Below the pieces are notes generated by a model. That model worked only from the letters and a program-made list of their open reading frames with translations. It searched no databases and had not been told where the DNA came from. This document shows positions 1 to 64,000 of a stretch of 64,000 nt of DNA, in pieces. The stretch covers positions 54,252-118,251 of IMG/VR virus record IMGVR_UViG_3300032313_000668; one strand, given 5' to 3'. The first letter of the stretch is position 1; every line of letters begins with the position of its first letter. Source of the DNA: a virus. The translations under genes and the position numbers were made by a program.

Positions 1-25
1 TCAATTAGAACGTAAAGACCTTCCA

Positions 26-376
26 TTAGATGTAGTCCTCTCCATACTTGGCATCCATAGCATCTGCATATATCTGCTCGTCTGCAATAAGGTCATCAAT
101 TTCATCAGCAGTTTCACCTTCAATAGGGTGTAGTGCAATTCCGTTGATGTTATAGGCAGCAAGAAGAGCCCATCCTTCGGGGGTTGTTGGTATCTCTTCT
201 TCGGGTCTACTTAAAGTCAGTCCTTGAATACGGTCTTGGTCAAAGGCGCTAAAAGCTTCCTTACGACCCTCCGCAACAATATATTGTGCTTGCTTTTCAT
301 TAGCAACAATAGAGAACATGTAGTCCATGTCTCGAATAACATCACCGCTATAGAAGCGATATACCTGTGCAGTCAC
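26..376 (-). CDS. Small acidic hypothetical protein directly downstream of the giant protein
   Basis: 116-aa ORF starting 1 nt after the giant ORF stop; its TAA overlaps the ATG of a further gene that runs off the window start. Confidence 0.8.
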   Translation of the reverse strand: MTAQVYRFYSGDVIRDMDYMFSIVANEKQAQYIVAEGRKEAFSAFDQDRIQGLTLSRPEEEIPTTPEGWALLAAYNINGIALHPIEGETADEIDDLIADEQIYADAMDAKYGEDYI

Positions 377-377
377 T

Positions 378-3300
378 TTAGTCCCTTCCTGTCATCTTGC
401 GCCATTCATTAACATCAATAGCTTCAATTTCTTTTAGTCTCTGTATGATACGAGCCAACTGAGCAGGGCGCATTTGTCCTGGTTCTAATGACTCAAGATA
501 TTGAATCGCCTGTTGGATGCTCATATCTACAAGTTTCTTGTAAGCCTCAGCGCCTAGCTTCTTGGCCATTTGCTCAACAATAGCGCCACCATCACGTCCA
601 TAGCGACCAATTCTTAAAGCAAATTCCTTTGCATCATACATGTTTCGTGACTTGTCATCGTTAAGAGCAGAAGCAAATCCGTGGTCGATAGGTATGATAT
701 GAGCATTTTCATGTCCGTTATCTCCTACACCAGCAGCGTCAATATTTCCAAACTGGAAATTAACGTGGTGGCGGTCAGTATTACTAATAACTGCATCCAA
801 GATACCCATACGGATAGTGTCGATTAGGGTTGCTTTTTCAGCAGCACCTTCTGTGCGACCAATTTTGTTCTCGACATTAACAAATCCAGTAGCTGGTCCA
901 GTTAGGCGAAGAGTGTCACCAGCAAATGTCTGAACTACAACACCTGGGTCAAGTTCGTGCACCTCGGAGAATACACGACCACCAATTCCAAGAGCAGCAG
1001 TAATACGAGCAACTTCTGCTTCGGCGCGAGCTGCCTGCGGAGTCTGCTCACGTTTGAACATAAACTTCTGTCCAGTGGCTTTGTCAGTTACGAAGAAGTT
1101 CTCTCCGCTGTTAATACCAGTGCTTACCTGCTTGACTGTAAAACCAGTGTCCTGACCATCAATAACTAGGTCTCCATTTGGTCCAGCTTTTTTAGCTGCA
1201 GCAAAGAATTTTTTAGGCTCTATTGTCATTAAGCGAAGGCCAATTGCACCTAAGTCATTACGCTGTGGCTGGTAGAAGTCACGTTCTTGATGAAGCGCTA
1301 TTGCCAAATCAACTAGCTCTGAAGCAGTCTCCTTGTCTTTACCACTACTCTTTAGAAGCTCTGAAACTTTTTGTGCTACGGCTTGACGCTCGCGGAGGTC
1401 AAGTGCAGCCATTGGGTTAGCGTCACCATTGAAGAATTCCTGAATCTTATCTTTGAATGGGCGTAGGAAAGGAGAATCTTCAAAGACTTTATCATCAGCG
1501 AATAACGCTTTTATTTTTTCTTTTGCTTGGAATTTATTCTCCCCCGCTGCAACGCGGTCTTCAGCAAGTGCAATTGGGTCAACTTCTTCTAAGTTAATTC
1601 CAGCAAATGGACGTATAGGACGCTCTAGTACACGACGTACCATGAAGTCTTGCATCTCTTGAAGCTTGTCTCCAAACTCCTTATACTTCTCATCATTGGC
1701 ACCATTTAGACCACGAATTGCTTCGCTTAGGTTACTCATATCTGCTACTAGTGGGTCAGCAGCTGAACTTAAGTTATCGCGGAAGTTACGAAGATTATCT
1801 AGAGCACGAATTGGCTTGCGGTCAGCGTCTTCATCTTCATCTTTTGGAAGACGGTCGATAATTTGCTCAACTAATTTAAGGAAGTCATCCTTAGATTCCT
1901 TACCTTCTCCAGGCATAATGTCTTCTGGAAGCTCAGCGTTACGGCGAGCTAAGAACTTATCGCGGGCTTCACCTTTGAGTAGATTCTTTTTCTCAACTAG
2001 TTGGTCAAGAGCCTTCTGAGCAAACTCAGCAATCTGCTTTTCCTCATCGTTTCCGTATGCATTGACCTTCTCAATAATCTTCTGAAGAGGTGTGTCATCA
2101 AAATTCTTTAGAGCATTTTCGTCTCCATTAGCAAGACGTTCTGCAGCATCGAGACCTTTTTGAGCATATTCGCCAGCGCGACGAACTTGACGGTCTGCAT
2201 CAATTTCATTTGGCTGAGGAAGTTTCTCTTGAAGTGCCTTAAAGATATCTACAAGGTTGTCCTTGTCTAACTCAGCGGGAGTTCCAATAACTAGATTTTC
2301 ATCAAATGGCTTAGCAAGACGTTTCTTGTAAGCAGCAAGACGCTGTTCACGGAAGATAGCCTTGTTATCCTCGACTAGCTTGAGCATGTCCTCAAGCTTC
2401 TGAGCAATCTCATCTTGACGTGGGTCTTTACGACGACGCAATTGTTCAATAGCACGTTTGATTTCATAATCACCGATAGTGTCTGGGTCGTTATTCTCTA
2501 GTTGAGCTCGGTAACTACGGATTCTATCCGCTGCACGATATAAATCATCGTCTGCATCGCGTTCTTCAGATGTCGGAAGAAGTGCAATAACTGCATCAAG
2601 TGCACCAGCAACCTTTTCGCGGTTTAGTTCTTCGGCATTTGCTGGGAAAGCATCATCTGCAAGTGGTTGATTCATACGTTGAATGAACTTAGCGTGACGA
2701 ACTGCACGGTCAGCAAGAGCTTTTTCATTGATAACACCATTTAGTGCCTCAAGTTTATCTGCTAAAGCATTCTGAGCATCAGCATCAATTCCTGCTCTAC
2801 GGATGTACTTGATTGCACTATCTAGATAGTCTGGGTCTAAACGGTCAAAGTCTGCTTCACCAAGACGTTCTAGTTTGTCAATAGCGTTACGAACATACTG
2901 ACCACCTTGATATAAGTCTCGGTCAATGTCATAGTTTTGACGGTTTGGTAGACGGTTGTCGAACTCTTTCAAAACATCAATAACACCTTGACGATTTAGA
3001 GCATCAACATTCTCTGGGATAGCTACACCATCTATAGGATTCTTTAGATTCTCGGCAATTGCATCTGCACGCTTCTTGCGAATCTCTGCTTTCTTAGCAT
3101 CAATATTGTCACGAAGTTTCTCAAGCTCTGGAAGGATTTGAGCCTTTAGAGCAGGGTCAACAATTTTGCTTGCATAACGAATAGCATCGTTAATTTCATA
3201 TGAACCAACTCGGTCAACTGGACCACGACCTAATTCCTCATTCAACTCATCAATACGACGACGTGCCCAACGAGCATTGCGCTCTGCACGATTGTTGCGG

Positions 3301-6300
3301 AACTTGGGCATCTTTGCAGCAAGTTCACCTAGCTTGGCGCGAATTGCTTCGGGGTCTTCTAGGTCAACGAACGGGTCTCCTGCTGCCGCTGCAGGTGCTT
3401 CAGGAACTGGAGCAACCTCTGGAGCAACTTCTTCTACTGCAGGAGCTTCTGCTGCTGGAGCTTGAGGTGCTTCAACTGATGGAGCTTTTTCCTCTATTGC
3501 AGGTGCAGCTGGAACTGCTGGTGCTGCTGGAGCTTCTGCGTTATCCATGCGATAAACATTCGGAAGTTCAAAGCCCTTTGCAATTGGGTTGTACTCCCAC
3601 TGACGACCATTTGGGTACTCAACTTTGATGCGAACTGCACGGTCTAGGTCTTCAATTGCTACAACGCGACCAATGTTCTTGTCACCCTTTGTAGGTAGGA
3701 AGTCACCAACCTTTACATCACCTGCAGCAAAAGCCTGAGGCTTCACATTTTCTTTGAACCAATCAATGTCGTGTACAAATGAAGGCTTAGCAACTGGCTG
3801 TCCTTCTACGGCTTCTGGCACAACGCCATCAGCTACATTCTTTACATCGCCAACAACTTCTTCAACTTCTGCATCAGCAGCATCTACTGCTTCATTACCC
3901 TTACGAGGCTTCTTACGACGCTCTGCAAGTGCGATGTCCATTTCTTCTTGGTTCATCCAGTTAATGCGTGGCTCTGCATCGAAACGCTGCTTAGCAACGG
4001 CACCATCAACGTGACGCTGGAAGCGTGAAGCAAACTTACGAACGTCTCCGTTTGGATACTTAACTAGAACATAGTCAACGTATACAACACCCTTACGTTG
4101 TAGTCCACCAATTTCTCCTTGGACTTTACCAATTACTTCACCCTCGCCATACTTATCTGCCTTGGCTGGGTTTTCGTGAATAACCTTGTCACCAATTGCT
4201 AGTGGGTTACCGTTTGAGTCTGCGTAAAGACCTGCAAGCATGCGTAGGAACACCTGACGACGATACTTCTCAGGGATTGGAGGCAGGTTGCGACGCCCAC
4301 GACCATCTGAGCGAAGAAGCAAACCATCGCGCTGCTCTTTAATTTGCTCAGCAAGTGCATCAGCCATTGCATCAATGTTGTTGCGTCCGCCTTCAGAGGC
4401 TGCCTTGCGGTCAGGGAAGTTCTCAACAATCTGAGCAACTACTTCACCTTCGTCAACAACTTTTGCATCTGACTTGAAAACAATTTCTGCATCTACAAGC
4501 TGCGGAGTAATTTCGTTCTGACCTTCACCAACTGGTAGGTCCTCAACAACTTCAACAACTGGAAGTTGGTCAACGTTTGCTGGTTCCACACCAACAGCAA
4601 CTGACTTCTCTTTAGACTCTGGCTTACCTTCATTACGACGAGCAGCGTCTGCCTGCTCTACAGCAGCGCGACGTAGAAGTGCTTTACCTTCTGCCTCTGC
4701 ACCAGCTTGTGATAAGTAGCGTCCCTCGAATACATAAATTTCATTTCCTTCATTGTCAAGGATTCGACCCTTAGCAATAAATTCATCTCCGTCTTGAGTA
4801 ATCTCAAGTACAGCATTTCCAGCAGCAACAGTAACTGCTTGCTTGTTTACATCTTCAGGTGTGCGCTCTACTTCTGGAAGTGGTTCGCCTGCAAGTTCTG
4901 CACGGTTCTTAGGACGACGAACTTCATCTAGGAATGCATTTTGATTCCAGAAAACAACTTTCTGTTCGCCTTCAGGATTTTGGACAACAATACGGCGCTT
5001 GAATTCCTCGACACCAAATTCTTCTCCACCACGGATGGATACAACTTGGAAGAATTCTTCTTTGTCTTTAATAGCTTTAACAAAGTCTCCAGGACGTAAG
5101 TCATTAGCCTTAATTTCACCACGGAACAGCTGGTCAACCTTCTCAAGGTCATTAGCAAACTCAGGTTCTGCAATGCGCATCTTGCCGTCGGGGAATGCAG
5201 AATCAATCTGCACATCAACAAGGTCAGCTTGTGGCTTTGGAGCCTGCTCTGGATTATCCATTGCACCAACATTGTCGATTGGGCCTTCTGGAAGTGCAGC
5301 AGGAATCTCTTTCTGAATCTCTGCAAGGTCTACTGGCTTACCAGCAAGTCCATCACGAAGAGCCTTCTTTGCAACATAATCTGCAGCGGCTTTATTAAAC
5401 TCATCGATGCGTGGCTGTAGTGCTGCCATCTTTGCATCGTAGGCAGCCTTCTGTGCGTCTGCATCAAGAGCAGCTACACCGAAATCACCACTAGCAGCAA
5501 GGTCAATAAGTTTTGTAAATGCTTGAGCTGTCACTTCTGCATCATTTAGACCATCATGCCAGTTTTCATTTTTAATTCCTAGGAATTCGGCAATTACACC
5601 AAGACCCTTTTTATCTGGAGCATCTGGCGCATCCTTAAAGATTTCTGCAGCCATTCCCATGGTGTCAGCCATGCCAGCAGGGTTCCACTCAAGGCCAAGT
5701 TCTGCAGCCTTACGTTTCATAATTTCGTCGTCAAACTTTGCGTTCTGTGCAATAGCAAGTGGGTTTGCGCCAGCCCATTCTAAGAACTGCGCAAGTCCTT
5801 CTGCTTGACTTGGCTTATCAGCAAAGAACTCATCAGTTAGCGGATTGCCATCTGGGTCTTTTGCATTTTCCCCAGCGTATGTACCCTTAAGACTTCTGCC
5901 TGGGTTCATAAAGATATTGATACGGTCAACAATCTTGCCATCGCGCATCTTAACTGCAGCAATCTGCCAAGGTTCATTGCCGTCTTTTACATCTACGCCA
6001 GTTGTCTCAAAGTCAAAAACAATCAGGTCTTGACCTGCAAGCTTTTTCTTAAACTCTGCCCAATTACCTTGAGCTTCTTTAGCCCACTCAGCAAACTTGC
6101 CCATAAACGCTGGGTATGCAGGTTCGCGGGGTTTTGGTGGAAGTTTAATGTTGTCTTCAAGTTTATTTTCACCAGTAACATCACCAAAAGAAACAATTGG
6201 AAGATTCTCTGGTGGAATCCAACGACCCTTTACTTCTGCAAGCTTTGCTTCATGCTCAGCGTTGAGAGCTGTATCTTCAATTGGGAACCAACCACCCTTA

Positions 6301-9300
6301 GGTCCTCGACCTGCTGGACGGTGTAGCGAACCTTCACCAAGTTGCGGTGCTTGGTCTTCAGGAATGCCACGATAAACTTCAATGCGTGTGTCAGGCTTCC
6401 ACTGCTTCTCTTGTAGACCTTGACCTGGGTAATGACCAACAATAATAATCTTGTCGCCTTCTCCAGCCTTGATATCAACAATGCGGAAGTGGTCCTTAGT
6501 GCTAATGTCGCCAATCTGAAGGTCTTTTGCTTTTACCTTAACAATGAATGGGCCATTTGGTGGTCCACCAGCTGCGGCTGCAGGTAGTGCATCAGCCTGT
6601 GCAGCGTTATCAACAAATCCATCTTCTTCGCGCTTTGTTGGGTCAACAAAGTTTGCGCTAGCGGCTTGTACTGCAGCTTTATGTGCTGCTAGGTCTGCTG
6701 CATATTTTTCTTGTATGGCTGGGTCTTTTGCACCCCACTCGCCGTCAATCTTCTTCATGTCCTTGCGACCACCAACGTAGTCTTCAAGTTTTGGTTTATT
6801 TAGTGGTTCAGCGTTGCCCTTTGCAGGAGCAGCAGCACCACGAATAACTTCAATCTTTCCTTCAGCAAACCAGTCACGGTCTTGTGTTTGGTGACCTGGG
6901 TAATAGCCCTTAACGTTAATACGATTACGGCCCTTATCCTTTTGACCACCCTCACTCAAGTCTGCAGGGGCTGCAACTTCTTCAATAACAAAGAACTCGT
7001 TATCGCGAACTGCAATATCACCAGGCTGTAGATTTTTAGCAGCAACCATTTCACGACGTGGCTCGCCCATTGCAAGGTCAGCCTCTTGTGAACCTAGTCG
7101 TTCGACTCCTTCGGCAGCTTCTGCTCTTCCTTCAGCTCCCTGAGGTGCAATATCTGCTGGTAGTCCTGCCTTTGGTTCAGCGGCGTCGGGTCTTTGCGCG
7201 TTCTGCGGAGCTTGCTGCGGGGCTTCGGCTGGTTCTTCTTGGACATTTTCCCCTTCCAGTGCATCGACAATCTCTTGGTTAGACGGTTCGTTGTCGTTAC
7301 CTTCGGCATAGATGTCTTTAAGCAAGGCGTTTGTATCTTCACCTTGAAGCTGTAGTGCATCACGGATTGCTTCACCTGGAACAGAGGCTTGGTATGCCTC
7401 GCCCTCTGGTGTTTCTTGGGCAAGAATGCCATGTCCTGGCATGTTGTTTGCTGGCTCTACGGCACGACGAAGTTCACCCTTAAGTTCTTCTTTGTCATAT
7501 CCAAGAGCAATATCTACTGGGTTGTTTGAGAAACCTTCTGGAGCATCTGCTGGTACGTCAACGATGGCTTCATTAAATGGCTCGTTGTCTAAAGCAACAT
7601 ATCCCTCGGGGACATCCTGCTCTTGATTTTCTGGCAAATACTTTTTGTAGTCACCATTGTCAATAAAGTCGCGCTGCTCTTCAGGAGTCATGCCCTCGAT
7701 TAGAGGTGGCAATTCTTTTGTAGGAACTTTAGCAACAGGTGCTTCTGCAACGTCTGCTTCAGCAAGTGCATCAGCCATTTCTTTTTTCTCAAACTTGTAT
7801 AGGTCATCAAGGAACTTGTCAACATCGACGCCTTGTTCCTTCAGTGCGTTGTAAAGAGCTTCCGCTGGAACGCGCTCATCGCCTTCTTGGAATGGAAGAC
7901 GGCCAACACCTGTAGCAGGGTCTTCTGGAGTTCCTTCTACGGCATCCTTAAGAGATTCTTGCAACTCTTCTTGGTCAAACTTCTGTGCAAGTTCTGCAGG
8001 GTCATCTGTAAAGTCTGGAGACTCCTGACCATTGATTGGGCCCTCTGGCTTGTACTCATCGCGGTCTACTTCATAAGCACCCTTAGGAGCAAACCTTTCA
8101 CGGATACGCTCCATGAGACCAGGCTCTTCGTCTGGTAAGAAAACCTGACGCTCAGTATTGCGAAGCATCTCGCCAGAATCTCTATCAACGATAGAGCCAT
8201 CTGGAAGAAGCGCCCAGTTCTTACGTGGGTCTAGCGGAACTAGTCCACCATTCTTACGGAAGTCTTTTAGGCTCTTGCGGTACTCGCTTAGCTCTGCGCG
8301 AGATGCCTTCGGGTTACCAGGAATAAACTCTGTGCCCTCAGGGAATTCGCTAGCGCCGTCTTCTGGAAGTTCTGCAACTGGCTTGGCTGGTGGTTTATCT
8401 CCACCATCATCTCCGCCACCCATACGGTCTGGGCTTGGGTTTTCGTTTTTCTCAAAGCGTGGCTCATCTTGTCCAATAAAGTCTTGTACTTCTGCCCATG
8501 ACTGAACAGCAGCAAATGGACGGTCATCTTCTTGTCCTCGACGATTTACTAAAAATACTGGCTTGTTAGGGTCAAGCTCACCATTAGCGCCATCACCCTG
8601 TGCAACAACATTTTGGCCTTCACGCTCACGTTGCTGTGCCATTTCAAACTGGTCTTTAGCAAACTGATTGTTTTCCATTTTGATGACGTCATATGCATCA
8701 TCTGTGTACTTAACTCCGAGGTCAACGTTCTCGCCATAAAGGTCTTGGTCTTCTTTCTTTGGAGACCATGCATCATCGCGACGGAAACCTTCTGGTGCCT
8801 CAATCTCGATAAGGTCTGCTTCGTTAAGTACTGGGTCTTTTGCTGAAGCCTTTGCTGCACCCTTTGAGTAGCCATCCTTGGTCTGCTGACTTGGGATGAT
8901 TGCTTTAATTGCTTCTACATTGCCTGCTGGAACACGGAATAGTCTTCCATCTGGAGTTTCCATATCGAAAGTGTCGCCTTCGATTCCCTGAGAAACAGCG
9001 CGACCATTCAAATTCTGAATCATGCCATTAACACGACGGATAAGTGCACGGAGACCGCCACCCATTTCAGCAAAGCGACCCTTACGGTCACGACGCTGAC
9101 GCATTGCACGAGCACGACGAGCTGCAGAAGAGTTTCCATCTCCTAGAGCTGCAAGAAGTGCATACTGAGGAATTTGTCCTTCTGGGAAAGACTCGAGGCG
9201 AGCAACAGAGTATTCGTACTCTGCAGAAGCTGGGTGTGCAGTAAGTGCAGATGCAAGAAGTGTCTTGATTGCTGCGTCTTTAATAGTTGGGTCATCAGTC

Positions 9301-9740
9301 ACCCAACGGGCACGGGACTGCATCAATGATGCGGTAGTCATATCATGTGCACGAGTTGAACGTGGGTGTGCAACTGGAAGAAGGTCTGTGTGTTCTGGCT
9401 TACCGTTTAGGACACGGTTTTGTTGAGCAAGAGTGACGTACTGAGAAAGTTCTGTAAGAGCGCGGTGCTTGCGAACAGAGAAAGGCTCTGCTTCATTCTT
9501 AGCAATCGAGCGGTCAACAATTGTCAATGCTGCACGAGCTGTAACTAAACGAGTACCAGTAAATTCGGTGTTGGCTTCTTTAACAAGAGCGAGGGCAGCA
9601 TCTTTAATCTTTTGTGTCTGCTCTTCAATAGTGCTGAGATTCTTTGCACGCTTGATAGGTACGCAGTTAGGCACTTTTTTCCCGTTCTTCATTTTCATTC
9701 CGATTTGCTCGTATCCGTCCCAGCAAGGATTCTCAGCCAT
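378..9740 (-). CDS. Giant multidomain head-operon protein with DEDDh 3'-5' exonuclease and C-terminal HipA/PI3-PI4-kinase-like domain
   Basis: 3120-aa ORF; VFDFETTG...AQNAKFD...DT...HDGLNDA (DnaQ family, about 5500-6030); FMFKRE...E...LDAVISNTDRHHVN...PIDHG (kinase-like, about 430-1140); N-terminal PCWxGY...GKKVPNCVP and RDRKGRF motifs; internal repeats. Confidence 0.85.
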   Translation of the reverse strand: MAENPCWDGYEQIGMKMKNGKKVPNCVPIKRAKNLSTIEEQTQKIKDAALALVKEANTEFTGTRLVTARAALTIVDRSIAKNEAEPFSVRKHRALTELSQYVTLAQQNRVLNGKPEHTDLLPVAHPRSTRAHDMTTASLMQSRARWVTDDPTIKDAAIKTLLASALTAHPASAEYEYSVARLESFPEGQIPQYALLAALGDGNSSAARRARAMRQRRDRKGRFAEMGGGLRALIRRVNGMIQNLNGRAVSQGIEGDTFDMETPDGRLFRVPAGNVEAIKAIIPSQQTKDGYSKGAAKASAKDPVLNEADLIEIEAPEGFRRDDAWSPKKEDQDLYGENVDLGVKYTDDAYDVIKMENNQFAKDQFEMAQQREREGQNVVAQGDGANGELDPNKPVFLVNRRGQEDDRPFAAVQSWAEVQDFIGQDEPRFEKNENPSPDRMGGGDDGGDKPPAKPVAELPEDGASEFPEGTEFIPGNPKASRAELSEYRKSLKDFRKNGGLVPLDPRKNWALLPDGSIVDRDSGEMLRNTERQVFLPDEEPGLMERIRERFAPKGAYEVDRDEYKPEGPINGQESPDFTDDPAELAQKFDQEELQESLKDAVEGTPEDPATGVGRLPFQEGDERVPAEALYNALKEQGVDVDKFLDDLYKFEKKEMADALAEADVAEAPVAKVPTKELPPLIEGMTPEEQRDFIDNGDYKKYLPENQEQDVPEGYVALDNEPFNEAIVDVPADAPEGFSNNPVDIALGYDKEELKGELRRAVEPANNMPGHGILAQETPEGEAYQASVPGEAIRDALQLQGEDTNALLKDIYAEGNDNEPSNQEIVDALEGENVQEEPAEAPQQAPQNAQRPDAAEPKAGLPADIAPQGAEGRAEAAEGVERLGSQEADLAMGEPRREMVAAKNLQPGDIAVRDNEFFVIEEVAAPADLSEGGQKDKGRNRINVKGYYPGHQTQDRDWFAEGKIEVIRGAAAPAKGNAEPLNKPKLEDYVGGRKDMKKIDGEWGAKDPAIQEKYAADLAAHKAAVQAASANFVDPTKREEDGFVDNAAQADALPAAAAGGPPNGPFIVKVKAKDLQIGDISTKDHFRIVDIKAGEGDKIIIVGHYPGQGLQEKQWKPDTRIEVYRGIPEDQAPQLGEGSLHRPAGRGPKGGWFPIEDTALNAEHEAKLAEVKGRWIPPENLPIVSFGDVTGENKLEDNIKLPPKPREPAYPAFMGKFAEWAKEAQGNWAEFKKKLAGQDLIVFDFETTGVDVKDGNEPWQIAAVKMRDGKIVDRINIFMNPGRSLKGTYAGENAKDPDGNPLTDEFFADKPSQAEGLAQFLEWAGANPLAIAQNAKFDDEIMKRKAAELGLEWNPAGMADTMGMAAEIFKDAPDAPDKKGLGVIAEFLGIKNENWHDGLNDAEVTAQAFTKLIDLAASGDFGVAALDADAQKAAYDAKMAALQPRIDEFNKAAADYVAKKALRDGLAGKPVDLAEIQKEIPAALPEGPIDNVGAMDNPEQAPKPQADLVDVQIDSAFPDGKMRIAEPEFANDLEKVDQLFRGEIKANDLRPGDFVKAIKDKEEFFQVVSIRGGEEFGVEEFKRRIVVQNPEGEQKVVFWNQNAFLDEVRRPKNRAELAGEPLPEVERTPEDVNKQAVTVAAGNAVLEITQDGDEFIAKGRILDNEGNEIYVFEGRYLSQAGAEAEGKALLRRAAVEQADAARRNEGKPESKEKSVAVGVEPANVDQLPVVEVVEDLPVGEGQNEITPQLVDAEIVFKSDAKVVDEGEVVAQIVENFPDRKAASEGGRNNIDAMADALAEQIKEQRDGLLLRSDGRGRRNLPPIPEKYRRQVFLRMLAGLYADSNGNPLAIGDKVIHENPAKADKYGEGEVIGKVQGEIGGLQRKGVVYVDYVLVKYPNGDVRKFASRFQRHVDGAVAKQRFDAEPRINWMNQEEMDIALAERRKKPRKGNEAVDAADAEVEEVVGDVKNVADGVVPEAVEGQPVAKPSFVHDIDWFKENVKPQAFAAGDVKVGDFLPTKGDKNIGRVVAIEDLDRAVRIKVEYPNGRQWEYNPIAKGFELPNVYRMDNAEAPAAPAVPAAPAIEEKAPSVEAPQAPAAEAPAVEEVAPEVAPVPEAPAAAAGDPFVDLEDPEAIRAKLGELAAKMPKFRNNRAERNARWARRRIDELNEELGRGPVDRVGSYEINDAIRYASKIVDPALKAQILPELEKLRDNIDAKKAEIRKKRADAIAENLKNPIDGVAIPENVDALNRQGVIDVLKEFDNRLPNRQNYDIDRDLYQGGQYVRNAIDKLERLGEADFDRLDPDYLDSAIKYIRRAGIDADAQNALADKLEALNGVINEKALADRAVRHAKFIQRMNQPLADDAFPANAEELNREKVAGALDAVIALLPTSEERDADDDLYRAADRIRSYRAQLENNDPDTIGDYEIKRAIEQLRRRKDPRQDEIAQKLEDMLKLVEDNKAIFREQRLAAYKKRLAKPFDENLVIGTPAELDKDNLVDIFKALQEKLPQPNEIDADRQVRRAGEYAQKGLDAAERLANGDENALKNFDDTPLQKIIEKVNAYGNDEEKQIAEFAQKALDQLVEKKNLLKGEARDKFLARRNAELPEDIMPGEGKESKDDFLKLVEQIIDRLPKDEDEDADRKPIRALDNLRNFRDNLSSAADPLVADMSNLSEAIRGLNGANDEKYKEFGDKLQEMQDFMVRRVLERPIRPFAGINLEEVDPIALAEDRVAAGENKFQAKEKIKALFADDKVFEDSPFLRPFKDKIQEFFNGDANPMAALDLRERQAVAQKVSELLKSSGKDKETASELVDLAIALHQERDFYQPQRNDLGAIGLRLMTIEPKKFFAAAKKAGPNGDLVIDGQDTGFTVKQVSTGINSGENFFVTDKATGQKFMFKREQTPQAARAEAEVARITAALGIGGRVFSEVHELDPGVVVQTFAGDTLRLTGPATGFVNVENKIGRTEGAAEKATLIDTIRMGILDAVISNTDRHHVNFQFGNIDAAGVGDNGHENAHIIPIDHGFASALNDDKSRNMYDAKEFALRIGRYGRDGGAIVEQMAKKLGAEAYKKLVDMSIQQAIQYLESLEPGQMRPAQLARIIQRLKEIEAIDVNEWRKMTGRD

Positions 9741-11077
9741 TACATATCTCCCTTAGGTAGCAAATCAGCATCGAGGCTGTCGTGTTTCATTGTTGCGAGC
9801 ATTGATGCACGCTTAAATGGGTCTTCACCATTCTTAACTGCGCGAAGCCATGAGGCACGGAATGCTGGCTCTGCTTCGTATCCCAAACCAGAGAACTCTG
9901 TAAGAGCAAGAATTGCCTGCTCTGGTGTTTCATAGTTAAGGTCTACAGTCAATTGAGTCTCTGCATATGCAGATGCAAGAAGAAGTTCTAGGTTGTCATC
10001 ACGACGCTGTGGAACATCGTAACCAGATACTGAACCTTCTGGAAGAACAGCGAAACGGCACTTGCCATCTGCTTCAACTTCAAGAGAGATAATCTGACAC
10101 TTGTTAGGGCCTTGGAAGAATACGCAGTTTGAACACTTAACGCCGATGTCTTTAACTTCGTTCTCATAAGCAGGTGTGTAACCAGCCCACACTCCGTCGC
10201 CATCTTGGTCAAATGGACCGTGCTTCTGAGTAATTGCAATAAGTGCATCTGCTAAATCTTGTTCTTCTGGAATCAAACCAGATGCTGTGACTGCCTGACC
10301 CTTAGAACTAACTTTTGTAGAACGTGGGTGTGAAACTGGTAGAAGGTCGTTGTCTGCTTTGTAGGAAGCGTTAAGTGGCTTACCTGCGCTAAGTAAACGA
10401 AGGAATGCATCAACACGAGTCATTGCCCAACGACTACGAGTTGTTCCTTGGTGTTGTGAAACTGAGAATGAAGATGCGCCACGACGGTAAACAGCTTTAA
10501 CCATTGCAACAGATGCTTTACGGTCAGATGCTGCGTACTTGTTGTAGTCCTCAACTTTTTTCTTTAATGCTTTTTCTGCACGAACACCAAATCCAACTGT
10601 GTAAGCAACGGCTTTAGGCTCTGCTGGTTCGGACACAGCGGCAGGTGTTGGTTCTTCTGTCTTCTCTTCTGTTACTGGACCACCAGCAACCCAAGCGCGG
10701 CAGGTGCGTGCTGATGCACACTTAAAATCAAATGCTTCGCAGTAGCCAAGTTCGCCTGCTGCATCAATTGCATCAAACTCATCTGCGTTATCGGTTAGAC
10801 CAGTCTCAATGCATGAAAGCATCTCTGGTGTCTGAATGAATACAGCGCAATTTCCGCAAGTCTGCTTCTTCGCAGTCTCTACATCAACGCCCCACTCGCC
10901 TCCAAGTGCAGTCCAATACTCTTCGTTTGGCTCTGCTGGATTAAGTGGACCGTACATTGCTGTATCGATTGCGTTCTTGCGGTTCTTAAGATTAAGTGCG
11001 ATATCTTGTGTCGCAGGTGGGCAACCTTCTGCTGCTGCAGTTACAGGAGTTATTGGGATTAACTTCTTTTCAGACAT
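9740..11077 (-). CDS. Head-operon protein with two Cys4 modules and a DUF5824-like domain
   Basis: CGNC...GYC...C...C module; KAVYRRG...WAMTRVDAFL (DUF5824-like); KCSNCVFF...CQII...GKC (HiPIP-like spacing); translationally coupled to both neighbours. Confidence 0.7.
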   Translation of the reverse strand: MSEKKLIPITPVTAAAEGCPPATQDIALNLKNRKNAIDTAMYGPLNPAEPNEEYWTALGGEWGVDVETAKKQTCGNCAVFIQTPEMLSCIETGLTDNADEFDAIDAAGELGYCEAFDFKCASARTCRAWVAGGPVTEEKTEEPTPAAVSEPAEPKAVAYTVGFGVRAEKALKKKVEDYNKYAASDRKASVAMVKAVYRRGASSFSVSQHQGTTRSRWAMTRVDAFLRLLSAGKPLNASYKADNDLLPVSHPRSTKVSSKGQAVTASGLIPEEQDLADALIAITQKHGPFDQDGDGVWAGYTPAYENEVKDIGVKCSNCVFFQGPNKCQIISLEVEADGKCRFAVLPEGSVSGYDVPQRRDDNLELLLASAYAETQLTVDLNYETPEQAILALTEFSGLGYEAEPAFRASWLRAVKNGEDPFKRASMLATMKHDSLDADLLPKGDM

Positions 11078-12840
11078 TACTGCGCTGCCTCTGGTGTCTC
11101 AGGTGTTACACCTTCTGCTTCAGGTGTTGCACCTTCTTCTGGTGCAGGAGTTTCTCCAGCAAGAACATCTGCAACGTTGGCTGGTAGAGGTGCAACTGAT
11201 GCAGCCTGTTGAGCAGCCTTAACTGCGTTCATCATGTCTGGAGCAACAGCAGCAAGCATTGCTTCTGTTAGCTCAGGTGTCATTGCACCCTTTTCAGTCA
11301 TCATGCGAAGTGCAAGTTCATTTGGAGTTGGTGCATCTTGGTCTGAGAATCCGTGAGCACGACGCCATGTGTCAGAAGAAACTGCCATACGGTCATAACC
11401 TGCATCTGCATCTGCAGCGCGGTCGTTACGTGTGGAAACTGCTGATGGGTCATACCAAACTGTGATTCGGTTTGCTTCAGACTCTGTGTAACCATTTGCC
11501 ATGAGGTATGGACGTAAGTAAACAACTGTGAGTGAGTCACAGATAAGAAGCATCATTGGCTCGATGTGTGCCTTGTAAAGTGCTTCGTCAATCTGTAGAG
11601 CGTTTGAGTACTTAACGTTTGCTAGACCTGTTACAACATCCTTTGGAACATCTAGTCCCTGCAAGATGCGCTCTAGTACACGGTCTGAACGCTCAGCAAG
11701 TGCTGGGTCGAATGAACGCTCGAACTTGAACTGCTTAATCTTGTCACCAAGTTCTGCAGGACCACGAATGATAAGCGGAACAACTGCTGATGCGGACTCT
11801 TCGTCACGAATCGGAGTTGTCATCGCATCGATTAGTTGTTCTTCGAATTCATCTTCTGCTTCTTCAGCAGTAAAGCCTGCGCCGACGCCATCCTCAGAAT
11901 CGTATGGGTAGTCTGGGTCCGCTTGCGCCGCAACCGAGAGACCATCTGGAAGATAAAGAGCACCAGCATTGAGGCGAGAGCGAGCCGTCGCACGGAATGT
12001 CCTGTTCAGTAGTAGGAGTTCAGCACATAGGTCTAGTAGACCGCGTAGTGATGAGTCAGCTTCGTCAGAGAATCGTGGGTGTGAACGCCAGATGCGTCCT
12101 ACGAAAGCTTTGTTGCCAAGACGAGAAACACCGAATGCTTGTCCTTGTCCTTGAGTTTGCTCACGGCGACCGATGACATTAAGTCCACCCTTTGCGTCAG
12201 TGATAACTTCATCAACGGAACGGACGTCCCAAGATTCAGGAGTTCCTGTTCCAACCTTTGCTGGCATCTGTACTAAGTAGCACTCACCTGCAACAGAAAG
12301 ATTTAGAGCTGCATCTTTTAGAAGACCTGCTTGTCCACCGTATGCAGAGTTAAGGCGCTCAAGTGCACGCTCTGCAGCAGATGCAAGTTGTTGGTCAACA
12401 ACACGAGACTCGTTTACTGAAACTGGAGCCTGTGATGCATCGTCAACAGCAGCGGCGAAAATTCGGATTCGTGAAACTACAGATGCAACAAGATTGAATG
12501 CATACTTGATTTCACCGATTGCGTCGTAGTATTCCCAAGCTTCTTGTTGCCATGCGCTAGAAGATGCGTGACGACGAGTTTTAAACTGCTCAAATTCTCC
12601 TTTGTCGTTAACTTTTACCTGCGCAGCGGCAGCAGTCATTGAACGGGGAGCGTTATATGAAAGTGGTTTAGGAGTGTTTGCTCCTGAAGTAAAGATTGAT
12701 GAAAGACCAGTTGGCTTAGGTGCCTGTTGGTTGATGACTACTTGAGTCGAACGATTCGTGGAGCGCTTTTTACGAGGTTTGCTTGTTGCAGCAGGAGCCA
12801 CTGGCTCTACTACTGGCTCTTCTTTTTTGAATACGCTCAT
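11077..12840 (-). CDS. Portal protein
   Basis: 587 aa; WQQEAWEYYDAIGEIKYA...SRIRI and NLSVAGECYL resemble actinophage portals; position at the head of a structural operon. Confidence 0.75.
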   Translation of the reverse strand: MSVFKKEEPVVEPVAPAATSKPRKKRSTNRSTQVVINQQAPKPTGLSSIFTSGANTPKPLSYNAPRSMTAAAAQVKVNDKGEFEQFKTRRHASSSAWQQEAWEYYDAIGEIKYAFNLVASVVSRIRIFAAAVDDASQAPVSVNESRVVDQQLASAAERALERLNSAYGGQAGLLKDAALNLSVAGECYLVQMPAKVGTGTPESWDVRSVDEVITDAKGGLNVIGRREQTQGQGQAFGVSRLGNKAFVGRIWRSHPRFSDEADSSLRGLLDLCAELLLLNRTFRATARSRLNAGALYLPDGLSVAAQADPDYPYDSEDGVGAGFTAEEAEDEFEEQLIDAMTTPIRDEESASAVVPLIIRGPAELGDKIKQFKFERSFDPALAERSDRVLERILQGLDVPKDVVTGLANVKYSNALQIDEALYKAHIEPMMLLICDSLTVVYLRPYLMANGYTESEANRITVWYDPSAVSTRNDRAADADAGYDRMAVSSDTWRRAHGFSDQDAPTPNELALRMMTEKGAMTPELTEAMLAAVAPDMMNAVKAAQQAASVAPLPANVADVLAGETPAPEEGATPEAEGVTPETPEAAQ

Positions 12841-12879
12841 TGGCGATTCTCCTCGTCATGTTTGTTACGGAGCATGAAG

Positions 12880-13167
12880 TTATTTATCCTCATACGCAGT
12901 TAACAGCCCTGCTACTGCGGATAAGGCGAATACCGAAGCCACAGCAATAGTTACTGTAGTAATGATAGCAAAGCCTAGAAGGATTGATGCTACCCAAATG
13001 GACAAACACCACTCACAGGTTAACAGGTATCCGAGTTTTTTAGACTCGGGTGGGAACTTGCTCCACCACCAGTTGCGGAACCCTTCGGTAATAACGTCCC
13101 GCGTTAATAGTCTGGTAATTCTGTAAGTTGCTAGGGCAAGAATAATAAAGCTAAACCAATCAAGCAT
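12880..13167 (-). CDS. DUF1360-family membrane protein
   Basis: LATYRITRLLTRDVI...LLTCEWCLSIW motif, hydrophobic helices. Confidence 0.75.
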   Translation of the reverse strand: MLDWFSFIILALATYRITRLLTRDVITEGFRNWWWSKFPPESKKLGYLLTCEWCLSIWVASILLGFAIITTVTIAVASVFALSAVAGLLTAYEDK

Positions 13168-13531
13168 TTGGGTCCTCGCTCGAGGTCACGATGGCAGAAC
13201 CCCGAGGATTCCAGCCACGTAGTCGAGAACCACAGCCGCAGTTGTCGTCTCGGAGGATGGCAATGATTTTTCCTGAATCAGTCAAGATATGGGTAGTTTT
13301 GCCTTCGTTAGACATTTCTTTTACTTGCTCTCTAAAAATGACCTTTGGGCCTTCTGGGGAGTCTTGAGCAATAAGAAGGATGTTCTCAATTACTACGGCA
13401 CGAGTTCTATCAACTCGACGCGTCCCCTGAGGGGCATCGCCAGTAGTTTTAAGCTGGGTATAGTCATCTAAGGACCCAGGCTCAGCTAGTCGAACGACGG
13501 CGGGGAAAATATCTACATGCTTGCGCATCAT
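13160..13531 (-). CDS. Hypothetical protein (CGCGSRLR motif)
   Basis: ORF overlapping both neighbours in the operon. Confidence 0.7.
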   Translation of the reverse strand: MMRKHVDIFPAVVRLAEPGSLDDYTQLKTTGDAPQGTRRVDRTRAVVIENILLIAQDSPEGPKVIFREQVKEMSNEGKTTHILTDSGKIIAILRDDNCGCGSRLRGWNPRGSAIVTSSEDPNA

Positions 13532-13860
13532 TCAACATACTCCGATGGAACATAAAAGTTATCCCAGCCCCAAGCGAGCTTGGCAACTTCTAGCGGAACA
13601 ACTAATGGATGGGTGCGCTTAGTATTCTGAATCATTTCGTAAACCTCGTCACGAGTATGTACAAATGTCGCATTTCGCCATGAACGGTTAGTTGTAAGGC
13701 TCTTAATAGGGAAAGCCATTGGATAACGGCTGTTTTCGGAGGTCATTGTCTCAAGTGCTCGTGATTGTCTTGAACTCTTGGATTTCGGGTTCATCCACAC
13801 AACAATGGCTAATTCATTCTCTGCGTAGGTGCCTGTAAGTGTCTTGTATTGACGGCTCAC
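13528..13860 (-). CDS. Hypothetical protein
   Basis: ORF coupled to neighbours. Confidence 0.7.
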   Translation of the reverse strand: MSRQYKTLTGTYAENELAIVVWMNPKSKSSRQSRALETMTSENSRYPMAFPIKSLTTNRSWRNATFVHTRDEVYEMIQNTKRTHPLVVPLEVAKLAWGWDNFYVPSEYVE

Positions 13861-14357
13861 TACTTACTCAACCTTCTAGCCATGGCTCGGTAAGAAACTC
13901 CTGCTGCTTCAGCAATAGAGGCGGTTGGAACGCCCATAGAACGCAGTGTGCGTGCTACAGCGGTCAATTCATCGTTAGCCTGCGCCAAGGGGCTATCAGG
14001 GGCTGTCTTAGCCCTATAACGCTTTGCTAGGTCTGAAAGCTGCTTAAGGCGTGGTCTCATGTCTGTGGGGACTCCAGGGCTGATTGAGCGTAGGCGCGGA
14101 GCAGACTTGGTAGGAACTGAAGTTGTTAAGGATTTAGGTGGAGGGGCAGGGATTGCTCTCTGCTGCTCAATAGTCGCGGCTCGCTTTACCCAGAAGTGGA
14201 TAGTTGTCTTAGGGCGTTGTGGATTAAGGGAATTACCAAGAACTTGAAGAGACCAGCCAGCTTCCCAGAGGGAGCGGAGGCGGGACTCAGCTTCTGGACG
14301 TGGCAATGCCGCGATGAAAGTAACTTCATCCTGGGGCAATTGATTCTTTAGGTCCAT
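13860..14357 (-). CDS. DNA-binding protein with two helix-turn-helix-like segments
   Basis: LWEAGWSLQVLG...KTTIHFWV and GVPTASIAEAAGVSYRAMARRL. Confidence 0.65.
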   Translation of the reverse strand: MDLKNQLPQDEVTFIAALPRPEAESRLRSLWEAGWSLQVLGNSLNPQRPKTTIHFWVKRAATIEQQRAIPAPPPKSLTTSVPTKSAPRLRSISPGVPTDMRPRLKQLSDLAKRYRAKTAPDSPLAQANDELTAVARTLRSMGVPTASIAEAAGVSYRAMARRLSK

Positions 14358-14837
14358 TCACTTATCGTACAGTATTTTGAGGTTGGTGTACGGGAAAACT
14401 ACGAGGGGCATAGTCATTGTACGAAGCGGACGCTTCTCTGAACCTTTACGTTAAAATGCTTTTGACCTGTGAGACGGAAGTGCTATATTTTGGGACTTCT
14501 TCAAATCGTTTCCAAGTTCTTTTTCTGGATTTTTGTAGTCGATTGGATTTTTGCTTTTTGCTTGCTTTCTGGGCTTTGTGATGCGCTTTTAGTTTTATTT
14601 CTGGCTCTGAGACTACATTTCAATAGGCATAGGCACTAATAGTTCTTTTGTTGTGTATCTAGTCAATGCTTTTAGTGCCTAGTGAGTCTTTATTATGTGT
14701 TTGTAGTCTTAGATGAGCAACTAGTTCATGATGTTGATGTTGTTGTGATGTCTACCAAGATGACTAGTGTGTCTGACTTGACAACTATCAAATAAGTCTT
14801 TGCACTCTCACACCTAGAGTGCTAATGCCAACTAGAA

Positions 14838-14930
14838 ACGACACACCTAGTAGATAGACTTGACAAAGTGCAGGGAAGTATTATGATTGTATTAGTAGGA
14901 CAAGCCTACGAAACGACGAAGGGAATCAAG
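14838..14930 (+). promoter_or_regulatory. Early promoter cassette (GACAC, TTGACA, TGCAGG spacer, -10, AAACGACGAAGGGA leader)
   Basis: GACAC 14840, TTGACA 14860, TATGAT 14882; same cassette at 15601 and 16113. Confidence 0.8.
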
Positions 14931-15164
14931 GTGCCTAAGCACACACACCTAGTAGTTGCCTACAACCACGAAACCAAGACCTTTTGGTTCGATGGTGATG
15001 GGTCAAGGGAATGGATACGCAGAGCCATGGAGATAGAAACTAATACATGGTCAGACGAAGACGAAGCCTATGTGTCAATAGACAAGGCTTTAGAAGATGA
15101 AGCAGTCGAAGCACTCGACCGCATGGGTATAGCAGTAGAACAAAACAACTGGCAGGAAAGGTAA
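14931..15164 (+). CDS. Hypothetical early protein
   Basis: GTG start after the conserved leader; the upstream part of the called ORF is promoter sequence. Confidence 0.75.
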   Translation: MPKHTHLVVAYNHETKTFWFDGDGSREWIRRAMEIETNTWSDEDEAYVSIDKALEDEAVEALDRMGIAVEQNNWQER

Positions 15165-15169
15165 TCCGC

Positions 15170-15544
15170 ATGAAACTCGCAATTAGAATCACAACCGCAG
15201 GCACTATCGAAGAGTTAGACCTATCAGGGGACAACAGCCTAGACACACTACAGACAGCCGTAGGTGGGTGGGTGCAGGCTATTGACCTAGATGAGTCCCT
15301 CACTATGTGGCTAAACGAAGAGGGAAAGCTTGTGGGACTACCGCACAACCCGTATGCACAGTTCGCATGGGATAAAAGGTTCGGGGCTCACACAGATTAC
15401 ACAGTCGGAGATGTAGTCTTCACAGGTGGAACAGACGACGAGGGCTATACCCTAGGGCTTGACCAAGACACCGCAGACCAAATCCGCATGATGGTTCAGC
15501 AAGTGGCACAGATAATCGAGCCAAGAATCGAAGTAGTCTTCTAA
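15170..15544 (+). CDS. DUF3846-family protein
   Basis: LQTAVGGWVQ...NEEGKL.GLP.N...GDVVFTG. Confidence 0.8.
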   Translation: MKLAIRITTAGTIEELDLSGDNSLDTLQTAVGGWVQAIDLDESLTMWLNEEGKLVGLPHNPYAQFAWDKRFGAHTDYTVGDVVFTGGTDDEGYTLGLDQDTADQIRMMVQQVAQIIEPRIEVVF

Positions 15545-15555
15545 TAACTCACGGG

Positions 15556-15584
15556 AAGAGCCCTCCGCAAGGGGGGCTTTTTTC
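15556..15584 (+). terminator. Intrinsic terminator
   Basis: AGCCCTCC-GCAA-GGGGGGCT-TTTTT; near-identical copy at 16083-16112. Confidence 0.85.
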
Positions 15585-15585
15585 G

Positions 15586-15697
15586 TTATCAAACCGTTAT
15601 ACGACACGCAGGTAAATCAGTTTGACAAAGTGCAGGAAGGTTAGTATCTTTATTACATAGGCACAAAGCCTAGACAGAAACGACGAAGGGGAAACAG
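15586..15697 (+). promoter_or_regulatory. Early promoter cassette
   Basis: GTTATC-AAACC-GTTAT direct repeat, GACAC 15603, TTGACA 15622, TGCAGGAAGG, AAACGACGAAGGGG leader. Confidence 0.8.
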
Positions 15698-15922
15698 ATG
15701 TATAAGAATTACGGCATCAAGGTAACCGCACTAGGCACTACTTACTATTTCGTAGTAGACACTCTAGACAAGGTTCGTGAGTTGTATGAAGGTTCACACA
15801 GCATCACACTATTCGAGGTGACTGAAGAAACTCTCACAACAGGTGAGCCAACAGTCTTCCGCATCATGTCAGACCGTGAAGTTGCAGATGCTATCTTCAC
15901 AACCGAGGGTGCAACCCTCTAA
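15698..15922 (+). CDS. Hypothetical early protein
   Basis: ATG after the conserved leader. Confidence 0.75.
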   Translation: MYKNYGIKVTALGTTYYFVVDTLDKVRELYEGSHSITLFEVTEETLTTGEPTVFRIMSDREVADAIFTTEGATL

Positions 15923-15945
15923 ACCGTAACGAAGGAAGAACACCC

Positions 15946-16071
15946 ATGGACACTACGGTAGAAACAGAATGTGCTTGCAGGTCATGTTGCAAGACAGAGT
16001 TATACAGCAGGCTCTATTGCCAAGATTGCTACGACATGGCTTGTAGCAAGACAGACGAAGACCAGCACTAA
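15946..16071 (+). CDS. Tiny Cys-rich protein (41 aa, not in the ORF track)
   Basis: GAAGGAAG RBS; MDTTVETECACRSCCKTELYSRLYCQDCYDMACSKTDEDQH; followed by a terminator. Confidence 0.65.
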   Translation: MDTTVETECACRSCCKTELYSRLYCQDCYDMACSKTDEDQH

Positions 16072-16082
16072 GACTCAAGAAG

Positions 16083-16112
16083 GAGCCTCCCGCAAGGGGG
16101 GCTTTTTCTTTT
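16083..16112 (+). terminator. Intrinsic terminator
   Basis: AGCCTCCC-GCAA-GGGGGGCT-TTTTCTTTT. Confidence 0.85.
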
Positions 16113-16210
16113 GCGACACGCCGAGAAAAATAAATGCAGAATAGACTTGACAAAGTGCAGGAAGGTTGCAATACTTAGACCACAAGCAAGAAACGACGAA
16201 GGGAATCAAG
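16113..16210 (+). promoter_or_regulatory. Early promoter cassette
   Basis: GCGACACGCCG 16113, TTGACA 16147, TGCAGGAAGG, leader AAACGACGAAGGGAATCAAG identical to the one at 14911. Confidence 0.8.
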
Positions 16211-16402
16211 ATGATTGACTTAGTTCAAGACCTAATGGGAGTAAGACTAAACAAGCGTGGGCGCATAGTTATCGGCACACTAATGTTCGTAGCGTTCCTA
16301 ATGTTGTGGGCGTTCCTAGACAACGCAACAACTCCAGAGATGTGCAAGGTTCCAACAGAGCAGATGAGTCAGTTCTGCCTAGACCTTCTCTACCCTAACT
16401 AA
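16211..16402 (+). CDS. Small single-pass membrane protein
   Basis: Basic stretch, TM helix, C-terminal Cys pair. Confidence 0.7.
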   Translation: MIDLVQDLMGVRLNKRGRIVIGTLMFVAFLMLWAFLDNATTPEMCKVPTEQMSQFCLDLLYPN

Positions 16403-16422
16403 GAGAAACGAAAGGACACACC

Positions 16423-16683
16423 GTGAGCAACTATCCAGCAGGCGTGACAGGCAACGAGTATCAGATTGCAGGTGCAGACGCTGAATACACAGAGGAGCGC
16501 ACCGTCCGTTGCGATAACGAAGAGTGCAGTCAGTTCGAGATTGAGATTGACGCTGAGGTGGACATACAGTCTTACCGCTACGAAGAGTGGTGGTCATGGA
16601 CATGTCCAGAGTGCAAGACAAGCGCAGACTACGAAGGTGCAGTTCGTGAGTTCGAGCAAGAGTATGAGCCAGATTTAGACTAA
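16423..16683 (+). CDS. Acidic zinc-ribbon protein
   Basis: CDNEEC...WTCPEC; GAAAGGA RBS. Confidence 0.75.
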   Translation: MSNYPAGVTGNEYQIAGADAEYTEERTVRCDNEECSQFEIEIDAEVDIQSYRYEEWWSWTCPECKTSADYEGAVREFEQEYEPDLD

Positions 16684-16743
16684 CCGCAGAAACGGAGAAA
16701 CCCCCAAGGTAAAAAATACCAAGGGGGTTCCTCATTTGCAGGT

Positions 16744-17022
16744 CTAGTTCCCTGAAGACGCAGCCTTCCGAGCTGAGTTCTTCTTATCTACGGCATTGAA
16801 TACCTCGTTTATTTCCTCAGTAGTCAGTTTGCCATCTTGTAGATACGCACGACTTAGCCCCTCAACCACAGTCGCAACTCCTCCGATACCTGCCATCAAA
16901 ACAGCCTGCCAGAGTTCGACGCCAGCGATTGCGCCAGCACCTACAACCGACAGACCAGATGCTGCAAATACTGCCAAGACTCTATTGAGAATCTGAACAG
17001 TCTTTCCTTTGTTTATTGCCAT
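16744..17022 (-). CDS. Holin-like small membrane protein
   Basis: Two hydrophobic helices followed by DGKLTTEEINEVF and a basic tail. Confidence 0.55.
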   Translation of the reverse strand: MAINKGKTVQILNRVLAVFAASGLSVVGAGAIAGVELWQAVLMAGIGGVATVVEGLSRAYLQDGKLTTEEINEVFNAVDKKNSARKAASSGN

Positions 17023-17124
17023 AAGTGCCGTCCTTCCATGGTCGCACCTAAGCGTTGTGCAAGGACGCAACAACGCCCAGCACCTCTAATGGTAAGAGAG
17101 ATACTGGGCGTTGATTGGTAAAAA

Positions 17125-17568
17125 CTAAGCGATGACTTCTACCGCAGTGCCTTTGAATAGGGCGACAATGACTGATTGGTCGGTGCAGTTATCTGCTTTG
17201 ACTTTTGAGTCCTTGTGAAACTCGCAGAGGGCTTCAAGTGTTGAATCACCAAAGGTTCCCCGCTTGTCTTCACCCGCAACAGAGAAACCAAGTTCAATAA
17301 GTCGAGACTGAACAGACGCAACTGAACGAGAGTTCTTTGCACGAGACCCATGCTTCAGAGCTGAGAGCTGAACGAACACACCAGCACCTGCCAATTTTTT
17401 ACCTTCAGATGCAACAGCAGGAGCTGACGCGGCAGCTTCTTTCTTCGCAACAACTTCAGGTTCCTTGACTGGTTCTGGCTTTGCTTCTACAACTACCGCA
17501 GGGATAGTCTTTGGTTCTACGGCGAGCGCGACTGGCTCAGCCTTTACTTCTGGTCTGATGTCTTCCAC
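17125..17568 (-). CDS. Peptidoglycan-binding domain protein
   Basis: LKHGS...VASVQSRLIELGF...GTFGDSTLEAL..F (PG_binding_1-like) after an Ala/Pro/Glu-rich linker; start uncertain. Confidence 0.6.
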   Translation of the reverse strand: MEDIRPEVKAEPVALAVEPKTIPAVVVEAKPEPVKEPEVVAKKEAAASAPAVASEGKKLAGAGVFVQLSALKHGSRAKNSRSVASVQSRLIELGFSVAGEDKRGTFGDSTLEALCEFHKDSKVKADNCTDQSVIVALFKGTAVEVIA

Positions 17569-17573
17569 GAATC

Positions 17574-18194
17574 CTACTTTCCTTCTGGGTATTGGTCGAG
17601 CCACTTGTAGTAAGAGCCAACCGTTCCACCATTGTAAGCGTTAGGGCCTATACCCCATGCTCCAAAATCCTTACCACCATTTGACATGTGATAAGCAATC
17701 TCCGCATTGAGAACGGGGTTCCAGAGGTCAGAGTTCTGCTCCAAATCAAACTTCTCACGGCGGTCTTCTCCAAGCCCACCAATCATGTTGATTTGGAATA
17801 GCCCGTATGAGTTGTCGCCTGTGTTTGAGTTGCCATTATGGGACTTAGGGCGTCCTGTGGACTCCTTCATCGCAATAGCCCAAGCAGACCTGAGAGCACT
17901 GCCCTCAAACCCAACGAGGCTCAGCAGTTCCTTCAGCTCAAGAGGGGTAAGTTGTTCTCTCTGATTTGCATACTTCTCGAGGGTTCGTGATGGCTTTTGC
18001 TGTCTAGCGAGTAAGTTCTCCATCTTTTTTACCTCAGCGATGGGGGAGATACTGACCGCAGCAACTTGGTTCTTTGCTTCGAGTAGTTCTTCTGATGCTT
18101 GTGCATGTGCAACAGCAACAGTTGTAGTGCTAGCGAGCAGGAACACAGCAACCATAAGGATTACTGCATCTGTTTTTACTGTAAATGATTTCAT
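17574..18194 (-). CDS. Secreted lytic transglycosylase / lysozyme-like protein
   Basis: N-terminal signal/TM; AIAMKESTG...DNSYGLFQIN...NPVLNA. Confidence 0.8.
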   Translation of the reverse strand: MKSFTVKTDAVILMVAVFLLASTTTVAVAHAQASEELLEAKNQVAAVSISPIAEVKKMENLLARQQKPSRTLEKYANQREQLTPLELKELLSLVGFEGSALRSAWAIAMKESTGRPKSHNGNSNTGDNSYGLFQINMIGGLGEDRREKFDLEQNSDLWNPVLNAEIAYHMSNGGKDFGAWGIGPNAYNGGTVGSYYKWLDQYPEGK

Positions 18195-18368
18195 CTCGGT
18201 GCTCCTTCTTTAGGGGATAGGGCAGATTGCAGAATTACGCAACCATTGGGGCTACCGAAAGCCCACATGTCAATTTGTCTAATGCGTCGCTCATGTATAA
18301 ACCTTACCAGAGGGTCAAAGAGACCCCCAGACCTGCTAAGCGTAGGTCTAAGGGTTCTTTTTTGTGAC

Positions 18369-18977
18369 TTATTTCACAAACCCAAATGCCCTTCGGCAGT
18401 CAGGTCCAAGCATGAGTTCCCGCGAGCGCGGGTCTGTCAGGTCTGCACCACACTTGCCACAGCACTTGTAATGTTCAGCAAACATGCGTGCGTATTTGTA
18501 AGGGTCTTTCTGGACTATCCGCACAAACGCGAGGGCATCCTCAACGTCAGGTCGTACACGAGTGAACGCTCCAACTGAACCAAACAACTTGTTCATTTGC
18601 AGACGCTTCATGTATTCTTTCACCTCAAGAAATACTAGGTCGCCATGCACAGGCTTCTTCATAAAGTCAAGCATCAACTCCGAAACAGGGATTGCATACT
18701 TGCTTTTAGGGATTGTCTGAAGTGCCTCATTTAGTTCCGCAAATAGACGCTGACGAGCTTCCTGCTCAGGGGTTAGCCCAGCAGGAGACTTTTTTACCTC
18801 GACAGCATTAGGGAACCCCAGGAACATCGAGATGTATCCTGATGCCTGCTTCTTGCTCAGAGATGCCCTCTGCTCAAGAAACACATTGAGAATAACCGCA
18901 GGGATTTCTCTTTGAACCATAAGGTCGTCAAGAAACTTCACCTGCTTCTCAGATGCAACTTCTAATACTTGTGTCAT
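18369..18977 (-). CDS. DUF6011-like zinc-binding protein
   Basis: C-terminal CGKCGADLTDPRSRELMLGPDC; N-terminal ASEKQ..FL. Confidence 0.7.
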   Translation of the reverse strand: MTQVLEVASEKQVKFLDDLMVQREIPAVILNVFLEQRASLSKKQASGYISMFLGFPNAVEVKKSPAGLTPEQEARQRLFAELNEALQTIPKSKYAIPVSELMLDFMKKPVHGDLVFLEVKEYMKRLQMNKLFGSVGAFTRVRPDVEDALAFVRIVQKDPYKYARMFAEHYKCCGKCGADLTDPRSRELMLGPDCRRAFGFVK

Positions 18978-19038
18978 TTTCGTCCTTCCGTAATGATGTA
19001 ATACATAACCTACCTGACTTTTGCAGGAAAGTCAAATA

Positions 19039-19188
19039 CTACTTTTCTCTTGATGCAAGTAGAGCAGATGCCACCGACATAAAGCCAAGTGCAACCACTA
19101 ACTCGCTCTCACCTAAGACCGCATAGATGACTGAGCCCACACTAGCGAGCGCAGAGATAACCGCAGTCCATACGATTCCTTTAGACAT
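19039..19188 (-). CDS. Small two-helix membrane protein
   Basis: Hydrophobic ORF overlapping the upstream HTH gene. Confidence 0.6.
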   Translation of the reverse strand: MSKGIVWTAVISALASVGSVIYAVLGESELVVALGFMSVASALLASREK

Positions 19189-19384
19189 TTTCAACAGTCC
19201 TTTGCTTGTCTGGACGAGTCCTGCCAACCAGTCTTGCACTTGGGTCACGAAGTGTTACTCCTTTCATGTTGATTGCCTTCCTTGCTGTTCTATACGCCAC
19301 ACCAAGTTCAGATGCAACCGTTTCGATTGCCATGCCCTTGCTGTAGAGCTCCGCAGCTTGTTCGGCTATTCGAGTGCTCTTCAT
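19181..19384 (-). CDS. Small HTH DNA-binding protein
   Basis: LYSKGMAIETVASELGVAYRTARKAI..GV.LR. Confidence 0.8.
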   Translation of the reverse strand: MKSTRIAEQAAELYSKGMAIETVASELGVAYRTARKAINMKGVTLRDPSARLVGRTRPDKQRTVENV

Positions 19385-19404
19385 TTTTTACCTTTCGTCA
19401 TTGT

Positions 19405-19599
19405 TTACTTCCCAAAGATGTCTGGGAAACATTTATCCATTGTGTCAAAGCAATAGCCCTGACCCTCAACCCACCAAATACGAGTTGAAACATAATACAA
19501 ACCCATAAACGCAATAACCGCAAGCACAACCGCGAGCGCGAACGCCCAGCGACGGCGCAAGATGTATTTCCTGTCCATAAGCATTATGTAGTTTTTCAT
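19405..19599 (-). CDS. Small single-pass membrane protein
   Basis: YILRRR, TM helix, then YCFDTMDKC; follows a promoter cassette. Confidence 0.7.
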   Translation of the reverse strand: MKNYIMLMDRKYILRRRWAFALAVVLAVIAFMGLYYVSTRIWWVEGQGYCFDTMDKCFPDIFGK

Positions 19600-19690
19600 T
19601 TGTTTGTTTCCTTTCGTCATTTGTGTCTCTTGGGTCAATTGTTTCAACCTTCCTGACATTTGTCAAGGAATTAGTTCTTCGGCGTGTCGC
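19600..19690 (-). promoter_or_regulatory. Early promoter cassette
   Basis: Reverse strand: GCGACACGCCG, TTGACA, TGTCAGGAAGG, GACGAAAGGA. Confidence 0.75.
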
Positions 19691-20306
19691 TTCCGTATGA
19701 GTCGCCTTGCCAAACCTTCGGGTCTTGTTCAAGTAAGAACTTCTCAAAGGACTTGTTGCATAGTGCCCACTCGCTTCGCTTCTCACGAATAAGGTCAATG
19801 GCTTCACGAGCACCCATGCCCTCACGAATAAGAACCAATGCTGTGATGAGCCCTGAACGATTCCAACCAGCCTGACAACGAATAAGAACTCGCTTGCCAC
19901 GCTTCCAATCGGCATGAGCCAATCGCACAATGTCAAACAACTCTGCGGTATTCATCTTGTTGATGTCTGAGTCCCAAACTCCATAACGGAATTCTTTTAC
20001 AAACCAATCAACAGGATTAGCGTCCGCATACATTGTGATAACGGTGTCAAAGTTCTTTGGTGTAATCATTGGAACTTTTAGCTGTCTATCAACATCAAGG
20101 TCATCTGTTCCACCTTGCCAAAGTCCATTGAGCACCTCTGACCACAATGGGTCGTAGTAGCGTCGTCCAGCCTGACCGTAGTCTGGTCTCTCCAGATTTA
20201 CTAAGTCTGCTTCGTCTTCGGCATTGAGGTTCTCCCATAGAACTTGCGCTGACGCAACCTCTAGGTCTTCCCACTCTTTGTCTGTCATTTCTTTCACCTT
20301 CTTCAT
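19671..20306 (-). CDS. Dual-specificity / Cys-based protein phosphatase
   Basis: VLIRCQAGWNRSG (CX5R), AIDLIREKR...N..F. Confidence 0.85.
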   Translation of the reverse strand: MKKVKEMTDKEWEDLEVASAQVLWENLNAEDEADLVNLERPDYGQAGRRYYDPLWSEVLNGLWQGGTDDLDVDRQLKVPMITPKNFDTVITMYADANPVDWFVKEFRYGVWDSDINKMNTAELFDIVRLAHADWKRGKRVLIRCQAGWNRSGLITALVLIREGMGAREAIDLIREKRSEWALCNKSFEKFLLEQDPKVWQGDSYGSDTPKN

Positions 20307-20339
20307 TTCTTTCCTTTCGTCGTTGATGTATTTATTATT

Positions 20340-20561
20340 TCATACCTCCCTGCATTTTGTCAAGTGCAGGTGCTTGTAGTAGCCATGCTTCTTATAGAAC
20401 AAAGCACGAGCCTTCTGCGCTTTACGGCGAGCAAAGAACTTACTAACCGCACGGAACAGGAAGATGAAGTCGTCAATGCTTACTTCTGTCTTCTTTCCCC
20501 TGCCCGCCTTGCTAAGACGCTTTGCTGTTCCTACTAATGCGCTATCTGGAAATCCATACAT
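20340..20561 (-). CDS. Basic hypothetical protein
   Basis: ATG after AACGACGAAAGGA leader and promoter. Confidence 0.6.
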   Translation of the reverse strand: MYGFPDSALVGTAKRLSKAGRGKKTEVSIDDFIFLFRAVSKFFARRKAQKARALFYKKHGYYKHLHLTKCREV

Positions 20562-20673
20562 TGTGTGTCCTTTCGTCGTTATAGCAATAATAACAGAAAG
20601 TGCAGGAAGATGTCAAGTCCATTTAGGAAAGTTATTTGGAAGTGTCGGGGGGTAGCCCCCAGACATGAACGAA

Positions 20674-21237
20674 CTACCCAGACTGGGAGATTACATAGAT
20701 TGGTTCGCCAGAGGAGGGGTCTAGTCGAGTCGCAACTCCAACCGCACTCTTCACGGCGCTGCGTGCTGCGCTGATGGTGCGTTTTTTACCTTCAAGGGAG
20801 GTGTGCATTGAACCAAGAGCATAACCAGCTCCAGAACCCATTGAGTAAATGCCTGACTCGTCTGATGCCCAGTCGTAACCACCACCAATTTCATAGATGC
20901 GTCCGTGTATAACTACCAGCACGGAGGAGTCTTGTTCGCCCTTTTCCCCGTATTGAGCATCATCAAAACATTGTTTCAGAGCAGGAACGAACTTAGAAGA
21001 GATGAACTTGTCTAACTTGACGCCATACTCTGTTGCTGTTGGGACAGGAGGCTTGAAGGTATGTGCAAGTAGATTGACCGCACGCATGTCTCCCGCAGCG
21101 CCAAAGATGTATGCGCCATTTTTTACCACCTTGCCAGCATCTTTCGGCAGCACAAAGATGCGATTGTCTTCGGTAACTCGGCTGTCGTAGCCAATCACCG
21201 CCCAACCTTCGCCCTGGATAGCTGCAATCGTGGTCAA
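20674..21237 (-). CDS. Proteasome-beta/HslV-like Ntn-hydrolase
   Basis: TTG start then TTIAA...GYDSRVT...K...GAAGD...MGSGAGYALG...D..SG; RBS GGGAGAAGAG. Confidence 0.8.
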   Translation of the reverse strand: MTTIAAIQGEGWAVIGYDSRVTEDNRIFVLPKDAGKVVKNGAYIFGAAGDMRAVNLLAHTFKPPVPTATEYGVKLDKFISSKFVPALKQCFDDAQYGEKGEQDSSVLVVIHGRIYEIGGGYDWASDESGIYSMGSGAGYALGSMHTSLEGKKRTISAARSAVKSAVGVATRLDPSSGEPIYVISQSG

Positions 21238-21295
21238 GTTATTCTCTTCTCCCTGGAGCTGCTGCAACGCAGCTTGCGTATTTTTTACCTGAGCT

Positions 21296-21547
21296 TTAGT
21301 CTTCCCACAATAACTCACGCAGCGAATCTTCATGCTTATCGGCATGGTGATGTGCGTTGTTTTTTGCAGAGATGTCTTCCTCGTCAATGAGCCTGTCAAG
21401 AGAAAGAACCGCAACGCAGCCTTCCTCCTCGAACATCACAACAAGTTTGGTTTCCCCATCATTTGGGTCGTCAATGATTGCTGCTATGAACGGCGTGGCA
21501 GAGCCATTTTGGTGGAAGGACTTATCTACGATACTTGGTCTCAACAT
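21296..21547 (-). CDS. Hypothetical protein
   Basis: FHQNG..A.PF motif; plausible RBS. Confidence 0.65.
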   Translation of the reverse strand: MLRPSIVDKSFHQNGSATPFIAAIIDDPNDGETKLVVMFEEEGCVAVLSLDRLIDEEDISAKNNAHHHADKHEDSLRELLWED

Positions 21548-21779
21548 AGGTCTACTTTACCTCTCCTGCTAGGAGATGATTGTAAAAGAAAAGCCCCTCC
21601 GAAGAGGGGCGTTTCTATAATAGATTTCTACAAAACACCTATCCCCCGCAGGGAGTCAAGGGATAGATGCGGTGGGAGGTAGAACCCACCTCATCACGAG
21701 AGTGCGAGACTAACTCAAGCAACTGCCGTGGAACTCTAGGATAAATGATTTTTTACCTAGTGATTCCACCGCGAGCGCG

Positions 21780-22019
21780 TTAGTCTTCCTCTTCCTCATC
21801 GTCAATGCCTATACCAATCTCATGTGATACCGCACCAACGTCCCAGCCGTAGTATTCCTTTAGCCAAACATTTGCAAGTCTTGATGCGAAGTCGTGGTCA
21901 TCTTCGCCTTCCTCCCGCAACTGCTCGTCAAGAACAACTGTGGTCATCAGGGTGAAATAGTCACCAACAAAAATAACTTCCTTCGTCAGCTCTATGTGGT
22001 CAATCTCAGGCAGCGACAT
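21780..22019 (-). CDS. Acidic hypothetical protein
   Basis: ORF in an operon of small genes. Confidence 0.7.
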   Translation of the reverse strand: MSLPEIDHIELTKEVIFVGDYFTLMTTVVLDEQLREEGEDDHDFASRLANVWLKEYYGWDVGAVSHEIGIGIDDEEEED

Positions 22020-22245
22020 TTTTTACCTCATCTACTATTTCGACTAATAGTTCGGCAGCATCGCTTTGCCAACCAAACTCTCCATCTTCATACTTCACAA
22101 CAACATCAGCCCACTCTTCATCTGTGATGGGAGGAACATCGTTGCCTCGGTATCCATCAACACAATCCTTGTCCCAGTAAGCCACAATGAGTTCCGCGTC
22201 ATCTGGATAACTTTCTAATTGCTTCTTCAGGTCTTTGACTAACAT
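22006..22245 (-). CDS. Acidic hypothetical protein
   Basis: M.VKDL...LE.YP.D phage-type N-terminus. Confidence 0.7.
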   Translation of the reverse strand: MLVKDLKKQLESYPDDAELIVAYWDKDCVDGYRGNDVPPITDEEWADVVVKYEDGEFGWQSDAAELLVEIVDEVKNVAA

Positions 22246-22524
22246 TTTTACCTAGCCTCCTCTGGGCAATCTGCGTATGGGTTTTCATTTCCTTCATTGT
22301 CTTCGCATGTGCAGAAACCAAACTTCTCTACCTGTGTCTTGTGGGTCAAGTCCGCAAGGTCGCTCCAATACATAACTTCTTTGCTCATTACTCCTCCACC
22401 TCACAATCATGTCCAGCGTGCCACTCGCTTGCTTGCTCTTCATCGAACATGTCGAACTTGCGTCCGCACTCGATACAGATTTGATTTGACTGCTCTAGAA
22501 CAATCCGCATGATGTCTTGCATTT

Positions 22525-22776
22525 TTACTTCTCCTGCTCTGCTAGATACTGTGCAATTTCTTCTTGGGTTGTGCCCTGTGCTTTTTGCAAGTTAGCCCAT
22601 AGATTTCCAGCGGTGGCATACATGTCCATAAGTGAGAACAATTTTTCCATGCTGTAATCTTTGTGGTTGCGGTGCTTCTCAATGTATTCGGTAAGCATTT
22701 GCATAACCGCACTTACTCCCTGTGTGGCAAGGTGTAATTCAACCCTGTCTAATTCAACTACTATCTTTTCGTCCAT
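22525..22776 (-). CDS. Hypothetical protein
   Basis: ATG after AACGACGACAGGGAG leader and promoter cassette (22790-22865). Confidence 0.7.
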   Translation of the reverse strand: MDEKIVVELDRVELHLATQGVSAVMQMLTEYIEKHRNHKDYSMEKLFSLMDMYATAGNLWANLQKAQGTTQEEIAQYLAEQEK

Positions 22777-22926
22777 TTTCTTCTCCCTGTCGTCGTTTTT
22801 ACTTCTTGCTACTATTCTACGACTTACCTGCATTTTGTCAAGCTTTTGTTTTATCGGCGTGTCGTAAAGAGAAACCCCCCGACTCTGGGGGAGAGTCGAG
22901 GGGCTTCGGTGTGAAATAAGGGGGGC

Positions 22927-23271
22927 TTACTTCACAACCAGAACCACATAATCTGTGGCGGTCTGAGTGGCTTCATAAGCCTCGGGGAAAGCAAGTGCTA
23001 ACTTCTTTGAGTCCACGCCTGTGCGTGAACGCTTCTGGGCTTCGATACGGATTTTTCCGTCTACGATTCCAACTTCGGCGTCTCCAAGAACTTCCTTGAT
23101 TTGTGCTTCAAGTTCTTTCTTGGTCTTTTCCAATTCGGTAATCATTGTGCGTGTTGCCACGAACTGGTCAATTACTGCTTGGGTGTCTGCGTTGAGTTCT
23201 ACTGATGTGTTCTCAACCTTTGCGATGTTTACTACTTTTACTACTTCTACTGCTACTGATGCCTTAGACAT
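22927..23271 (-). CDS. Coiled-coil protein resembling the C-terminal part of YqaJ-type recombinases
   Basis: ELEAQIKEVLGDAEVG...R..VDSKKL...PEAY; own promoter cassette (23350-23420). Confidence 0.55.
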   Translation of the reverse strand: MSKASVAVEVVKVVNIAKVENTSVELNADTQAVIDQFVATRTMITELEKTKKELEAQIKEVLGDAEVGIVDGKIRIEAQKRSRTGVDSKKLALAFPEAYEATQTATDYVVLVVK

Positions 23272-23599
23272 AACTAAGACTCCTTTTCATTTTGTCATTA
23301 TCCCGAACCCAATGTTGGGGACTTTTTGCTAGGTTTCCCTAACAAGAACTACATTACACGACCTCTCTGACATTTGTCAAGCCGTGTCGCAACTTTTTTG
23401 ATAACAGTTTGATAACGGAAATTTTCCCATTTTCGGTAAGTAAGTTGGAAATTTTCCAGCCCCCAACTTGCCAATAACTTTTACGCTACCCGAAGGGGTT
23501 GGTGGTCTGAGTCTTTTGTGCACATAGGGTTTTCGGTGGAATCCACCCAACGACCGAAGTCGAGGTGGATTTCCCAACCGCATGATTGACATGTTGTCA

Positions 23600-23824
23600 T
23601 TAGTGAGTCCCGAACATCTCTGTCCAACACTTGGGGTGAGTTCCTGAAAGAATTTGCTCACGGAGAGCTTTATCCATCTCAGGAAAGCACTCTTGAATTG
23701 GTGCTTTGAGTTGTCTAGCAAGGAAACCAGCCGTAGGAACTTCTACTTCGCCAATGTCTCCGCACCATGAACATTTTGGTGTTGCCATCATTACAGTTTT
23801 ATCGTTTAGTGAAATGCCTATCAT
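23600..23824 (-). CDS. Small zinc-binding protein
   Basis: CSWCG...IQECFP...RE..LSGTHPKCW. Confidence 0.7.
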   Translation of the reverse strand: MIGISLNDKTVMMATPKCSWCGDIGEVEVPTAGFLARQLKAPIQECFPEMDKALREQILSGTHPKCWTEMFGTH

Positions 23825-24004
23825 TTTTCTCCCCTTATACATTTGTCGCAAGATGCGCCGTGGTTGTAGTCTCTTTCTGCAATCTGAAATGTCTCACCGC
23901 ACAACCAGCAACCAATGTAAATCATTACTTGCTTGCGTGCCTTTGTCTTTGTAGCCATTTCCTGTCCTTTCGTCGTTTTGCCTTACAAAAGAAATAATAC
24001 TCTT

Positions 24005-24469
24005 TTATGCAGAGAAGTCAAGCGAAGACACGCCGAAGTTTTCAATTTCTTTTGCGTTCGCTATCTCCTCGTCAAGCCAAGCCATCGCAGATTGAAGAGC
24101 CTCGTTGATGTCGTGGGTCACGCAATCTAGGTGCTCACCCTGAACATACAAATCGAACCACGGGTTGTTGATGTGTTGGAGTTCTTCCGCCTCGATGGCA
24201 TCTGTGAATTTTTTATCTGTGTCGTAGCCCGCAGCAAGTAAGTCACCCCCATCGTAGATGCTGATGTCTTGCTCCCCCTTGCGATACCGCATGTCGCCAT
24301 CAAGATAGATGTCCACCAAGAAGCCTTCTTTTTTTACCTCACATACGAGCGAGGTGCTGCACTTGTAGAACTCTGAAGCTGTCTGGTCGCCAGGCAGCGG
24401 GAAGCCGAAGCTCCAGGAAACATCAAAGCCTTCGGTATCAACCAGGAACACTATTGGTCGTATCGTCAT
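24005..24469 (-). CDS. Hypothetical protein (NNPWF motif)
   Basis: 154-aa ORF with GGAGG RBS. Confidence 0.7.
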   Translation of the reverse strand: MTIRPIVFLVDTEGFDVSWSFGFPLPGDQTASEFYKCSTSLVCEVKKEGFLVDIYLDGDMRYRKGEQDISIYDGGDLLAAGYDTDKKFTDAIEAEELQHINNPWFDLYVQGEHLDCVTHDINEALQSAMAWLDEEIANAKEIENFGVSSLDFSA

Positions 24470-24614
24470 TTTTTACCTCCGTCGTTTTGAGAAACGAAGA
24501 GCCCCGCCGTTTTCTGTGAGGGACGACGAGACTCTCCGTTTTTACCACAACTCTCTCCGCAGGTTTGGACACACGCTGGAAGGACGCATACCCGCTTTGA
24601 GAGGTCTATTGAGT

Positions 24615-26426
24615 TTAGGCGTTGAGCCTACCCACATTTGTAAGTTCCCCAGCAGCACGCCTACCGATTTCGGAAGCAGCGCCTGTTGGGTCTAGCACTC
24701 CTGACATGACCGCCACCTTGCCGTGTCGTGTCAGTCTCTCAGCATAATGCCCTCCGTCAAACGGAAGCCATAAAATGGCTACGCCTGACTCGTTGCATCT
24801 AGCAATCCACTTCCTTGCAAACTCTCGTTCTTCGGTAGTGTATTGACCATCTGAGACGACAACCAGCAGTCTAGCACCGCTTCCGTTCAGAAGATTGAGG
24901 CTTCCGTCAAGTGCTCGAAAAGCCTTGTCGAACTTCTCCGTGCCATCAGGTGCATTATAGACATTTACATCTTCTAGGTGTTGCCCTGACTTTAGGGTCG
25001 GAAACACATCTGAGCCGTAATAAACCATCGCACACTTGCCTTGCACACGGCGAACCGCCTCCGACATAACCCACGCTGTGGTTGCCATTGGTTGCATCGC
25101 AGAACCCATCGAACCTGAGATGTCCACCATCACGCCAACTGTAAGTGTTGGGTCTTCGGTGTGCTTGCGAACTGTGCGACGAAACGGCGCAACCTGTTGC
25201 ATCACGCCACGCTCTTTGAGTGCTCGACCTTGAACCATCTGTCGAGTGCGTAGACGCCCTGGAGGTGTGATGCTTGCAATCTCTACCGCATCACGCTCAC
25301 GATACTTTGCCTTTTCTAGCATCTGTGCAATCTGAACAGCAGCAATTCTCTCTTGTGGAGTTGGCTTGCGAGTCTCAACTAGGCGAGAGCCAGTCTTTGA
25401 TGTGCCGACACCTGTGGATTTGTCAAACACCTCTTTTGCAGTATCTCTGTTCTTCTGTTGCTCTTTCGACTCTGCTTGCTTATCTTTTACTTCTTGTTCC
25501 CACTCTTCGGCTTGCTCTTGGTCTGCGAGCGCATCTGCGTTGCCAATCGAAATAACCGCACCTGCTTCTTCTAGTGCGTCCATCAGCATCTTTGCAAACT
25601 CTTTAGACATACCACTTGAGCCTTCGCCATCTTCGCCTGACTCAGGTTTGCCATCTTCTCCCTGACCATCGCCTTTTTCTTCGGCAACTTCACGAATAAT
25701 CTTTGCCCACTCTTTAGCAAGTGGATAAAGAGGTTCGGCATTGGCATGCATTGTGTGTGCTTGGAATTTGTGTGCAATCGCACGCAACTTCGCAATAACT
25801 TCGGGAGTCATGTAGCCATCTACTAACTCGACTAAATCTTTTACTTCATCGGCATCGAGGATACCCGCATCTATACGAGCATGAACTGTTGCCACCAAAA
25901 AAGCAGCACTCTGAGTATTTGATGAGGTCTCGAACTTTTCTTTGGCATCTGAGATAACGATGTCCATCGCACATGCACGCAGGAAGTTGAGAGACTCAGG
26001 CATCGCCAAAAGCCCCTGAGCTTCAATACGACTTTCCTCTAATAGGACAAGTGCTTGGTGCTCATCTTTTTCTAAATCTTTGTATGCTTTTTCTAAATCC
26101 CAATTAGAGAACTTTGCGTGAAACGCCTCATGCATAATTGCACCAGTTGCTTTTGCAAACTCGAACTGTGTTGCTCTTTCAGTAAGGTCTCCAACTTGCT
26201 CAGGGGAAACCATCTTGCCAAAAGCAATCGCTGTATCTACTTCAATCTCTGCGAGCGCAGGGTTGTAGCACGCTGGTGCTCCATGTCCTGCATCTGTTCC
26301 AACATAACCAACTAGGTCATGGCGCTCACTCCATTTGTTAGCAAGTTCGCCAATCGCACGACCTACGGCAAGCCACTCAGGTGGAGTGTTGCTTGCTCTG
26401 TTCTCGCTGTGCTTTAGATGTGCCAT
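24615..26426 (-). CDS. vWA-domain protein with N-terminal HExxH metallopeptidase-like domain (CobT/NorD-like)
   Basis: MHEAFHA...LLEESRIE; MIDAS VDISGSM, VVVSDG. Confidence 0.85.
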   Translation of the reverse strand: MAHLKHSENRASNTPPEWLAVGRAIGELANKWSERHDLVGYVGTDAGHGAPACYNPALAEIEVDTAIAFGKMVSPEQVGDLTERATQFEFAKATGAIMHEAFHAKFSNWDLEKAYKDLEKDEHQALVLLEESRIEAQGLLAMPESLNFLRACAMDIVISDAKEKFETSSNTQSAAFLVATVHARIDAGILDADEVKDLVELVDGYMTPEVIAKLRAIAHKFQAHTMHANAEPLYPLAKEWAKIIREVAEEKGDGQGEDGKPESGEDGEGSSGMSKEFAKMLMDALEEAGAVISIGNADALADQEQAEEWEQEVKDKQAESKEQQKNRDTAKEVFDKSTGVGTSKTGSRLVETRKPTPQERIAAVQIAQMLEKAKYRERDAVEIASITPPGRLRTRQMVQGRALKERGVMQQVAPFRRTVRKHTEDPTLTVGVMVDISGSMGSAMQPMATTAWVMSEAVRRVQGKCAMVYYGSDVFPTLKSGQHLEDVNVYNAPDGTEKFDKAFRALDGSLNLLNGSGARLLVVVSDGQYTTEEREFARKWIARCNESGVAILWLPFDGGHYAERLTRHGKVAVMSGVLDPTGAASEIGRRAAGELTNVGRLNA

Positions 26427-26569
26427 TTTGTATCCTTCCGTTTTATGTCTCGGTGTCCAATCGAGTAATGCAATTCTATAATGAAAAGTTGTTGGGTGTC
26501 AAGTTAGGGTGGGAGAGGAGCGACACCCATGAAGCCCCTCCCCCTCAGCGAAATCTAAAACGAGGAGGA

Positions 26570-27604
26570 TTAGATTTTCGCTGGCTTGCACTCGGTGGCA
26601 TACACACGAGTCAAGACATCAGCCACAATGGCTCTGTCCAACTCAGGTGAAGCAGCGAGCAGATTAGAAATCGCAAACTCAGTTCCGAAAGTTTCTGCGA
26701 TGTCACGGAACGCAAGTAGTTCACGCATCTGTGGCGACCATGAAACTTCACGAGCCAGTTGCTTCTTTGCCAAGTTTTGAGCAGCAGTCACCAATGGTGT
26801 TGGCACGCCCATCTTGCGAGACAAGTTCCAGTCGGTAGTCATTTCAACCTGCAAGGTGAAACGAGATAGCAACGCCTCAGAGAGACGAACTCCTGGAGCA
26901 TTTGGGTTAGTTGCAGCAACTACAAAGAACTCGGGGTGAGCCTTGATAGTTCCTCGCTCAGGGTTTGCTGTGATTGTAAGTTCACGGCGTCCGTCCATCA
27001 GTCCGTAGACGATTGAAAGAACCTTAGGGTCAATCAAACCAATCTCGTCAATGAAGTAAACGCCACCAGTTTCGGCTGCTTTTACCAAGTCGCCATCAAC
27101 CCACTCGAAGCCACCCGCAGGTGTCTGAACATAGCCACCAATCATGTCGGCAACTTCTGTATCGCCAGTTCCCATCAAGGTGTAAACATCTGAGTAAGCA
27201 GCTTCGACGAGTGCAGTTTTACCGCACCCTGGAGCGCCATAGAGAAGTGCGAACATCGCAGAACCTCCAGAGCCAGCAAACACTTTCGATGTTGCCTCAC
27301 GAGCCTTGCGTAGTGTTAGAACATCTGAGTGTCCACCCCACTTGCGACCAAAATACTGTGAACCATTTGGACGAGTGTAAGCCTCTTCGCCTTCCATGCC
27401 ATCAACCGCAACTGCTTGGTCAATCGCCTTCTTGCGAGGTGCACGCTCTGCACCTGATGCACGAGCAACATAGCGACCTGTTGGGTTCACTTTTGCGCTC
27501 AGTTGAACAGATGCTTCTTCGTTTCCGAACTGAGAAACAGTATCTATTACTGCGTCCCAAAATCCTGCGCCAATGTCGGCGTAGCGTTCTTTTAGAGTTT
27601 CCAT
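26570..27604 (-). CDS. MoxR/CbbQ/CobS-family AAA+ ATPase
   Basis: GAPGCGKT Walker A, YFIDEI Walker B, AATNP, EALLSRF. Confidence 0.9.
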   Translation of the reverse strand: METLKERYADIGAGFWDAVIDTVSQFGNEEASVQLSAKVNPTGRYVARASGAERAPRKKAIDQAVAVDGMEGEEAYTRPNGSQYFGRKWGGHSDVLTLRKAREATSKVFAGSGGSAMFALLYGAPGCGKTALVEAAYSDVYTLMGTGDTEVADMIGGYVQTPAGGFEWVDGDLVKAAETGGVYFIDEIGLIDPKVLSIVYGLMDGRRELTITANPERGTIKAHPEFFVVAATNPNAPGVRLSEALLSRFTLQVEMTTDWNLSRKMGVPTPLVTAAQNLAKKQLAREVSWSPQMRELLAFRDIAETFGTEFAISNLLAASPELDRAIVADVLTRVYATECKPAKI

Positions 27605-27622
27605 TTTTACTTCTCCTCGTTC

Positions 27623-28075
27623 TTATGCAATCTCGGCTGGGAAGCCAAGAGCGTCTCTTGTTTGGTTGATGCGATACATCAACTTGTTGGGTGTCTTAGA
27701 TAGTTTGACATCATCAAGGTCTTTCTTAGATGTCTCAATGAATAGAGTGTCCTTAGTCAATGTCCAGCCACCATTTTTGATGCCATCGAACAACTGAACT
27801 GCGAAACTCATACGAGTCTCTGTGAACTTCTCTTTTGCATCATTTGCGAGCGCCTCACCATTTAGGTCTGAGACTGCACGCCATGACAAGCCAGAACTGC
27901 GCCATTGTTTCTTTGGAGTCAATGGAGTAGTGACCCTGCGATAAAGTGATGCAGGAACTTCTTTTCCATCATTGGCGTAGCCATCAGGAGTGATGAGTAT
28001 TTGCATCATCGCCCCAGGTTTGCGGAACTCCGCATAAAGTGCAATTCCTTGCACATCTTTCGTTGCATCTAGCAT
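27623..28075 (-). CDS. Hypothetical protein co-transcribed with AAA/vWA
   Basis: GAAAGGA RBS; promoter with inverted TGCAGGAAG at 28143. Confidence 0.75.
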   Translation of the reverse strand: MLDATKDVQGIALYAEFRKPGAMMQILITPDGYANDGKEVPASLYRRVTTPLTPKKQWRSSGLSWRAVSDLNGEALANDAKEKFTETRMSFAVQLFDGIKNGGWTLTKDTLFIETSKKDLDDVKLSKTPNKLMYRINQTRDALGFPAEIA

Positions 28076-28191
28076 CTTGTTTCCTTTCGGGTTATGGGTG
28101 TCTGCTAGGACTTATTTAGTTATGTTCTTATCATAGAGAGGAGTGCAGGAAGATGTCAAGTCCAAACACCCCTCTCTTGATAACAATTTGA

Positions 28192-28647
28192 TTACGAGGT
28201 GAAGACCTTTGCTAAATCAGGATACTTAGCAAGGAACTCTTCGTTCTTTTGCTTGTCCAATTCCATTGTTGAATTAGGAACTAGAACTTCGTAATTCGAG
28301 ATGTAATCATCGAAGCTAATTTCTGCAAGCACATTGTCTGAGTTGTCGTTTTCACAAACCAAAACCATTTGCTTTTCAAAATCTGCAATCAAGATGTAGT
28401 TGTAATCTGCACCATGTGAAGTGCCACCTACATAAAGACCAAAACCAGTTTCGCTAGTCCATTGGTCTCCAACTAACTGCGAAACCATAATGCGTGTTGC
28501 ATAAGAGTCATCTGACCAGCGTGGTCGTGCTGCCCCTAATGCCTCAGCAAACCAGCGATTTTGTTCTTCGCCAGACCAATGCTGATACAAAAAGATTGTT
28601 GGTGTTGCAGACTTTGCTCTAAAACCTGCTACTGCTCTATCTCCCAT
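28192..28647 (-). CDS. Conserved phage hypothetical protein (MGDRA...Y.HW.G)
   Basis: ORF behind a full promoter cassette (28660-28757). Confidence 0.75.
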   Translation of the reverse strand: MGDRAVAGFRAKSATPTIFLYQHWSGEEQNRWFAEALGAARPRWSDDSYATRIMVSQLVGDQWTSETGFGLYVGGTSHGADYNYILIADFEKQMVLVCENDNSDNVLAEISFDDYISNYEVLVPNSTMELDKQKNEEFLAKYPDLAKVFTS

Positions 28648-28840
28648 GATGTGTCCTTATCGTCGTTATCCCTGCCTGTGTGGCATTGAGATAAGTATTG
28701 CATCATCTCCCTGCACTTGTCAAGTCCATTTGAAAAAATCTTTTTCGGCGTGTCGCGGAAATGTTAGTGAGCCAGTTTTATCACGACATGGCTCAGGTCG
28801 GTGTTCAGGAGGAAACGACGAAGAAACCTCCCGAAGTTTT

Positions 28841-29110
28841 TTACTTCTCGAACTCTGTCAGGTTTACGCCAAGACTGTCAAGTCGAGCACGTAGTGCTTC
28901 TTCCGAAGCTCCAGGTTCGTAAGACTCTGTGAGAACTCTTGCTACTTCAGGTCGAGCCCAGTCTGATGCACCTTCAATGATTGCCCAGTCAGTTTCGTCC
29001 CAATGGGTGGTCTCCATAATGGTTAGACCAGATGCGTTGCCGTAGCTGCCGTCTTCAGCAAAGTAATGCAAAGAGCGAACAGCTTCTTCTGTGTTTTTTA
29101 CCTCGGTCAT
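28841..29110 (-). CDS. Hypothetical protein
   Basis: GAAGGAG RBS. Confidence 0.7.
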   Translation of the reverse strand: MTEVKNTEEAVRSLHYFAEDGSYGNASGLTIMETTHWDETDWAIIEGASDWARPEVARVLTESYEPGASEEALRARLDSLGVNLTEFEK

Positions 29111-29201
29111 TTGAATCTCCTTCCGTGTCTAGTGTATCTGTTTTTTACCTGCGCTCGCCATAAGAAAGGGGGCTCTCGCCCCCTCCCTCACGCCGTAAGT
29201 T

Positions 29202-29906
29202 TTACTCTTGCCCGACAAGCATCTCAGAGATTTCTTCTATCTCCGATACTGCTTTCTCGGTTGCCTTCTTGTTATTAGGGCAATCGTCATACCAATCTTC
29301 TTCATCCCAGCCCTGAGCACAAGCACATCCGTCCTCGTTGTCTCGGCTTACATAGTCTGCGTGGCTTTGTGGAATGTCCCACTCGTCGCTTACCGATAAC
29401 TCGCCGTCCGTGCCCTCGAACTCCACGCCCCAGCCTTGTTCCTCTTCGCAGTGGAACTTGAAGGTAAGGGTCGGGAACTGTTCAACCATTGCTCGGTATG
29501 CTCCCTCCGCAGGAGACCAAGCCGTGCTGAAACTGTATTGAAGTTCAGTAGGACTGTCCGTGCCGAGGTCGGGGTCGGAAGCATCCCACTTCGTGCCCCA
29601 GTTGCGAATGTTCCAGTCATACCAGCCGTCGGACTTGAACTGCATAGAGAGAGCCATCTTCTCTTCCATAGATAGTTCGTCGTATCCCTCGGGTTTGTAA
29701 TCGCTCGCCCCAAAATACAGTTGCTTGTTTTCTGGCTCTATGAAGTTCCAGAACTGTATGACGCCTTCGTGTGTTCCTTCTACTTGTTGATTTGTTTTGT
29801 AATCTTCGTAGTAGGTGGTGTAAGGCTTTGATGCAAGTTCCTTGAACTCCGCAATCGCTTTTTCATCACCAGTTATGGTGAGGTTGTTATAGACCCAATT
29901 TGGCAT
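29202..29906 (-). CDS. DUF1281/YubB ferredoxin-like family protein
   Basis: MPNW..N.L.I.G; GWYDWNIRNWGTKWD; F.TAWSP. Confidence 0.85.
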   Translation of the reverse strand: MPNWVYNNLTITGDEKAIAEFKELASKPYTTYYEDYKTNQQVEGTHEGVIQFWNFIEPENKQLYFGASDYKPEGYDELSMEEKMALSMQFKSDGWYDWNIRNWGTKWDASDPDLGTDSPTELQYSFSTAWSPAEGAYRAMVEQFPTLTFKFHCEEEQGWGVEFEGTDGELSVSDEWDIPQSHADYVSRDNEDGCACAQGWDEEDWYDDCPNNKKATEKAVSEIEEISEMLVGQE

Positions 29907-30149
29907 TTTATTTCCTTTCGTCGTTTTGGTTAGTAAGGGAGGAAGCCCCTACGAGTTCTATCATAAAGGCTTCCTCATCTGTTGTCAAGTATTACGCCTC
30001 GAAGTCCCAGCGAGCGCCGACTTCATAATCCTTGAAGTCATCCGCAATCCAGTCGTCAAGTTGTTTGATGGCATCCATACCATCCTCCGCCTCGACCTCA
30101 ACTTCATAATTTTTAGTGAGTGTTGCTCTTACAGTTATCTTCGTCATTT

Positions 30150-30350
30150 TTACTCCTTTGCCAATGCAACTGTGTTTAGTAATTCAAGTGCTGGAAGATA
30201 CTCTGTTTCGTAATCTTCTTCACGCCACTCTTGTTTTTCTTCGTCATAGAGTGAGCCTTCGTGAAACTTTGCTGTGAAGGTGTCGTCGTCAATGTGGACT
30301 GACTTGTTGTCAATGTCCACTGCAATCACAAAATGAACTGTGCGTGCCAT
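30150..30350 (-). CDS. Hypothetical early protein
   Basis: ATG after a full cassette (30355-30448). Confidence 0.75.
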   Translation of the reverse strand: MARTVHFVIAVDIDNKSVHIDDDTFTAKFHEGSLYDEEKQEWREEDYETEYLPALELLNTVALAKE

Positions 30351-30910
30351 CTTGTTTCCTTTCGTCGTTTGTTGATGGTGAACTTATTATTACACCTTCC
30401 TGCACACTTGTCAAGTTTTGTTGGGAAAAAGTTTTTCGGCGTGTCGTTCAGTTGACGAGGGCCCTGGAATTAAAGAAGGAAAGTTATTGTGAAGTTAGTG
30501 CAGGAAACTTGCTGACATCAACGAACTACTCCTCTGGAGTTTGTTCCTCAATCGCTGTGCGATTTTTTACCTCACGAGTTCGCATCCGCTTTGTGCGTCG
30601 GTCTTCAAATACCTGGGACTTCTGATTCTGAACATAGTTTCCAGGCACGCCTTTAGTTATCCGCTTGATGCGCTCGCGTTCCCGCTTCTTCTCGTCCATC
30701 TTTAAATTTTACCCCGTCAAAGAAAAACGACCCGCCAAGTCCCGTCGCTGCGGGTGCTTATTGGCGAGCCGTTAAATTTTTTTACTTACTCTGAATCCCT
30801 GGCCGTATCAGCTTTCTCGAGCATTGCATCCGTGAACTCTTCTGCGGTTGGTTCCCAGTCTTCGGGCTTATCGCGAGCCGTGCTCTCAAGCCACTCTACG
30901 TATCCGCGCA

Positions 30911-31108
30911 TTACGCCACCTCCTCTAGAAACTCTACCTTTACCGCATCTCCCAGTTCGTTCATTTTTACCAAGCCGTAGATGTCTTCTATAAAAGTCTC
31001 ACGGGCATAGTCCGCAAACTCTTTGTCCGTCATGGTTGTATCCATGCCGTCTTCTAGAAACGCTTTGTCGAATTCAAAAGTGATGTGCGCTTTTACATAC
31101 CTGCCCAT
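30911..31108 (-). CDS. Hypothetical protein
   Basis: Coupled small ORF. Confidence 0.65.
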   Translation of the reverse strand: MGRYVKAHITFEFDKAFLEDGMDTTMTDKEFADYARETFIEDIYGLVKMNELGDAVKVEFLEEVA

Positions 31109-31287
31109 TACTTCACCAACTCAAGCCGTTGACCCAACCCGAGTCCTAGCTTGCCCGTGCCGTTAAGTTCAAAACAACTTTGGCACATGTAGGCCCAAGG
31201 GCCCATTACAGTGGCGGCATCATAGCGAGCCGTTTCACCGCAATTGAAATCGCACTGTGGCATTACTGCTACGCGAGCCGTTTCCAT
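31108..31287 (-). CDS. Small zinc-binding protein (not in the ORF track)
   Basis: METARVAVMPQCDFNC...YDAAT..GPWAYMCQSCF...LGLGLGQRL; TAATG coupling at both ends. Confidence 0.7.
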   Translation of the reverse strand: METARVAVMPQCDFNCGETARYDAATVMGPWAYMCQSCFELNGTGKLGLGLGQRLELVK

Positions 31288-31733
31288 TATGCGCTCACCT
31301 CTTCTGGTGTCATTGGGTTCTCAGCGGTCAGGCCCGTTGCGTTGCGGTAGAGGCGTGCACCGTCAGACCACTCTGACCAGTATCCGTCCGAGCCGATATC
31401 CACTGCATCACCGTAAACATCTTTGAGGTGGATAAGGCAAGCCGTAACTACTGGGTCATACGATTTGCGTGCCGTCTTGCAGAAATTGAATCCGCTAGCG
31501 TCCACGGCCCAATAAAAGGTTTCGTGAGAATCCGCGCCGTATCCATTGAATGAAACTAATGAATCGGAAATCTCCCACCCACCTAGCTTCTCGCCCATGC
31601 CGTCAGCGATTTGAATGTTGTCGTGTTGTGTTGCGTATTCAATAATCGTGCGAGCGCCGCGAGCAAACATTTCGAATCGCAGTGCATCATCGCGAGTAGT
31701 GCCTACCTTTGAGAAATAGTGTGTGTATCCCAC
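31287..31733 (-). CDS. Conserved phage hypothetical protein (MGYTHY...FCKTARK.YD)
   Basis: Recognisable motif family of unknown function. Confidence 0.75.
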   Translation of the reverse strand: MGYTHYFSKVGTTRDDALRFEMFARGARTIIEYATQHDNIQIADGMGEKLGGWEISDSLVSFNGYGADSHETFYWAVDASGFNFCKTARKSYDPVVTACLIHLKDVYGDAVDIGSDGYWSEWSDGARLYRNATGLTAENPMTPEEVSA

Positions 31734-31801
31734 TTGGGTGTCTCCTTCATCGTTTTTGTTATTAGGGGGTTCCCTAATATTTTCTATTATAGAGTGTTGA
31801 C

Positions 31802-32035
31802 TTAATACTTGTCAAGTGCTTTCTGCATTTTTATCAAAGATTTATCAAAATCTCTTTGAACATTTCTATACTTCCTTTGATACTTCCTGCCCTCAATTGA
31901 AGGTGGGATGTAGGTGCTTCTTCTTATCTGTCGTCTATAGCTTGGCTTAAAGTGGATTACTGCCCAAACAAATAAAGTCAGACCACTACCAATTAACATT
32001 CCAGCAATTAATAGAATGAGTTCTCTTGTTTCCAT
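31802..32035 (-). CDS. Single-pass membrane protein
   Basis: N-terminal TM, basic tail. Confidence 0.6.
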   Translation of the reverse strand: METRELILLIAGMLIGSGLTLFVWAVIHFKPSYRRQIRRSTYIPPSIEGRKYQRKYRNVQRDFDKSLIKMQKALDKY

Positions 32036-32038
32036 TTT

Positions 32039-32287
32039 TTATCCTTTTGTCATTTCTGCTGTTTCTATAAACCCAGCGCCGTTTAGTTCAGGGTCGCGGG
32101 CAGGTATTAAGACGTGACCATTATCAAAAATTAAAACAATCGCGCCTTCTGAATCGTATTCGTCCCAGCCGAAAGCTTCAAGTTCTGATTCTGTCATAGG
32201 GCGTACCGAAACTAACTTCGCTCCAATAGCGCCTTTGCACTGGTCCGCATAGAACTGTTTCACTTCGTCTTTTGTTTTTATGTTCAT
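32039..32287 (-). CDS. Hypothetical protein (RDPE.NG.G motif)
   Basis: GGAGG RBS; TTGACA/TATAAT promoter upstream. Confidence 0.75.
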   Translation of the reverse strand: MNIKTKDEVKQFYADQCKGAIGAKLVSVRPMTESELEAFGWDEYDSEGAIVLIFDNGHVLIPARDPELNGAGFIETAEMTKG

Positions 32288-32329
32288 CTTTCCTCCTAAA
32301 TCTATTATAGAACAACAGATTTACATTTG

Positions 32330-32644
32330 TCAACTATTTGATAAAACTTCTTTTGTGATGAGAATAAAGGCAACCACTGACATTATTAAACCAACAACCC
32401 AATAAAAACTATCTTGAGCAATGAAGATTCCCAGGGATGTAAATGTGCTGGTTATGCCTAGGGCCCAACCCCACTCAACACCAAGACGCTTCCATAGGAG
32501 AAGCCACATCGATAGTGGCCATATAAGAATCTGCAGCATTGCCCAAACGGGCAGCAAGCCGCTAGGCGTGAAGTCGTCATCGTATCCGTTGTTAGCGTCA
32601 GCTCGAGCCGCGGCTACGTTCCAAAGTATAAATAGTTCAATCAT
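32330..32644 (-). CDS. Membrane protein
   Basis: Three hydrophobic helices. Confidence 0.6.
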   Translation of the reverse strand: MIELFILWNVAAARADANNGYDDDFTPSGLLPVWAMLQILIWPLSMWLLLWKRLGVEWGWALGITSTFTSLGIFIAQDSFYWVVGLIMSVVAFILITKEVLSNS

Positions 32645-33327
32645 ATGTTTATCATAGAGCGAACGGGTACCGTTGTCAACCTGGTTAAATTTAAGTTACC
32701 AGCTGATAGCTCGCCGTTTTAAAAAGTTATTTGTTTCTCGGGCGGGCCGCGGGTTAGTTTCTCGGCCGCTCGGTTGAGAAACCTAATCCTACCCACCGTG
32801 TCAAGTCCTGTCAAGCAGCAAACCGTTTCATAGGTTGTTCAACTTGGGCGAGCCGCTGTGGGCTACATCCAAACAACTCACCGTCAACCAGGCAGCTGTA
32901 CCTTCAGAGCTCGCCGTTAAAGTTATTCGGTTCTGCTTACCTGGCCGCCAACTTCAGAACCCATTCTGAACTCTCACCGTTAATACTTGGCGCAGCTATA
33001 CCAGGCCGCTTTAAATTTTTTACCTCCCTGATTTTTTACCGTCAGCAGCTGAGCTGCGGCCGCCAGGTCAACATCGCAATAACTCTCCGTTATACGCGGG
33101 CCGCCTGGTTTTTCCGCCCGTCCGTTCCAGATGGTGAGCTCGCCGCCAGGTAAAAGTTATTGGGATGTTTGGTAACCAAGGTACCCCGAGCTCGCCGTCC
33201 CATACAAACTTAGTTCTAAGGTTGTACGGCAAGTTCTATGATGGGAACCTTAAGCTCCAGTCCGCTGCCGTTAAAGTTATTTGAATGTTCCGTCAGCAAT
33301 GTCGGTGGTTACCGTTATGCTGGATGT

Positions 33328-33498
33328 ATGAATATCTATGCTCATCCCGTTGGGGCAGACCCGTTCCACCTACACGAAGTCCTTATTGCGCTCGCCGCTT
33401 TTGGAACAACGGGTATCGCTTTCCTGTGGTGGGGATTCAAAGACCAGCTCAAGCGGGCCGCTGCCTGGTTTAGGAAGTTGTTTCGTTCTCGCCGTTAG
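33328..33498 (+). CDS. Possible small membrane protein
   Basis: TM helix plus basic amphipathic tail; lone plus-strand ORF in the region. Confidence 0.4.
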   Translation: MNIYAHPVGADPFHLHEVLIALAAFGTTGIAFLWWGFKDQLKRAAAWFRKLFRSRR

Positions 33499-33725
33499 CT
33501 GCAGCTGCGATGTCAATGTCCGTTGAGCATTTAGGGCATCGGTCATGCAGGCCGAGTTCATAAACCTCGCCGCACCAGAAACAATCCTTTAATACTTTTC
33601 CCATTAACTTGGTAACTCATCCATTCTGTCTACCCAGTCCGTTGGGTCTTCCTCTTGGTCACACTTGCCGTTTGATTTTGGCACTTGACAAACCGTTAAT
33701 TACTAGTTAGCATTGGAAATGCTTA

Positions 33726-33911
33726 CTAGTTATTAACTTGCTCCGTTGCCTCTAGTTGAAACCTCTTCAGGCCGTTAAGGAGATTAGCCGCCTCATTTGC
33801 CCTCGCCGTTACGCGGATGTGTTCATCGCGAGTTCGGCACTCAATAATGTCTGATTGAAGGCGGGCCGCAAGCTGCGCCGCCTCTTCGATAAGTTGTTCT
33901 ACCGTCATCAC
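33726..33911 (-). CDS. Hypothetical protein
   Basis: Coupled to the upstream gene. Confidence 0.65.
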   Translation of the reverse strand: MMTVEQLIEEAAQLAARLQSDIIECRTRDEHIRVTARANEAANLLNGLKRFQLEATEQVNN

Positions 33912-34906
33912 AGCTCGTCGAGCTCCTCTGCTGTTATGGTCTCTGACTCGACGGTTGTCTCATCCGTATTTTTTACCTCGGCGCTCGCCGTGGTTTCCTG
34001 AGGTAAAATTTCTATATCTTCGACTTCAGCATCGATAACATCAGCATCATTAACATCTACCGTTCCTCCCAGGAGGATGGCGGTATTGGCGGCTCCTTGC
34101 CGTAGGCGGTTGAGGCGGTCAAGCACAATCTCTGCTGGGGAGCGACCGTCAGTCACCTGGACGTCCACCCCAATATCCACGCCGCCTCGCACGCCTGCGC
34201 GGTCAAGGATTTCGGCTGCGGCTTTAAGGCGCACGGGTTCGGAGACAGCCGTCTCCATAAGTTCTTCCATCACATCTACCGCATAAGGTGCGGATTGCAT
34301 TAGCTTCTTGCGAGCACGTTCGACATCCTCGCCAGGCTTCCGTTGACTGCGGAGGTGGACGCGACACAAGCCGTCATCTTTCAGACGCCCGCTAGACCAG
34401 AGCATGCAGCGCAAGCCGTCGCCCTTAATGATTCGACAGCGGTGGGGCAGAGCGGCAGGCGCTCGCTTTGCTGATTTCGGGCCGCCGTCTGCCTGTTCCT
34501 TCTGCCAAGTCTTAGTAGCACCGACAACCCAGGGAGGTGTAATACGACACGCCGATTCATCAACTATCAGGTCCAGGCCCGTTAAGTAGTCGGAGTTATT
34601 GTCAAGTGGGTTTGAGAGCAGCGGCTTCTTTTCCGCCAGGGAAAGGACACGCCGTTCTTTCATTTGTTCTTGAGAGCGGGCAGCAATAAGCCCCGTTGGT
34701 TGACCCGTCTGTGAATAGACAGGGTCCCAGTTCATTAACGCGCCGCGAAGTATTTGACGGTTCTCGTAGGTGTCCTCGACAACGCCGCGTTCCATCTCAA
34801 CCATGCCGATTGCCGTCAGGTCAGGACGGAAATCTAAGGGAGTATCAACTGCGGGTTCAAGGTCTTCCTCTTCCTTCGGTTCCTCGAAGGGAAGTAGGTC
34901 AGACAT
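33908..34906 (-). CDS. Probable terminase small subunit
   Basis: RC...GDG.RC...LCRVH zinc finger followed by ARKKL..SAPYAV..MEELM...SEPVRLKAAAEILDRAG. Confidence 0.6.
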   Translation of the reverse strand: MSDLLPFEEPKEEEDLEPAVDTPLDFRPDLTAIGMVEMERGVVEDTYENRQILRGALMNWDPVYSQTGQPTGLIAARSQEQMKERRVLSLAEKKPLLSNPLDNNSDYLTGLDLIVDESACRITPPWVVGATKTWQKEQADGGPKSAKRAPAALPHRCRIIKGDGLRCMLWSSGRLKDDGLCRVHLRSQRKPGEDVERARKKLMQSAPYAVDVMEELMETAVSEPVRLKAAAEILDRAGVRGGVDIGVDVQVTDGRSPAEIVLDRLNRLRQGAANTAILLGGTVDVNDADVIDAEVEDIEILPQETTASAEVKNTDETTVESETITAEELDEL

Positions 34907-34916
34907 TTTTTACTTC

Positions 34917-35111
34917 TTAAGCTTCACGTGCAGATGCGAGGTGGTCGTTCAATTCTTGCCGCTTTGTTTGGAGGACAGCGCTGATAGCTTCCTTCTCAAC
35001 CTTTGTGCGGTATTCCTGGTTTGAGAGCATATCAACGTAGCTCTGAATCTCAGCGCGAAGTTCTAGTTCGCGGTCTGCGTGGGCTCTTGCCTCTTCGATG
35101 CTTAGTGCCAT
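34917..35111 (-). CDS. Hypothetical protein
   Basis: AGGAG RBS. Confidence 0.65.
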   Translation of the reverse strand: MALSIEEARAHADRELELRAEIQSYVDMLSNQEYRTKVEKEAISAVLQTKRQELNDHLASAREA

Positions 35112-35182
35112 CTTTTTCTCCTATGTCGGTGAGGTAAAAAATATGGAGAGCGGGGCCCGCGAAGGCCCCACTTCCCAATAAC

Positions 35183-35488
35183 TTATTTCTTTGTTGTGGT
35201 CTTCTTGGCAGCTGGCTTCTTCGCGCTCGCGGCAGCTGTGGATAACTTCTTGCCAACCTCAGCGGCAGCTACCTCTGCGACACGCCCGAAAGCAGGGTCT
35301 TTAGAGTTGAGCCAACGAAGGGCGGTTGGGATTAGGGAGGCCCATAGGGCGTTGGCTACAAGGAGCCACTCGGCACCTGTGAAGTCAAGGGGTGAAGCTG
35401 TTGCTGACATCTCCATAACAATGAAGATGGCTCCGACTACCTGACCAAGCAGGTTGCGGAGGTAGGACTCAATTGCGAGTTTGTTCAT
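35183..35488 (-). CDS. Holin-like membrane protein
   Basis: Two TM helices, LRWLNSKDPAFG, Lys/Ala-rich tail. Confidence 0.6.
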   Translation of the reverse strand: MNKLAIESYLRNLLGQVVGAIFIVMEMSATASPLDFTGAEWLLVANALWASLIPTALRWLNSKDPAFGRVAEVAAAEVGKKLSTAAASAKKPAAKKTTTKK

Positions 35489-35693
35489 TTGGTTTTCGTC
35501 CTTCTTTCGAGGGCTAGATAATTTTTACCTAGTACCACTAGAGTAAGGCATCTTCGGACGAATTTTTTGGAAAAGTTGCGTGATATTTACCCCCTTTTAT
35601 AAACAACCAATTTTGAAATGGTCAATTTCCCTGTGGAAATAAGGGGTTTTGGATTTCGGACGGGACATCAAATTGATGAACAAAAAAGTGTTT

Positions 35694-35915
35694 CTAGACT
35701 TCCGCTTTTCGCCATTCAAAGTAGCTTTTGATATAGACAAAGGCATAAGCGATTGCCATCACAATAAATCCATATTGCTGGGTGACGAGGGCATAAACGA
35801 CCCAGATGACTTCATTAGCTAGTAAGACCAGCCATCCCCAAACGGTTTTCTTTCCGACAAAGTACATTCCAGATACGCCAAGGATAGCCAACAGCCAAGA
35901 CCAATATTCAGTCAT
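35694..35915 (-). CDS. Small PnuC-like three-helix membrane protein
   Basis: WSW.L...G..G....GKK..WGW......E.IW..YA..TQQYGF. Confidence 0.6.
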   Translation of the reverse strand: MTEYWSWLLAILGVSGMYFVGKKTVWGWLVLLANEVIWVVYALVTQQYGFIVMAIAYAFVYIKSYFEWRKAEV

Positions 35916-35981
35916 GTTGACTCCTTTTTCAAATTGTGGGTAGTTCCCAAGGCTATCAGGAATCGTTATCAGATGTGATAA

Positions 35982-36236
35982 CTATTTGTCGTTGGCATCC
36001 ATCTTAAACCAGTTGTGGTCCATCGCAGGATGGTCGACTTTGATGGTGTCTTCAAAGACATACTCAGTCAAGATGTCATGGACTCCCCAAAAGGTAGGGC
36101 TAGTTCCTTCACAGAATGTTTCACCCTTGACTACCAGTTCACCCTCCCAATGTGAGAACTCACCGTCATAGTGAACCTGTCTGATATTGAACGATACATC
36201 TCCATCAAAATGAAGTTTAGGTAAGTTGTTGTCCAT
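35982..36236 (-). CDS. Hypothetical protein
   Basis: ORF in operon. Confidence 0.65.
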   Translation of the reverse strand: MDNNLPKLHFDGDVSFNIRQVHYDGEFSHWEGELVVKGETFCEGTSPTFWGVHDILTEYVFEDTIKVDHPAMDHNWFKMDANDK

Positions 36237-36606
36237 TATTTTTCTCTAGCCTTTTTATATTGCAGTCTTCACAGAGGGTGACAATCCAGTAGGTGTCATT
36301 ACGAATCTCTCCGTATTTCCCACAGCTTTCGCAAGTTGAAGCTGAGCAACTTTCTGCCCATTGTTCGATTGCTTCCATGATGTCGTACTCGATAGTTTCG
36401 TACTTTTTAGTTGTTGCGAAGTAGTAGCGCAAGGTACCGAACTTTTCCTTGATTTGGTGGATTTCATAGTCAGGGTCAATAAAGGCAAACATCTCGTCAG
36501 CCTTCAGAATTATGTCTTTCCACCCATCAGGTGCGATACATCCATACCAGCCAGAAGTCTTTACTCGCTTGGCATTAAGTTCTTGTTGCCAGCTTTGCTC
36601 TTCCAT
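36217..36606 (-). CDS. Conserved phage protein (QIKEKFG.LR.Y, CxxC..CxxC)
   Basis: Recognisable phage motif. Confidence 0.75.
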   Translation of the reverse strand: MEEQSWQQELNAKRVKTSGWYGCIAPDGWKDIILKADEMFAFIDPDYEIHQIKEKFGTLRYYFATTKKYETIEYDIMEAIEQWAESCSASTCESCGKYGEIRNDTYWIVTLCEDCNIKRLEKNNGQQLT

Positions 36607-36785
36607 CTCAGTCCTTCTTGTTTTCCCATTTGGTCAGGTGATAGCCACCATGGACTTCACATTTGTACCAAGTCAGCTTGACACCCTGTTCTTGCTGGGT
36701 CGTCAAAATAACTGAAAGTAGAGTCCCATGGTTTTTATAAATCATCTTGTTCCCATGAGAGTTGCATCGATTGACTAACTCTCCC

Positions 36786-37109
36786 TTAAGGTTGTATGGC
36801 ACTTCCCTGCTCCTGTTCGTCAGGTGTATCTGGCTTCTCCAAGATAGGAAGTTGTGAGTAGGCAGTCTTCTCTTGAACGACATCTACTGCTCGACGAAGA
36901 CCTAGTGAGTATAGAGAGTTGTCTCCCGAGTCCATAACTAGTTCCCACTCTTTTATCATATCTTCTAAGGTATTCACTTTGGATACAATCCAGGAGTCAA
37001 CAGAAGTCTCAATAACTTCGTGAACTTTTATCAGAGCTTCTGGTGTCATCTCACCTCGTTGGGCAAGTTGTCTTAGTTGTTCGACGATGCTGTTTGTTAG
37101 CTGACTCAT
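36786..37109 (-). CDS. Hypothetical protein
   Basis: Coupled ORF. Confidence 0.7.
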   Translation of the reverse strand: MSQLTNSIVEQLRQLAQRGEMTPEALIKVHEVIETSVDSWIVSKVNTLEDMIKEWELVMDSGDNSLYSLGLRRAVDVVQEKTAYSQLPILEKPDTPDEQEQGSAIQP

Positions 37110-37573
37110 TAGACTTCCTCCATACAGGTGTCACATAAAAGAGCATCTAGTCCAGTTGCTTCATACGCAACAGTCTTTGAGGCACCGTTGATTGGTACAG
37201 GCATAATCCGTCCCTCAGTTGTATTACAACGGTCACACTTAATCTGGTCCAACCATCTGGCTTCTTTGCCAACTTGAGCCAATGCGCTAATCCCACGGAC
37301 TAGGGCATGTTCAACTCCAGGTCCAGATGTCTTACGTAAGAACAACCTAGTGTCCTCAACTTCAATTACTGGTCTGATGTTCTTGCATGGGCAGTACATA
37401 CGAGATGGCTGGCAAGTGATAATCCCAGCAGGAGTTGTGTGTTTATTAATAGCATGACCGCAGAGACAAACCCTTGGGTCACGGGGTTTACGGTCTTTTA
37501 GTTTTTCATCTGCTTCATGTGCTTCTTCAGTAGTAATACCTAAAGCTGCTAAAGCTTCTTTGGCACTCGTCAT
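37109..37573 (-). CDS. Zinc-binding protein
   Basis: CLCGH...H...C...CPC and CDRC...CDTC. Confidence 0.7.
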   Translation of the reverse strand: MTSAKEALAALGITTEEAHEADEKLKDRKPRDPRVCLCGHAINKHTTPAGIITCQPSRMYCPCKNIRPVIEVEDTRLFLRKTSGPGVEHALVRGISALAQVGKEARWLDQIKCDRCNTTEGRIMPVPINGASKTVAYEATGLDALLCDTCMEEV

Positions 37574-37773
37574 TTTCTTCCCTCATCTTCCTCAAAGCGT
37601 TTTACCAAATCTCCGAACTTAATCTCAGTTGAGATTTTGTCCTCCATCTGGTTTAAGAATTCATCCACAAACTTTCGCTTGCGTTGTATATCAATCCATC
37701 TCAGAAGCGATACCGCTCCTAGTACAGACATGAAGTTCAGAACTGCTAACAGTCCAAACTGAATCCAAGTCAT
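37570..37773 (-). CDS. Single-pass membrane protein
   Basis: N-terminal TM. Confidence 0.65.
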   Translation of the reverse strand: MTWIQFGLLAVLNFMSVLGAVSLLRWIDIQRKRKFVDEFLNQMEDKISTEIKFGDLVKRFEEDEGRK

Positions 37774-37819
37774 TTGTAACTCCGTCTCTTTGTCTTTGAA
37801 GTTTCCTTCATAGAGCATC

Positions 37820-38460
37820 CTAGACCCGTTGTGTCAAACTTGTCAACTAAAAAATCAAACACTTAAACACCTACTTCCTAAAGGGCTGGTTCCCCTGCTT
37901 TACTATACACTATACACTATAACACTAGATTTTAAATATCTTAATTCTCAACCTTTCTTTCAGTACGTGTAAGGAAAAAAATTCCTGAGTGACTGGAAAT
38001 TAAGTTAAGACTTAACATATTAAAGCATAGTTGTATAGTTGCACTAACTCCTTTTTTTCTTGAAAGACATTCAAAAAAGTATAGTATCTCAACCTTCCTG
38101 CAAAATCATCCAAAAAAGATACTAACAATTTTTTCCTACCTTTTATCCTACAGCTTCTCTCTTTTTTGCAGGAAGGTCTCGTCCGATGACGGAACTAGAG
38201 TCGACCTATTTTAAAGTCTCAACCATACTCAACCTAACTCAAGGAAAGGGAGATACTAACTAAAAGTGCAGGAAGATAAATTCAAAACTTAAGTACAGGA
38301 GTCCAGAAGTTATTCGGAAGTCATTTATTTTTTTAGTTTTTCAGTTTTTAGTTTTTTAGTTTTTCAGTCTAGAAAGACCAATCCCCAAAAGTAAACCGAA
38401 GGGTGATAGCTCCAACGCACAGCCCAAACCACAGAAACCAGACCCACTTAGGAAAACTAA
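37820..38460. other. AT-rich non-coding region with short direct repeats (candidate replication origin or control region)
   Basis: 640 bp without an ORF; ACTATAC x3, AGTTTTT x4, CTCAACC x4, AGATACTAAC x2, TGCAGGAAG x3. Confidence 0.45.
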
Positions 38461-38463
38461 CCA

Positions 38464-39123
38464 TTAGACCGTTAGTACCATTTCCTTCATATGCTCAACC
38501 CTCACCAAAGGATGTAGCCAAATAGAAAACCCTGCTTCTTTAGCCCCAACGCACCAAGAGTAGTCCTCACCTAGGTCCACCTTGAAAGGAGCAGTCTCAA
38601 TCGATATCTGCCTTACCCGAAACCAAGGGCGTTCTATCTTTTCAAAAACCCCAGCCTTTACAGCTAAGAAGCCAAAACCAACCCCATCTACCTCAAAGGG
38701 CTCACCCTCTACAATGAAGTTTCGGCTATTAAGGGAGACAGGGTTTCCAGCCTCATTTAGCTTCATAGCCCCAAATCTGCCAGTTCTATCTACGGCAACC
38801 ATTCCAGACACAATGTCTAAATCTGTATCAAGGAGAGTCTGCAAGGCTTCCACAGTCCAACTAACGTCAGAGTCAATCCAGACAATTCGGTCATAAGTAA
38901 ACTTTCCTGCACCAAAGGCAACCGCTTCCCAATCTGCCCCATAGGAGTCCGTCGCAGTATTTTCCCTAGCACTCGGGACAAAAGAAGAGAACTGGTTGAC
39001 AAAGTGGTACGAGACCCCAAGAGAGTTTAGATAAGTTGTACTTATCAAAAGGGACTTGACATACTCCTTATGCATGGAGTGTCCAGGGGTAGCAATCACT
39101 ACGTTGTAATGAGGAACAGTCAT
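38464..39123 (-). CDS. GT-A fold glycosyltransferase
   Basis: IVWIDSDV (DxD), VDGVGFGFL, GEDYSWC. Confidence 0.8.
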   Translation of the reverse strand: MTVPHYNVVIATPGHSMHKEYVKSLLISTTYLNSLGVSYHFVNQFSSFVPSARENTATDSYGADWEAVAFGAGKFTYDRIVWIDSDVSWTVEALQTLLDTDLDIVSGMVAVDRTGRFGAMKLNEAGNPVSLNSRNFIVEGEPFEVDGVGFGFLAVKAGVFEKIERPWFRVRQISIETAPFKVDLGEDYSWCVGAKEAGFSIWLHPLVRVEHMKEMVLTV

Positions 39124-39169
39124 AACCTCACTCTACTGCAAAAACACCCAAATCTGCTATGGTGTCGAA

Positions 39170-39769
39170 ATGACATGGAACCCTGATTATTTAATCGAGT
39201 CAGCAATGCGTGCAGGTGTCAACTTTGAAGTTGAGTCGGATTGGCTCAAGGTTGACCCATACGGCAAAAAGTTTCAACCCGTAGGTGTTGTTTGGCACCA
39301 CACAGGTTGTCCCACTTTTGCCAGAGGCAATATGCCTTCTCTTAACTATTGCAAGAACCCTGGCATCTATGCAGGTCAAGCAAGAGCATGTCACCTTGTC
39401 GTAGGACGTAATGGAAAGATTCAAATCATTGCAGGCAGGGGTGCATACCACGCAGGAACTGGTGGACCTATGACTGTAAACAAGAAGAGAATTCCAGAAG
39501 ACTTAGGAAACTACTATTTAATCGGAATAGAGTTTGAAGCGCACTCATCTACCAAGATTAATAAGCGCAACATCTCAACACCTAAGACTGGCTTAAACCC
39601 CGCACAAATTACCGCCGCCTCCAAGTGGAGCGCAGAACTTTTTGACATGCTCGGTTGGCCTACTGAATCTGCTATCCGTCATTCAGACTGGGCACCAGGA
39701 AGAAAGACTGATGTGGGTATTTCTCTAGAAGTTATTCGTAGTCGTATTGACAGCTTCAGAAAGTCATAG
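39170..39769 (+). CDS. N-acetylmuramoyl-L-alanine amidase (Amidase_2)
   Basis: VVWHHT, AYHAG, IGIEFE, IRH..WAPGRK.D. Confidence 0.85.
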   Translation: MTWNPDYLIESAMRAGVNFEVESDWLKVDPYGKKFQPVGVVWHHTGCPTFARGNMPSLNYCKNPGIYAGQARACHLVVGRNGKIQIIAGRGAYHAGTGGPMTVNKKRIPEDLGNYYLIGIEFEAHSSTKINKRNISTPKTGLNPAQITAASKWSAELFDMLGWPTESAIRHSDWAPGRKTDVGISLEVIRSRIDSFRKS

Positions 39770-39829
39770 TTATCTAAAAGTTATACTCATTGCGCTCCGT
39801 AGTCCTTGCTTTTCTATAAGCTAGAGGCT

Positions 39830-40279
39830 ATGGAGCGTAATGTTTTAGTAGGAGGCTTAGCCCTCTTAACCCATGAAGCAGGGACATGCTTAGGGGAGTT
39901 CTGCACCATCCACAACCCTTCAGACCATCACATGGTTAAGTGGAAACAAGACTGGCTTGAGCAAGAAAAATACATGGTGCGTATATGCGCACATTCTCAG
40001 GCTCACCCAGACCCAGACGAGATTAGCGTCAATATCCCAGAGAATCACGGATGTGATGGTTGCTGTGACACAGCGTCTCAATTTGCGGACGATTTCAAAG
40101 AACTAACCAAACAATACGAAAAGCCAGATTACCTAACCCCCACCTCCATTGGACCGTTCTATTCAGGTAGTTCCATCGAGGTTCCTGCTGAACCAGATGA
40201 TTATTTCTTCGATGATATTCTTACTAAACTAGATGACCTTTCAATTAGAAAAACTGTTGTAAATGACATAAGGAGCTGA
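39830..40279 (+). CDS. Cys/His-rich conserved phage protein
   Basis: C.IHNPSDHHM...RIC.H...HPDPD...HGCDGCC. Confidence 0.7.
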   Translation: MERNVLVGGLALLTHEAGTCLGEFCTIHNPSDHHMVKWKQDWLEQEKYMVRICAHSQAHPDPDEISVNIPENHGCDGCCDTASQFADDFKELTKQYEKPDYLTPTSIGPFYSGSSIEVPAEPDDYFFDDILTKLDDLSIRKTVVNDIRS

Positions 40280-40280
40280 C

Positions 40281-40838
40281 ATGAGCGCAATAGACAGAAT
40301 CAAAGAAACCATCACTGAAGCGTTGATGAACTCCCGCGGCTTTGATGAACTTAGTAAAGAGCAAACCCCACTTGAGTGGAATCCAGAAGTAGAAGATTCT
40401 CAATACTCTCTATTAAAAGAAGACGTCGACTTCGTAGTTGATGAGTTTTTAGAAGAGATTCAAAAAGTAGATGAAGATGAAGATGAAGACGAAGATGAAC
40501 ATACACACGACCACGGACATGGACATGACCACACACATGAACATGAAAACATCTTTGACGAGTATGGCCACATTAAACGTACTCAAACCAACACAACTTC
40601 GGCAGTAGTATTTATTTTTATGGATGCAGGTACAGGGAAACCACGTTACGTCTCAGATGTAAAAGAGTGGCTTGCAAGAGTTGAACGTCTTGGTATTCCA
40701 GATAATACAGAGATTGAAGGAACTCTCCATTTATCTGTTGACATAAATGAACCCTACATAGAAAGAATTGAGTGTGGAGGGTGCGGAACAAAAGACGTTC
40801 TTCTCACCGTTCACTCCTGTGAGGAAACACCTTGTTAG
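40281..40838 (+). CDS. Protein with Asp/Glu tract, His-rich tract and CxxC
   Basis: DEDEDEDEDEHTHDHGHGHDHTHEHE; CGGC...HSC. Confidence 0.75.
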   Translation: MSAIDRIKETITEALMNSRGFDELSKEQTPLEWNPEVEDSQYSLLKEDVDFVVDEFLEEIQKVDEDEDEDEDEHTHDHGHGHDHTHEHENIFDEYGHIKRTQTNTTSAVVFIFMDAGTGKPRYVSDVKEWLARVERLGIPDNTEIEGTLHLSVDINEPYIERIECGGCGTKDVLLTVHSCEETPC

Positions 40839-40858
40839 GTCCGCTCTTCGGTTCCATC

Positions 40859-41203
40859 ATGATGAGGGAGGCGTATCGCAATGGTGACCGCTTCCACATC
40901 TACCTATCAGGTCCCATGACGGGATTACCTGACTACAACCGTCCTGCATTCGACAAAGTAGCAAAAGAACTTCGTGCTCAAGGTAAGTCTGTATTCAACC
41001 CAGCAGACATCGGACCAAAAGAGAACATCATGCCTAGAGCGTGGTACATGCGTAAGGATTTAGAAGGATTGATGAAATCTGACTCTGTTTATGTCCTTCC
41101 AGGTTGGGATACGTCAGAGGGAGCGAAGCTAGAAGTTGCTATTGCTAAAGAGCTTGAGCTTCCAATAATATTCACCACCACCCTCAAGAAAAAGGATGTA
41201 TAA
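40859..41203 (+). CDS. DUF4406 / nucleoside 2-deoxyribosyltransferase-like protein
   Basis: IYLSGPMTGLPDYNRPAF...NPA...LPGW..SEGAKLE. Confidence 0.85.
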   Translation: MMREAYRNGDRFHIYLSGPMTGLPDYNRPAFDKVAKELRAQGKSVFNPADIGPKENIMPRAWYMRKDLEGLMKSDSVYVLPGWDTSEGAKLEVAIAKELELPIIFTTTLKKKDV

Positions 41204-41205
41204 CC

Positions 41206-41439
41206 ATGAGCGAATCGTCAGGACCAACTTGGAGCAGTTTGGAAACAATTCGTAGTGAAGCGGAGTACAACACTCGTCTTAAACTTGCAGACAACATTCA
41301 AGTAGTAGTTGACCGTTCCATTGAGCGTGGACTCAATAATCACTTCATCTCTGGTTTAGAGTTAGCCAAAGGGATTGTGCTTGGTCTCACAGACACCCCT
41401 GCTGAAAGTCCAAGATTGGACACCGCTACTCTTTTCTAG
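41206..41439 (+). CDS. Hypothetical protein
   Basis: AAGGA RBS. Confidence 0.65.
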   Translation: MSESSGPTWSSLETIRSEAEYNTRLKLADNIQVVVDRSIERGLNNHFISGLELAKGIVLGLTDTPAESPRLDTATLF

Positions 41440-41517
41440 AAGAATAGACAAAGACGTAAACTAGTTCTCCCTAAGGGAACCAAATTCTTTACACAACAAC
41501 AACTGTTTGGAGCAGAC

Positions 41518-43560
41518 GTGGCTATTGCATTCTCATTTCGTCTTTCAGAAGACTTCGTTTCAGGTTTCAAAAGCAAGACAGCACCATTCGGTTATCGAGA
41601 TGCAGGTGGCAACTCTGTAGGAGAAATTACTTTTCTTCGTACCTATTCTCGTAAGAAAGAGGATGGAACTAAAGAAACTTGGGCAGAAGTTTGCGAGCGC
41701 GTAACTAACGGTACGTACTCCCTTCAGAAGGACTATGCGAAGCAACAGCGTCTTCCATGGTCTGATGCAAAAGCACAGTCATCTGCTAAAGAGTTCTACG
41801 AGCGTCTATTTGAGTTAAAGTGGACACCTCCAGGTCGTGGACTTTGGGTAATGGGAACTGACATTGTTAACGTCCAGAAGAATTCTGCAGCACTCCAAAA
41901 CTGCGCATTTGTTTCTACTCAAGAAATGACAAAGTTAAATCCAGGAAAGCCTTTTGCTTTTTTGATGGAGGCATCAATGCTTGGCGTTGGCGTTGGCTTT
42001 GACCAACTTGGCGCTGACAAAGACTTCACTATCTATGAGCCACAGGGTGAAGATATCTACCTAATTCCTGACACTCGTGAAGGATGGCAGGAGTCAACCG
42101 TTGCACTTATCAACTCTTTCTTGAAAGAGAACCAGAAGTCAATTGAATTTGATTATGCAGAGATTCGTCCATACGGAGCACCTATTAAGTCATTTGGTGG
42201 AACAGCATCAGGACCAGAGCCACTAGTTCTTCTACACGAAGTTATTCGTAAGATGTTTACAGGACGAGCTGGAGAAAAGCTAACTCGCACAGACATTGCT
42301 GACATTGGTAATTTGATTGGACGTTGTGTAGTATCTGGCAATGTTCGCAGAAGCGCAGAGTTGCTCATCGGTCGCATTGACGACGAAGACTTCCTCAACC
42401 TTAAGAATTCAGAACGTTTCCCTGAAAGAAACTCATACGACCCAGAAAATCCTGGATGGGGATGGATGTCTAACAACTCTGTCGTTGCAGAAGTTGGAAC
42501 TGACTTTGCGCCTATCGTTGACGGAATCGTTCGCAACGGTGAGCCAGGTGTCTTATGGATGGACGTATCTCGTAAGTACGGTCGTCTCGCAGACCCAATT
42601 AACAACAAAGACCACCGCATCATGGGATACAACCCTTGTGCAGAGCAGTCCCTCGAGTCCTATGAAATGTGTACGCTCGTCGAGACATACCTCAACCGTC
42701 ACGAAACAAAAGAAGATTACCTACGCACTCTAAAGTTTGCGTACCTTTACGCTAAGACTGTAACTCTTCTACCAACACATTGGGAAGAGACCAACGCAAT
42801 CATGCAGCGTAACCGTCGCATCGGCACGTCGATGTCTGGCGTTGCTAACTTTGCTGACCGCGTTGGTCTTCCAGTCCTCCGTGAATGGATGGACGAGGGC
42901 TACACTACCGTAAAGAAATATGACGAAGTGTATTCAGAATGGCTCGGTATTCGTGAGTCAATCAAGACCACGACCGTTAAGCCATCAGGCACCGTTTCAA
43001 TTCTTGCAGGTGAATCTCCAGGAGTTCACTGGACTCCAGGTGGTAAGTTCTTTAATCGTGCAATTCGTTTCTCTAATAGCGACCCAATGCTTCCGTTGTT
43101 TACACTTGCGAACTACCGCATTGAACCAGCATCAGAGTCTCCAGATACAACCTCAGTAGTGTTTTTCCCAATCAAGTCATTGGCAGAGCGTGCAGAGCGT
43201 GACGTATCAATCTTCGAGAAGATGTCATTGGCTGCAACTGCACAGCACTACTGGTCAGATAACTCGGTATCAGTAACAATCAGCTTTGACCCTGAGACAG
43301 AAGCTAAGGATGTACCTACAGTTCTTCATATGTTCGATGGACAGTTGAAGACAGTTTCCTTCCTACCCTCAGGAAACTTTACATATCCACAGATGCCTTA
43401 CACACAAATCACCGAGGAAGAGTACGAGAAATACTCAAGCGAACTTTTCCCAATTGACTTTGCTGGGGTCTACGCAGGGCTTGCAGCAGACGCGATTGGT
43501 GAGGCTTACTGCACCACAGACGCTTGCGAAATCAAGCTTGTAACTGAGAACAATAAGTAA
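41518..43560 (+). CDS. nrdJ: Adenosylcobalamin-dependent ribonucleotide reductase, class II (monomeric RTPR type)
   Basis: PPGRGLW, LQNCAF, GNVRRSAE, NPCAEQ, CTLVE, TTVKPSGT, C-terminal CTTDAC. Confidence 0.95.
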   Translation: MAIAFSFRLSEDFVSGFKSKTAPFGYRDAGGNSVGEITFLRTYSRKKEDGTKETWAEVCERVTNGTYSLQKDYAKQQRLPWSDAKAQSSAKEFYERLFELKWTPPGRGLWVMGTDIVNVQKNSAALQNCAFVSTQEMTKLNPGKPFAFLMEASMLGVGVGFDQLGADKDFTIYEPQGEDIYLIPDTREGWQESTVALINSFLKENQKSIEFDYAEIRPYGAPIKSFGGTASGPEPLVLLHEVIRKMFTGRAGEKLTRTDIADIGNLIGRCVVSGNVRRSAELLIGRIDDEDFLNLKNSERFPERNSYDPENPGWGWMSNNSVVAEVGTDFAPIVDGIVRNGEPGVLWMDVSRKYGRLADPINNKDHRIMGYNPCAEQSLESYEMCTLVETYLNRHETKEDYLRTLKFAYLYAKTVTLLPTHWEETNAIMQRNRRIGTSMSGVANFADRVGLPVLREWMDEGYTTVKKYDEVYSEWLGIRESIKTTTVKPSGTVSILAGESPGVHWTPGGKFFNRAIRFSNSDPMLPLFTLANYRIEPASESPDTTSVVFFPIKSLAERAERDVSIFEKMSLAATAQHYWSDNSVSVTISFDPETEAKDVPTVLHMFDGQLKTVSFLPSGNFTYPQMPYTQITEEEYEKYSSELFPIDFAGVYAGLAADAIGEAYCTTDACEIKLVTENNK

Positions 43561-43604
43561 TAGAATAAAAGAGTTCGCCCCCTAATCTTAGGGACAGACG
43601 ACGG

Positions 43605-43638
43605 AAAAGCCCCTCTTTACGGAGGGGTTTTTCTTTTG
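43605..43638 (+). terminator. Intrinsic terminator
   Basis: CCCCTC stem paired with GAGGGG, followed by a T tract. Confidence 0.8.
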
Positions 43639-43843
43639 GTACGCTTCCACCATGACACTTTTGACAACAGACATACTGGCAATCATTATTGCCCTCATTG
43701 CATCATCGGGGCTCATGCTGTGGACCCTTCGAATTAATTGGCTTTTAAGGAAAGAAAATCTTGACTTAAGGCAAGCACTCCTTCGATACACTAAGGGCCG
43801 CTCAAACAAGAGCGACTAGTCGATTCGAATAGAGGTAACCAAA

Positions 43844-44668
43844 GTGCCTGAAGCTAAAGGTACGGCAGCTCGAATTATTGAAGTTGCTAAAGCAGAAGTC
43901 GGAACTATTGAAGGACCGAAAGACAACGAAACAAAGTATGGCAAGTGGACTGGAATGAACTTCCAACCTTGGTGTCAATCATTTGTTTCTTGGTGTGGAT
44001 TCACATCAGGACTAGACCCAAAAAAGTATCCAAAATCAGCAGCAACAATTGCAGCTTCCGACTGGTTTAAGAAGAACAACCGTTGGGCAGATGCTCGCAA
44101 TGATGACCCAACTCCTGGCGATTGGATTTATTTTGACTTCCCAGATGATGGTGTCAATCGAATCTCTCACGTTGGTATCTGTATCAAGAACAACGGTAAT
44201 GGAACTATCCAAGTTATTGAAGGCAACACTTCAGGAACTGCAAAGGGAGACCAGCGCAATGGCGGAATGTGCGTAGAGAAAACTCGCGCATATGTTAAGG
44301 ACAACAAGCTAAAGCTTCTAAATGCTGTAGTTGGTTGGGGTCGTCCAGTTTATGTTGGTGAAGAGAATCTCCCATTACTTTCAAAGGTTGGCTCATCTGA
44401 TGCACCTGTTGCAAAAGCTCCAACTGCAAAAAAGCCAGTGCCTGTTGCGCAACACGCAACACCTGCAGCCTTTACACCATTTAAAAAAGGTGCAAAAGGT
44501 CCTAAGGTTAAAAAGGTACAGACTGCACTAAAACTTAAGGCAGACGGAATTTTTGGTGATGCCACAGAGAAAGCAGTAATTGCCTTTCAAAAAGCAAACA
44601 ACCTTGAATCTAACGGAACTGTCGGTCCAAAGACTTGGGCTGCTATTGTTAAGTTAGGAGGTAAATAA
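43844..44668 (+). CDS. CHAP-domain endolysin with C-terminal PG-binding domain
   Basis: QPWCQSFVSW, SHVGI, IEGNT; DGIFG..T..AV..FQ...GTVGPKTW. Confidence 0.9.
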   Translation: MPEAKGTAARIIEVAKAEVGTIEGPKDNETKYGKWTGMNFQPWCQSFVSWCGFTSGLDPKKYPKSAATIAASDWFKKNNRWADARNDDPTPGDWIYFDFPDDGVNRISHVGICIKNNGNGTIQVIEGNTSGTAKGDQRNGGMCVEKTRAYVKDNKLKLLNAVVGWGRPVYVGEENLPLLSKVGSSDAPVAKAPTAKKPVPVAQHATPAAFTPFKKGAKGPKVKKVQTALKLKADGIFGDATEKAVIAFQKANNLESNGTVGPKTWAAIVKLGGK

Positions 44669-44856
44669 TGAAAAACGCATTGAAGCGACTAGGGCTATTC
44701 CTAGGATTAACTGAAGGCTACAAAGCTAATGCTATTGACCGCGACGGCGACGGGATTGTTCAAGAAGGAACAAAAAGCGAGCGTCCAGTTGCAAAGAAAA
44801 AAGCACCAGCTAAAAAGCCAGCTGCAAAGAAACCAGCAGCACCAAAGAAAAAGTAA
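44668..44856 (+). CDS. Small protein with DxDxDG motif and PAKK histone-like tail
   Basis: DRDGDGIVQEGT; KKKAPAKKPAAKKPAAPKKK. Confidence 0.7.
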   Translation: MKNALKRLGLFLGLTEGYKANAIDRDGDGIVQEGTKSERPVAKKKAPAKKPAAKKPAAPKKK

Positions 44857-44877
44857 AGTAGACGTAGAGAGGCTGAC

Positions 44878-45387
44878 ATGAGGTTTAGGGATTTCGGGGA
44901 GACCAAGCAAACCGTTAAACTTTCCGACGACCTCGTGTCAGTTTCTACTAGTTCTTTTCAAGATTCAGCACACATCAACTATTTGATGGCAGTAAATAAA
45001 ACGCACTTAGAACCCTGGAAAACGACGGAATCACCAACAGAGTCTCCAGAGAACTACTTCTTTACTGTGAAATACAAACACGTGACAGTCGGGCAAGTAG
45101 TTCTCTGGCGTTTCAAAGATAATCCAAAGTCATGCTCTATTAGCTATTGGATTGGTTTGGAGTTCTGCGGTCGAGGATTGGCCACTGCTGCTGTTAACTT
45201 AGTAACAACTTACGCATTTGAAAAGCTGGCTGTAACCTCCATAGAAGCCATGATTCATGAGGATAACCTCTCCAGTATTCGGGTTGCTGAGAAGGCGAAA
45301 TTTACAAAATCAAAAACACTTAATAATTTAACTGTTACCAGTCAGCTGGCTACAGGACAGGTCTTGTACACACTTATACAAAAATAG
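44878..45387 (+). CDS. GNAT acetyltransferase, RimJ/RimL type
   Basis: N..HLEPW, ISYWIG...GRGLAT.A, N..S.RVAEK..F. Confidence 0.8.
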   Translation: MRFRDFGETKQTVKLSDDLVSVSTSSFQDSAHINYLMAVNKTHLEPWKTTESPTESPENYFFTVKYKHVTVGQVVLWRFKDNPKSCSISYWIGLEFCGRGLATAAVNLVTTYAFEKLAVTSIEAMIHEDNLSSIRVAEKAKFTKSKTLNNLTVTSQLATGQVLYTLIQK

Positions 45388-45464
45388 ACCAACTCCTTAA
45401 TTGTTACCGTTATTTGGTAGTAACACACATTCCAAATAATTACGGAAAACTAAGGAGACACATA

Positions 45465-46136
45465 ATGTCAACATGGATAAGGCCAGTAGATGGCGGTTCA
45501 ATTACTCACGACTTCACAAAGCACAAGACTCGTACGCCAGCATCAAAGAACCCTGGAACTGATTACGCTGTCGCAACTGGTACACCCATCAAGGCAGTTG
45601 CTGATGGAACCATCACTGGAATTGTAACAACCTTTACTGGCTCTGGTGGTCGAATGATTTTCCAGAGCTTCCCATCAGGCCACAACGCAGACTACCTACA
45701 CCTATCACGCATTGATGTTGTTGCTGGTCAGCAAGTCAAACAGGGTCAGGTCATCGGACTGGTTGGTGGCTCAGGCTTAGGTAAAGAAAACGGCTACGGC
45801 GCACACCTTCACTTCTCATTCCGAGTTGGTGGCAAACCAACAATGGGCGCAGGCAACATTGATTACGAAGTTTTCCGTGGAGCACCTACAAGTGCTGCAC
45901 CTGCAGCTCCAAGTGTTGCACCTGCTAAAGCTGGAACAAGAGCGTATCCAGGAAGAATGCTTAAAAAAGGAGAACCTGCTAACGCAGATGTTCTTTACCT
46001 ACAAAATAAACTAGGCGTAAACCCTACTGGTCCATTTGGTCCAAAGACTCACGCTGCTGTTGTTTCTTTCCAGGCGTCAAAAGGTTTGACCGCAGATGGA
46101 ATTGTTGGCCCTAAAACTTGGGCAGCATTAGGTTAA
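45465..46136 (+). CDS. M23 peptidase with PG-binding domain
   Basis: NPGTDY, YLHLS, GAHLHF; ADGIVGPKTW; AAGGAG RBS. Confidence 0.85.
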   Translation: MSTWIRPVDGGSITHDFTKHKTRTPASKNPGTDYAVATGTPIKAVADGTITGIVTTFTGSGGRMIFQSFPSGHNADYLHLSRIDVVAGQQVKQGQVIGLVGGSGLGKENGYGAHLHFSFRVGGKPTMGAGNIDYEVFRGAPTSAAPAAPSVAPAKAGTRAYPGRMLKKGEPANADVLYLQNKLGVNPTGPFGPKTHAAVVSFQASKGLTADGIVGPKTWAALG

Positions 46137-46152
46137 TAAAGAAAGGTTTTTA

Positions 46153-47136
46153 ATGAGTTGGTACCCAAACGTTTCAGGAGTACAAGATAATGGATTTGGA
46201 GGCAGTCGTAACGGACAGCCAATAAACGGAGTGGTTATCCACCACGTTGCAGGTACCAATGGATTATCTTATGTAGCTAATGCTAATACTAGAAACTCCC
46301 ACCCTACATATCACATTGCCAGAAGTGGGGCTGTTACTGGAATTGTAAATCCTAGTCGCAGACCTCACTCAACTGGTGGTGCTCCAGACCCAAACGCTGT
46401 TTCTTTCGAAGTAGATAATTCATCTACTGGAGGAGATTGGCCTATCTCTTCTGAGTCTTTAAATTCTTTGATTGATGTGATTGTTTATCACGCAAGTCAG
46501 TCTCCTAGAGCAGGTAGAGGTTTTGCTAAGAATCAACCATCTGTAGCTCAATCTGAGTTCTTTATTGCATGGCACTCACAGTACAAAGCAACTGCTTGTC
46601 CTGGACCATTCATAATGTCTCAACTTGACTACATAGTTGATGAGTGCAACAAAAGAGCTTCAGGTGTTTCACCTTCCGCTCCAGCACCAGCACCAGTTAG
46701 CAATTCAGGAAAGCCTGCTTTGTCTAGCCCGCTGAAAATAGGCTCGACAGGGGAAGTAGTTAAGTACATTCAGTCTGTTCTAGGAATCACAGCAGACGGT
46801 CAGTTTGGACCCATTACTGACAGAGCAGTGAGAGCATTCCAGTCAGCAAACGGTCTACAAGTAGATGGGGTAGTTGGACCAATTACTTATGGCAGATTAA
46901 GTGCTCCTACCCCCACCCCAACCCCAACCCCAGTGTCAACAAAGCCAAGATTATCTAGCTCGCTAAAGAGGGGCTCAACTGGAGCAAACGTTAGGTATCT
47001 ACAATCTGCTCTTGGAATTAAATCCGATGGTCAGTTTGGGCCTATTACCGACAAAGCAGTTAGAGCTTTTCAAAAAGAACAAGGTCTAAAAGTAGATGGG
47101 ATTGTTGGTCCGCTTACCTGGGGAAGAATTGCATAA
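46153..47136 (+). CDS. Amidase_2 endolysin with two PG-binding domains
   Basis: VVIHHVAG, WH...ATACPG; two DGQFGPITD.AVRAFQ...DG.VGP.T repeats. Confidence 0.9.
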   Translation: MSWYPNVSGVQDNGFGGSRNGQPINGVVIHHVAGTNGLSYVANANTRNSHPTYHIARSGAVTGIVNPSRRPHSTGGAPDPNAVSFEVDNSSTGGDWPISSESLNSLIDVIVYHASQSPRAGRGFAKNQPSVAQSEFFIAWHSQYKATACPGPFIMSQLDYIVDECNKRASGVSPSAPAPAPVSNSGKPALSSPLKIGSTGEVVKYIQSVLGITADGQFGPITDRAVRAFQSANGLQVDGVVGPITYGRLSAPTPTPTPTPVSTKPRLSSSLKRGSTGANVRYLQSALGIKSDGQFGPITDKAVRAFQKEQGLKVDGIVGPLTWGRIA

Positions 47137-47176
47137 CGCAATAAACAAAAAGTAAAAGACAAGGAAAATAAAAACA

Positions 47177-47824
47177 ATGGCAAAATCGCAGTACCCTATT
47201 GATGGAAAAAAGGGTAAGGCTTGGAAAATTACAAGTCCGTTTGGATGGCGTATACATCCCATAGAAAAAACTAAAAAGCATCATAATGGCGATGACATTT
47301 GGGGTAGCAACCCAAAGATTTACATCGAAGCATGGCACGATGGAACGGTGGTATATGCAGGTCCCTCAAAGTTAAAAAACTCTGATGGCTCTCTAGGTGG
47401 CATCGGATACTACGTGGATATTCGTTCAAAGATTAATGGCAAGTGGTATGTCGCTCGCTCTGGTCACATGGCTGAAGGCTCACTAAAAGTTAAGACTGGT
47501 CAAAAGGTTGAGGCTGGAACGATTCTTGGAATCATGGGAAACACTGGCGCATCTGCTGGTCGTCACCTTCACTTTGAAATTGTTGAAGGTAAGACCCACC
47601 GCTGGGACCTAAACGGTAAGGGTTTTGTTAGCCCAATTAAATTTGTTGAGACCGTTATGGAGTGGGAAAAGATGAAGGCATCTGCTCAGGAAATAACTCC
47701 TGAAGATGTAGTTTCTACTGCTGCTCCAAGTCTTGACGTTGACAAGCTCAAAGCAAAGCCTAAACCAAGCAAAAAAGAAAAGCTTGTAAACCCAGTACCA
47801 GGCTTTGCAAAAAAGACTAAATAG
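47177..47824 (+). CDS. M23 peptidase
   Basis: SPFGWRIHPI..HNGDD, GHM, GNTGASAGRHLHFE. Confidence 0.9.
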   Translation: MAKSQYPIDGKKGKAWKITSPFGWRIHPIEKTKKHHNGDDIWGSNPKIYIEAWHDGTVVYAGPSKLKNSDGSLGGIGYYVDIRSKINGKWYVARSGHMAEGSLKVKTGQKVEAGTILGIMGNTGASAGRHLHFEIVEGKTHRWDLNGKGFVSPIKFVETVMEWEKMKASAQEITPEDVVSTAAPSLDVDKLKAKPKPSKKEKLVNPVPGFAKKTK

Positions 47825-47847
47825 GCTATACTTTTAAATAGTTCGAA

Positions 47848-47886
47848 AATAACCCCCGCCTTTACCTCCATAAAGGTGGGGGTTTT
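47848..47886 (+). terminator. Intrinsic terminator
   Basis: AACCCCCGCCTTTA...TAAAGGTGGGGGTTTT. Confidence 0.8.
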
Positions 47887-47910
47887 CGCTTCTCATAGTA
47901 GAATATTTTG

Positions 47911-48084
47911 ATGGCAACCTATGAATACAAGTGCGACAAGGAGCACATCTATACTGAAGTCAGAGGTATGACTGAAGACCAAAAGGTCACAAAATGCCCT
48001 GAGTGCAGTGGAGATTTGAAGCGCATCTTCTATTCAGCCCCTGTACAGTTCAAGGGGCGCGGCTTTTATAAAACAGGAGGATAA
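47911..48084 (+). CDS. FmdB-family zinc-ribbon protein (not in the ORF track)
   Basis: MATYEYKC...CPECSG.LKRIF..PV.FKG.GFY.T. Confidence 0.85.
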   Translation: MATYEYKCDKEHIYTEVRGMTEDQKVTKCPECSGDLKRIFYSAPVQFKGRGFYKTGG

Positions 48085-48309
48085 ATGCAAACCGAGATTT
48101 ACTATCTACTTTGTTACGATGTTGTTGAAAGAAAATGGTACGCGGCTGACCAAATGCTTGGCAACCTTACTCACAACAAAGGTCAAGTTTTAGAGGGAGA
48201 GGGAGCAGAGGGTAAGTTTCGACCACTCGAAGGCGACCTGGAAATTGATATTGACTTTGATAACACAGAAGCTTTAAGCGAGTTTATTAGAAACCAAAAC
48301 AATGCCTAA
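48085..48309 (+). CDS. Hypothetical protein
   Basis: AGGAGG RBS. Confidence 0.75.
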   Translation: MQTEIYYLLCYDVVERKWYAADQMLGNLTHNKGQVLEGEGAEGKFRPLEGDLEIDIDFDNTEALSEFIRNQNNA

Positions 48310-48493
48310 GGCTAAAAAGCCACCTAGCCCGATGGTTCTCGAGGTTGTTGATGACTATCCTGAGTGGAAGCATAAAATTCTTAAGCTTGTTGCACGCTTG
48401 TTATTTTTAAAAAGAACAAATTATGTGATACTTATTCACACTATAAAGACAGAGGATAAAAATGGACGAAAACCTAGAGCACGAGTTTCTTAA
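48302..48493 (+). CDS. Hypothetical protein
   Basis: Overlapping small ORF. Confidence 0.5.
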   Translation: MPKAKKPPSPMVLEVVDDYPEWKHKILKLVARLLFLKRTNYVILIHTIKTEDKNGRKPRARVS

Positions 48494-48638
48494 CCTAGAG
48501 TTCCGTATTCTTGTTGCAGAAGAAGCTATTCAAGATGTGCAGAAAAGAGCAACAGCACTTCTGTCCGATATACAAGACTGGAAGAAGAAGTATGCAACTG
48601 CTATAAGCGATGACGAAGAATACTGGAAGGCTGACTAG
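48462..48638 (+). CDS. Small coiled-coil protein (not in the ORF track)
   Basis: GAGGA RBS; MDENLEHEFLNLEFR...; coupled to the deaminase. Confidence 0.6.
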   Translation: MDENLEHEFLNLEFRILVAEEAIQDVQKRATALLSDIQDWKKKYATAISDDEEYWKAD

Positions 48639-49021
48639 TGGTTAGACCAGACTGGGACACTTACTATCTAGGTATTGCTAAGGCAGTCTCTGCTCGAGGT
48701 GATTGTGTCCGTGCTCAACATGGAGCAGTTGTTGTTAAAGACTACAAGATTGTTAGCACTGGTTATAACGGAACACCTCCAGGTGATGACCGTTCTTGTG
48801 GTGCTACAGGTCAATGTCCCCGTGCACTTGACCCAACTGCTAAACACGCAGAAGGAAACTATGACCTTTGTTGGTCAACTCACGCAGAGGCAAATGCTCT
48901 TTTAAGAGCAGGCTGGTGGTCAGAATTAAATAAAGCCACTATTTACATCACAGGTAAGCCTTGTCCTGGATGTCTTAAACTTATTAACTCGGCAGGAATC
49001 GAAAGGATTGTCCACGCATGA
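48638..49021 (+). CDS. dCMP deaminase
   Basis: RPDWD.YY, TGYNG, HAEANA, PCPGC. Confidence 0.9.
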   Translation: MVRPDWDTYYLGIAKAVSARGDCVRAQHGAVVVKDYKIVSTGYNGTPPGDDRSCGATGQCPRALDPTAKHAEGNYDLCWSTHAEANALLRAGWWSELNKATIYITGKPCPGCLKLINSAGIERIVHA

Positions 49022-49242
49022 CGGTAACTCTCTACACCACACCCAACTGTGTACAGTGCAACGCAACTAAAAAGCATTTAGACCGCAGAGATATTCCATA
49101 CGAAGTTGTTGACCTAACAGAGAACCCAGACAAGTTAGAGATGTTTCTTTCTCAAGGTTTACGCACGGCTCCAATTGTTGTAACTGATAATGGAATCTGG
49201 AGCGGGTATCGTCCTGCAGAGATTGACGCCATAAAAAAGTAA
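49018..49242 (+). CDS. nrdH: NrdH-like glutaredoxin
   Basis: CVQC, APIV, WSGYRP. Confidence 0.9.
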   Translation: MTVTLYTTPNCVQCNATKKHLDRRDIPYEVVDLTENPDKLEMFLSQGLRTAPIVVTDNGIWSGYRPAEIDAIKK

Positions 49243-49254
49243 TCAAACAGCCAA

Positions 49255-49330
49255 TGGACCGTAGCTCAGTTGGCAGAGCGGGGCACTGTTAATGCCTAGG
49301 TCACAGGTTCGAGCCCTGTCGGTCCAGCCA
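49255..49330 (+). tRNA. tRNA-Asn(GTT)
   Basis: Full cloverleaf; anticodon arm GGGCA-CTGTTAA-TGCCT; encoded CCA. Confidence 0.95.
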
Positions 49331-49331
49331 A

Positions 49332-49409
49332 GCGGGTGTCGCACATTCGGAGGTGTACTCAGTTTATAGGATGGCTGGGAGGAAGTTGGTTCGATTCCAA
49401 CCACCCGCA
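49332..49409 (+). ncRNA. tRNA-like RNA with a 12-nt anticodon loop
   Basis: Acceptor GCGGGTG/CACCCGC, D stem GCAC/GTGT, stem CTCAG/CTGGG enclosing TTTATAGGATGG, T arm GTTGG-TTCGATT-CCAAC. Confidence 0.8.
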
Positions 49410-49500
49410 CTTTCAATCTCACACAATATTTCAAACGGTAAAATTTTTCTATGAAGTAAATTACTTCAGCAAGACAAGCACAGAAATTGAGAGTGAGCAT

Positions 49501-49908
49501 ATGGCACTTCCAATTGCTGGAGGCAAGATAACTACACCCTTCGCTAAGCCAGGAAAGATGTGGTCAACAGGAAGACACGAAGGTGTGGATTTCGCTTGCC
49601 CCAAAGGAACACCAGTCCTTGCTTGTGCAGATGGCACTGTCGTCGGTACAGGTATTTGGGGTGGTGCTTACGGAAAACATTCGTTAGTCATCAGGCATAA
49701 AGTTGGAGAGCAAACCCTCTTCACAATGTATGCACATGGACAAAAACTTCATGTGAAAAAAGGTGACAAGGTGGTTAAGGGACAGCATGTTCTGGACGCA
49801 GGAGCAGAAGGAAATGTAACTGGTCCTCATCTCCACCTAGAGTGTCAAGCAAAGCCAACATGGACTAGGGGTGGAGGAATCAACCCAGCAGGTCTATTGG
49901 CTCTGTAA
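49501..49908 (+). CDS. M23 peptidase (catalytic domain only)
   Basis: HEGVDF, YAH, GNVTGPHLHLE. Confidence 0.9.
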   Translation: MALPIAGGKITTPFAKPGKMWSTGRHEGVDFACPKGTPVLACADGTVVGTGIWGGAYGKHSLVIRHKVGEQTLFTMYAHGQKLHVKKGDKVVKGQHVLDAGAEGNVTGPHLHLECQAKPTWTRGGGINPAGLLAL

Positions 49909-49970
49909 TAAAACAAAGCAAACGGGATAGGTTGTTGAAACCTGTCCCGTTTTGCATTAGGCTTTTAGAT

Positions 49971-50432
49971 ATGAAGAAACCAGTTATTGCAACAATTGTT
50001 CTTGCTTTACTAGGTGTAGGAGTTGTCTCCTTATACCAGCCACCAGCAGATTGCGTAAGCATTTATATCGACTATGGCTCCCTTGATTCTGCCGCTACTT
50101 TAGAGAAGTGCATTCCCACTTCAGGAGAAGCTCATGCCCTTGAGCTTTTAGCTAGTGCTAAAATTACTACCGAGGGAACCCAGAAATACGGCAACGCTGT
50201 TCTTTGTCGTCTTAATGGTCTTCCTGATGCCACAGTAGAAAGCTGCGAAGAAATGCCTCCCGCAGAAGCATATTGGGCAGTGTATGTAAAAGAGCACGAA
50301 GTATTCCCGATTCCTTTCAATACTGCAGGTGAGTGGGGTTGGGCACAGACTGGAATCGACGAAGTTCACCTTCACAATGGTGATTCGCTTGGTTTAGTAT
50401 TTATTGAAAACGGAGAAGTTAGGTACCCATGA
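49971..50432 (+). CDS. Membrane-anchored DUF4430 / transcobalamin-C-terminal-like protein
   Basis: N-terminal TM; ALELL...EGT..YG..VLCRLNGLP...C...PP..AYW.VY...W.WAQTGI....L..GD.L.L.F. Confidence 0.65.
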   Translation: MKKPVIATIVLALLGVGVVSLYQPPADCVSIYIDYGSLDSAATLEKCIPTSGEAHALELLASAKITTEGTQKYGNAVLCRLNGLPDATVESCEEMPPAEAYWAVYVKEHEVFPIPFNTAGEWGWAQTGIDEVHLHNGDSLGLVFIENGEVRYP

Positions 50433-50602
50433 TTACAAAGACACGTCCTTCAGAGACTGTAACGACAGAAGTCAAAGAAGAGGCGCGTCTTGATTGGGAA
50501 CAAATCGCCAAGGCTACAATTCAGCTAGGGTTTGTCATTGCAACTATGTTTGTTGCACATTCGCTTTACATATCTGTGTGGCGTATGATGACAGGACACT
50601 AA
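50429..50602 (+). CDS. Small single-pass membrane protein (not in the ORF track)
   Basis: ATGA overlap with the upstream gene; C-terminal TM. Confidence 0.6.
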   Translation: MITKTRPSETVTTEVKEEARLDWEQIAKATIQLGFVIATMFVAHSLYISVWRMMTGH

Positions 50603-50675
50603 GCCTCGGTCGTCTAGCGGTTAGGACATCTCCCTCTCACGGAGAAGGTCGTGGGTTCGAATCCCATCCGAGGTA
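50603..50675 (+). tRNA. tRNA-Glu(CTC)
   Basis: Cloverleaf; TCTCC-CTCTCAC-GGAGA. Confidence 0.95.
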
Positions 50676-50684
50676 CGGAAACTA

Positions 50685-50755
50685 TCCCTGTTCGTCTAAT
50701 GGCAAGACTCTGGTTTCTGGCACCAGCAATTGAGGTTCGAGTCCTTGGCAGGGAG
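50685..50755 (+). tRNA. tRNA-Gln(CTG)
   Basis: Cloverleaf; CTGGT-TTCTGGC-ACCAG. Confidence 0.93.
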
Positions 50756-50771
50756 CATATTAAGGAGAAAA

Positions 50772-51338
50772 ATGGTAAACCTAACTCGCATTTACACCAA
50801 GACTGGTGACGACGGAACAACTTCACTTGGCGACATGAGTCGCACATCTAAGAATGACCCAAGACTTGAAGCGTTCGCTACCGTCGATGAAGCAAACTCT
50901 TATATAGGAGTTGCTCTTCTACATGTAGATAACTACAACATTCGTACCTTGCTAGTTAAAATTCAAAATGACATGTTTGATGTTGGTGCTGATTTATGTA
51001 CTCCAGTAGTTGAAGAACCAAAGATTACCCCCCTTCGCGTTACACAAGAGCAAATTGACTCATTAGAAGCAGAGATTGATAAATACAACTCAGCACTAAA
51101 GCCACTTCGTTCTTTTGTTCTGCCAAGTGGAACTCCAGCATCTGCACATCTACATGTTGCTCGCACAGTTGTTCGTCGCGCAGAACGAGCAACCTGGCAC
51201 GCTATTCACCAGTTCGGTGAAGGTGTTAGTGTGTTAACTGCTAAGTACTTAAATCGTCTTAGTGACCTTTTGTTTGTTCTGGCTCGATACGAAAACCGTG
51301 AGCTAGGAGATGACCTCTGGGTTCCAGGTGGTCTATAA
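50772..51338 (+). CDS. pduO: ATP:cob(I)alamin adenosyltransferase, PduO type
   Basis: RIYTKTGDDGTTSLG, TVDEANS, IQNDMFDVGADL, FVLPSG, ARTVVRRAER, YLNRLSDLLF. Confidence 0.95.
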   Translation: MVNLTRIYTKTGDDGTTSLGDMSRTSKNDPRLEAFATVDEANSYIGVALLHVDNYNIRTLLVKIQNDMFDVGADLCTPVVEEPKITPLRVTQEQIDSLEAEIDKYNSALKPLRSFVLPSGTPASAHLHVARTVVRRAERATWHAIHQFGEGVSVLTAKYLNRLSDLLFVLARYENRELGDDLWVPGGL

Positions 51339-51348
51339 TCGAAACACC

Positions 51349-51423
51349 GCCCTGATAGCTCAGTGGTAGAGCATTCGCCTTGTAAGCGAAGGGTCGTCAG
51401 TTCAATCCTGACTCGGGGCTCCA
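51349..51423 (+). tRNA. tRNA-Thr(TGT)
   Basis: Cloverleaf; TTCGC-CTTGTAA-GCGAA; encoded CCA. Confidence 0.95.
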
Positions 51424-51442
51424 CTTAGACTAGACTCATTAC

Positions 51443-52231
51443 ATGATAAGTCAGCCTTATAAAGACATTCCAGACAGCATCTCTTTGCTTATGGACCAGC
51501 TAATTGACCCCGCAGACTCTTATCATCTTGGGCACGCTCGTCGCCACGCTCGTACGGTTCAAACTCTTCTAGACCAAAAACCAAAGGGAAAGCTCCTAGA
51601 ACTAGGTACTAGCCATCTTGTTCCAATTATGTTGAACCATCTTGCTCCTAAACTTGAGATTCATGTGACTGACTTTGACTTAGATAAGCCAAAGAAGGGA
51701 AAGATGTTTGTATCTATGGGAGCTGACAAGCTAGAAGTTCCCGTCTACCGTGTAGACCTAGAGACCCAACAACTTCCAGTTGATGATGCCACTTTTGACT
51801 ATGTACTTTGTTGTGAAGTCATAGAGCACCTGGAGCTAGACCCAATGTTTATGATTTCTGAGATTAATCGAGTGTTAAAGCCAGGTGGCACCCTTATCCT
51901 CACCACCCCCAACATCACAAGTAGTCGAGCTATTTGGAAGATTCTTCGTGGACTTGAGCCTTACTTTTACATGCAGTATCGCCACAAGCCAGCTTTATAT
52001 CGTCACAACTATGAATACAGCCCATACACCATAACTCAAGTGCTCAAAGCTGGTGGATTTGACGGTTCGGTGTGGACTGAAGATTCTTTTGAAGACGGGA
52101 CAACAGAAGATATAGCAAAATTAAAGTCTGTAGGCTACGCTATGAGTAGTCTTGGAGACAACATTTTTGTTGTAGCTAAAAAAGTGAACACAGTAATTAA
52201 CCGCCATCCAGCAGTAATTTACGCAGACTAG
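51443..52231 (+). CDS. Class I SAM-dependent methyltransferase
   Basis: LLELG, FDYVLCCEVIEHL, RVLKPGG.LILTTPN. Confidence 0.9.
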   Translation: MISQPYKDIPDSISLLMDQLIDPADSYHLGHARRHARTVQTLLDQKPKGKLLELGTSHLVPIMLNHLAPKLEIHVTDFDLDKPKKGKMFVSMGADKLEVPVYRVDLETQQLPVDDATFDYVLCCEVIEHLELDPMFMISEINRVLKPGGTLILTTPNITSSRAIWKILRGLEPYFYMQYRHKPALYRHNYEYSPYTITQVLKAGGFDGSVWTEDSFEDGTTEDIAKLKSVGYAMSSLGDNIFVVAKKVNTVINRHPAVIYAD

Positions 52232-52238
52232 GATAACG

Positions 52239-53192
52239 ATGCCAAAGCAAGACGAGAGCTACCCAACAATCCATCAAATCGGTGGAGTGATTACCGATGT
52301 GCGCCGTCTAGTTGACCCTACAAATAAAAACTGGGGAGCGACAAATCCTTCTATTGGTTACCATCCTAAAAAAGGACTTGCTGTAGCAATTCGTTCTAGT
52401 AACTATGTCATTATGGGAAATGGTTCTTATACCGTCACAGAGGGAACAACCATTAAGTCCCATGTTTGGTTTGCTGAATTAGATAAAGAGCTTAAGTGTA
52501 AAAACCTTAGACGAATTGACGTCTCTGGAACCGATATCAAAATCGAACGCGGTCTCGAGGACCCAAAGTTATTTTGGCGTGACGGTGGTTGGTACTTCAC
52601 ATGCGTGACTATGGAGCAGGGACACACCCCCGTTGCTCGCATGGCAATTGCAAAGCTTGATGCAAAGTGCACAAAAGTTGTTGAGTTGACGAAGTTTGCG
52701 GGCGTCGATGCAGAACGTCCCGAAAAGAACTGGATGTTGCCATACGAACCAAACGAAAACTTTGACTTTATTTATGGTCCCAACGCAACCATAAAAGACG
52801 GGCTTTTAATAACTCGTATGAGTGACCACCCAGCAATTTCTATGCTTCGTGGTAATACAAATCTTCACTTAATGGAAGACGGAACATACCTTGGGGTCAT
52901 GCATCGAACCTTTGTAAAGCAGCAGACCAACTGGGTACCAACCACCTTCGGAACAACTTCTGTATATCTTCGTACTTATGTCCACTATTTCGTACAGTTT
53001 GATAGTAAGGGCATGATTATTGCTCTCTCAAGGGGTTTTAACTTCCACAAGCCAGGAGTCGAATTTGCTGCTGGATTAGTAGTCAAAGATAAAAATGCTC
53101 TTATATCTTTTGGTAGAGAGGATATATCTAGCCACATTGCCACTATGCCAATGGAGACAATCCTCAAATCACTACTGCCAGTGAAGTACTAA
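52239..53192 (+). CDS. Beta-propeller glycoside hydrolase/phosphorylase-like protein (GH130/GH43-like)
   Basis: NPSI, GLEDPKLF, EKNWMP-like motif, VEFAAGL. Confidence 0.7.
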   Translation: MPKQDESYPTIHQIGGVITDVRRLVDPTNKNWGATNPSIGYHPKKGLAVAIRSSNYVIMGNGSYTVTEGTTIKSHVWFAELDKELKCKNLRRIDVSGTDIKIERGLEDPKLFWRDGGWYFTCVTMEQGHTPVARMAIAKLDAKCTKVVELTKFAGVDAERPEKNWMLPYEPNENFDFIYGPNATIKDGLLITRMSDHPAISMLRGNTNLHLMEDGTYLGVMHRTFVKQQTNWVPTTFGTTSVYLRTYVHYFVQFDSKGMIIALSRGFNFHKPGVEFAAGLVVKDKNALISFGREDISSHIATMPMETILKSLLPVKY

Positions 53193-53201
53193 ACTGGAGA
53201 T

Positions 53202-53441
53202 ATGAAACCACTTCTAGGCTCAGGTACCTCGTATCAAGAGGACATCAAAACATACACTGAAGATGGTGACCACGAGCGCCACGCCCACTACGCCCCTAAA
53301 GACGAGGTAATGTACTCTCTAGTTGAAGGGGTCCCAATTATGGCTTTATGTGGAAAGATATGGATTCCTAATAGAGACCCTAAAAAGTTCCCAATCTGCC
53401 CAACCTGTAAAGAGATTTACGCGGGAATGCAGAGTGAGTGA
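53202..53441 (+). CDS. DUF3039-family protein
   Basis: GDHER.AHY...G.P..ALCGK.W.P.RDP.K.PICP.CKEIY. Confidence 0.9.
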   Translation: MKPLLGSGTSYQEDIKTYTEDGDHERHAHYAPKDEVMYSLVEGVPIMALCGKIWIPNRDPKKFPICPTCKEIYAGMQSE

Positions 53442-53667
53442 GCAGGGGACTGCAGAGCTAGAGCTTGAACCAACAGAGCCCATCTCTGAAGAGGTTGAGT
53501 CATATACTCGCCTAGAACGCTGTGACCAGTGCGCTGTAGCTCAGGCTTTTTACAGAGTTGAATTTGAATCAGGCTTTTTATTTTTGTGTCGTCATCATTA
53601 TTTAAAGCATGAAGCAAAGATTTTTGAAACAGCCGTTGACGTTGTAGACGAGTCAGACCTTCTCTAG
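53434..53667 (+). CDS. Actinobacterial small zinc-binding protein (DUF7455-like)
   Basis: RCDQC..AQA...G.L.LC.HH...HE. Confidence 0.7.
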   Translation: MSEQGTAELELEPTEPISEEVESYTRLERCDQCAVAQAFYRVEFESGFLFLCRHHYLKHEAKIFETAVDVVDESDLL

Positions 53668-53676
53668 AATAGAAGG

Positions 53677-54168
53677 ATGACTAAGAAGTTTTTAGTAATT
53701 CCTGTAGCTGTAGCGTTTTTTATCTTTCAAACAACTTTTCCACTTTCTGCAGCTTCTAAAGAGAAAGTTCAATGGAAGTCTGAGAATCCTCAATGGATTC
53801 AAGCAAACAAATGGACAACTTTAGATTTTGATGGCAAGAAAGCTATAACCAAACTTGATAGGAATCGAGCACTTTATTGTGCCCAAGTTGGTCTTAAATA
53901 TAAGAAAAAGCCTAAGTACGTCAAAATAAGATTTGCTCGTCTACTACCAAATGGCACACGAGACACTACCGCCACCAACACCTGGGTTATGGGTAAAAAC
54001 TCGCCAAAGACTTTTCATGGCTCAATGTGCTGGTCTATTAGCACCAAGCATCCAGTTGTCGTACAAGTGAAAATAGGCGGGACTGGTAAATACCAATCCC
54101 ACCTACGTCAGTTTAAAGCGTGGTCTCCATCATCTGATATTGCAGATGACATTATGGAGTTTAATTAA
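53677..54168 (+). CDS. Secreted basic protein
   Basis: Signal peptide, Lys-rich beta-type body. Confidence 0.7.
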   Translation: MTKKFLVIPVAVAFFIFQTTFPLSAASKEKVQWKSENPQWIQANKWTTLDFDGKKAITKLDRNRALYCAQVGLKYKKKPKYVKIRFARLLPNGTRDTTATNTWVMGKNSPKTFHGSMCWSISTKHPVVVQVKIGGTGKYQSHLRQFKAWSPSSDIADDIMEFN

Positions 54169-54482
54169 GCCTCTTCTACAACTTCCACAACTGTGTCAAT
54201 TTCTAGCTCACCGACTGGTTCTTCAGATGGAAGATAGGTCATTTCAGCAATTTGACGAATGTCAACTGCTTTGACCTCAGGAGCTGGTTCAAAACGATGC
54301 ATGGTAACTTCCATGTCAAGGTCATCTTCCTGAACATCTGACACTACAAAGAACTCGTGGTCGCGCCAAACAATCTTCTTTTCATCTGCAGGAGCAGCTA
54401 CTGAGCAGCTTTCAACGTGCCTAGATAGGACAGTAACGTTGTCTGGGTATTCACTGAACCCACATGCTGGTAGACATTTCAT
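54165..54482 (-). CDS. Hypothetical protein
   Basis: GGAGG RBS; C...C...H...C. Confidence 0.65.
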   Translation of the reverse strand: MKCLPACGFSEYPDNVTVLSRHVESCSVAAPADEKKIVWRDHEFFVVSDVQEDDLDMEVTMHRFEPAPEVKAVDIRQIAEMTYLPSEEPVGELEIDTVVEVVEEA

Positions 54483-54506
54483 GATTTTCCTCCAATGATG
54501 GTGTTT

Positions 54507-54821
54507 TTATTCTACACTTCTTTTGTCTACCTTATTAGGTCGTATCTTGGTTTTCCAGTGGACTGTCTTAATTCGGACTGGCGCGAAGGAGCGGAACTGC
54601 TTTGCGCCCTTGGACCCCCCAACAACGTCAATCCACTCAACATCAAGTTTCGGGTTGTAGACGTGCCTAATAAACTGAAACCGACCTCTTTCGTCTTGTA
54701 TAGAAAGTTCTGTGCCTTTAACCAGTTTTCTTCCATGCGCCGTCCATTCTTCACTTATCACCCAATGAGATGATGGATTTAAGTGCTCTTCCCTTTGTAC
54801 GGGTTTCTTCTTTCTAGCCAT
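54507..54821 (-). CDS. Conserved actinophage basic protein
   Basis: GTELSI..ERGRF.F..HV.....EWID..GG....RSF. Confidence 0.7.
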   Translation of the reverse strand: MARKKKPVQREEHLNPSSHWVISEEWTAHGRKLVKGTELSIQDERGRFQFIRHVYNPKLDVEWIDVVGGSKGAKQFRSFAPVRIKTVHWKTKIRPNKVDKRSVE

Positions 54822-54927
54822 GATTCTATGATGGCCTTCCTGCTATAAATAATCAAGTATTAATTAACAACTTACAACTTACAATAGTAGCTCTCTTAGC
54901 TATTACGACTTACTGTAAACTATACAA

Positions 54928-55179
54928 ATGAGCGAGAAGCCAGAAGAGCCAGATTTTAACGCACTCGAAGATGAGATGCGTATGAGCCCCATGGACCAAG
55001 ATGCAGTTCAGATGCACGAGCTCTATCAATCTCTTGCTAGAGCAGGCTTCCGCGAAAAAGCGGCTCTCTACCTTGTAGCCATGATTGTTAACGAATCCAT
55101 GGAAGAACCTGCTGGAATCACCTTTACCCTTGACCCTGAAGGAATGGAAGATGATTCCGAAGATGATGACGGAACGTGA
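54928..55179 (+). CDS. Acidic hypothetical protein
   Basis: HELYQSL..AGF....AL motif. Confidence 0.75.
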   Translation: MSEKPEEPDFNALEDEMRMSPMDQDAVQMHELYQSLARAGFREKAALYLVAMIVNESMEEPAGITFTLDPEGMEDDSEDDDGT

Positions 55180-55203
55180 GCCTGAAAAATCACATTTTTG
55201 GTT

Positions 55204-55518
55204 TTAGTCTTTCTGACTTAGACCATCGTCTTTTGTAAGATACTCAATCACTTCAGACTCTTCTGCATCGTAGTAGCCAATCTTTCCATCTATGTAACCC
55301 TTGATTACTCTTGGCGCTATAAAGGATAAAATTTCTCGGCTCTCACATACGTTGCAGGCACAGAACGGAATACCGCTTTCTGTAAACGGGTCTGCCTCAG
55401 GAGTGCCTTCTTCAGCATCCACCGAGTCATACAGGGTTCCCATATATTCTTCTAGACCGTTTTGCAGGTCTTGAGCCCATGCAGGGTCTCTAATCTCAAA
55501 CTTCATAAATTCTTGCAT
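55204..55518 (-). CDS. Hypothetical protein (FCAC..C..RE)
   Basis: ORF. Confidence 0.65.
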   Translation of the reverse strand: MQEFMKFEIRDPAWAQDLQNGLEEYMGTLYDSVDAEEGTPEADPFTESGIPFCACNVCESREILSFIAPRVIKGYIDGKIGYYDAEESEVIEYLTKDDGLSQKD

Positions 55519-55572
55519 GTATCAATAATGCCGCTCTTTGTAATAATCCGCAAGTACTCTATACTCAGTTCT

Positions 55573-55812
55573 ATGATTTATGCACGCATCCCAGAGTACG
55601 ACGTTTACGTCTTCCGCACCGAGTCTGGACCAGTCCAGTGCTCGCTTTGTTCCTTTGGGGACATGCTTGAAGCATTCTTTAGAGCAGAGAGCACACAAGA
55701 GATGGTTGACCACCTCAAGGCCCACGAGCGCAAAGGTGACAACATCCCAGGTCACATCTACGACATGCTTTGGACAGACGACCCAACCAACTACCCCCTC
55801 CCTAAAAAGTAA
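55573..55812 (+). CDS. Small zinc-binding protein
   Basis: YAR....DVYVF...C.LC...HL..H...GD. Confidence 0.7.
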   Translation: MIYARIPEYDVYVFRTESGPVQCSLCSFGDMLEAFFRAESTQEMVDHLKAHERKGDNIPGHIYDMLWTDDPTNYPLPKK

Positions 55813-55850
55813 CTCGTCCGCTTCTTATAACGGAACGGAAGTCCAGAGAA

Positions 55851-56513
55851 TTGACATTTACAGCAATTGTGCTGGCAGCAGGAGAAGGCAAACGCTGGGG
55901 CAACTACACAGGCGTTCCCAAACATCTTTTAGAGATAGAGGGCGAATCTTTAATCCAGCGCACAACTAGGCAGATTTCTGCATATGCAGATAAAACCTTT
56001 GTTGTTGGAACGGACAGCTCTTACAAGACTGACTTCTCAGAGTTATTTGTACCTGAACAAAAGCAGCCAGCTCTGGAGATGCACAAGTTTTCATCATCTC
56101 AAGAACTATGGTCCGAGCGGACAGTTTTGCTATTTGGAGATACTTACTACACAGATGAAGCCATCTCCACGATTGTTCAAGATACCGAGGATTTTACTTT
56201 CTTCTTGCGAAGTGGCCCCTCTAGTTTTACTCAAAAACCCCACGGGGAGATTTACGCTTTTTCTTTTTGGGACTCTGTTCACGAAAGACTTCAACAAAGC
56301 ATTGACAATCTTTTAAGACAGCAGGATATCTACAGTGCTGGTGGCTGGGCTCTTATGAGACATCTTCTAGGAGTAAGCCACAGAAGCAGAACTAAAACTC
56401 ATCTGTCTAAAGGACACTACATAGAAATAGATGGCTGGACGGAAGACTTTGACTTCCCAGTGGATTTAGATAGGTGGCTAGAGGCTAGGACTGATTGGCA
56501 ATCCAAGCTGTAA
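55851..56513 (+). CDS. NTP-transferase (sugar/phosphocholine nucleotidyltransferase-like)
   Basis: IVLAAGEGKRW...PKHLL.I.GE.LI; LLFGD; DFDFPVD. Confidence 0.8.
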   Translation: MTFTAIVLAAGEGKRWGNYTGVPKHLLEIEGESLIQRTTRQISAYADKTFVVGTDSSYKTDFSELFVPEQKQPALEMHKFSSSQELWSERTVLLFGDTYYTDEAISTIVQDTEDFTFFLRSGPSSFTQKPHGEIYAFSFWDSVHERLQQSIDNLLRQQDIYSAGGWALMRHLLGVSHRSRTKTHLSKGHYIEIDGWTEDFDFPVDLDRWLEARTDWQSKL

Positions 56514-56727
56514 TCAGCTTGTGCCACTCACGAACATCTGCAATTCCTGCACCAAAAGGAGCACCCTGCGTAACTCCAACTTCAGCTTGATACTTTTCAT
56601 TGTCGTCTAAATCAATGAGCTTCAAAATCCCGCGGGTTTGGTTATTAGGGATAGACACGACAACCGCCGTATACCTACCTTTGTCCACACTACCTTCCCA
56701 GATAGTGGTTTCGCTCTGCTCGTTCAT
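56485..56727 (-). CDS. Hypothetical protein
   Basis: ORF. Confidence 0.65.
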   Translation of the reverse strand: MNEQSETTIWEGSVDKGRYTAVVVSIPNNQTRGILKLIDLDDNEKYQAEVGVTQGAPFGAGIADVREWHKLITAWIANQS

Positions 56728-56761
56728 AGATTAATGATAACGGAATGAGAGTGCGAAGAAT

Positions 56762-57475
56762 TCACTTTTTACGTAGAGAGTTATGCCATTCGCGACCTTC
56801 TACAACGTCATTAACAAACACAGGATTTCCCAATCCCTCTGCCGCAAACCAGTCAAACCACTTAGGTGGACAGTCCACAACATCGCTTAGTAACGGGGCA
56901 AATGGCACTCCGTAGGCGTGTGCAACCATGCAAGCATGCATAGAGCCAGAGAGAACAAATCTAGCGCCAGATATCTTTTGAATGAACTCTAAGATGTCTG
57001 AATAGGTCTCAACAACAGGGCTAAAAAGTGCGTCGGCTTTTAGCTCATGAATGGTATTTGGGCTATATTCTGCAGAATCCATGATGTGTCTGACAACAAT
57101 TGCTAACCCATTTGGAGCACCCTTGGTATAGAGGTTAGGAAGCTCGTAGGCGGGGTCATGTGTCACTTTTACATCAATACCGTGCTTAGCCAATTCCCCC
57201 TGCGTATGAGGCCCGCGAGCGCCTCTAAACTCACATTGAGCAACAAGGTCGTCATCTAGCTCTTCCCCGCGCCAACCGCAGTTTATAAAGATTGGGTTAA
57301 ATCCAGCCCTAAGCGTCTCATCCATAACCTCATTACAGATGACAGACCCAATGAGGAAGTACATATTTTCAGGGTCTTGGTAGAGCTCTTCTAGCATTGC
57401 TGTTGGGTAGAGAACTTCTGCTAGAGCGTCGCCAAAGTTACGCGTTACTCCGTCAAGTTTCCACTCATAAATCAT
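56762..57475 (-). CDS. Polysaccharide pyruvyl transferase family protein
   Basis: NFGD, IGSVI, RGP.T, DPA, SMHACMVAHAYGVP. Confidence 0.8.
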   Translation of the reverse strand: MIYEWKLDGVTRNFGDALAEVLYPTAMLEELYQDPENMYFLIGSVICNEVMDETLRAGFNPIFINCGWRGEELDDDLVAQCEFRGARGPHTQGELAKHGIDVKVTHDPAYELPNLYTKGAPNGLAIVVRHIMDSAEYSPNTIHELKADALFSPVVETYSDILEFIQKISGARFVLSGSMHACMVAHAYGVPFAPLLSDVVDCPPKWFDWFAAEGLGNPVFVNDVVEGREWHNSLRKK

Positions 57476-57820
57476 TCTTCTAGTTTACCCTCACCGTGGC
57501 ATTTACAGGAGCAAACATACTGCTTTTCAGCGCTAGTAAACTCGACGATGCAACTGGTGTGATGCCCAGTGCTGCACCAACCAAATAAAGACATTAATCC
57601 TCTAACTTAGAACGAGTACGTTCCCATATGTCTAGTTTATGGATTCCCAGACCAAACGCATAGCCAATCACAAACCCACACCCTAAACCAATCAACAACA
57701 ACTCCATCACCCCTCCTTCCGTCGTCTTCGTATCATAACGGAATGAGAGGGCGAAAAATCGGGTTTTTGAATCCCTGTCATACTAAAGATACCCACTGGA
57801 CACGGGCTATGGAGGATTTT

Positions 57821-58228
57821 ATGTTTACTTACTACGTTAAAAAAGTGACCAAGATTGTTGATGGCGACACTATTGATGTTGATATTGACTTAGGCTTTAA
57901 TATCTCTTTCTCACAAAGAGTGCGACTTGCTGGCATCGATACACCAGAGTCTCGTACCACTAACAAAGCTGAGAAAGAACTTGGCCTTGAGGTAAAGAAG
58001 AAGCTTGGCGAGTTAATTGCTAGTGCTAAAACTATTGTTATTAAAACTGAGAAGCCAGACTCAACCGAGAAGTATGGTCGCATCCTTGGCTGGCTCTACT
58101 TAGATGGCGCAGAGCAGTCTGTTAACGAAGCACTAATTGCAAGTGGATACGCTTGGGGTTACATGGGTGAGACTAAGGTCAAAGACTTCGAAGCTTTAAA
58201 AGCTAAGCGAGCTACTTCTTCTTTTTAG
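57821..58228 (+). CDS. Thermonuclease (SNase) family nuclease
   Basis: IVDGDTID, RVRLAGIDTPESRT, KYGRILG. Confidence 0.9.
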   Translation: MFTYYVKKVTKIVDGDTIDVDIDLGFNISFSQRVRLAGIDTPESRTTNKAEKELGLEVKKKLGELIASAKTIVIKTEKPDSTEKYGRILGWLYLDGAEQSVNEALIASGYAWGYMGETKVKDFEALKAKRATSSF

Positions 58229-58625
58229 GAAGTCGGTCTAGCGGAATCTTTCCTTTTGGGACCTGAAACATCTCTGTTGGGGCAGGAAGAGTTTTGTGCT
58301 CTATGTAGTCTTCCTCATGCGAAAGAATGTATGTCTTACCTTCGGTAGTTGAAAAAGCTGCAGAGTTACGAACTGACTGCCACAGTTTACTTTTTTGCTC
58401 TGTGTACTCCGTGACATCTAACCATTCTGCTGGGTCATCGGTTAGCGGAGTTAGATTCTTGTAGCGCAGGAGTTGCTCAAGCACCCGAGTGGTGTATTCG
58501 GCGCTCTCACCTGTGTGGCCAAACTCAGCAAAGGTCTCAACAACTTTTACATACCAGTCAATAATCTCGGGCTCTTCCCCAACAAGCTCCAACTCATACC
58601 TGGCATGGCTTCCTAAATGACTCAT
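58212..58625 (-). CDS. Conserved phage hypothetical protein
   Basis: HA..EL...F...GH.G.SA...LTPLTDDP.EW...WQ..R. Confidence 0.75.
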   Translation of the reverse strand: MSHLGSHARYELELVGEEPEIIDWYVKVVETFAEFGHTGESAEYTTRVLEQLLRYKNLTPLTDDPAEWLDVTEYTEQKSKLWQSVRNSAAFSTTEGKTYILSHEEDYIEHKTLPAPTEMFQVPKGKIPLDRLPKKKK

Positions 58626-58697
58626 GCTTGTAATACTAGCGGAAAGAGAGCCCAAAAAAAACGAAACCCGCCTCTTTCGAAGCGGGTCTCATTTTGA

Positions 58698-58955
58698 CTA
58701 CTTTTTAGGGGGTCTTAGTCCCTTAAGTTTTGACTTTTGAAGTGTCAAGAACTTTGGCTTTTCTGCATACCTAGCCCACTCATATACAAAGATACAAAAT
58801 GCAATGAGAAGCCCGAGAGATATCGACTGCACTACGTAATAGGGAGTCGGGTCAATCAGGTAGGTGCTCCAAGGGAACGTGTACGCCACTACTGGAAACG
58901 CAATGATGTTTCCAAAAACTACAGCGACGACGATGCTCTTATATATGTTTTTCAC
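58698..58955 (-). CDS. Membrane protein
   Basis: Two TM helices; GAAGGA RBS. Confidence 0.65.
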   Translation of the reverse strand: MKNIYKSIVVAVVFGNIIAFPVVAYTFPWSTYLIDPTPYYVVQSISLGLLIAFCIFVYEWARYAEKPKFLTLQKSKLKGLRPPKK

Positions 58956-58970
58956 TATGTCATTCCTTCT

Positions 58971-59765
58971 TTAGTTGTTTGTTTCTATAATACGAGTATA
59001 TACAATCTCGCTGTTATTATTGTCTTTAGCCCAGCCACTAATGGAGATTATTGAAGTTCTATCTCCTGCTTTACCACCAGAGTGAATCATCTCATCGGGG
59101 CCTAGATAGATTCCAGAGTGGTAGGCACTGCTTGAACCTCTGTAATTAAAGGACACAATGTCTCCAATTTTAGGTTCAGTGACGATAGTTCCAGAATCTC
59201 TCTGAGTATTAGCACTGTGTCTAAGGTCTATACCCAAATTACCATATGTCCATCGGACAAGACCAGAACAGTCCCAGCCCATCGGGGTAGAGCCACTAAA
59301 CACATAAGCAGTTCTGCCAACTTGGTTTTTGACCAAGACAAGCGTCTCGTTTAGTTTTTTGGTGTTAGAAACAATGTTCTCTAGCTCAGCGATTCTTGCT
59401 TCTAATTCAGCTTGTATTCTGGCAGCTTTTTCTTCAAGAGCAGCCTGCGCCTGAGCAGCTTCCAACCTAAGCTGGTCTTTAGCGGCTTTTTCCTGAGCCA
59501 TCCAGTCATAGGAACCAACAATAGGTGCCTCTGACTTTAGGACAGGGCCCGAAGCCACCTCGGGTGATGTTACAGGTCCAGAGAGAATAACTTTCTTTTG
59601 TATAGGAGAGTTAATTACTTCAGCTGGCTTTGTTACTAGTTGTACTGATACTTCTTCGTTGCTTGGTGCAAATGCACCAGTTTCTGTTAGAGCTCCGTAT
59701 GCTGCGCTGGAGCTTGTCATTACTAGTGCGATAACACTAATTGCAATGAACCTTTTTCTTTCCAT
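58971..59765 (-). CDS. Secreted NlpC/P60 peptidoglycan endopeptidase
   Basis: Signal peptide, coiled coil, YVFSGSTP.GWDCSGL, HSGIYLG, MIHS. Confidence 0.9.
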   Translation of the reverse strand: MERKRFIAISVIALVMTSSSAAYGALTETGAFAPSNEEVSVQLVTKPAEVINSPIQKKVILSGPVTSPEVASGPVLKSEAPIVGSYDWMAQEKAAKDQLRLEAAQAQAALEEKAARIQAELEARIAELENIVSNTKKLNETLVLVKNQVGRTAYVFSGSTPMGWDCSGLVRWTYGNLGIDLRHSANTQRDSGTIVTEPKIGDIVSFNYRGSSSAYHSGIYLGPDEMIHSGGKAGDRTSIISISGWAKDNNNSEIVYTRIIETNN

Positions 59766-60075
59766 TTGGCGACCTACCTTTCCTTGGTAGTTAGTACTCG
59801 GTCGTTGAGTGTTGAGTGAGAGGTTCTCTCATCGGTGTTCTATTCAGTTATGAACCCCCAGCTTAGTGTGATTCAAATCACATCTCAACTAGAGGTTGTT
59901 CCACTTTATCATAGCGTTTCCGTTAAATGGAAGATATCTTCGGTTTATAAGTAGTGTTTAGCCCCAACTCCCCAGTAAACACCTAAAATCCCCCCTTTTT
60001 CCTTTTTGCCCCGTTTTTTCGTCTTTTTACGGAATGGGAGTCGACAAAATAGACTTTTTGTATTATTGTTTTGAT

Positions 60076-60474
60076 ATGACACTAGAGACGCACAACGGCC
60101 CCAAGTTCGATATTGACCTCGAGCGTGGGAAGGTGGGGGAAGACTCCCACAAAGAATTTCTCGTGGGTAAGCACGAAGTCAAGACTGACTACCGCACTAT
60201 TGAAACTGGCAACGTCTACATCGAATACAACCAACTCAATGGCAACGGCTACAAGCCCTCGGGCATCGAAGTCACAGAGGCTGACTTCTGGGTGCAGGCA
60301 AGCCCCAAAGGCGTAGGTGGTATCTACATAAAGACCGAGGTGCTCAGGGAGCTTATTGCCGAGAACAACTTTCCCGTCAAGCCCCAGCCAATCCGAGACG
60401 CAAACACCAACGCATCCGTTGGACACCTTATCCCCCTTACCTCCCTCCTTCAGAAACTAGGCTTCGTCCTATAA
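60076..60474 (+). CDS. PD-(D/E)xK-like phage nuclease-fold protein
   Basis: EVKTD....TGNVYIEY...PSGI..TEADFW. Confidence 0.65.
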   Translation: MTLETHNGPKFDIDLERGKVGEDSHKEFLVGKHEVKTDYRTIETGNVYIEYNQLNGNGYKPSGIEVTEADFWVQASPKGVGGIYIKTEVLRELIAENNFPVKPQPIRDANTNASVGHLIPLTSLLQKLGFVL

Positions 60475-60555
60475 CGGAATGGAAGCGCGAAAAAACGGAT
60501 TTGACTCTAACAAAGCTCTATAATACTATTTAATCACCTAAAGAAAGAGACACAA

Positions 60556-61131
60556 ATGACATCAAAGAGCAACAGCACCACAACATACATTCCAGCTAGT
60601 AGCGGTTGGTTTGCTCACCATCTAATTTGGCTACCTGTAGATGAGAACGTACACGACCAGGATTCTTGGAAGTTCTTTGTTAAGGTATCTCCTGTTGCAC
60701 TATGGGCCAAGACCGATGAAGACACAATGAATCTGGAGCCTGTAGTTCCTGACACCTCTCCTATGAGCGCCCTGCAAAACGGTGGCTTCATGTCCGCCAC
60801 AATGAACTACGCCTTTATCGGTGTCTTTCACCACGACTCGTATCGCATGGGCGATGTTGTTGCCCTATCGTACGACTACAACCCGATAGAGGTATTAGAC
60901 AGCGAATACGTTAAGGGCGGGGTGTCTAGTGACGACCTTAGCGAAATCATGATAAACATAAGAGACACTGCTTTAGACCTAAAAGAAGAAGTAGGCGAGG
61001 AAAGAAGAAAAGAGCAGTTCGCCAACAAGATGAGGCTGATGGAAGAAAAAGCAGCCATCGATGAAGAGTTACGCATAGCCACACTTGTCTTAGAGCTAAA
61101 TGAATCTGGCGGGGGCATAGCTAGCCAATAG
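60556..61131 (+). CDS. Hypothetical protein
   Basis: TTGACT/TATAAT promoter upstream (60501-60524). Confidence 0.7.
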   Translation: MTSKSNSTTTYIPASSGWFAHHLIWLPVDENVHDQDSWKFFVKVSPVALWAKTDEDTMNLEPVVPDTSPMSALQNGGFMSATMNYAFIGVFHHDSYRMGDVVALSYDYNPIEVLDSEYVKGGVSSDDLSEIMINIRDTALDLKEEVGEERRKEQFANKMRLMEEKAAIDEELRIATLVLELNESGGGIASQ

Positions 61132-61188
61132 GGGAGCGCGGAAAAACTAGTTTTAGGCTAGTGTTATGTATCTATCGAAAGGAAAGCA

Positions 61189-61371
61189 ATGCTAAGTGTG
61201 TACAGCTTTAAAGTCTCAATGGAGGTCCATGTCTTTGAGACTAATGAAGACCTAGCCCGCGAACAGCTCGACAAGTCTGGTGGGTATGTAACCCGTCGAG
61301 ACATCGAACTTGTGGCTTCAACCAACATCCCAACCACCGACCTTCCAGACGAAACCTCGTCCGACAACTAG
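61189..61371 (+). CDS. Hypothetical protein
   Basis: GAAAGGA RBS. Confidence 0.7.
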   Translation: MLSVYSFKVSMEVHVFETNEDLAREQLDKSGGYVTRRDIELVASTNIPTTDLPDETSSDN

Positions 61372-61530
61372 GAGCATCATGGCCCAGAAATCAAAGGGAA
61401 CACGCAACGACGCAAGGAACTGCGGAAAAGCCTCCAAGAAACGACCTAAGCAATTTGACCCTCAGAAACGACGCCTCGTCACCGTATAACGGAACGGGAG
61501 CGCGAAAAACTGGATTTTAGAAAGGAAGCG

Positions 61531-61740
61531 ATGTCTCAACCAAACATGTATGACTTAGCACAAGAAGAACAGATTGACACCCTAATTCGTCGAGAAAAGT
61601 ATGAAGAGGTCGCTATTGTCTATCTAGCCAAAGCACACGTCCATGCAGAGCGAAACACAGAGCAGGCGCAAGTCTACGCAACTATAGCTCAGGCTTTTGC
61701 CACCCTTGAAACCGCGAGAGCACATTGGTCTGGTAGCTAA
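61531..61740 (+). CDS. Hypothetical protein
   Basis: AGAAAGGA RBS. Confidence 0.7.
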   Translation: MSQPNMYDLAQEEQIDTLIRREKYEEVAIVYLAKAHVHAERNTEQAQVYATIAQAFATLETARAHWSGS

Positions 61741-62256
61741 ATGACAAGAGGAAAGCACAAGACGCTGTCAGAGCGTCGCAAAGAGGTATCAGAAGAGTTA
61801 AACAATCTTTCTATTCTCAAAAGACAACTGCTGGATATGACCAAAGAGAATGCTCTTTTAAAGGAGCAGATTAACTCTGACCAGCAGTCATATAAGCAGG
61901 AAGTTCGCAGGCTTAATGACCGTATCGTTGAAGGCGCTTCGGTAGAGCTAGAAGATATGCGTGAGATAAACGGCATTCTTATCTCAAAACTAAATGAGAC
62001 CAAGCAAGAGTACGAAAGCGTCCACGACAGGTGGACCAAGGCTTTTACAAACCTCAGAGAGTATGTACGAGAAATAGAAGGTCTTACCGATGTGGAGTCT
62101 TTGGAGAGAGTAATAGCACTAGTCGGGGACCCTAGTCTCAAAGACCGTGTTCTAGATGTAGGTGACTTTGCTAAGCACATTAAGAAAGACGGCCTATCTC
62201 CAGAAGATGTTAAGAAGCGAATTATTCAACTTCAAAAAGCCAGAGGCATCCGATAA
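61741..62256 (+). CDS. Coiled-coil protein
   Basis: Heptad-rich ORF. Confidence 0.7.
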   Translation: MTRGKHKTLSERRKEVSEELNNLSILKRQLLDMTKENALLKEQINSDQQSYKQEVRRLNDRIVEGASVELEDMREINGILISKLNETKQEYESVHDRWTKAFTNLREYVREIEGLTDVESLERVIALVGDPSLKDRVLDVGDFAKHIKKDGLSPEDVKKRIIQLQKARGIR

Positions 62257-62389
62257 AGCTAGTATTTATCCTATATTGTACGAAAACCGACCGTACTGTA
62301 CAATATATGAACATTAAGAATACCGTACAGGCTGTACAATCTTAGGTCTAAGAGTGTACAATGTAATCACCTAGAAAGGTAGTAAACAT

Positions 62390-62593
62390 ATGACAATCGA
62401 TTGGCAAGCACCGTTTCAGCTGGCATGGCAGTTAGGTTTGTTCCTCGCTGGAGCAATCGCTATCCTGCTAGTAATAATCGTTTCAATCTTGGTTACCTAC
62501 GGACTCGTTAAGGGTTTTGTTTTGGCAATCAAGCGAGCACGCGCTCCCAAGGAGTCTGATGCTCCTAAGAACAAGCTAAAAGCTGTCAACTAA
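62390..62593 (+). CDS. Single-pass membrane protein
   Basis: Long hydrophobic helix. Confidence 0.7.
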   Translation: MTIDWQAPFQLAWQLGLFLAGAIAILLVIIVSILVTYGLVKGFVLAIKRARAPKESDAPKNKLKAVN

Positions 62594-62856
62594 TGAGTGG
62601 GCGAGACCCTAGGCCCAAAAGCCCAGAGCGTCTTGATTTACTAAGAGTTGACTCTGCTGGTTATGTAGAGGGCTCTGTTGAAGTGACCGTAACCTACCGC
62701 TACGACTCGTGGTGTTGTAATGGCTTCCACGAAGTCGCAGACGGAGTGCAAGCAGTACACCAGATGTTAGATAAGTCAGCAGAACGCGCCCACAAAAAAC
62801 GGATTGACAAAATCAATTCAGAGTATCGAGAAATTACAGAGGACTTAGAAATCTAA
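62593..62856 (+). CDS. Hypothetical protein
   Basis: Coupled ORF. Confidence 0.65.
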   Translation: MSGRDPRPKSPERLDLLRVDSAGYVEGSVEVTVTYRYDSWCCNGFHEVADGVQAVHQMLDKSAERAHKKRIDKINSEYREITEDLEI

Positions 62857-63579
62857 ATGACCGTATTCAACTCCCACATGACCGTCGAGTTAGTCAAGCA
62901 CAGTGCTTCAGACCAGGACATCATCTTTGCTGCTCGAGTCTCAACCCAGGGCGAAAGGTCTATGAACCTCGCCACGGGGTTTTCGATGGGAGAGGTAGAG
63001 AAGAACTACGGTCTAATTAACTATCTAATGCGTGACCGACATGGCTCACCATTCGAACACTCGGTTTTCACTTTTTACGTCAAGGCTCCTATTTTTGTTT
63101 GGCGAGAGCACATGCGCCATCGCATGGCTTCCTATAACGAAGAGTCAGGACGCTATCGTCAGCTCGATGCAGAGTTTTATCTTCCAGCCAGAGACCGTAA
63201 ATTGGTCCAAGTCGGTAAGACAGGCTCTTACACGTTTGAAGATGGCACGGACGAGCAGTATGCCGTCACGGTCCAGATGTTCCGAAAGTCCTGCGAAGAT
63301 GCGTATGAGAACTACATCAACATCCTTGATTCGGGGGTAGCCCGAGAGGTGGCCCGTGGAGTGCTTCCAGTGACAATTTACTCTTCTGCATATGTCACCA
63401 TGAACGCTCGTGCTCTTATGAACTTCCTCAGCCTGCGCCAAAACGCAGAAGGTCAAACTTTCCCTTCCTTCCCCCAGCGAGAGATTGAGATGGTTGCCGA
63501 TAAGTATGAAGACATCTTTAAACAACTTATGCCACTGACCCACAAGGCTTTTGTGGAAAACGGGAGGGTCGCTCCATAG
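62857..63579 (+). CDS. thyX: Flavin-dependent thymidylate synthase
   Basis: AARVS, HGSPFEH, RHRMASYNEESGRY, REVAR..LP, NARALMNFLSLR. Confidence 0.95.
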   Translation: MTVFNSHMTVELVKHSASDQDIIFAARVSTQGERSMNLATGFSMGEVEKNYGLINYLMRDRHGSPFEHSVFTFYVKAPIFVWREHMRHRMASYNEESGRYRQLDAEFYLPARDRKLVQVGKTGSYTFEDGTDEQYAVTVQMFRKSCEDAYENYINILDSGVAREVARGVLPVTIYSSAYVTMNARALMNFLSLRQNAEGQTFPSFPQREIEMVADKYEDIFKQLMPLTHKAFVENGRVAP

Positions 63580-63788
63580 TGGGAAAGATGAAAGATAAGT
63601 TACTTGAAAGCCAATCGACTGGCTATGACAGGGGATATGTAAGTGGGTACTACGACGCTATTGCAGAGCAGTCTTGGGACTGCGGAGACTGTGGCAATAC
63701 CTATGATATTTCTGTTCAATATTGTCCTAATAAATATCTAGACCAAGCAATAGTTAACTTAAAGAGTAAAGGTGTGGGACATGAGTGA
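63579..63788 (+). CDS. Small Cys-containing hypothetical protein
   Basis: CGDCG...YCPN; coupled ORF. Confidence 0.6.
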   Translation: MGKMKDKLLESQSTGYDRGYVSGYYDAIAEQSWDCGDCGNTYDISVQYCPNKYLDQAIVNLKSKGVGHE

Positions 63789-64000
63789 AGGTATAGCCTA
63801 TTGCTACGCTCGTGTGTCTACTCAGATGCAGGTAGAAGACGGCATGAGCCTGGGTGCGCAAGAAAAGCAGCTTATCTCTGCAGCTGAAGCAGCTGGCTAC
63901 ACCCCCGTGATTCTTCGAGAGGAAGGTCGTTCAGGTAAAAGTATATCTGGTCGTCCCATTCTCAAACAAGCTCTTGAGGATTTAGATGCAGGCAAAGCAC
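63781..64000 (+). CDS. Serine recombinase/resolvase family protein (truncated by the window end)
   Basis: AYCYARVST..Q...G.SL..Q...EEG.SGK...RP.L..AL. Confidence 0.9.
   Translation, partial: MSEGIAYCYARVSTQMQVEDGMSLGAQEKQLISAAEAAGYTPVILREEGRSGKSISGRPILKQALEDLDAGKA

Follow-up and report, generated by a model that had tools for sequence, protein, structure and literature searches.

A candidate phage module for cobalamin capture, activation and use, built around a remote transcobalamin-like protein and a phage-only micro-protein

Vitamin B12 (cobalamin) is made by few microbes and is limiting for many aquatic bacteria. Cyanophage PstS offers a phage precedent: this viral substrate-binding protein delivers its ligand to a transporter of the host. 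The locus described here would follow the same logic, with the virus providing the capture protein outside the cytoplasm, and the host the membrane transporter, for a nutrient in short supply. It differs from PstS in fold, nutrient and transporter class, and in that the putative capture gene is co-inherited with the enzymes that activate and consume B12. Cellular counterparts include the two-domain carriers transcobalamin, intrinsic factor and haptocorrin. The isolated beta domain of human transcobalamin binds cyanocobalamin and cobinamide by itself (PMC5599065), and transcobalamin-like beta-grasp proteins encoded in CbiO/CbiQ operons are predicted to be B12 scavengers (PMC1796856). Our literature search found no description in print of a phage module for B12 capture, activation and use.

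The window analysed is a stretch of 64,000 nucleotides from a viral record (IMG/VR IMGVR_UViG_3300032313_000668, positions 54,252 to 118,251); its source is a lake-water phage whose putative hosts are actinobacteria. A sequence-only reading had proposed that genes at 41518 (NrdJ), 49018 (NrdH), 49971 (here X153), 50429 (a small open reading frame) and 50772 (PduO) form a three-step B12 system. All five were found at these coordinates; the ATGA overlap of X153 with the small frame is directly visible, the residue pattern proposed for the 49971 protein occurs in the X153 translation, and the spacing given as about 340 bp across two tRNAs is 340 nt from the X153 stop to PduO. The features of the region are as follows.

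41518..43560, + strand: NrdJ, a monomeric RTPR-type, AdoCbl-dependent class II ribonucleotide reductase (Pfam, TIGR02505, phrog_367)
48638..49021, + strand: dCMP/cytidine deaminase, a nucleotide-metabolism neighbour (PF00383, 63.3 bits)
49018..49242, + strand: NrdH-like glutaredoxin (PF00462, 45.4 bits; phrog_22; C-V-Q-C)
49971..50432, + strand: X153, a 153-aa putative N-terminally membrane-anchored protein (alignments, hhalign, topology signals)
50429..50602, + strand: predicted 57-aa single-pass membrane micro-protein (ATGA coupling with X153; alignment)
50603-50676, + strand: tRNA-Glu(CTC) (ARAGORN, Rfam)
50685-50756, + strand: tRNA-Gln(CTG) (ARAGORN, Rfam)
50772..51338, + strand: PduO-type ATP:cob(I)alamin adenosyltransferase (PF01923, TIGR00636)

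NrdJ matches RNR_Alpha (105 bits) and RNR-II_ins_dom (PF21995, 55 bits) in Pfam as well as phrog_367 (2e-139), and belongs to the TIGR02505 equivalog for AdoCbl-dependent ribonucleoside-triphosphate reductase with 354 bits against a cut-off of 340.05. The class I small subunit NrdB (PF00268) was not found across the 118-kb record and, judged by gene content, the RTPR-type NrdJ is the sole ribonucleotide reductase of the phage and its consumer of B12. The PF00462 match and the CxxC motif place the 49018 product among NrdH-type glutaredoxins, and it is likely to be the reductant of NrdJ. PduO aligns to PF01923 over profile positions 1-170 of 171 (211.7 bits), exceeds the TIGR00636 cut-off for PduO-type enzymes (178 against 108.45 bits) and matches the solved corrinoid adenosyltransferases 2g2d and 6wgs at 1.4e-66. 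Neither CbiQ nor a B12-binding domain was found in the phage record, and no cobalamin riboswitch was found within the window. From this gene set and its context, we consider it reasonably probable that the phage carries a module for cobalamin acquisition, activation and use, in which X153 and the micro-protein together probably scavenge B12 for the virus.

X153 is present in one copy in the record and has no match of its own in Pfam (E<=0.1), PHROG or NCBIfam, so that it resembles DUF4430 only remotely, not at the level of a database match. The Pfam DUF4430 model (PF14478, gathering score 23.8 bits) matched the lipoprotein relatives of X153 in 0 of 5 genomes, even at E<=1, and just one of 67 family members reaches E 0.0033. 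Profiles of the X153 family were also compared by hhalign with 30 genuine actinobacterial DUF4430 domains, using shuffled or reversed controls. A 64-sequence profile gave Prob 73.5 (P 3e-5) and, in a second hhalign run, Prob 70.7 (P 3.8e-5), and a 137-sequence profile Prob 94.1 (P 1.3e-7, score 46.7, 102 columns); control maxima were 14.9 among 31 controls and 17.5 among 41, none of which (0/31 and 0/41) reached half of the score. The earlier description of X153 as DUF4430-like therefore stands as profile-profile homology, but not as a match to the Pfam model, and on this comparison the X153 domain is a remote homologue of DUF4430 and the transcobalamin beta domain. Similarity to transcobalamin itself is detectable only via DUF4430 (alignment against 4kki, E 0.056), and a comparison of the X153 family profile with solved structures returned no match.

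With the DUF4430/transcobalamin-like clade of soluble-ligand-binding beta-grasp (SLBB) domains (Burroughs et al. 2007, PMC1796856), X153 has in common whole-domain profile similarity, an extracytoplasmic location (predicted for X153), CbiQ/CbiO-type ECF neighbours of its cellular homologues and predicted B12 scavenging. It differs in an insert of 15-30 residues with a C..MPP..AYW motif and in four near-invariant Cys (C28, C47, C79 and C92, kept in 128-137 of 137 domains); the phage form would, in addition, be anchored by a transmembrane segment instead of a lipid and be paired with a micro-protein. Compared with transcobalamin, X153 has a beta-domain-like module, whereas in the phage it lacks the alpha domain, is predicted to be membrane-anchored and has a candidate 57-aa partner. 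Some bacterial homologues do resemble two-domain carriers in being fused to an alpha-alpha toroid: SQHop_cyclase/Prenyltrans domains occur in five of ten long homologues scanned, and one long homologue weakly resembles PF01122 Cobalamin_bind (E 1.8e-4, under the cut-off). Such fusions are confined to long cellular homologues. Classification of X153 as a PF01122-type carrier with toroid and beta domain was considered and rejected, as it is a single 153-aa domain with no toroid.

The N-terminus of X153 consists of K-K and a hydrophobic segment of 17 residues; K/R precedes this segment in 27 of 28 X153 sequences, and acidic residues follow it. Cellular homologues are actinobacterial lipoproteins whose lipoboxes indicate that they are exported, and others bear SLH or CWB2 cell-wall anchors. 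Both observations argue against a cytoplasmic X153 domain that, tethered to the membrane, would chaperone or store B12 for PduO, with AdoCbl passing on to NrdJ and the four Cys forming a metal or redox site in place of disulfides. Human PduO-type adenosyltransferase hands AdoCbl directly to its client enzymes, offering a precedent for such delivery, genes ordered NrdJ-X153-PduO hint at a physical pathway, and a metal site could be built from the four invariant Cys; even so, we give this alternative hardly any credence.

The sequence-only reading had also tied DUF4430-type proteins to B12 uptake loci, and the cellular homologues of X153 indeed sit in B12-linked ECF operons. An ECF T component follows the homologue gene in 80/80 Microbacteriaceae loci, with ATPases (73/80) and an S-like membrane domain (70/80) also downstream; MetH adjoins the operon in convergent orientation in 69 of the 80, and the other 11 (11/11) are cut by contig ends. 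The same ECF genes are found downstream in 7/7 loci of other Actinomycetota. In one of these operons a genuine DUF4430 protein (33.6 bits) is encoded as well, together with an S component of the PF12822 family (36.8 bits). Association with CbiQ/CbiO-type ECF genes is thus complete among the cellular homologues (80/80 and 7/7), and the phage is without CbiQ. A cobalamin riboswitch (RF00174) precedes the operon on its own strand in two of the seven diverse loci and adjoins it on the opposite strand in one; none was found in the other four or in ten of ten Microbacteriaceae loci searched.

That 14 of the 17 cellular loci searched have no cobalamin riboswitch would fit a capture device for a tetrapyrrole or metal other than complete cobalamin (cobinamide or another incomplete corrinoid, heme, or cobalt), the adjacency of PduO and NrdJ then reflecting a wider cofactor-salvage theme. 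Cobalt transporters also use CbiQ-type T components, as the Pfam name indicates; cobinamide is a second ligand of the isolated transcobalamin beta domain (PMC5599065), and a Lactobacillus sakei ECF operon with transcobalamin-like proteins is proposed to be a heme importer (bioRxiv 10.1101/864751). Against this, the single B12 enzyme of the phage requires AdoCbl, no corrin-completing or heme-using gene was detected in the phage, cobalt by itself would be useless without a synthesis pathway, and the cellular operons are flanked by cobalamin riboswitches and MetH. We regard a ligand other than complete cobalamin as distinctly unlikely.

The gene arrangement in the phage is far from chance, and was seen again in 80 independent viral contigs. 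X153 adjoins NrdJ or PduO in 66 of 67 viral loci having both flanks; in X153-centred loci, NrdJ lies <=300 nt away in 52/72 and PduO <=400 nt away in 56/75, and in one lineage X153 still adjoins a class II ribonucleotide reductase, but of another kind (27% identity). Of the 80 phage loci with the nearest NrdJ, 7 have both X153 and PduO, 73 have neither within ±10 kb and none has only one of the two, such that most close NrdJ phages are without the cassette. DSL-LC01, the nearest GenBank phage, has NrdJ and neither X153 nor PduO. The co-occurrence check suggested earlier thus shows that the distribution of X153 depends on nrdJ and pduO. Starting from PduO loci with upstream room, X153 is adjacent in 64/72 and missing in 8/72, and 5/28 X153 clusters have no adjacent PduO, so the linkage of NrdJ, X153 and PduO is not obligatory.

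Joint gain and loss with PduO would be unexpected for an exclusion gene, and envelope protection gives no reason why, in divergent lineages with two types of class II ribonucleotide reductase, the gene should be flanked by NrdJ and PduO. It is very improbable, in our view, that X153 and the micro-protein serve superinfection exclusion or receptor masking, by mimicking or blocking a host B12-uptake lipoprotein/ECF complex that related phages use as receptor, and do not feed NrdJ. Phage lipoprotein mimics that block nutrient-uptake receptors do exist, T5 Llp on FhuA being the precedent; host-type Microbacteriaceae lipoproteins form the sister group of the viral X153 clade, and the micro-protein is confined to phages, both of which would suit exclusion.

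The small transmembrane protein, which the sequence-only reading had treated as incidental, emerges as a strict partner of X153. Its gene directly follows X153, with its motif present, in 80/80 X153-centred viral loci, and the motif was found in 0/87 cellular loci; by locus content, the micro-protein is an obligate, phage-only partner that is newly recognised here. Its 230 metagenomic homologues are 52-57 aa long, and the C-terminus is an invariant W-R-x-x-T-G-H, with His replaced by Cys in a few lineages. Co-folding with X153 gave a median ipSAE of 0.46 (runs 0.00, 0.46 and 0.52; best of three controls 0.00), with runs sharing at least 50% of contacts and a micro-protein pLDDT of at least 61. 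The mark applied was passed by 58/80 solved complexes and 2/110 mismatched pairs, and this pass is of a weak class, as at <=0.60 just 7 of the 80 solved complexes passed, together with both passing mismatches; the model lends weak support to the pairing.

In the favoured capture scheme we infer from these sequence data that corrinoid is bound, how the proteins sit in the membrane, that the ligand passes to a host transporter, and whatever part the terminal His or Cys may play. The N-terminal helix would anchor X153 in the membrane of the infected cell and display a disulfide-stabilised, transcobalamin-beta-like domain outside it; the C-terminal His (or Cys) of the micro-protein probably lies on the outer side of the membrane. 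As a pair, they may capture scarce corrinoid and hand it to a host importer, most likely the ECF-type transporter that is always encoded with cellular X153 homologues; the transporter would have to be the host's, as the phage encodes no transporter component. Inside the cell, PduO would adenosylate the cobalamin, AdoCbl would feed NrdJ, and NrdH would provide reducing power. Of the capture-activate-use proposal, the gene identities, remote homology, synteny and B12-linked context hold; binding and uptake are its conjectural steps. A bolder version, which we consider doubtful, is that the pair forms a minimal two-piece transcobalamin: the beta-grasp domain would grip the corrinoid, while the invariant C-terminal His/Cys of the 40-60-aa phage-only micro-protein would serve as axial cobalt ligand, the role of the alpha domain in animal carriers. 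Docked on the host ECF importer, it would re-wire B12 uptake of B12-limited lake actinobacteria, the cassette being gained or lost with PduO as B12 supply dictates.

If B12 capture is borne out, phages would manipulate vitamin acquisition, beyond intracellular metabolism, and a vitamin would join phosphate among the few nutrients that have a phage-supplied extracellular binding protein. Phage synteny would likewise provide a function-predicting link for an uncharacterised family of actinobacterial lipoproteins and its ECF transporter. At 153 aa, X153 offers a small ectodomain tractable for binding and structural studies, and the conserved micro-protein that accompanies it, itself new, ends in a metal-ligand-like terminus open to experimental testing.

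An Atlas feature search gave the SCO2322 family (NCBIfam NF040672; Pfam 38.1 PF28005 as Atlas names it), likewise of actinobacterial secreted proteins, as a lead at 0.87-0.89. Cellular relatives of X153 score 19.8-34.2 bits against NF040672 over profile positions ~7-57 (cut-off 85 bits), and X153 itself has no match to NF040672 and falls outside the family. Our literature search found no paper mentioning SCO2322, so that the family contributes no function. Within the locus, the tRNA pair is an insertion that separates the micro-protein gene from pduO and is absent in related phages; in other loci, PduO follows within 116-170 nt, and here an AAGGAG Shine-Dalgarno sequence lies ahead of the pduO ATG.

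The ORF list, tRNA scan and family scans agree that every gene named in the sequence-only reading, in which the phage may capture B12 at the cell surface, adenosylate it via PduO and feed the AdoCbl-dependent reductase NrdJ, is present in the window:

41518-43560: NrdJ, a monomeric RTPR-type class II reductase (TIGR02505, 354 bits; cut-off 340)
49018-49242: NrdH, a glutaredoxin-fold protein with a C-V-Q-C motif
49971-50432: X153, a 153-aa membrane-anchored protein with N-terminus M-K-K-P, then a 17-residue hydrophobic segment
50429-50602: micro-protein ORF of 57 aa, in ATGA overlap with the X153 stop
50772-51338: PduO, with an end-to-end PF01923 match (solved actinobacterial corrinoid adenosyltransferases, 1.4e-66)

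Two tRNAs stand between the 57-aa ORF and pduO. The window spans bases 54252-118251 of a 118,251-bp IMG/VR virus record judged ~90% complete (G+C 43-49%). A family search of this whole record found no class I small subunit, CbiQ or B12-binding domain, which leaves NrdJ as its sole reductase and as the one B12 enzyme detected; the phage therefore lacks a transporter of its own. Seventeen studies contribute the 20 sequencing runs in which the studied stretch occurs, most of them with a lake-water label; those listed are DNA runs, with no RNA run among them. Among deposited phages the closest is Actinomycetia phage DSL-LC01, assembled from a metagenome; its NrdJ shares 78% identity with that of the window, and its host is given in PMC10611076 as a prediction only, to the level of Actinomycetia.

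Relatives of X153 occurred on 91 viral contigs, of which the best 80 were studied. Of 72 loci with enough upstream sequence, 52 (or 13 of 27 clusters at 90% identity) had NrdJ ending no more than 300 nt before X153; for PduO, a distance of at most 400 nt applied to 56 of 75 loci (23 of 28 clusters). In one lineage (10 loci), the class II reductase beside X153 is of another kind, with only 27% identity to the window's NrdJ. The expected tie between X153, PduO and class II reductases held: NrdJ or PduO was adjacent to X153 in 66 of 67 loci (the sole exception being viral locus L022), and the 80 viral loci nearest to the window's NrdJ (78-96% identity, ±10 kb) carried both X153 and PduO (7) or neither (73), never one alone. 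One of these 'neither' loci had the pair farther off on the same contig, so that absence from the flanks does not equal absence from the genome. When loci were centred on PduO, 64 of the 72 with sufficient flank had X153 as a neighbour, and an HMM found no X153 in the remaining eight. DSL-LC01 encodes NrdJ and neither X153 nor PduO, and PduO matched 15 GenBank phage records, none of them actinophages. From the NrdJ-, PduO- and X153-centred counts, together with DSL-LC01, the cassette is an accessory unit that moves with PduO and settles next to class II reductases.

X153 had no match in Pfam, PHROG or NCBIfam, nor among 50,697 GenBank phage records; at the DNA level, similarity to GenBank phages was confined to the tRNA-Gln. 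Metagenomes yielded 151 close relatives and 267 cluster representatives at E<=0.001, with four Cys, two Trp and a C-R-x-N-G-x-P...C..M-P-P..A-Y-W...W-G-W-A...G-D motif near-invariant; the distant relatives are high-GC actinobacterial proteins bearing lipoboxes. The suspected likeness to DUF4430, the transcobalamin-like beta-grasp domain, was borne out as remote profile-profile homology. Against 30 genuine DUF4430 domains drawn from 301 sampled Actinomycetota genomes, 64 X153-family sequences aligned by hhalign over 110 columns (Prob 73.5, P 3e-5; second run Prob 70.7, P 3.8e-5), and a 137-domain X153 profile reached Prob 94.1 (P 1.3e-7, score 46.7), far above the reversed and column-shuffled controls (maximum 14.9, n=31, or 17.5, n=41). 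Aligned columns extend from the first strand through the closing G-D...hydrophobic strand, with conserved DUF4430 positions in register. X153 scored below the PF14478 model's own threshold, and so is not a member by that model. The DUF4430 set in turn weakly reached 3u7z (E 0.0068) and the haptocorrin beta domain 4kki (E 0.056), and the X153-family profile returned only chance-level CDC14B2 matches from the PDB (E 0.09). The ESM Atlas, in which neither X153 nor its homologue P0117 has a structure model, gave feature matches to SCO2322 and DUF4430 (0.87-0.89 each), as leads only.

Evidence independent of profile comparison comes from domain fusions: in five of ten long homologues scanned, alpha-alpha toroids of the squalene-cyclase/prenyltransferase kind are fused to the X153-like domain, as in transcobalamin, whose alpha domain has this same fold class, and one of the ten gave a sub-threshold PF01122 match. 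Because hhalign homology and toroid fusions concur, the most fitting interpretation of X153 is a divergent, Cys-rich offshoot of the transcobalamin-like beta-grasp domains, whose fold it would share. Bacteroides BtuH, considered as an intrinsic-factor-like comparison, was discarded, since PMC8941943 gives its B12-binding domain no known structural homologues.

A tree was built from one viral X153 sequence per 90% cluster (28, from 80 loci) plus the window, with 13 of 80 Microbacteriaceae loci and seven domains from six other genomes on the cellular side. A 100/98 branch set the 29 viral sequences apart, and under midpoint rooting, a drawing convention rather than a result, they were sister to Microbacteriaceae lipoproteins.

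A scan at one genome per species found 359 cellular relatives, and the best 80 were examined; those with a genus name are Microbacteriaceae (Microbacterium, Agromyces, Leifsonia, Candidatus Lumbricidophila), and the rest are metagenome-assembled genomes titled Actinomycetota, Actinomycetes or Microbacteriaceae only. In all of these best 80 loci, a CbiQ-type ECF T component lies 3' of the lipoprotein gene on the same strand, followed by a double ABC ATPase (73/80) and a membrane domain (70/80), and a convergent gene for B12-dependent methionine synthase (MetH) adjoins the operon in 69, the other 11 being cut by contig ends. The membrane domain of the Microbacteriaceae operons weakly matched ECF S-component models; in another genome the match was over the cut-off (PF12822, 36.8 bits). 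A PDB search with the S component found nothing, giving no link to solved CbrT or BtuM. As the examined loci are close kin, sampling was extended across the phylum, where 13 of 301 genomes carried the X153-like family and all seven fetched loci had T, A-A' and S genes downstream of it; one of these operons also encodes a bona fide DUF4430 protein.

Two of the seven loci have a cobalamin riboswitch (RF00174) immediately upstream on the operon strand, and a third has one on the other strand, beside the operon. A search of 10 Microbacteriaceae loci gave none. At cellular locus L289 (5873-8384), the riboswitch precedes a gene for a 758-aa secreted, cell-wall-anchored protein whose parts are a SCO2321/squalene-cyclase-like region (sub-threshold), an X153-like domain and three CWB2 repeats; another X153-like gene comes next, then the ECF genes. 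This protein has the look of a full transcobalamin in bacterial, surface-anchored form. In the other operon-strand locus, RF00174 is followed by an SLH protein gene and then the X153-like gene. The layout of these cellular loci is the one predicted for B12-scavenging transcobalamin-like proteins by Burroughs et al. 2007 (PMC1796856). A ligand other than complete cobalamin, namely a different tetrapyrrole or a metal, would fit the heme cargo proposed for a related Lactobacillus operon in bioRxiv 10.1101/864751; with cobalamin riboswitches and MetH beside the actinobacterial operons, we consider it unlikely. At another cellular locus, L288 (3980-5768), a gene for a family-5 solute-binding protein diverges from the X153-like/ECF/DUF4430 operon and is faced by a strong cobalamin riboswitch (91.6 bits) on the other strand.

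The exported cellular homologues, with their lipoboxes, SLH and CWB2 anchors, and the charges around the X153 anchor argue for a domain that would face outside. A cytoplasm-facing chaperone, which would need the opposite orientation, is very unlikely; a role in protecting the infected cell at its envelope, for example by masking a receptor, is quite unlikely given a gene that adjoins nrdJ or pduO. We regard it as fairly probable that X153 would capture a corrinoid outside the cell, a host importer would take it in, PduO would adenosylate the imported cobalamin and NrdJ would use the resulting AdoCbl.

Every viral X153 is followed 3' by an ORF of 41-61 aa, the overlap nearly always being ATGA or a few bases. 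These micro-proteins have a basic N-terminal part, one moderately hydrophobic helix with Asn, Thr and Asp, and an invariant C-terminus. All 80 X153-centred loci carry W-R-x-x-[T/K]-G-H-stop or Cys variants (TGH 76, KGH 2, C-P-C 1, C-N-C 1), as do six of seven X153-positive NrdJ-centred loci (TGH 4, TGC 2; the seventh ends Y-C-C); the motif was absent from 73 X153-negative and 87 cellular loci. Metagenomes held 230 homologues of like size, with no Pfam family in the 120 listed. The last residue is invariably His or Cys, whose side chains are the cobalt ligands in other corrinoid proteins, and this analogy suggests a putative ligand role for it. Co-folding with X153 gave a median ipSAE of 0.46 (best of three controls 0.00), the runs having half or more of their contacts in common and the micro-protein a pLDDT of 61 or higher. 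The mark is one that 58 of 80 solved complexes attained, along with 2 of 110 mismatches; at scores of 0.60 or below, only seven of the 80 complexes reached it, together with both passing mismatches, and the model lends the predicted interaction weak support. X153 residues covarying with the partner's His-to-Cys change were V-to-I only, and uninformative.

Each component taken singly is of a known kind, whether the class II reductase, the PduO enzyme or the relative of transcobalamin-like beta-grasp domains with its link to ECF transport. As far as our searches show, new to the literature are the assembly of these parts in one virus, a TM helix in place of a lipid anchor, a micro-protein restricted to phages, and phage synteny that would assign a B12 role to an actinobacterial family.

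Five peptidoglycan-hydrolase genes (43844-47824 and 49498-49908), with an acetyltransferase gene amid them, lie between nrdJ and X153:

43844-44668: CHAP and PG_binding_1
44878-45387: GNAT acetyltransferase
45414-46136: M23 and PG_binding_1
46153-47136: Amidase_2 and two PG_binding_1
47177-47824: M23
49498-49908: M23

Since nrdJ directly abuts X153 in most related phages, this block looks like an insertion. Promoter and terminator scans gave matches at chance level. An 11-bp hairpin plus TTTT (49922-49954), seen by eye between the M23 stop and the X153 start and missing from the consensus terminator scan's list, suggests that X153 may begin its own transcript. ARAGORN placed a 79-nt tRNA-Tyr with the unusual anticodon ATA at 49332-49410 (Rfam tRNA score only 44.5 bits). 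Directly upstream of the nucleotide-metabolism genes, a 185-aa protein without a Pfam family (40281-40838) combines an Asp/Glu run, an alternating His-rich stretch and paired Cys at its C-terminus, and looks like a metal-binding protein. Directly upstream of nrdJ, a DUF4406/nucleoside 2-deoxyribosyltransferase-like gene (40832-41203) adds another nucleotide-salvage gene to the module. At 51443-53192, 3' of pduO, genes for a 262-aa SAM methyltransferase and for a protein of 317 aa that lacks a Pfam family reappear near the cassette in several related contigs, and the DSL-LC01 annotation lists a methyltransferase and a beta-mannosyltransferase upstream of its own nrdJ.
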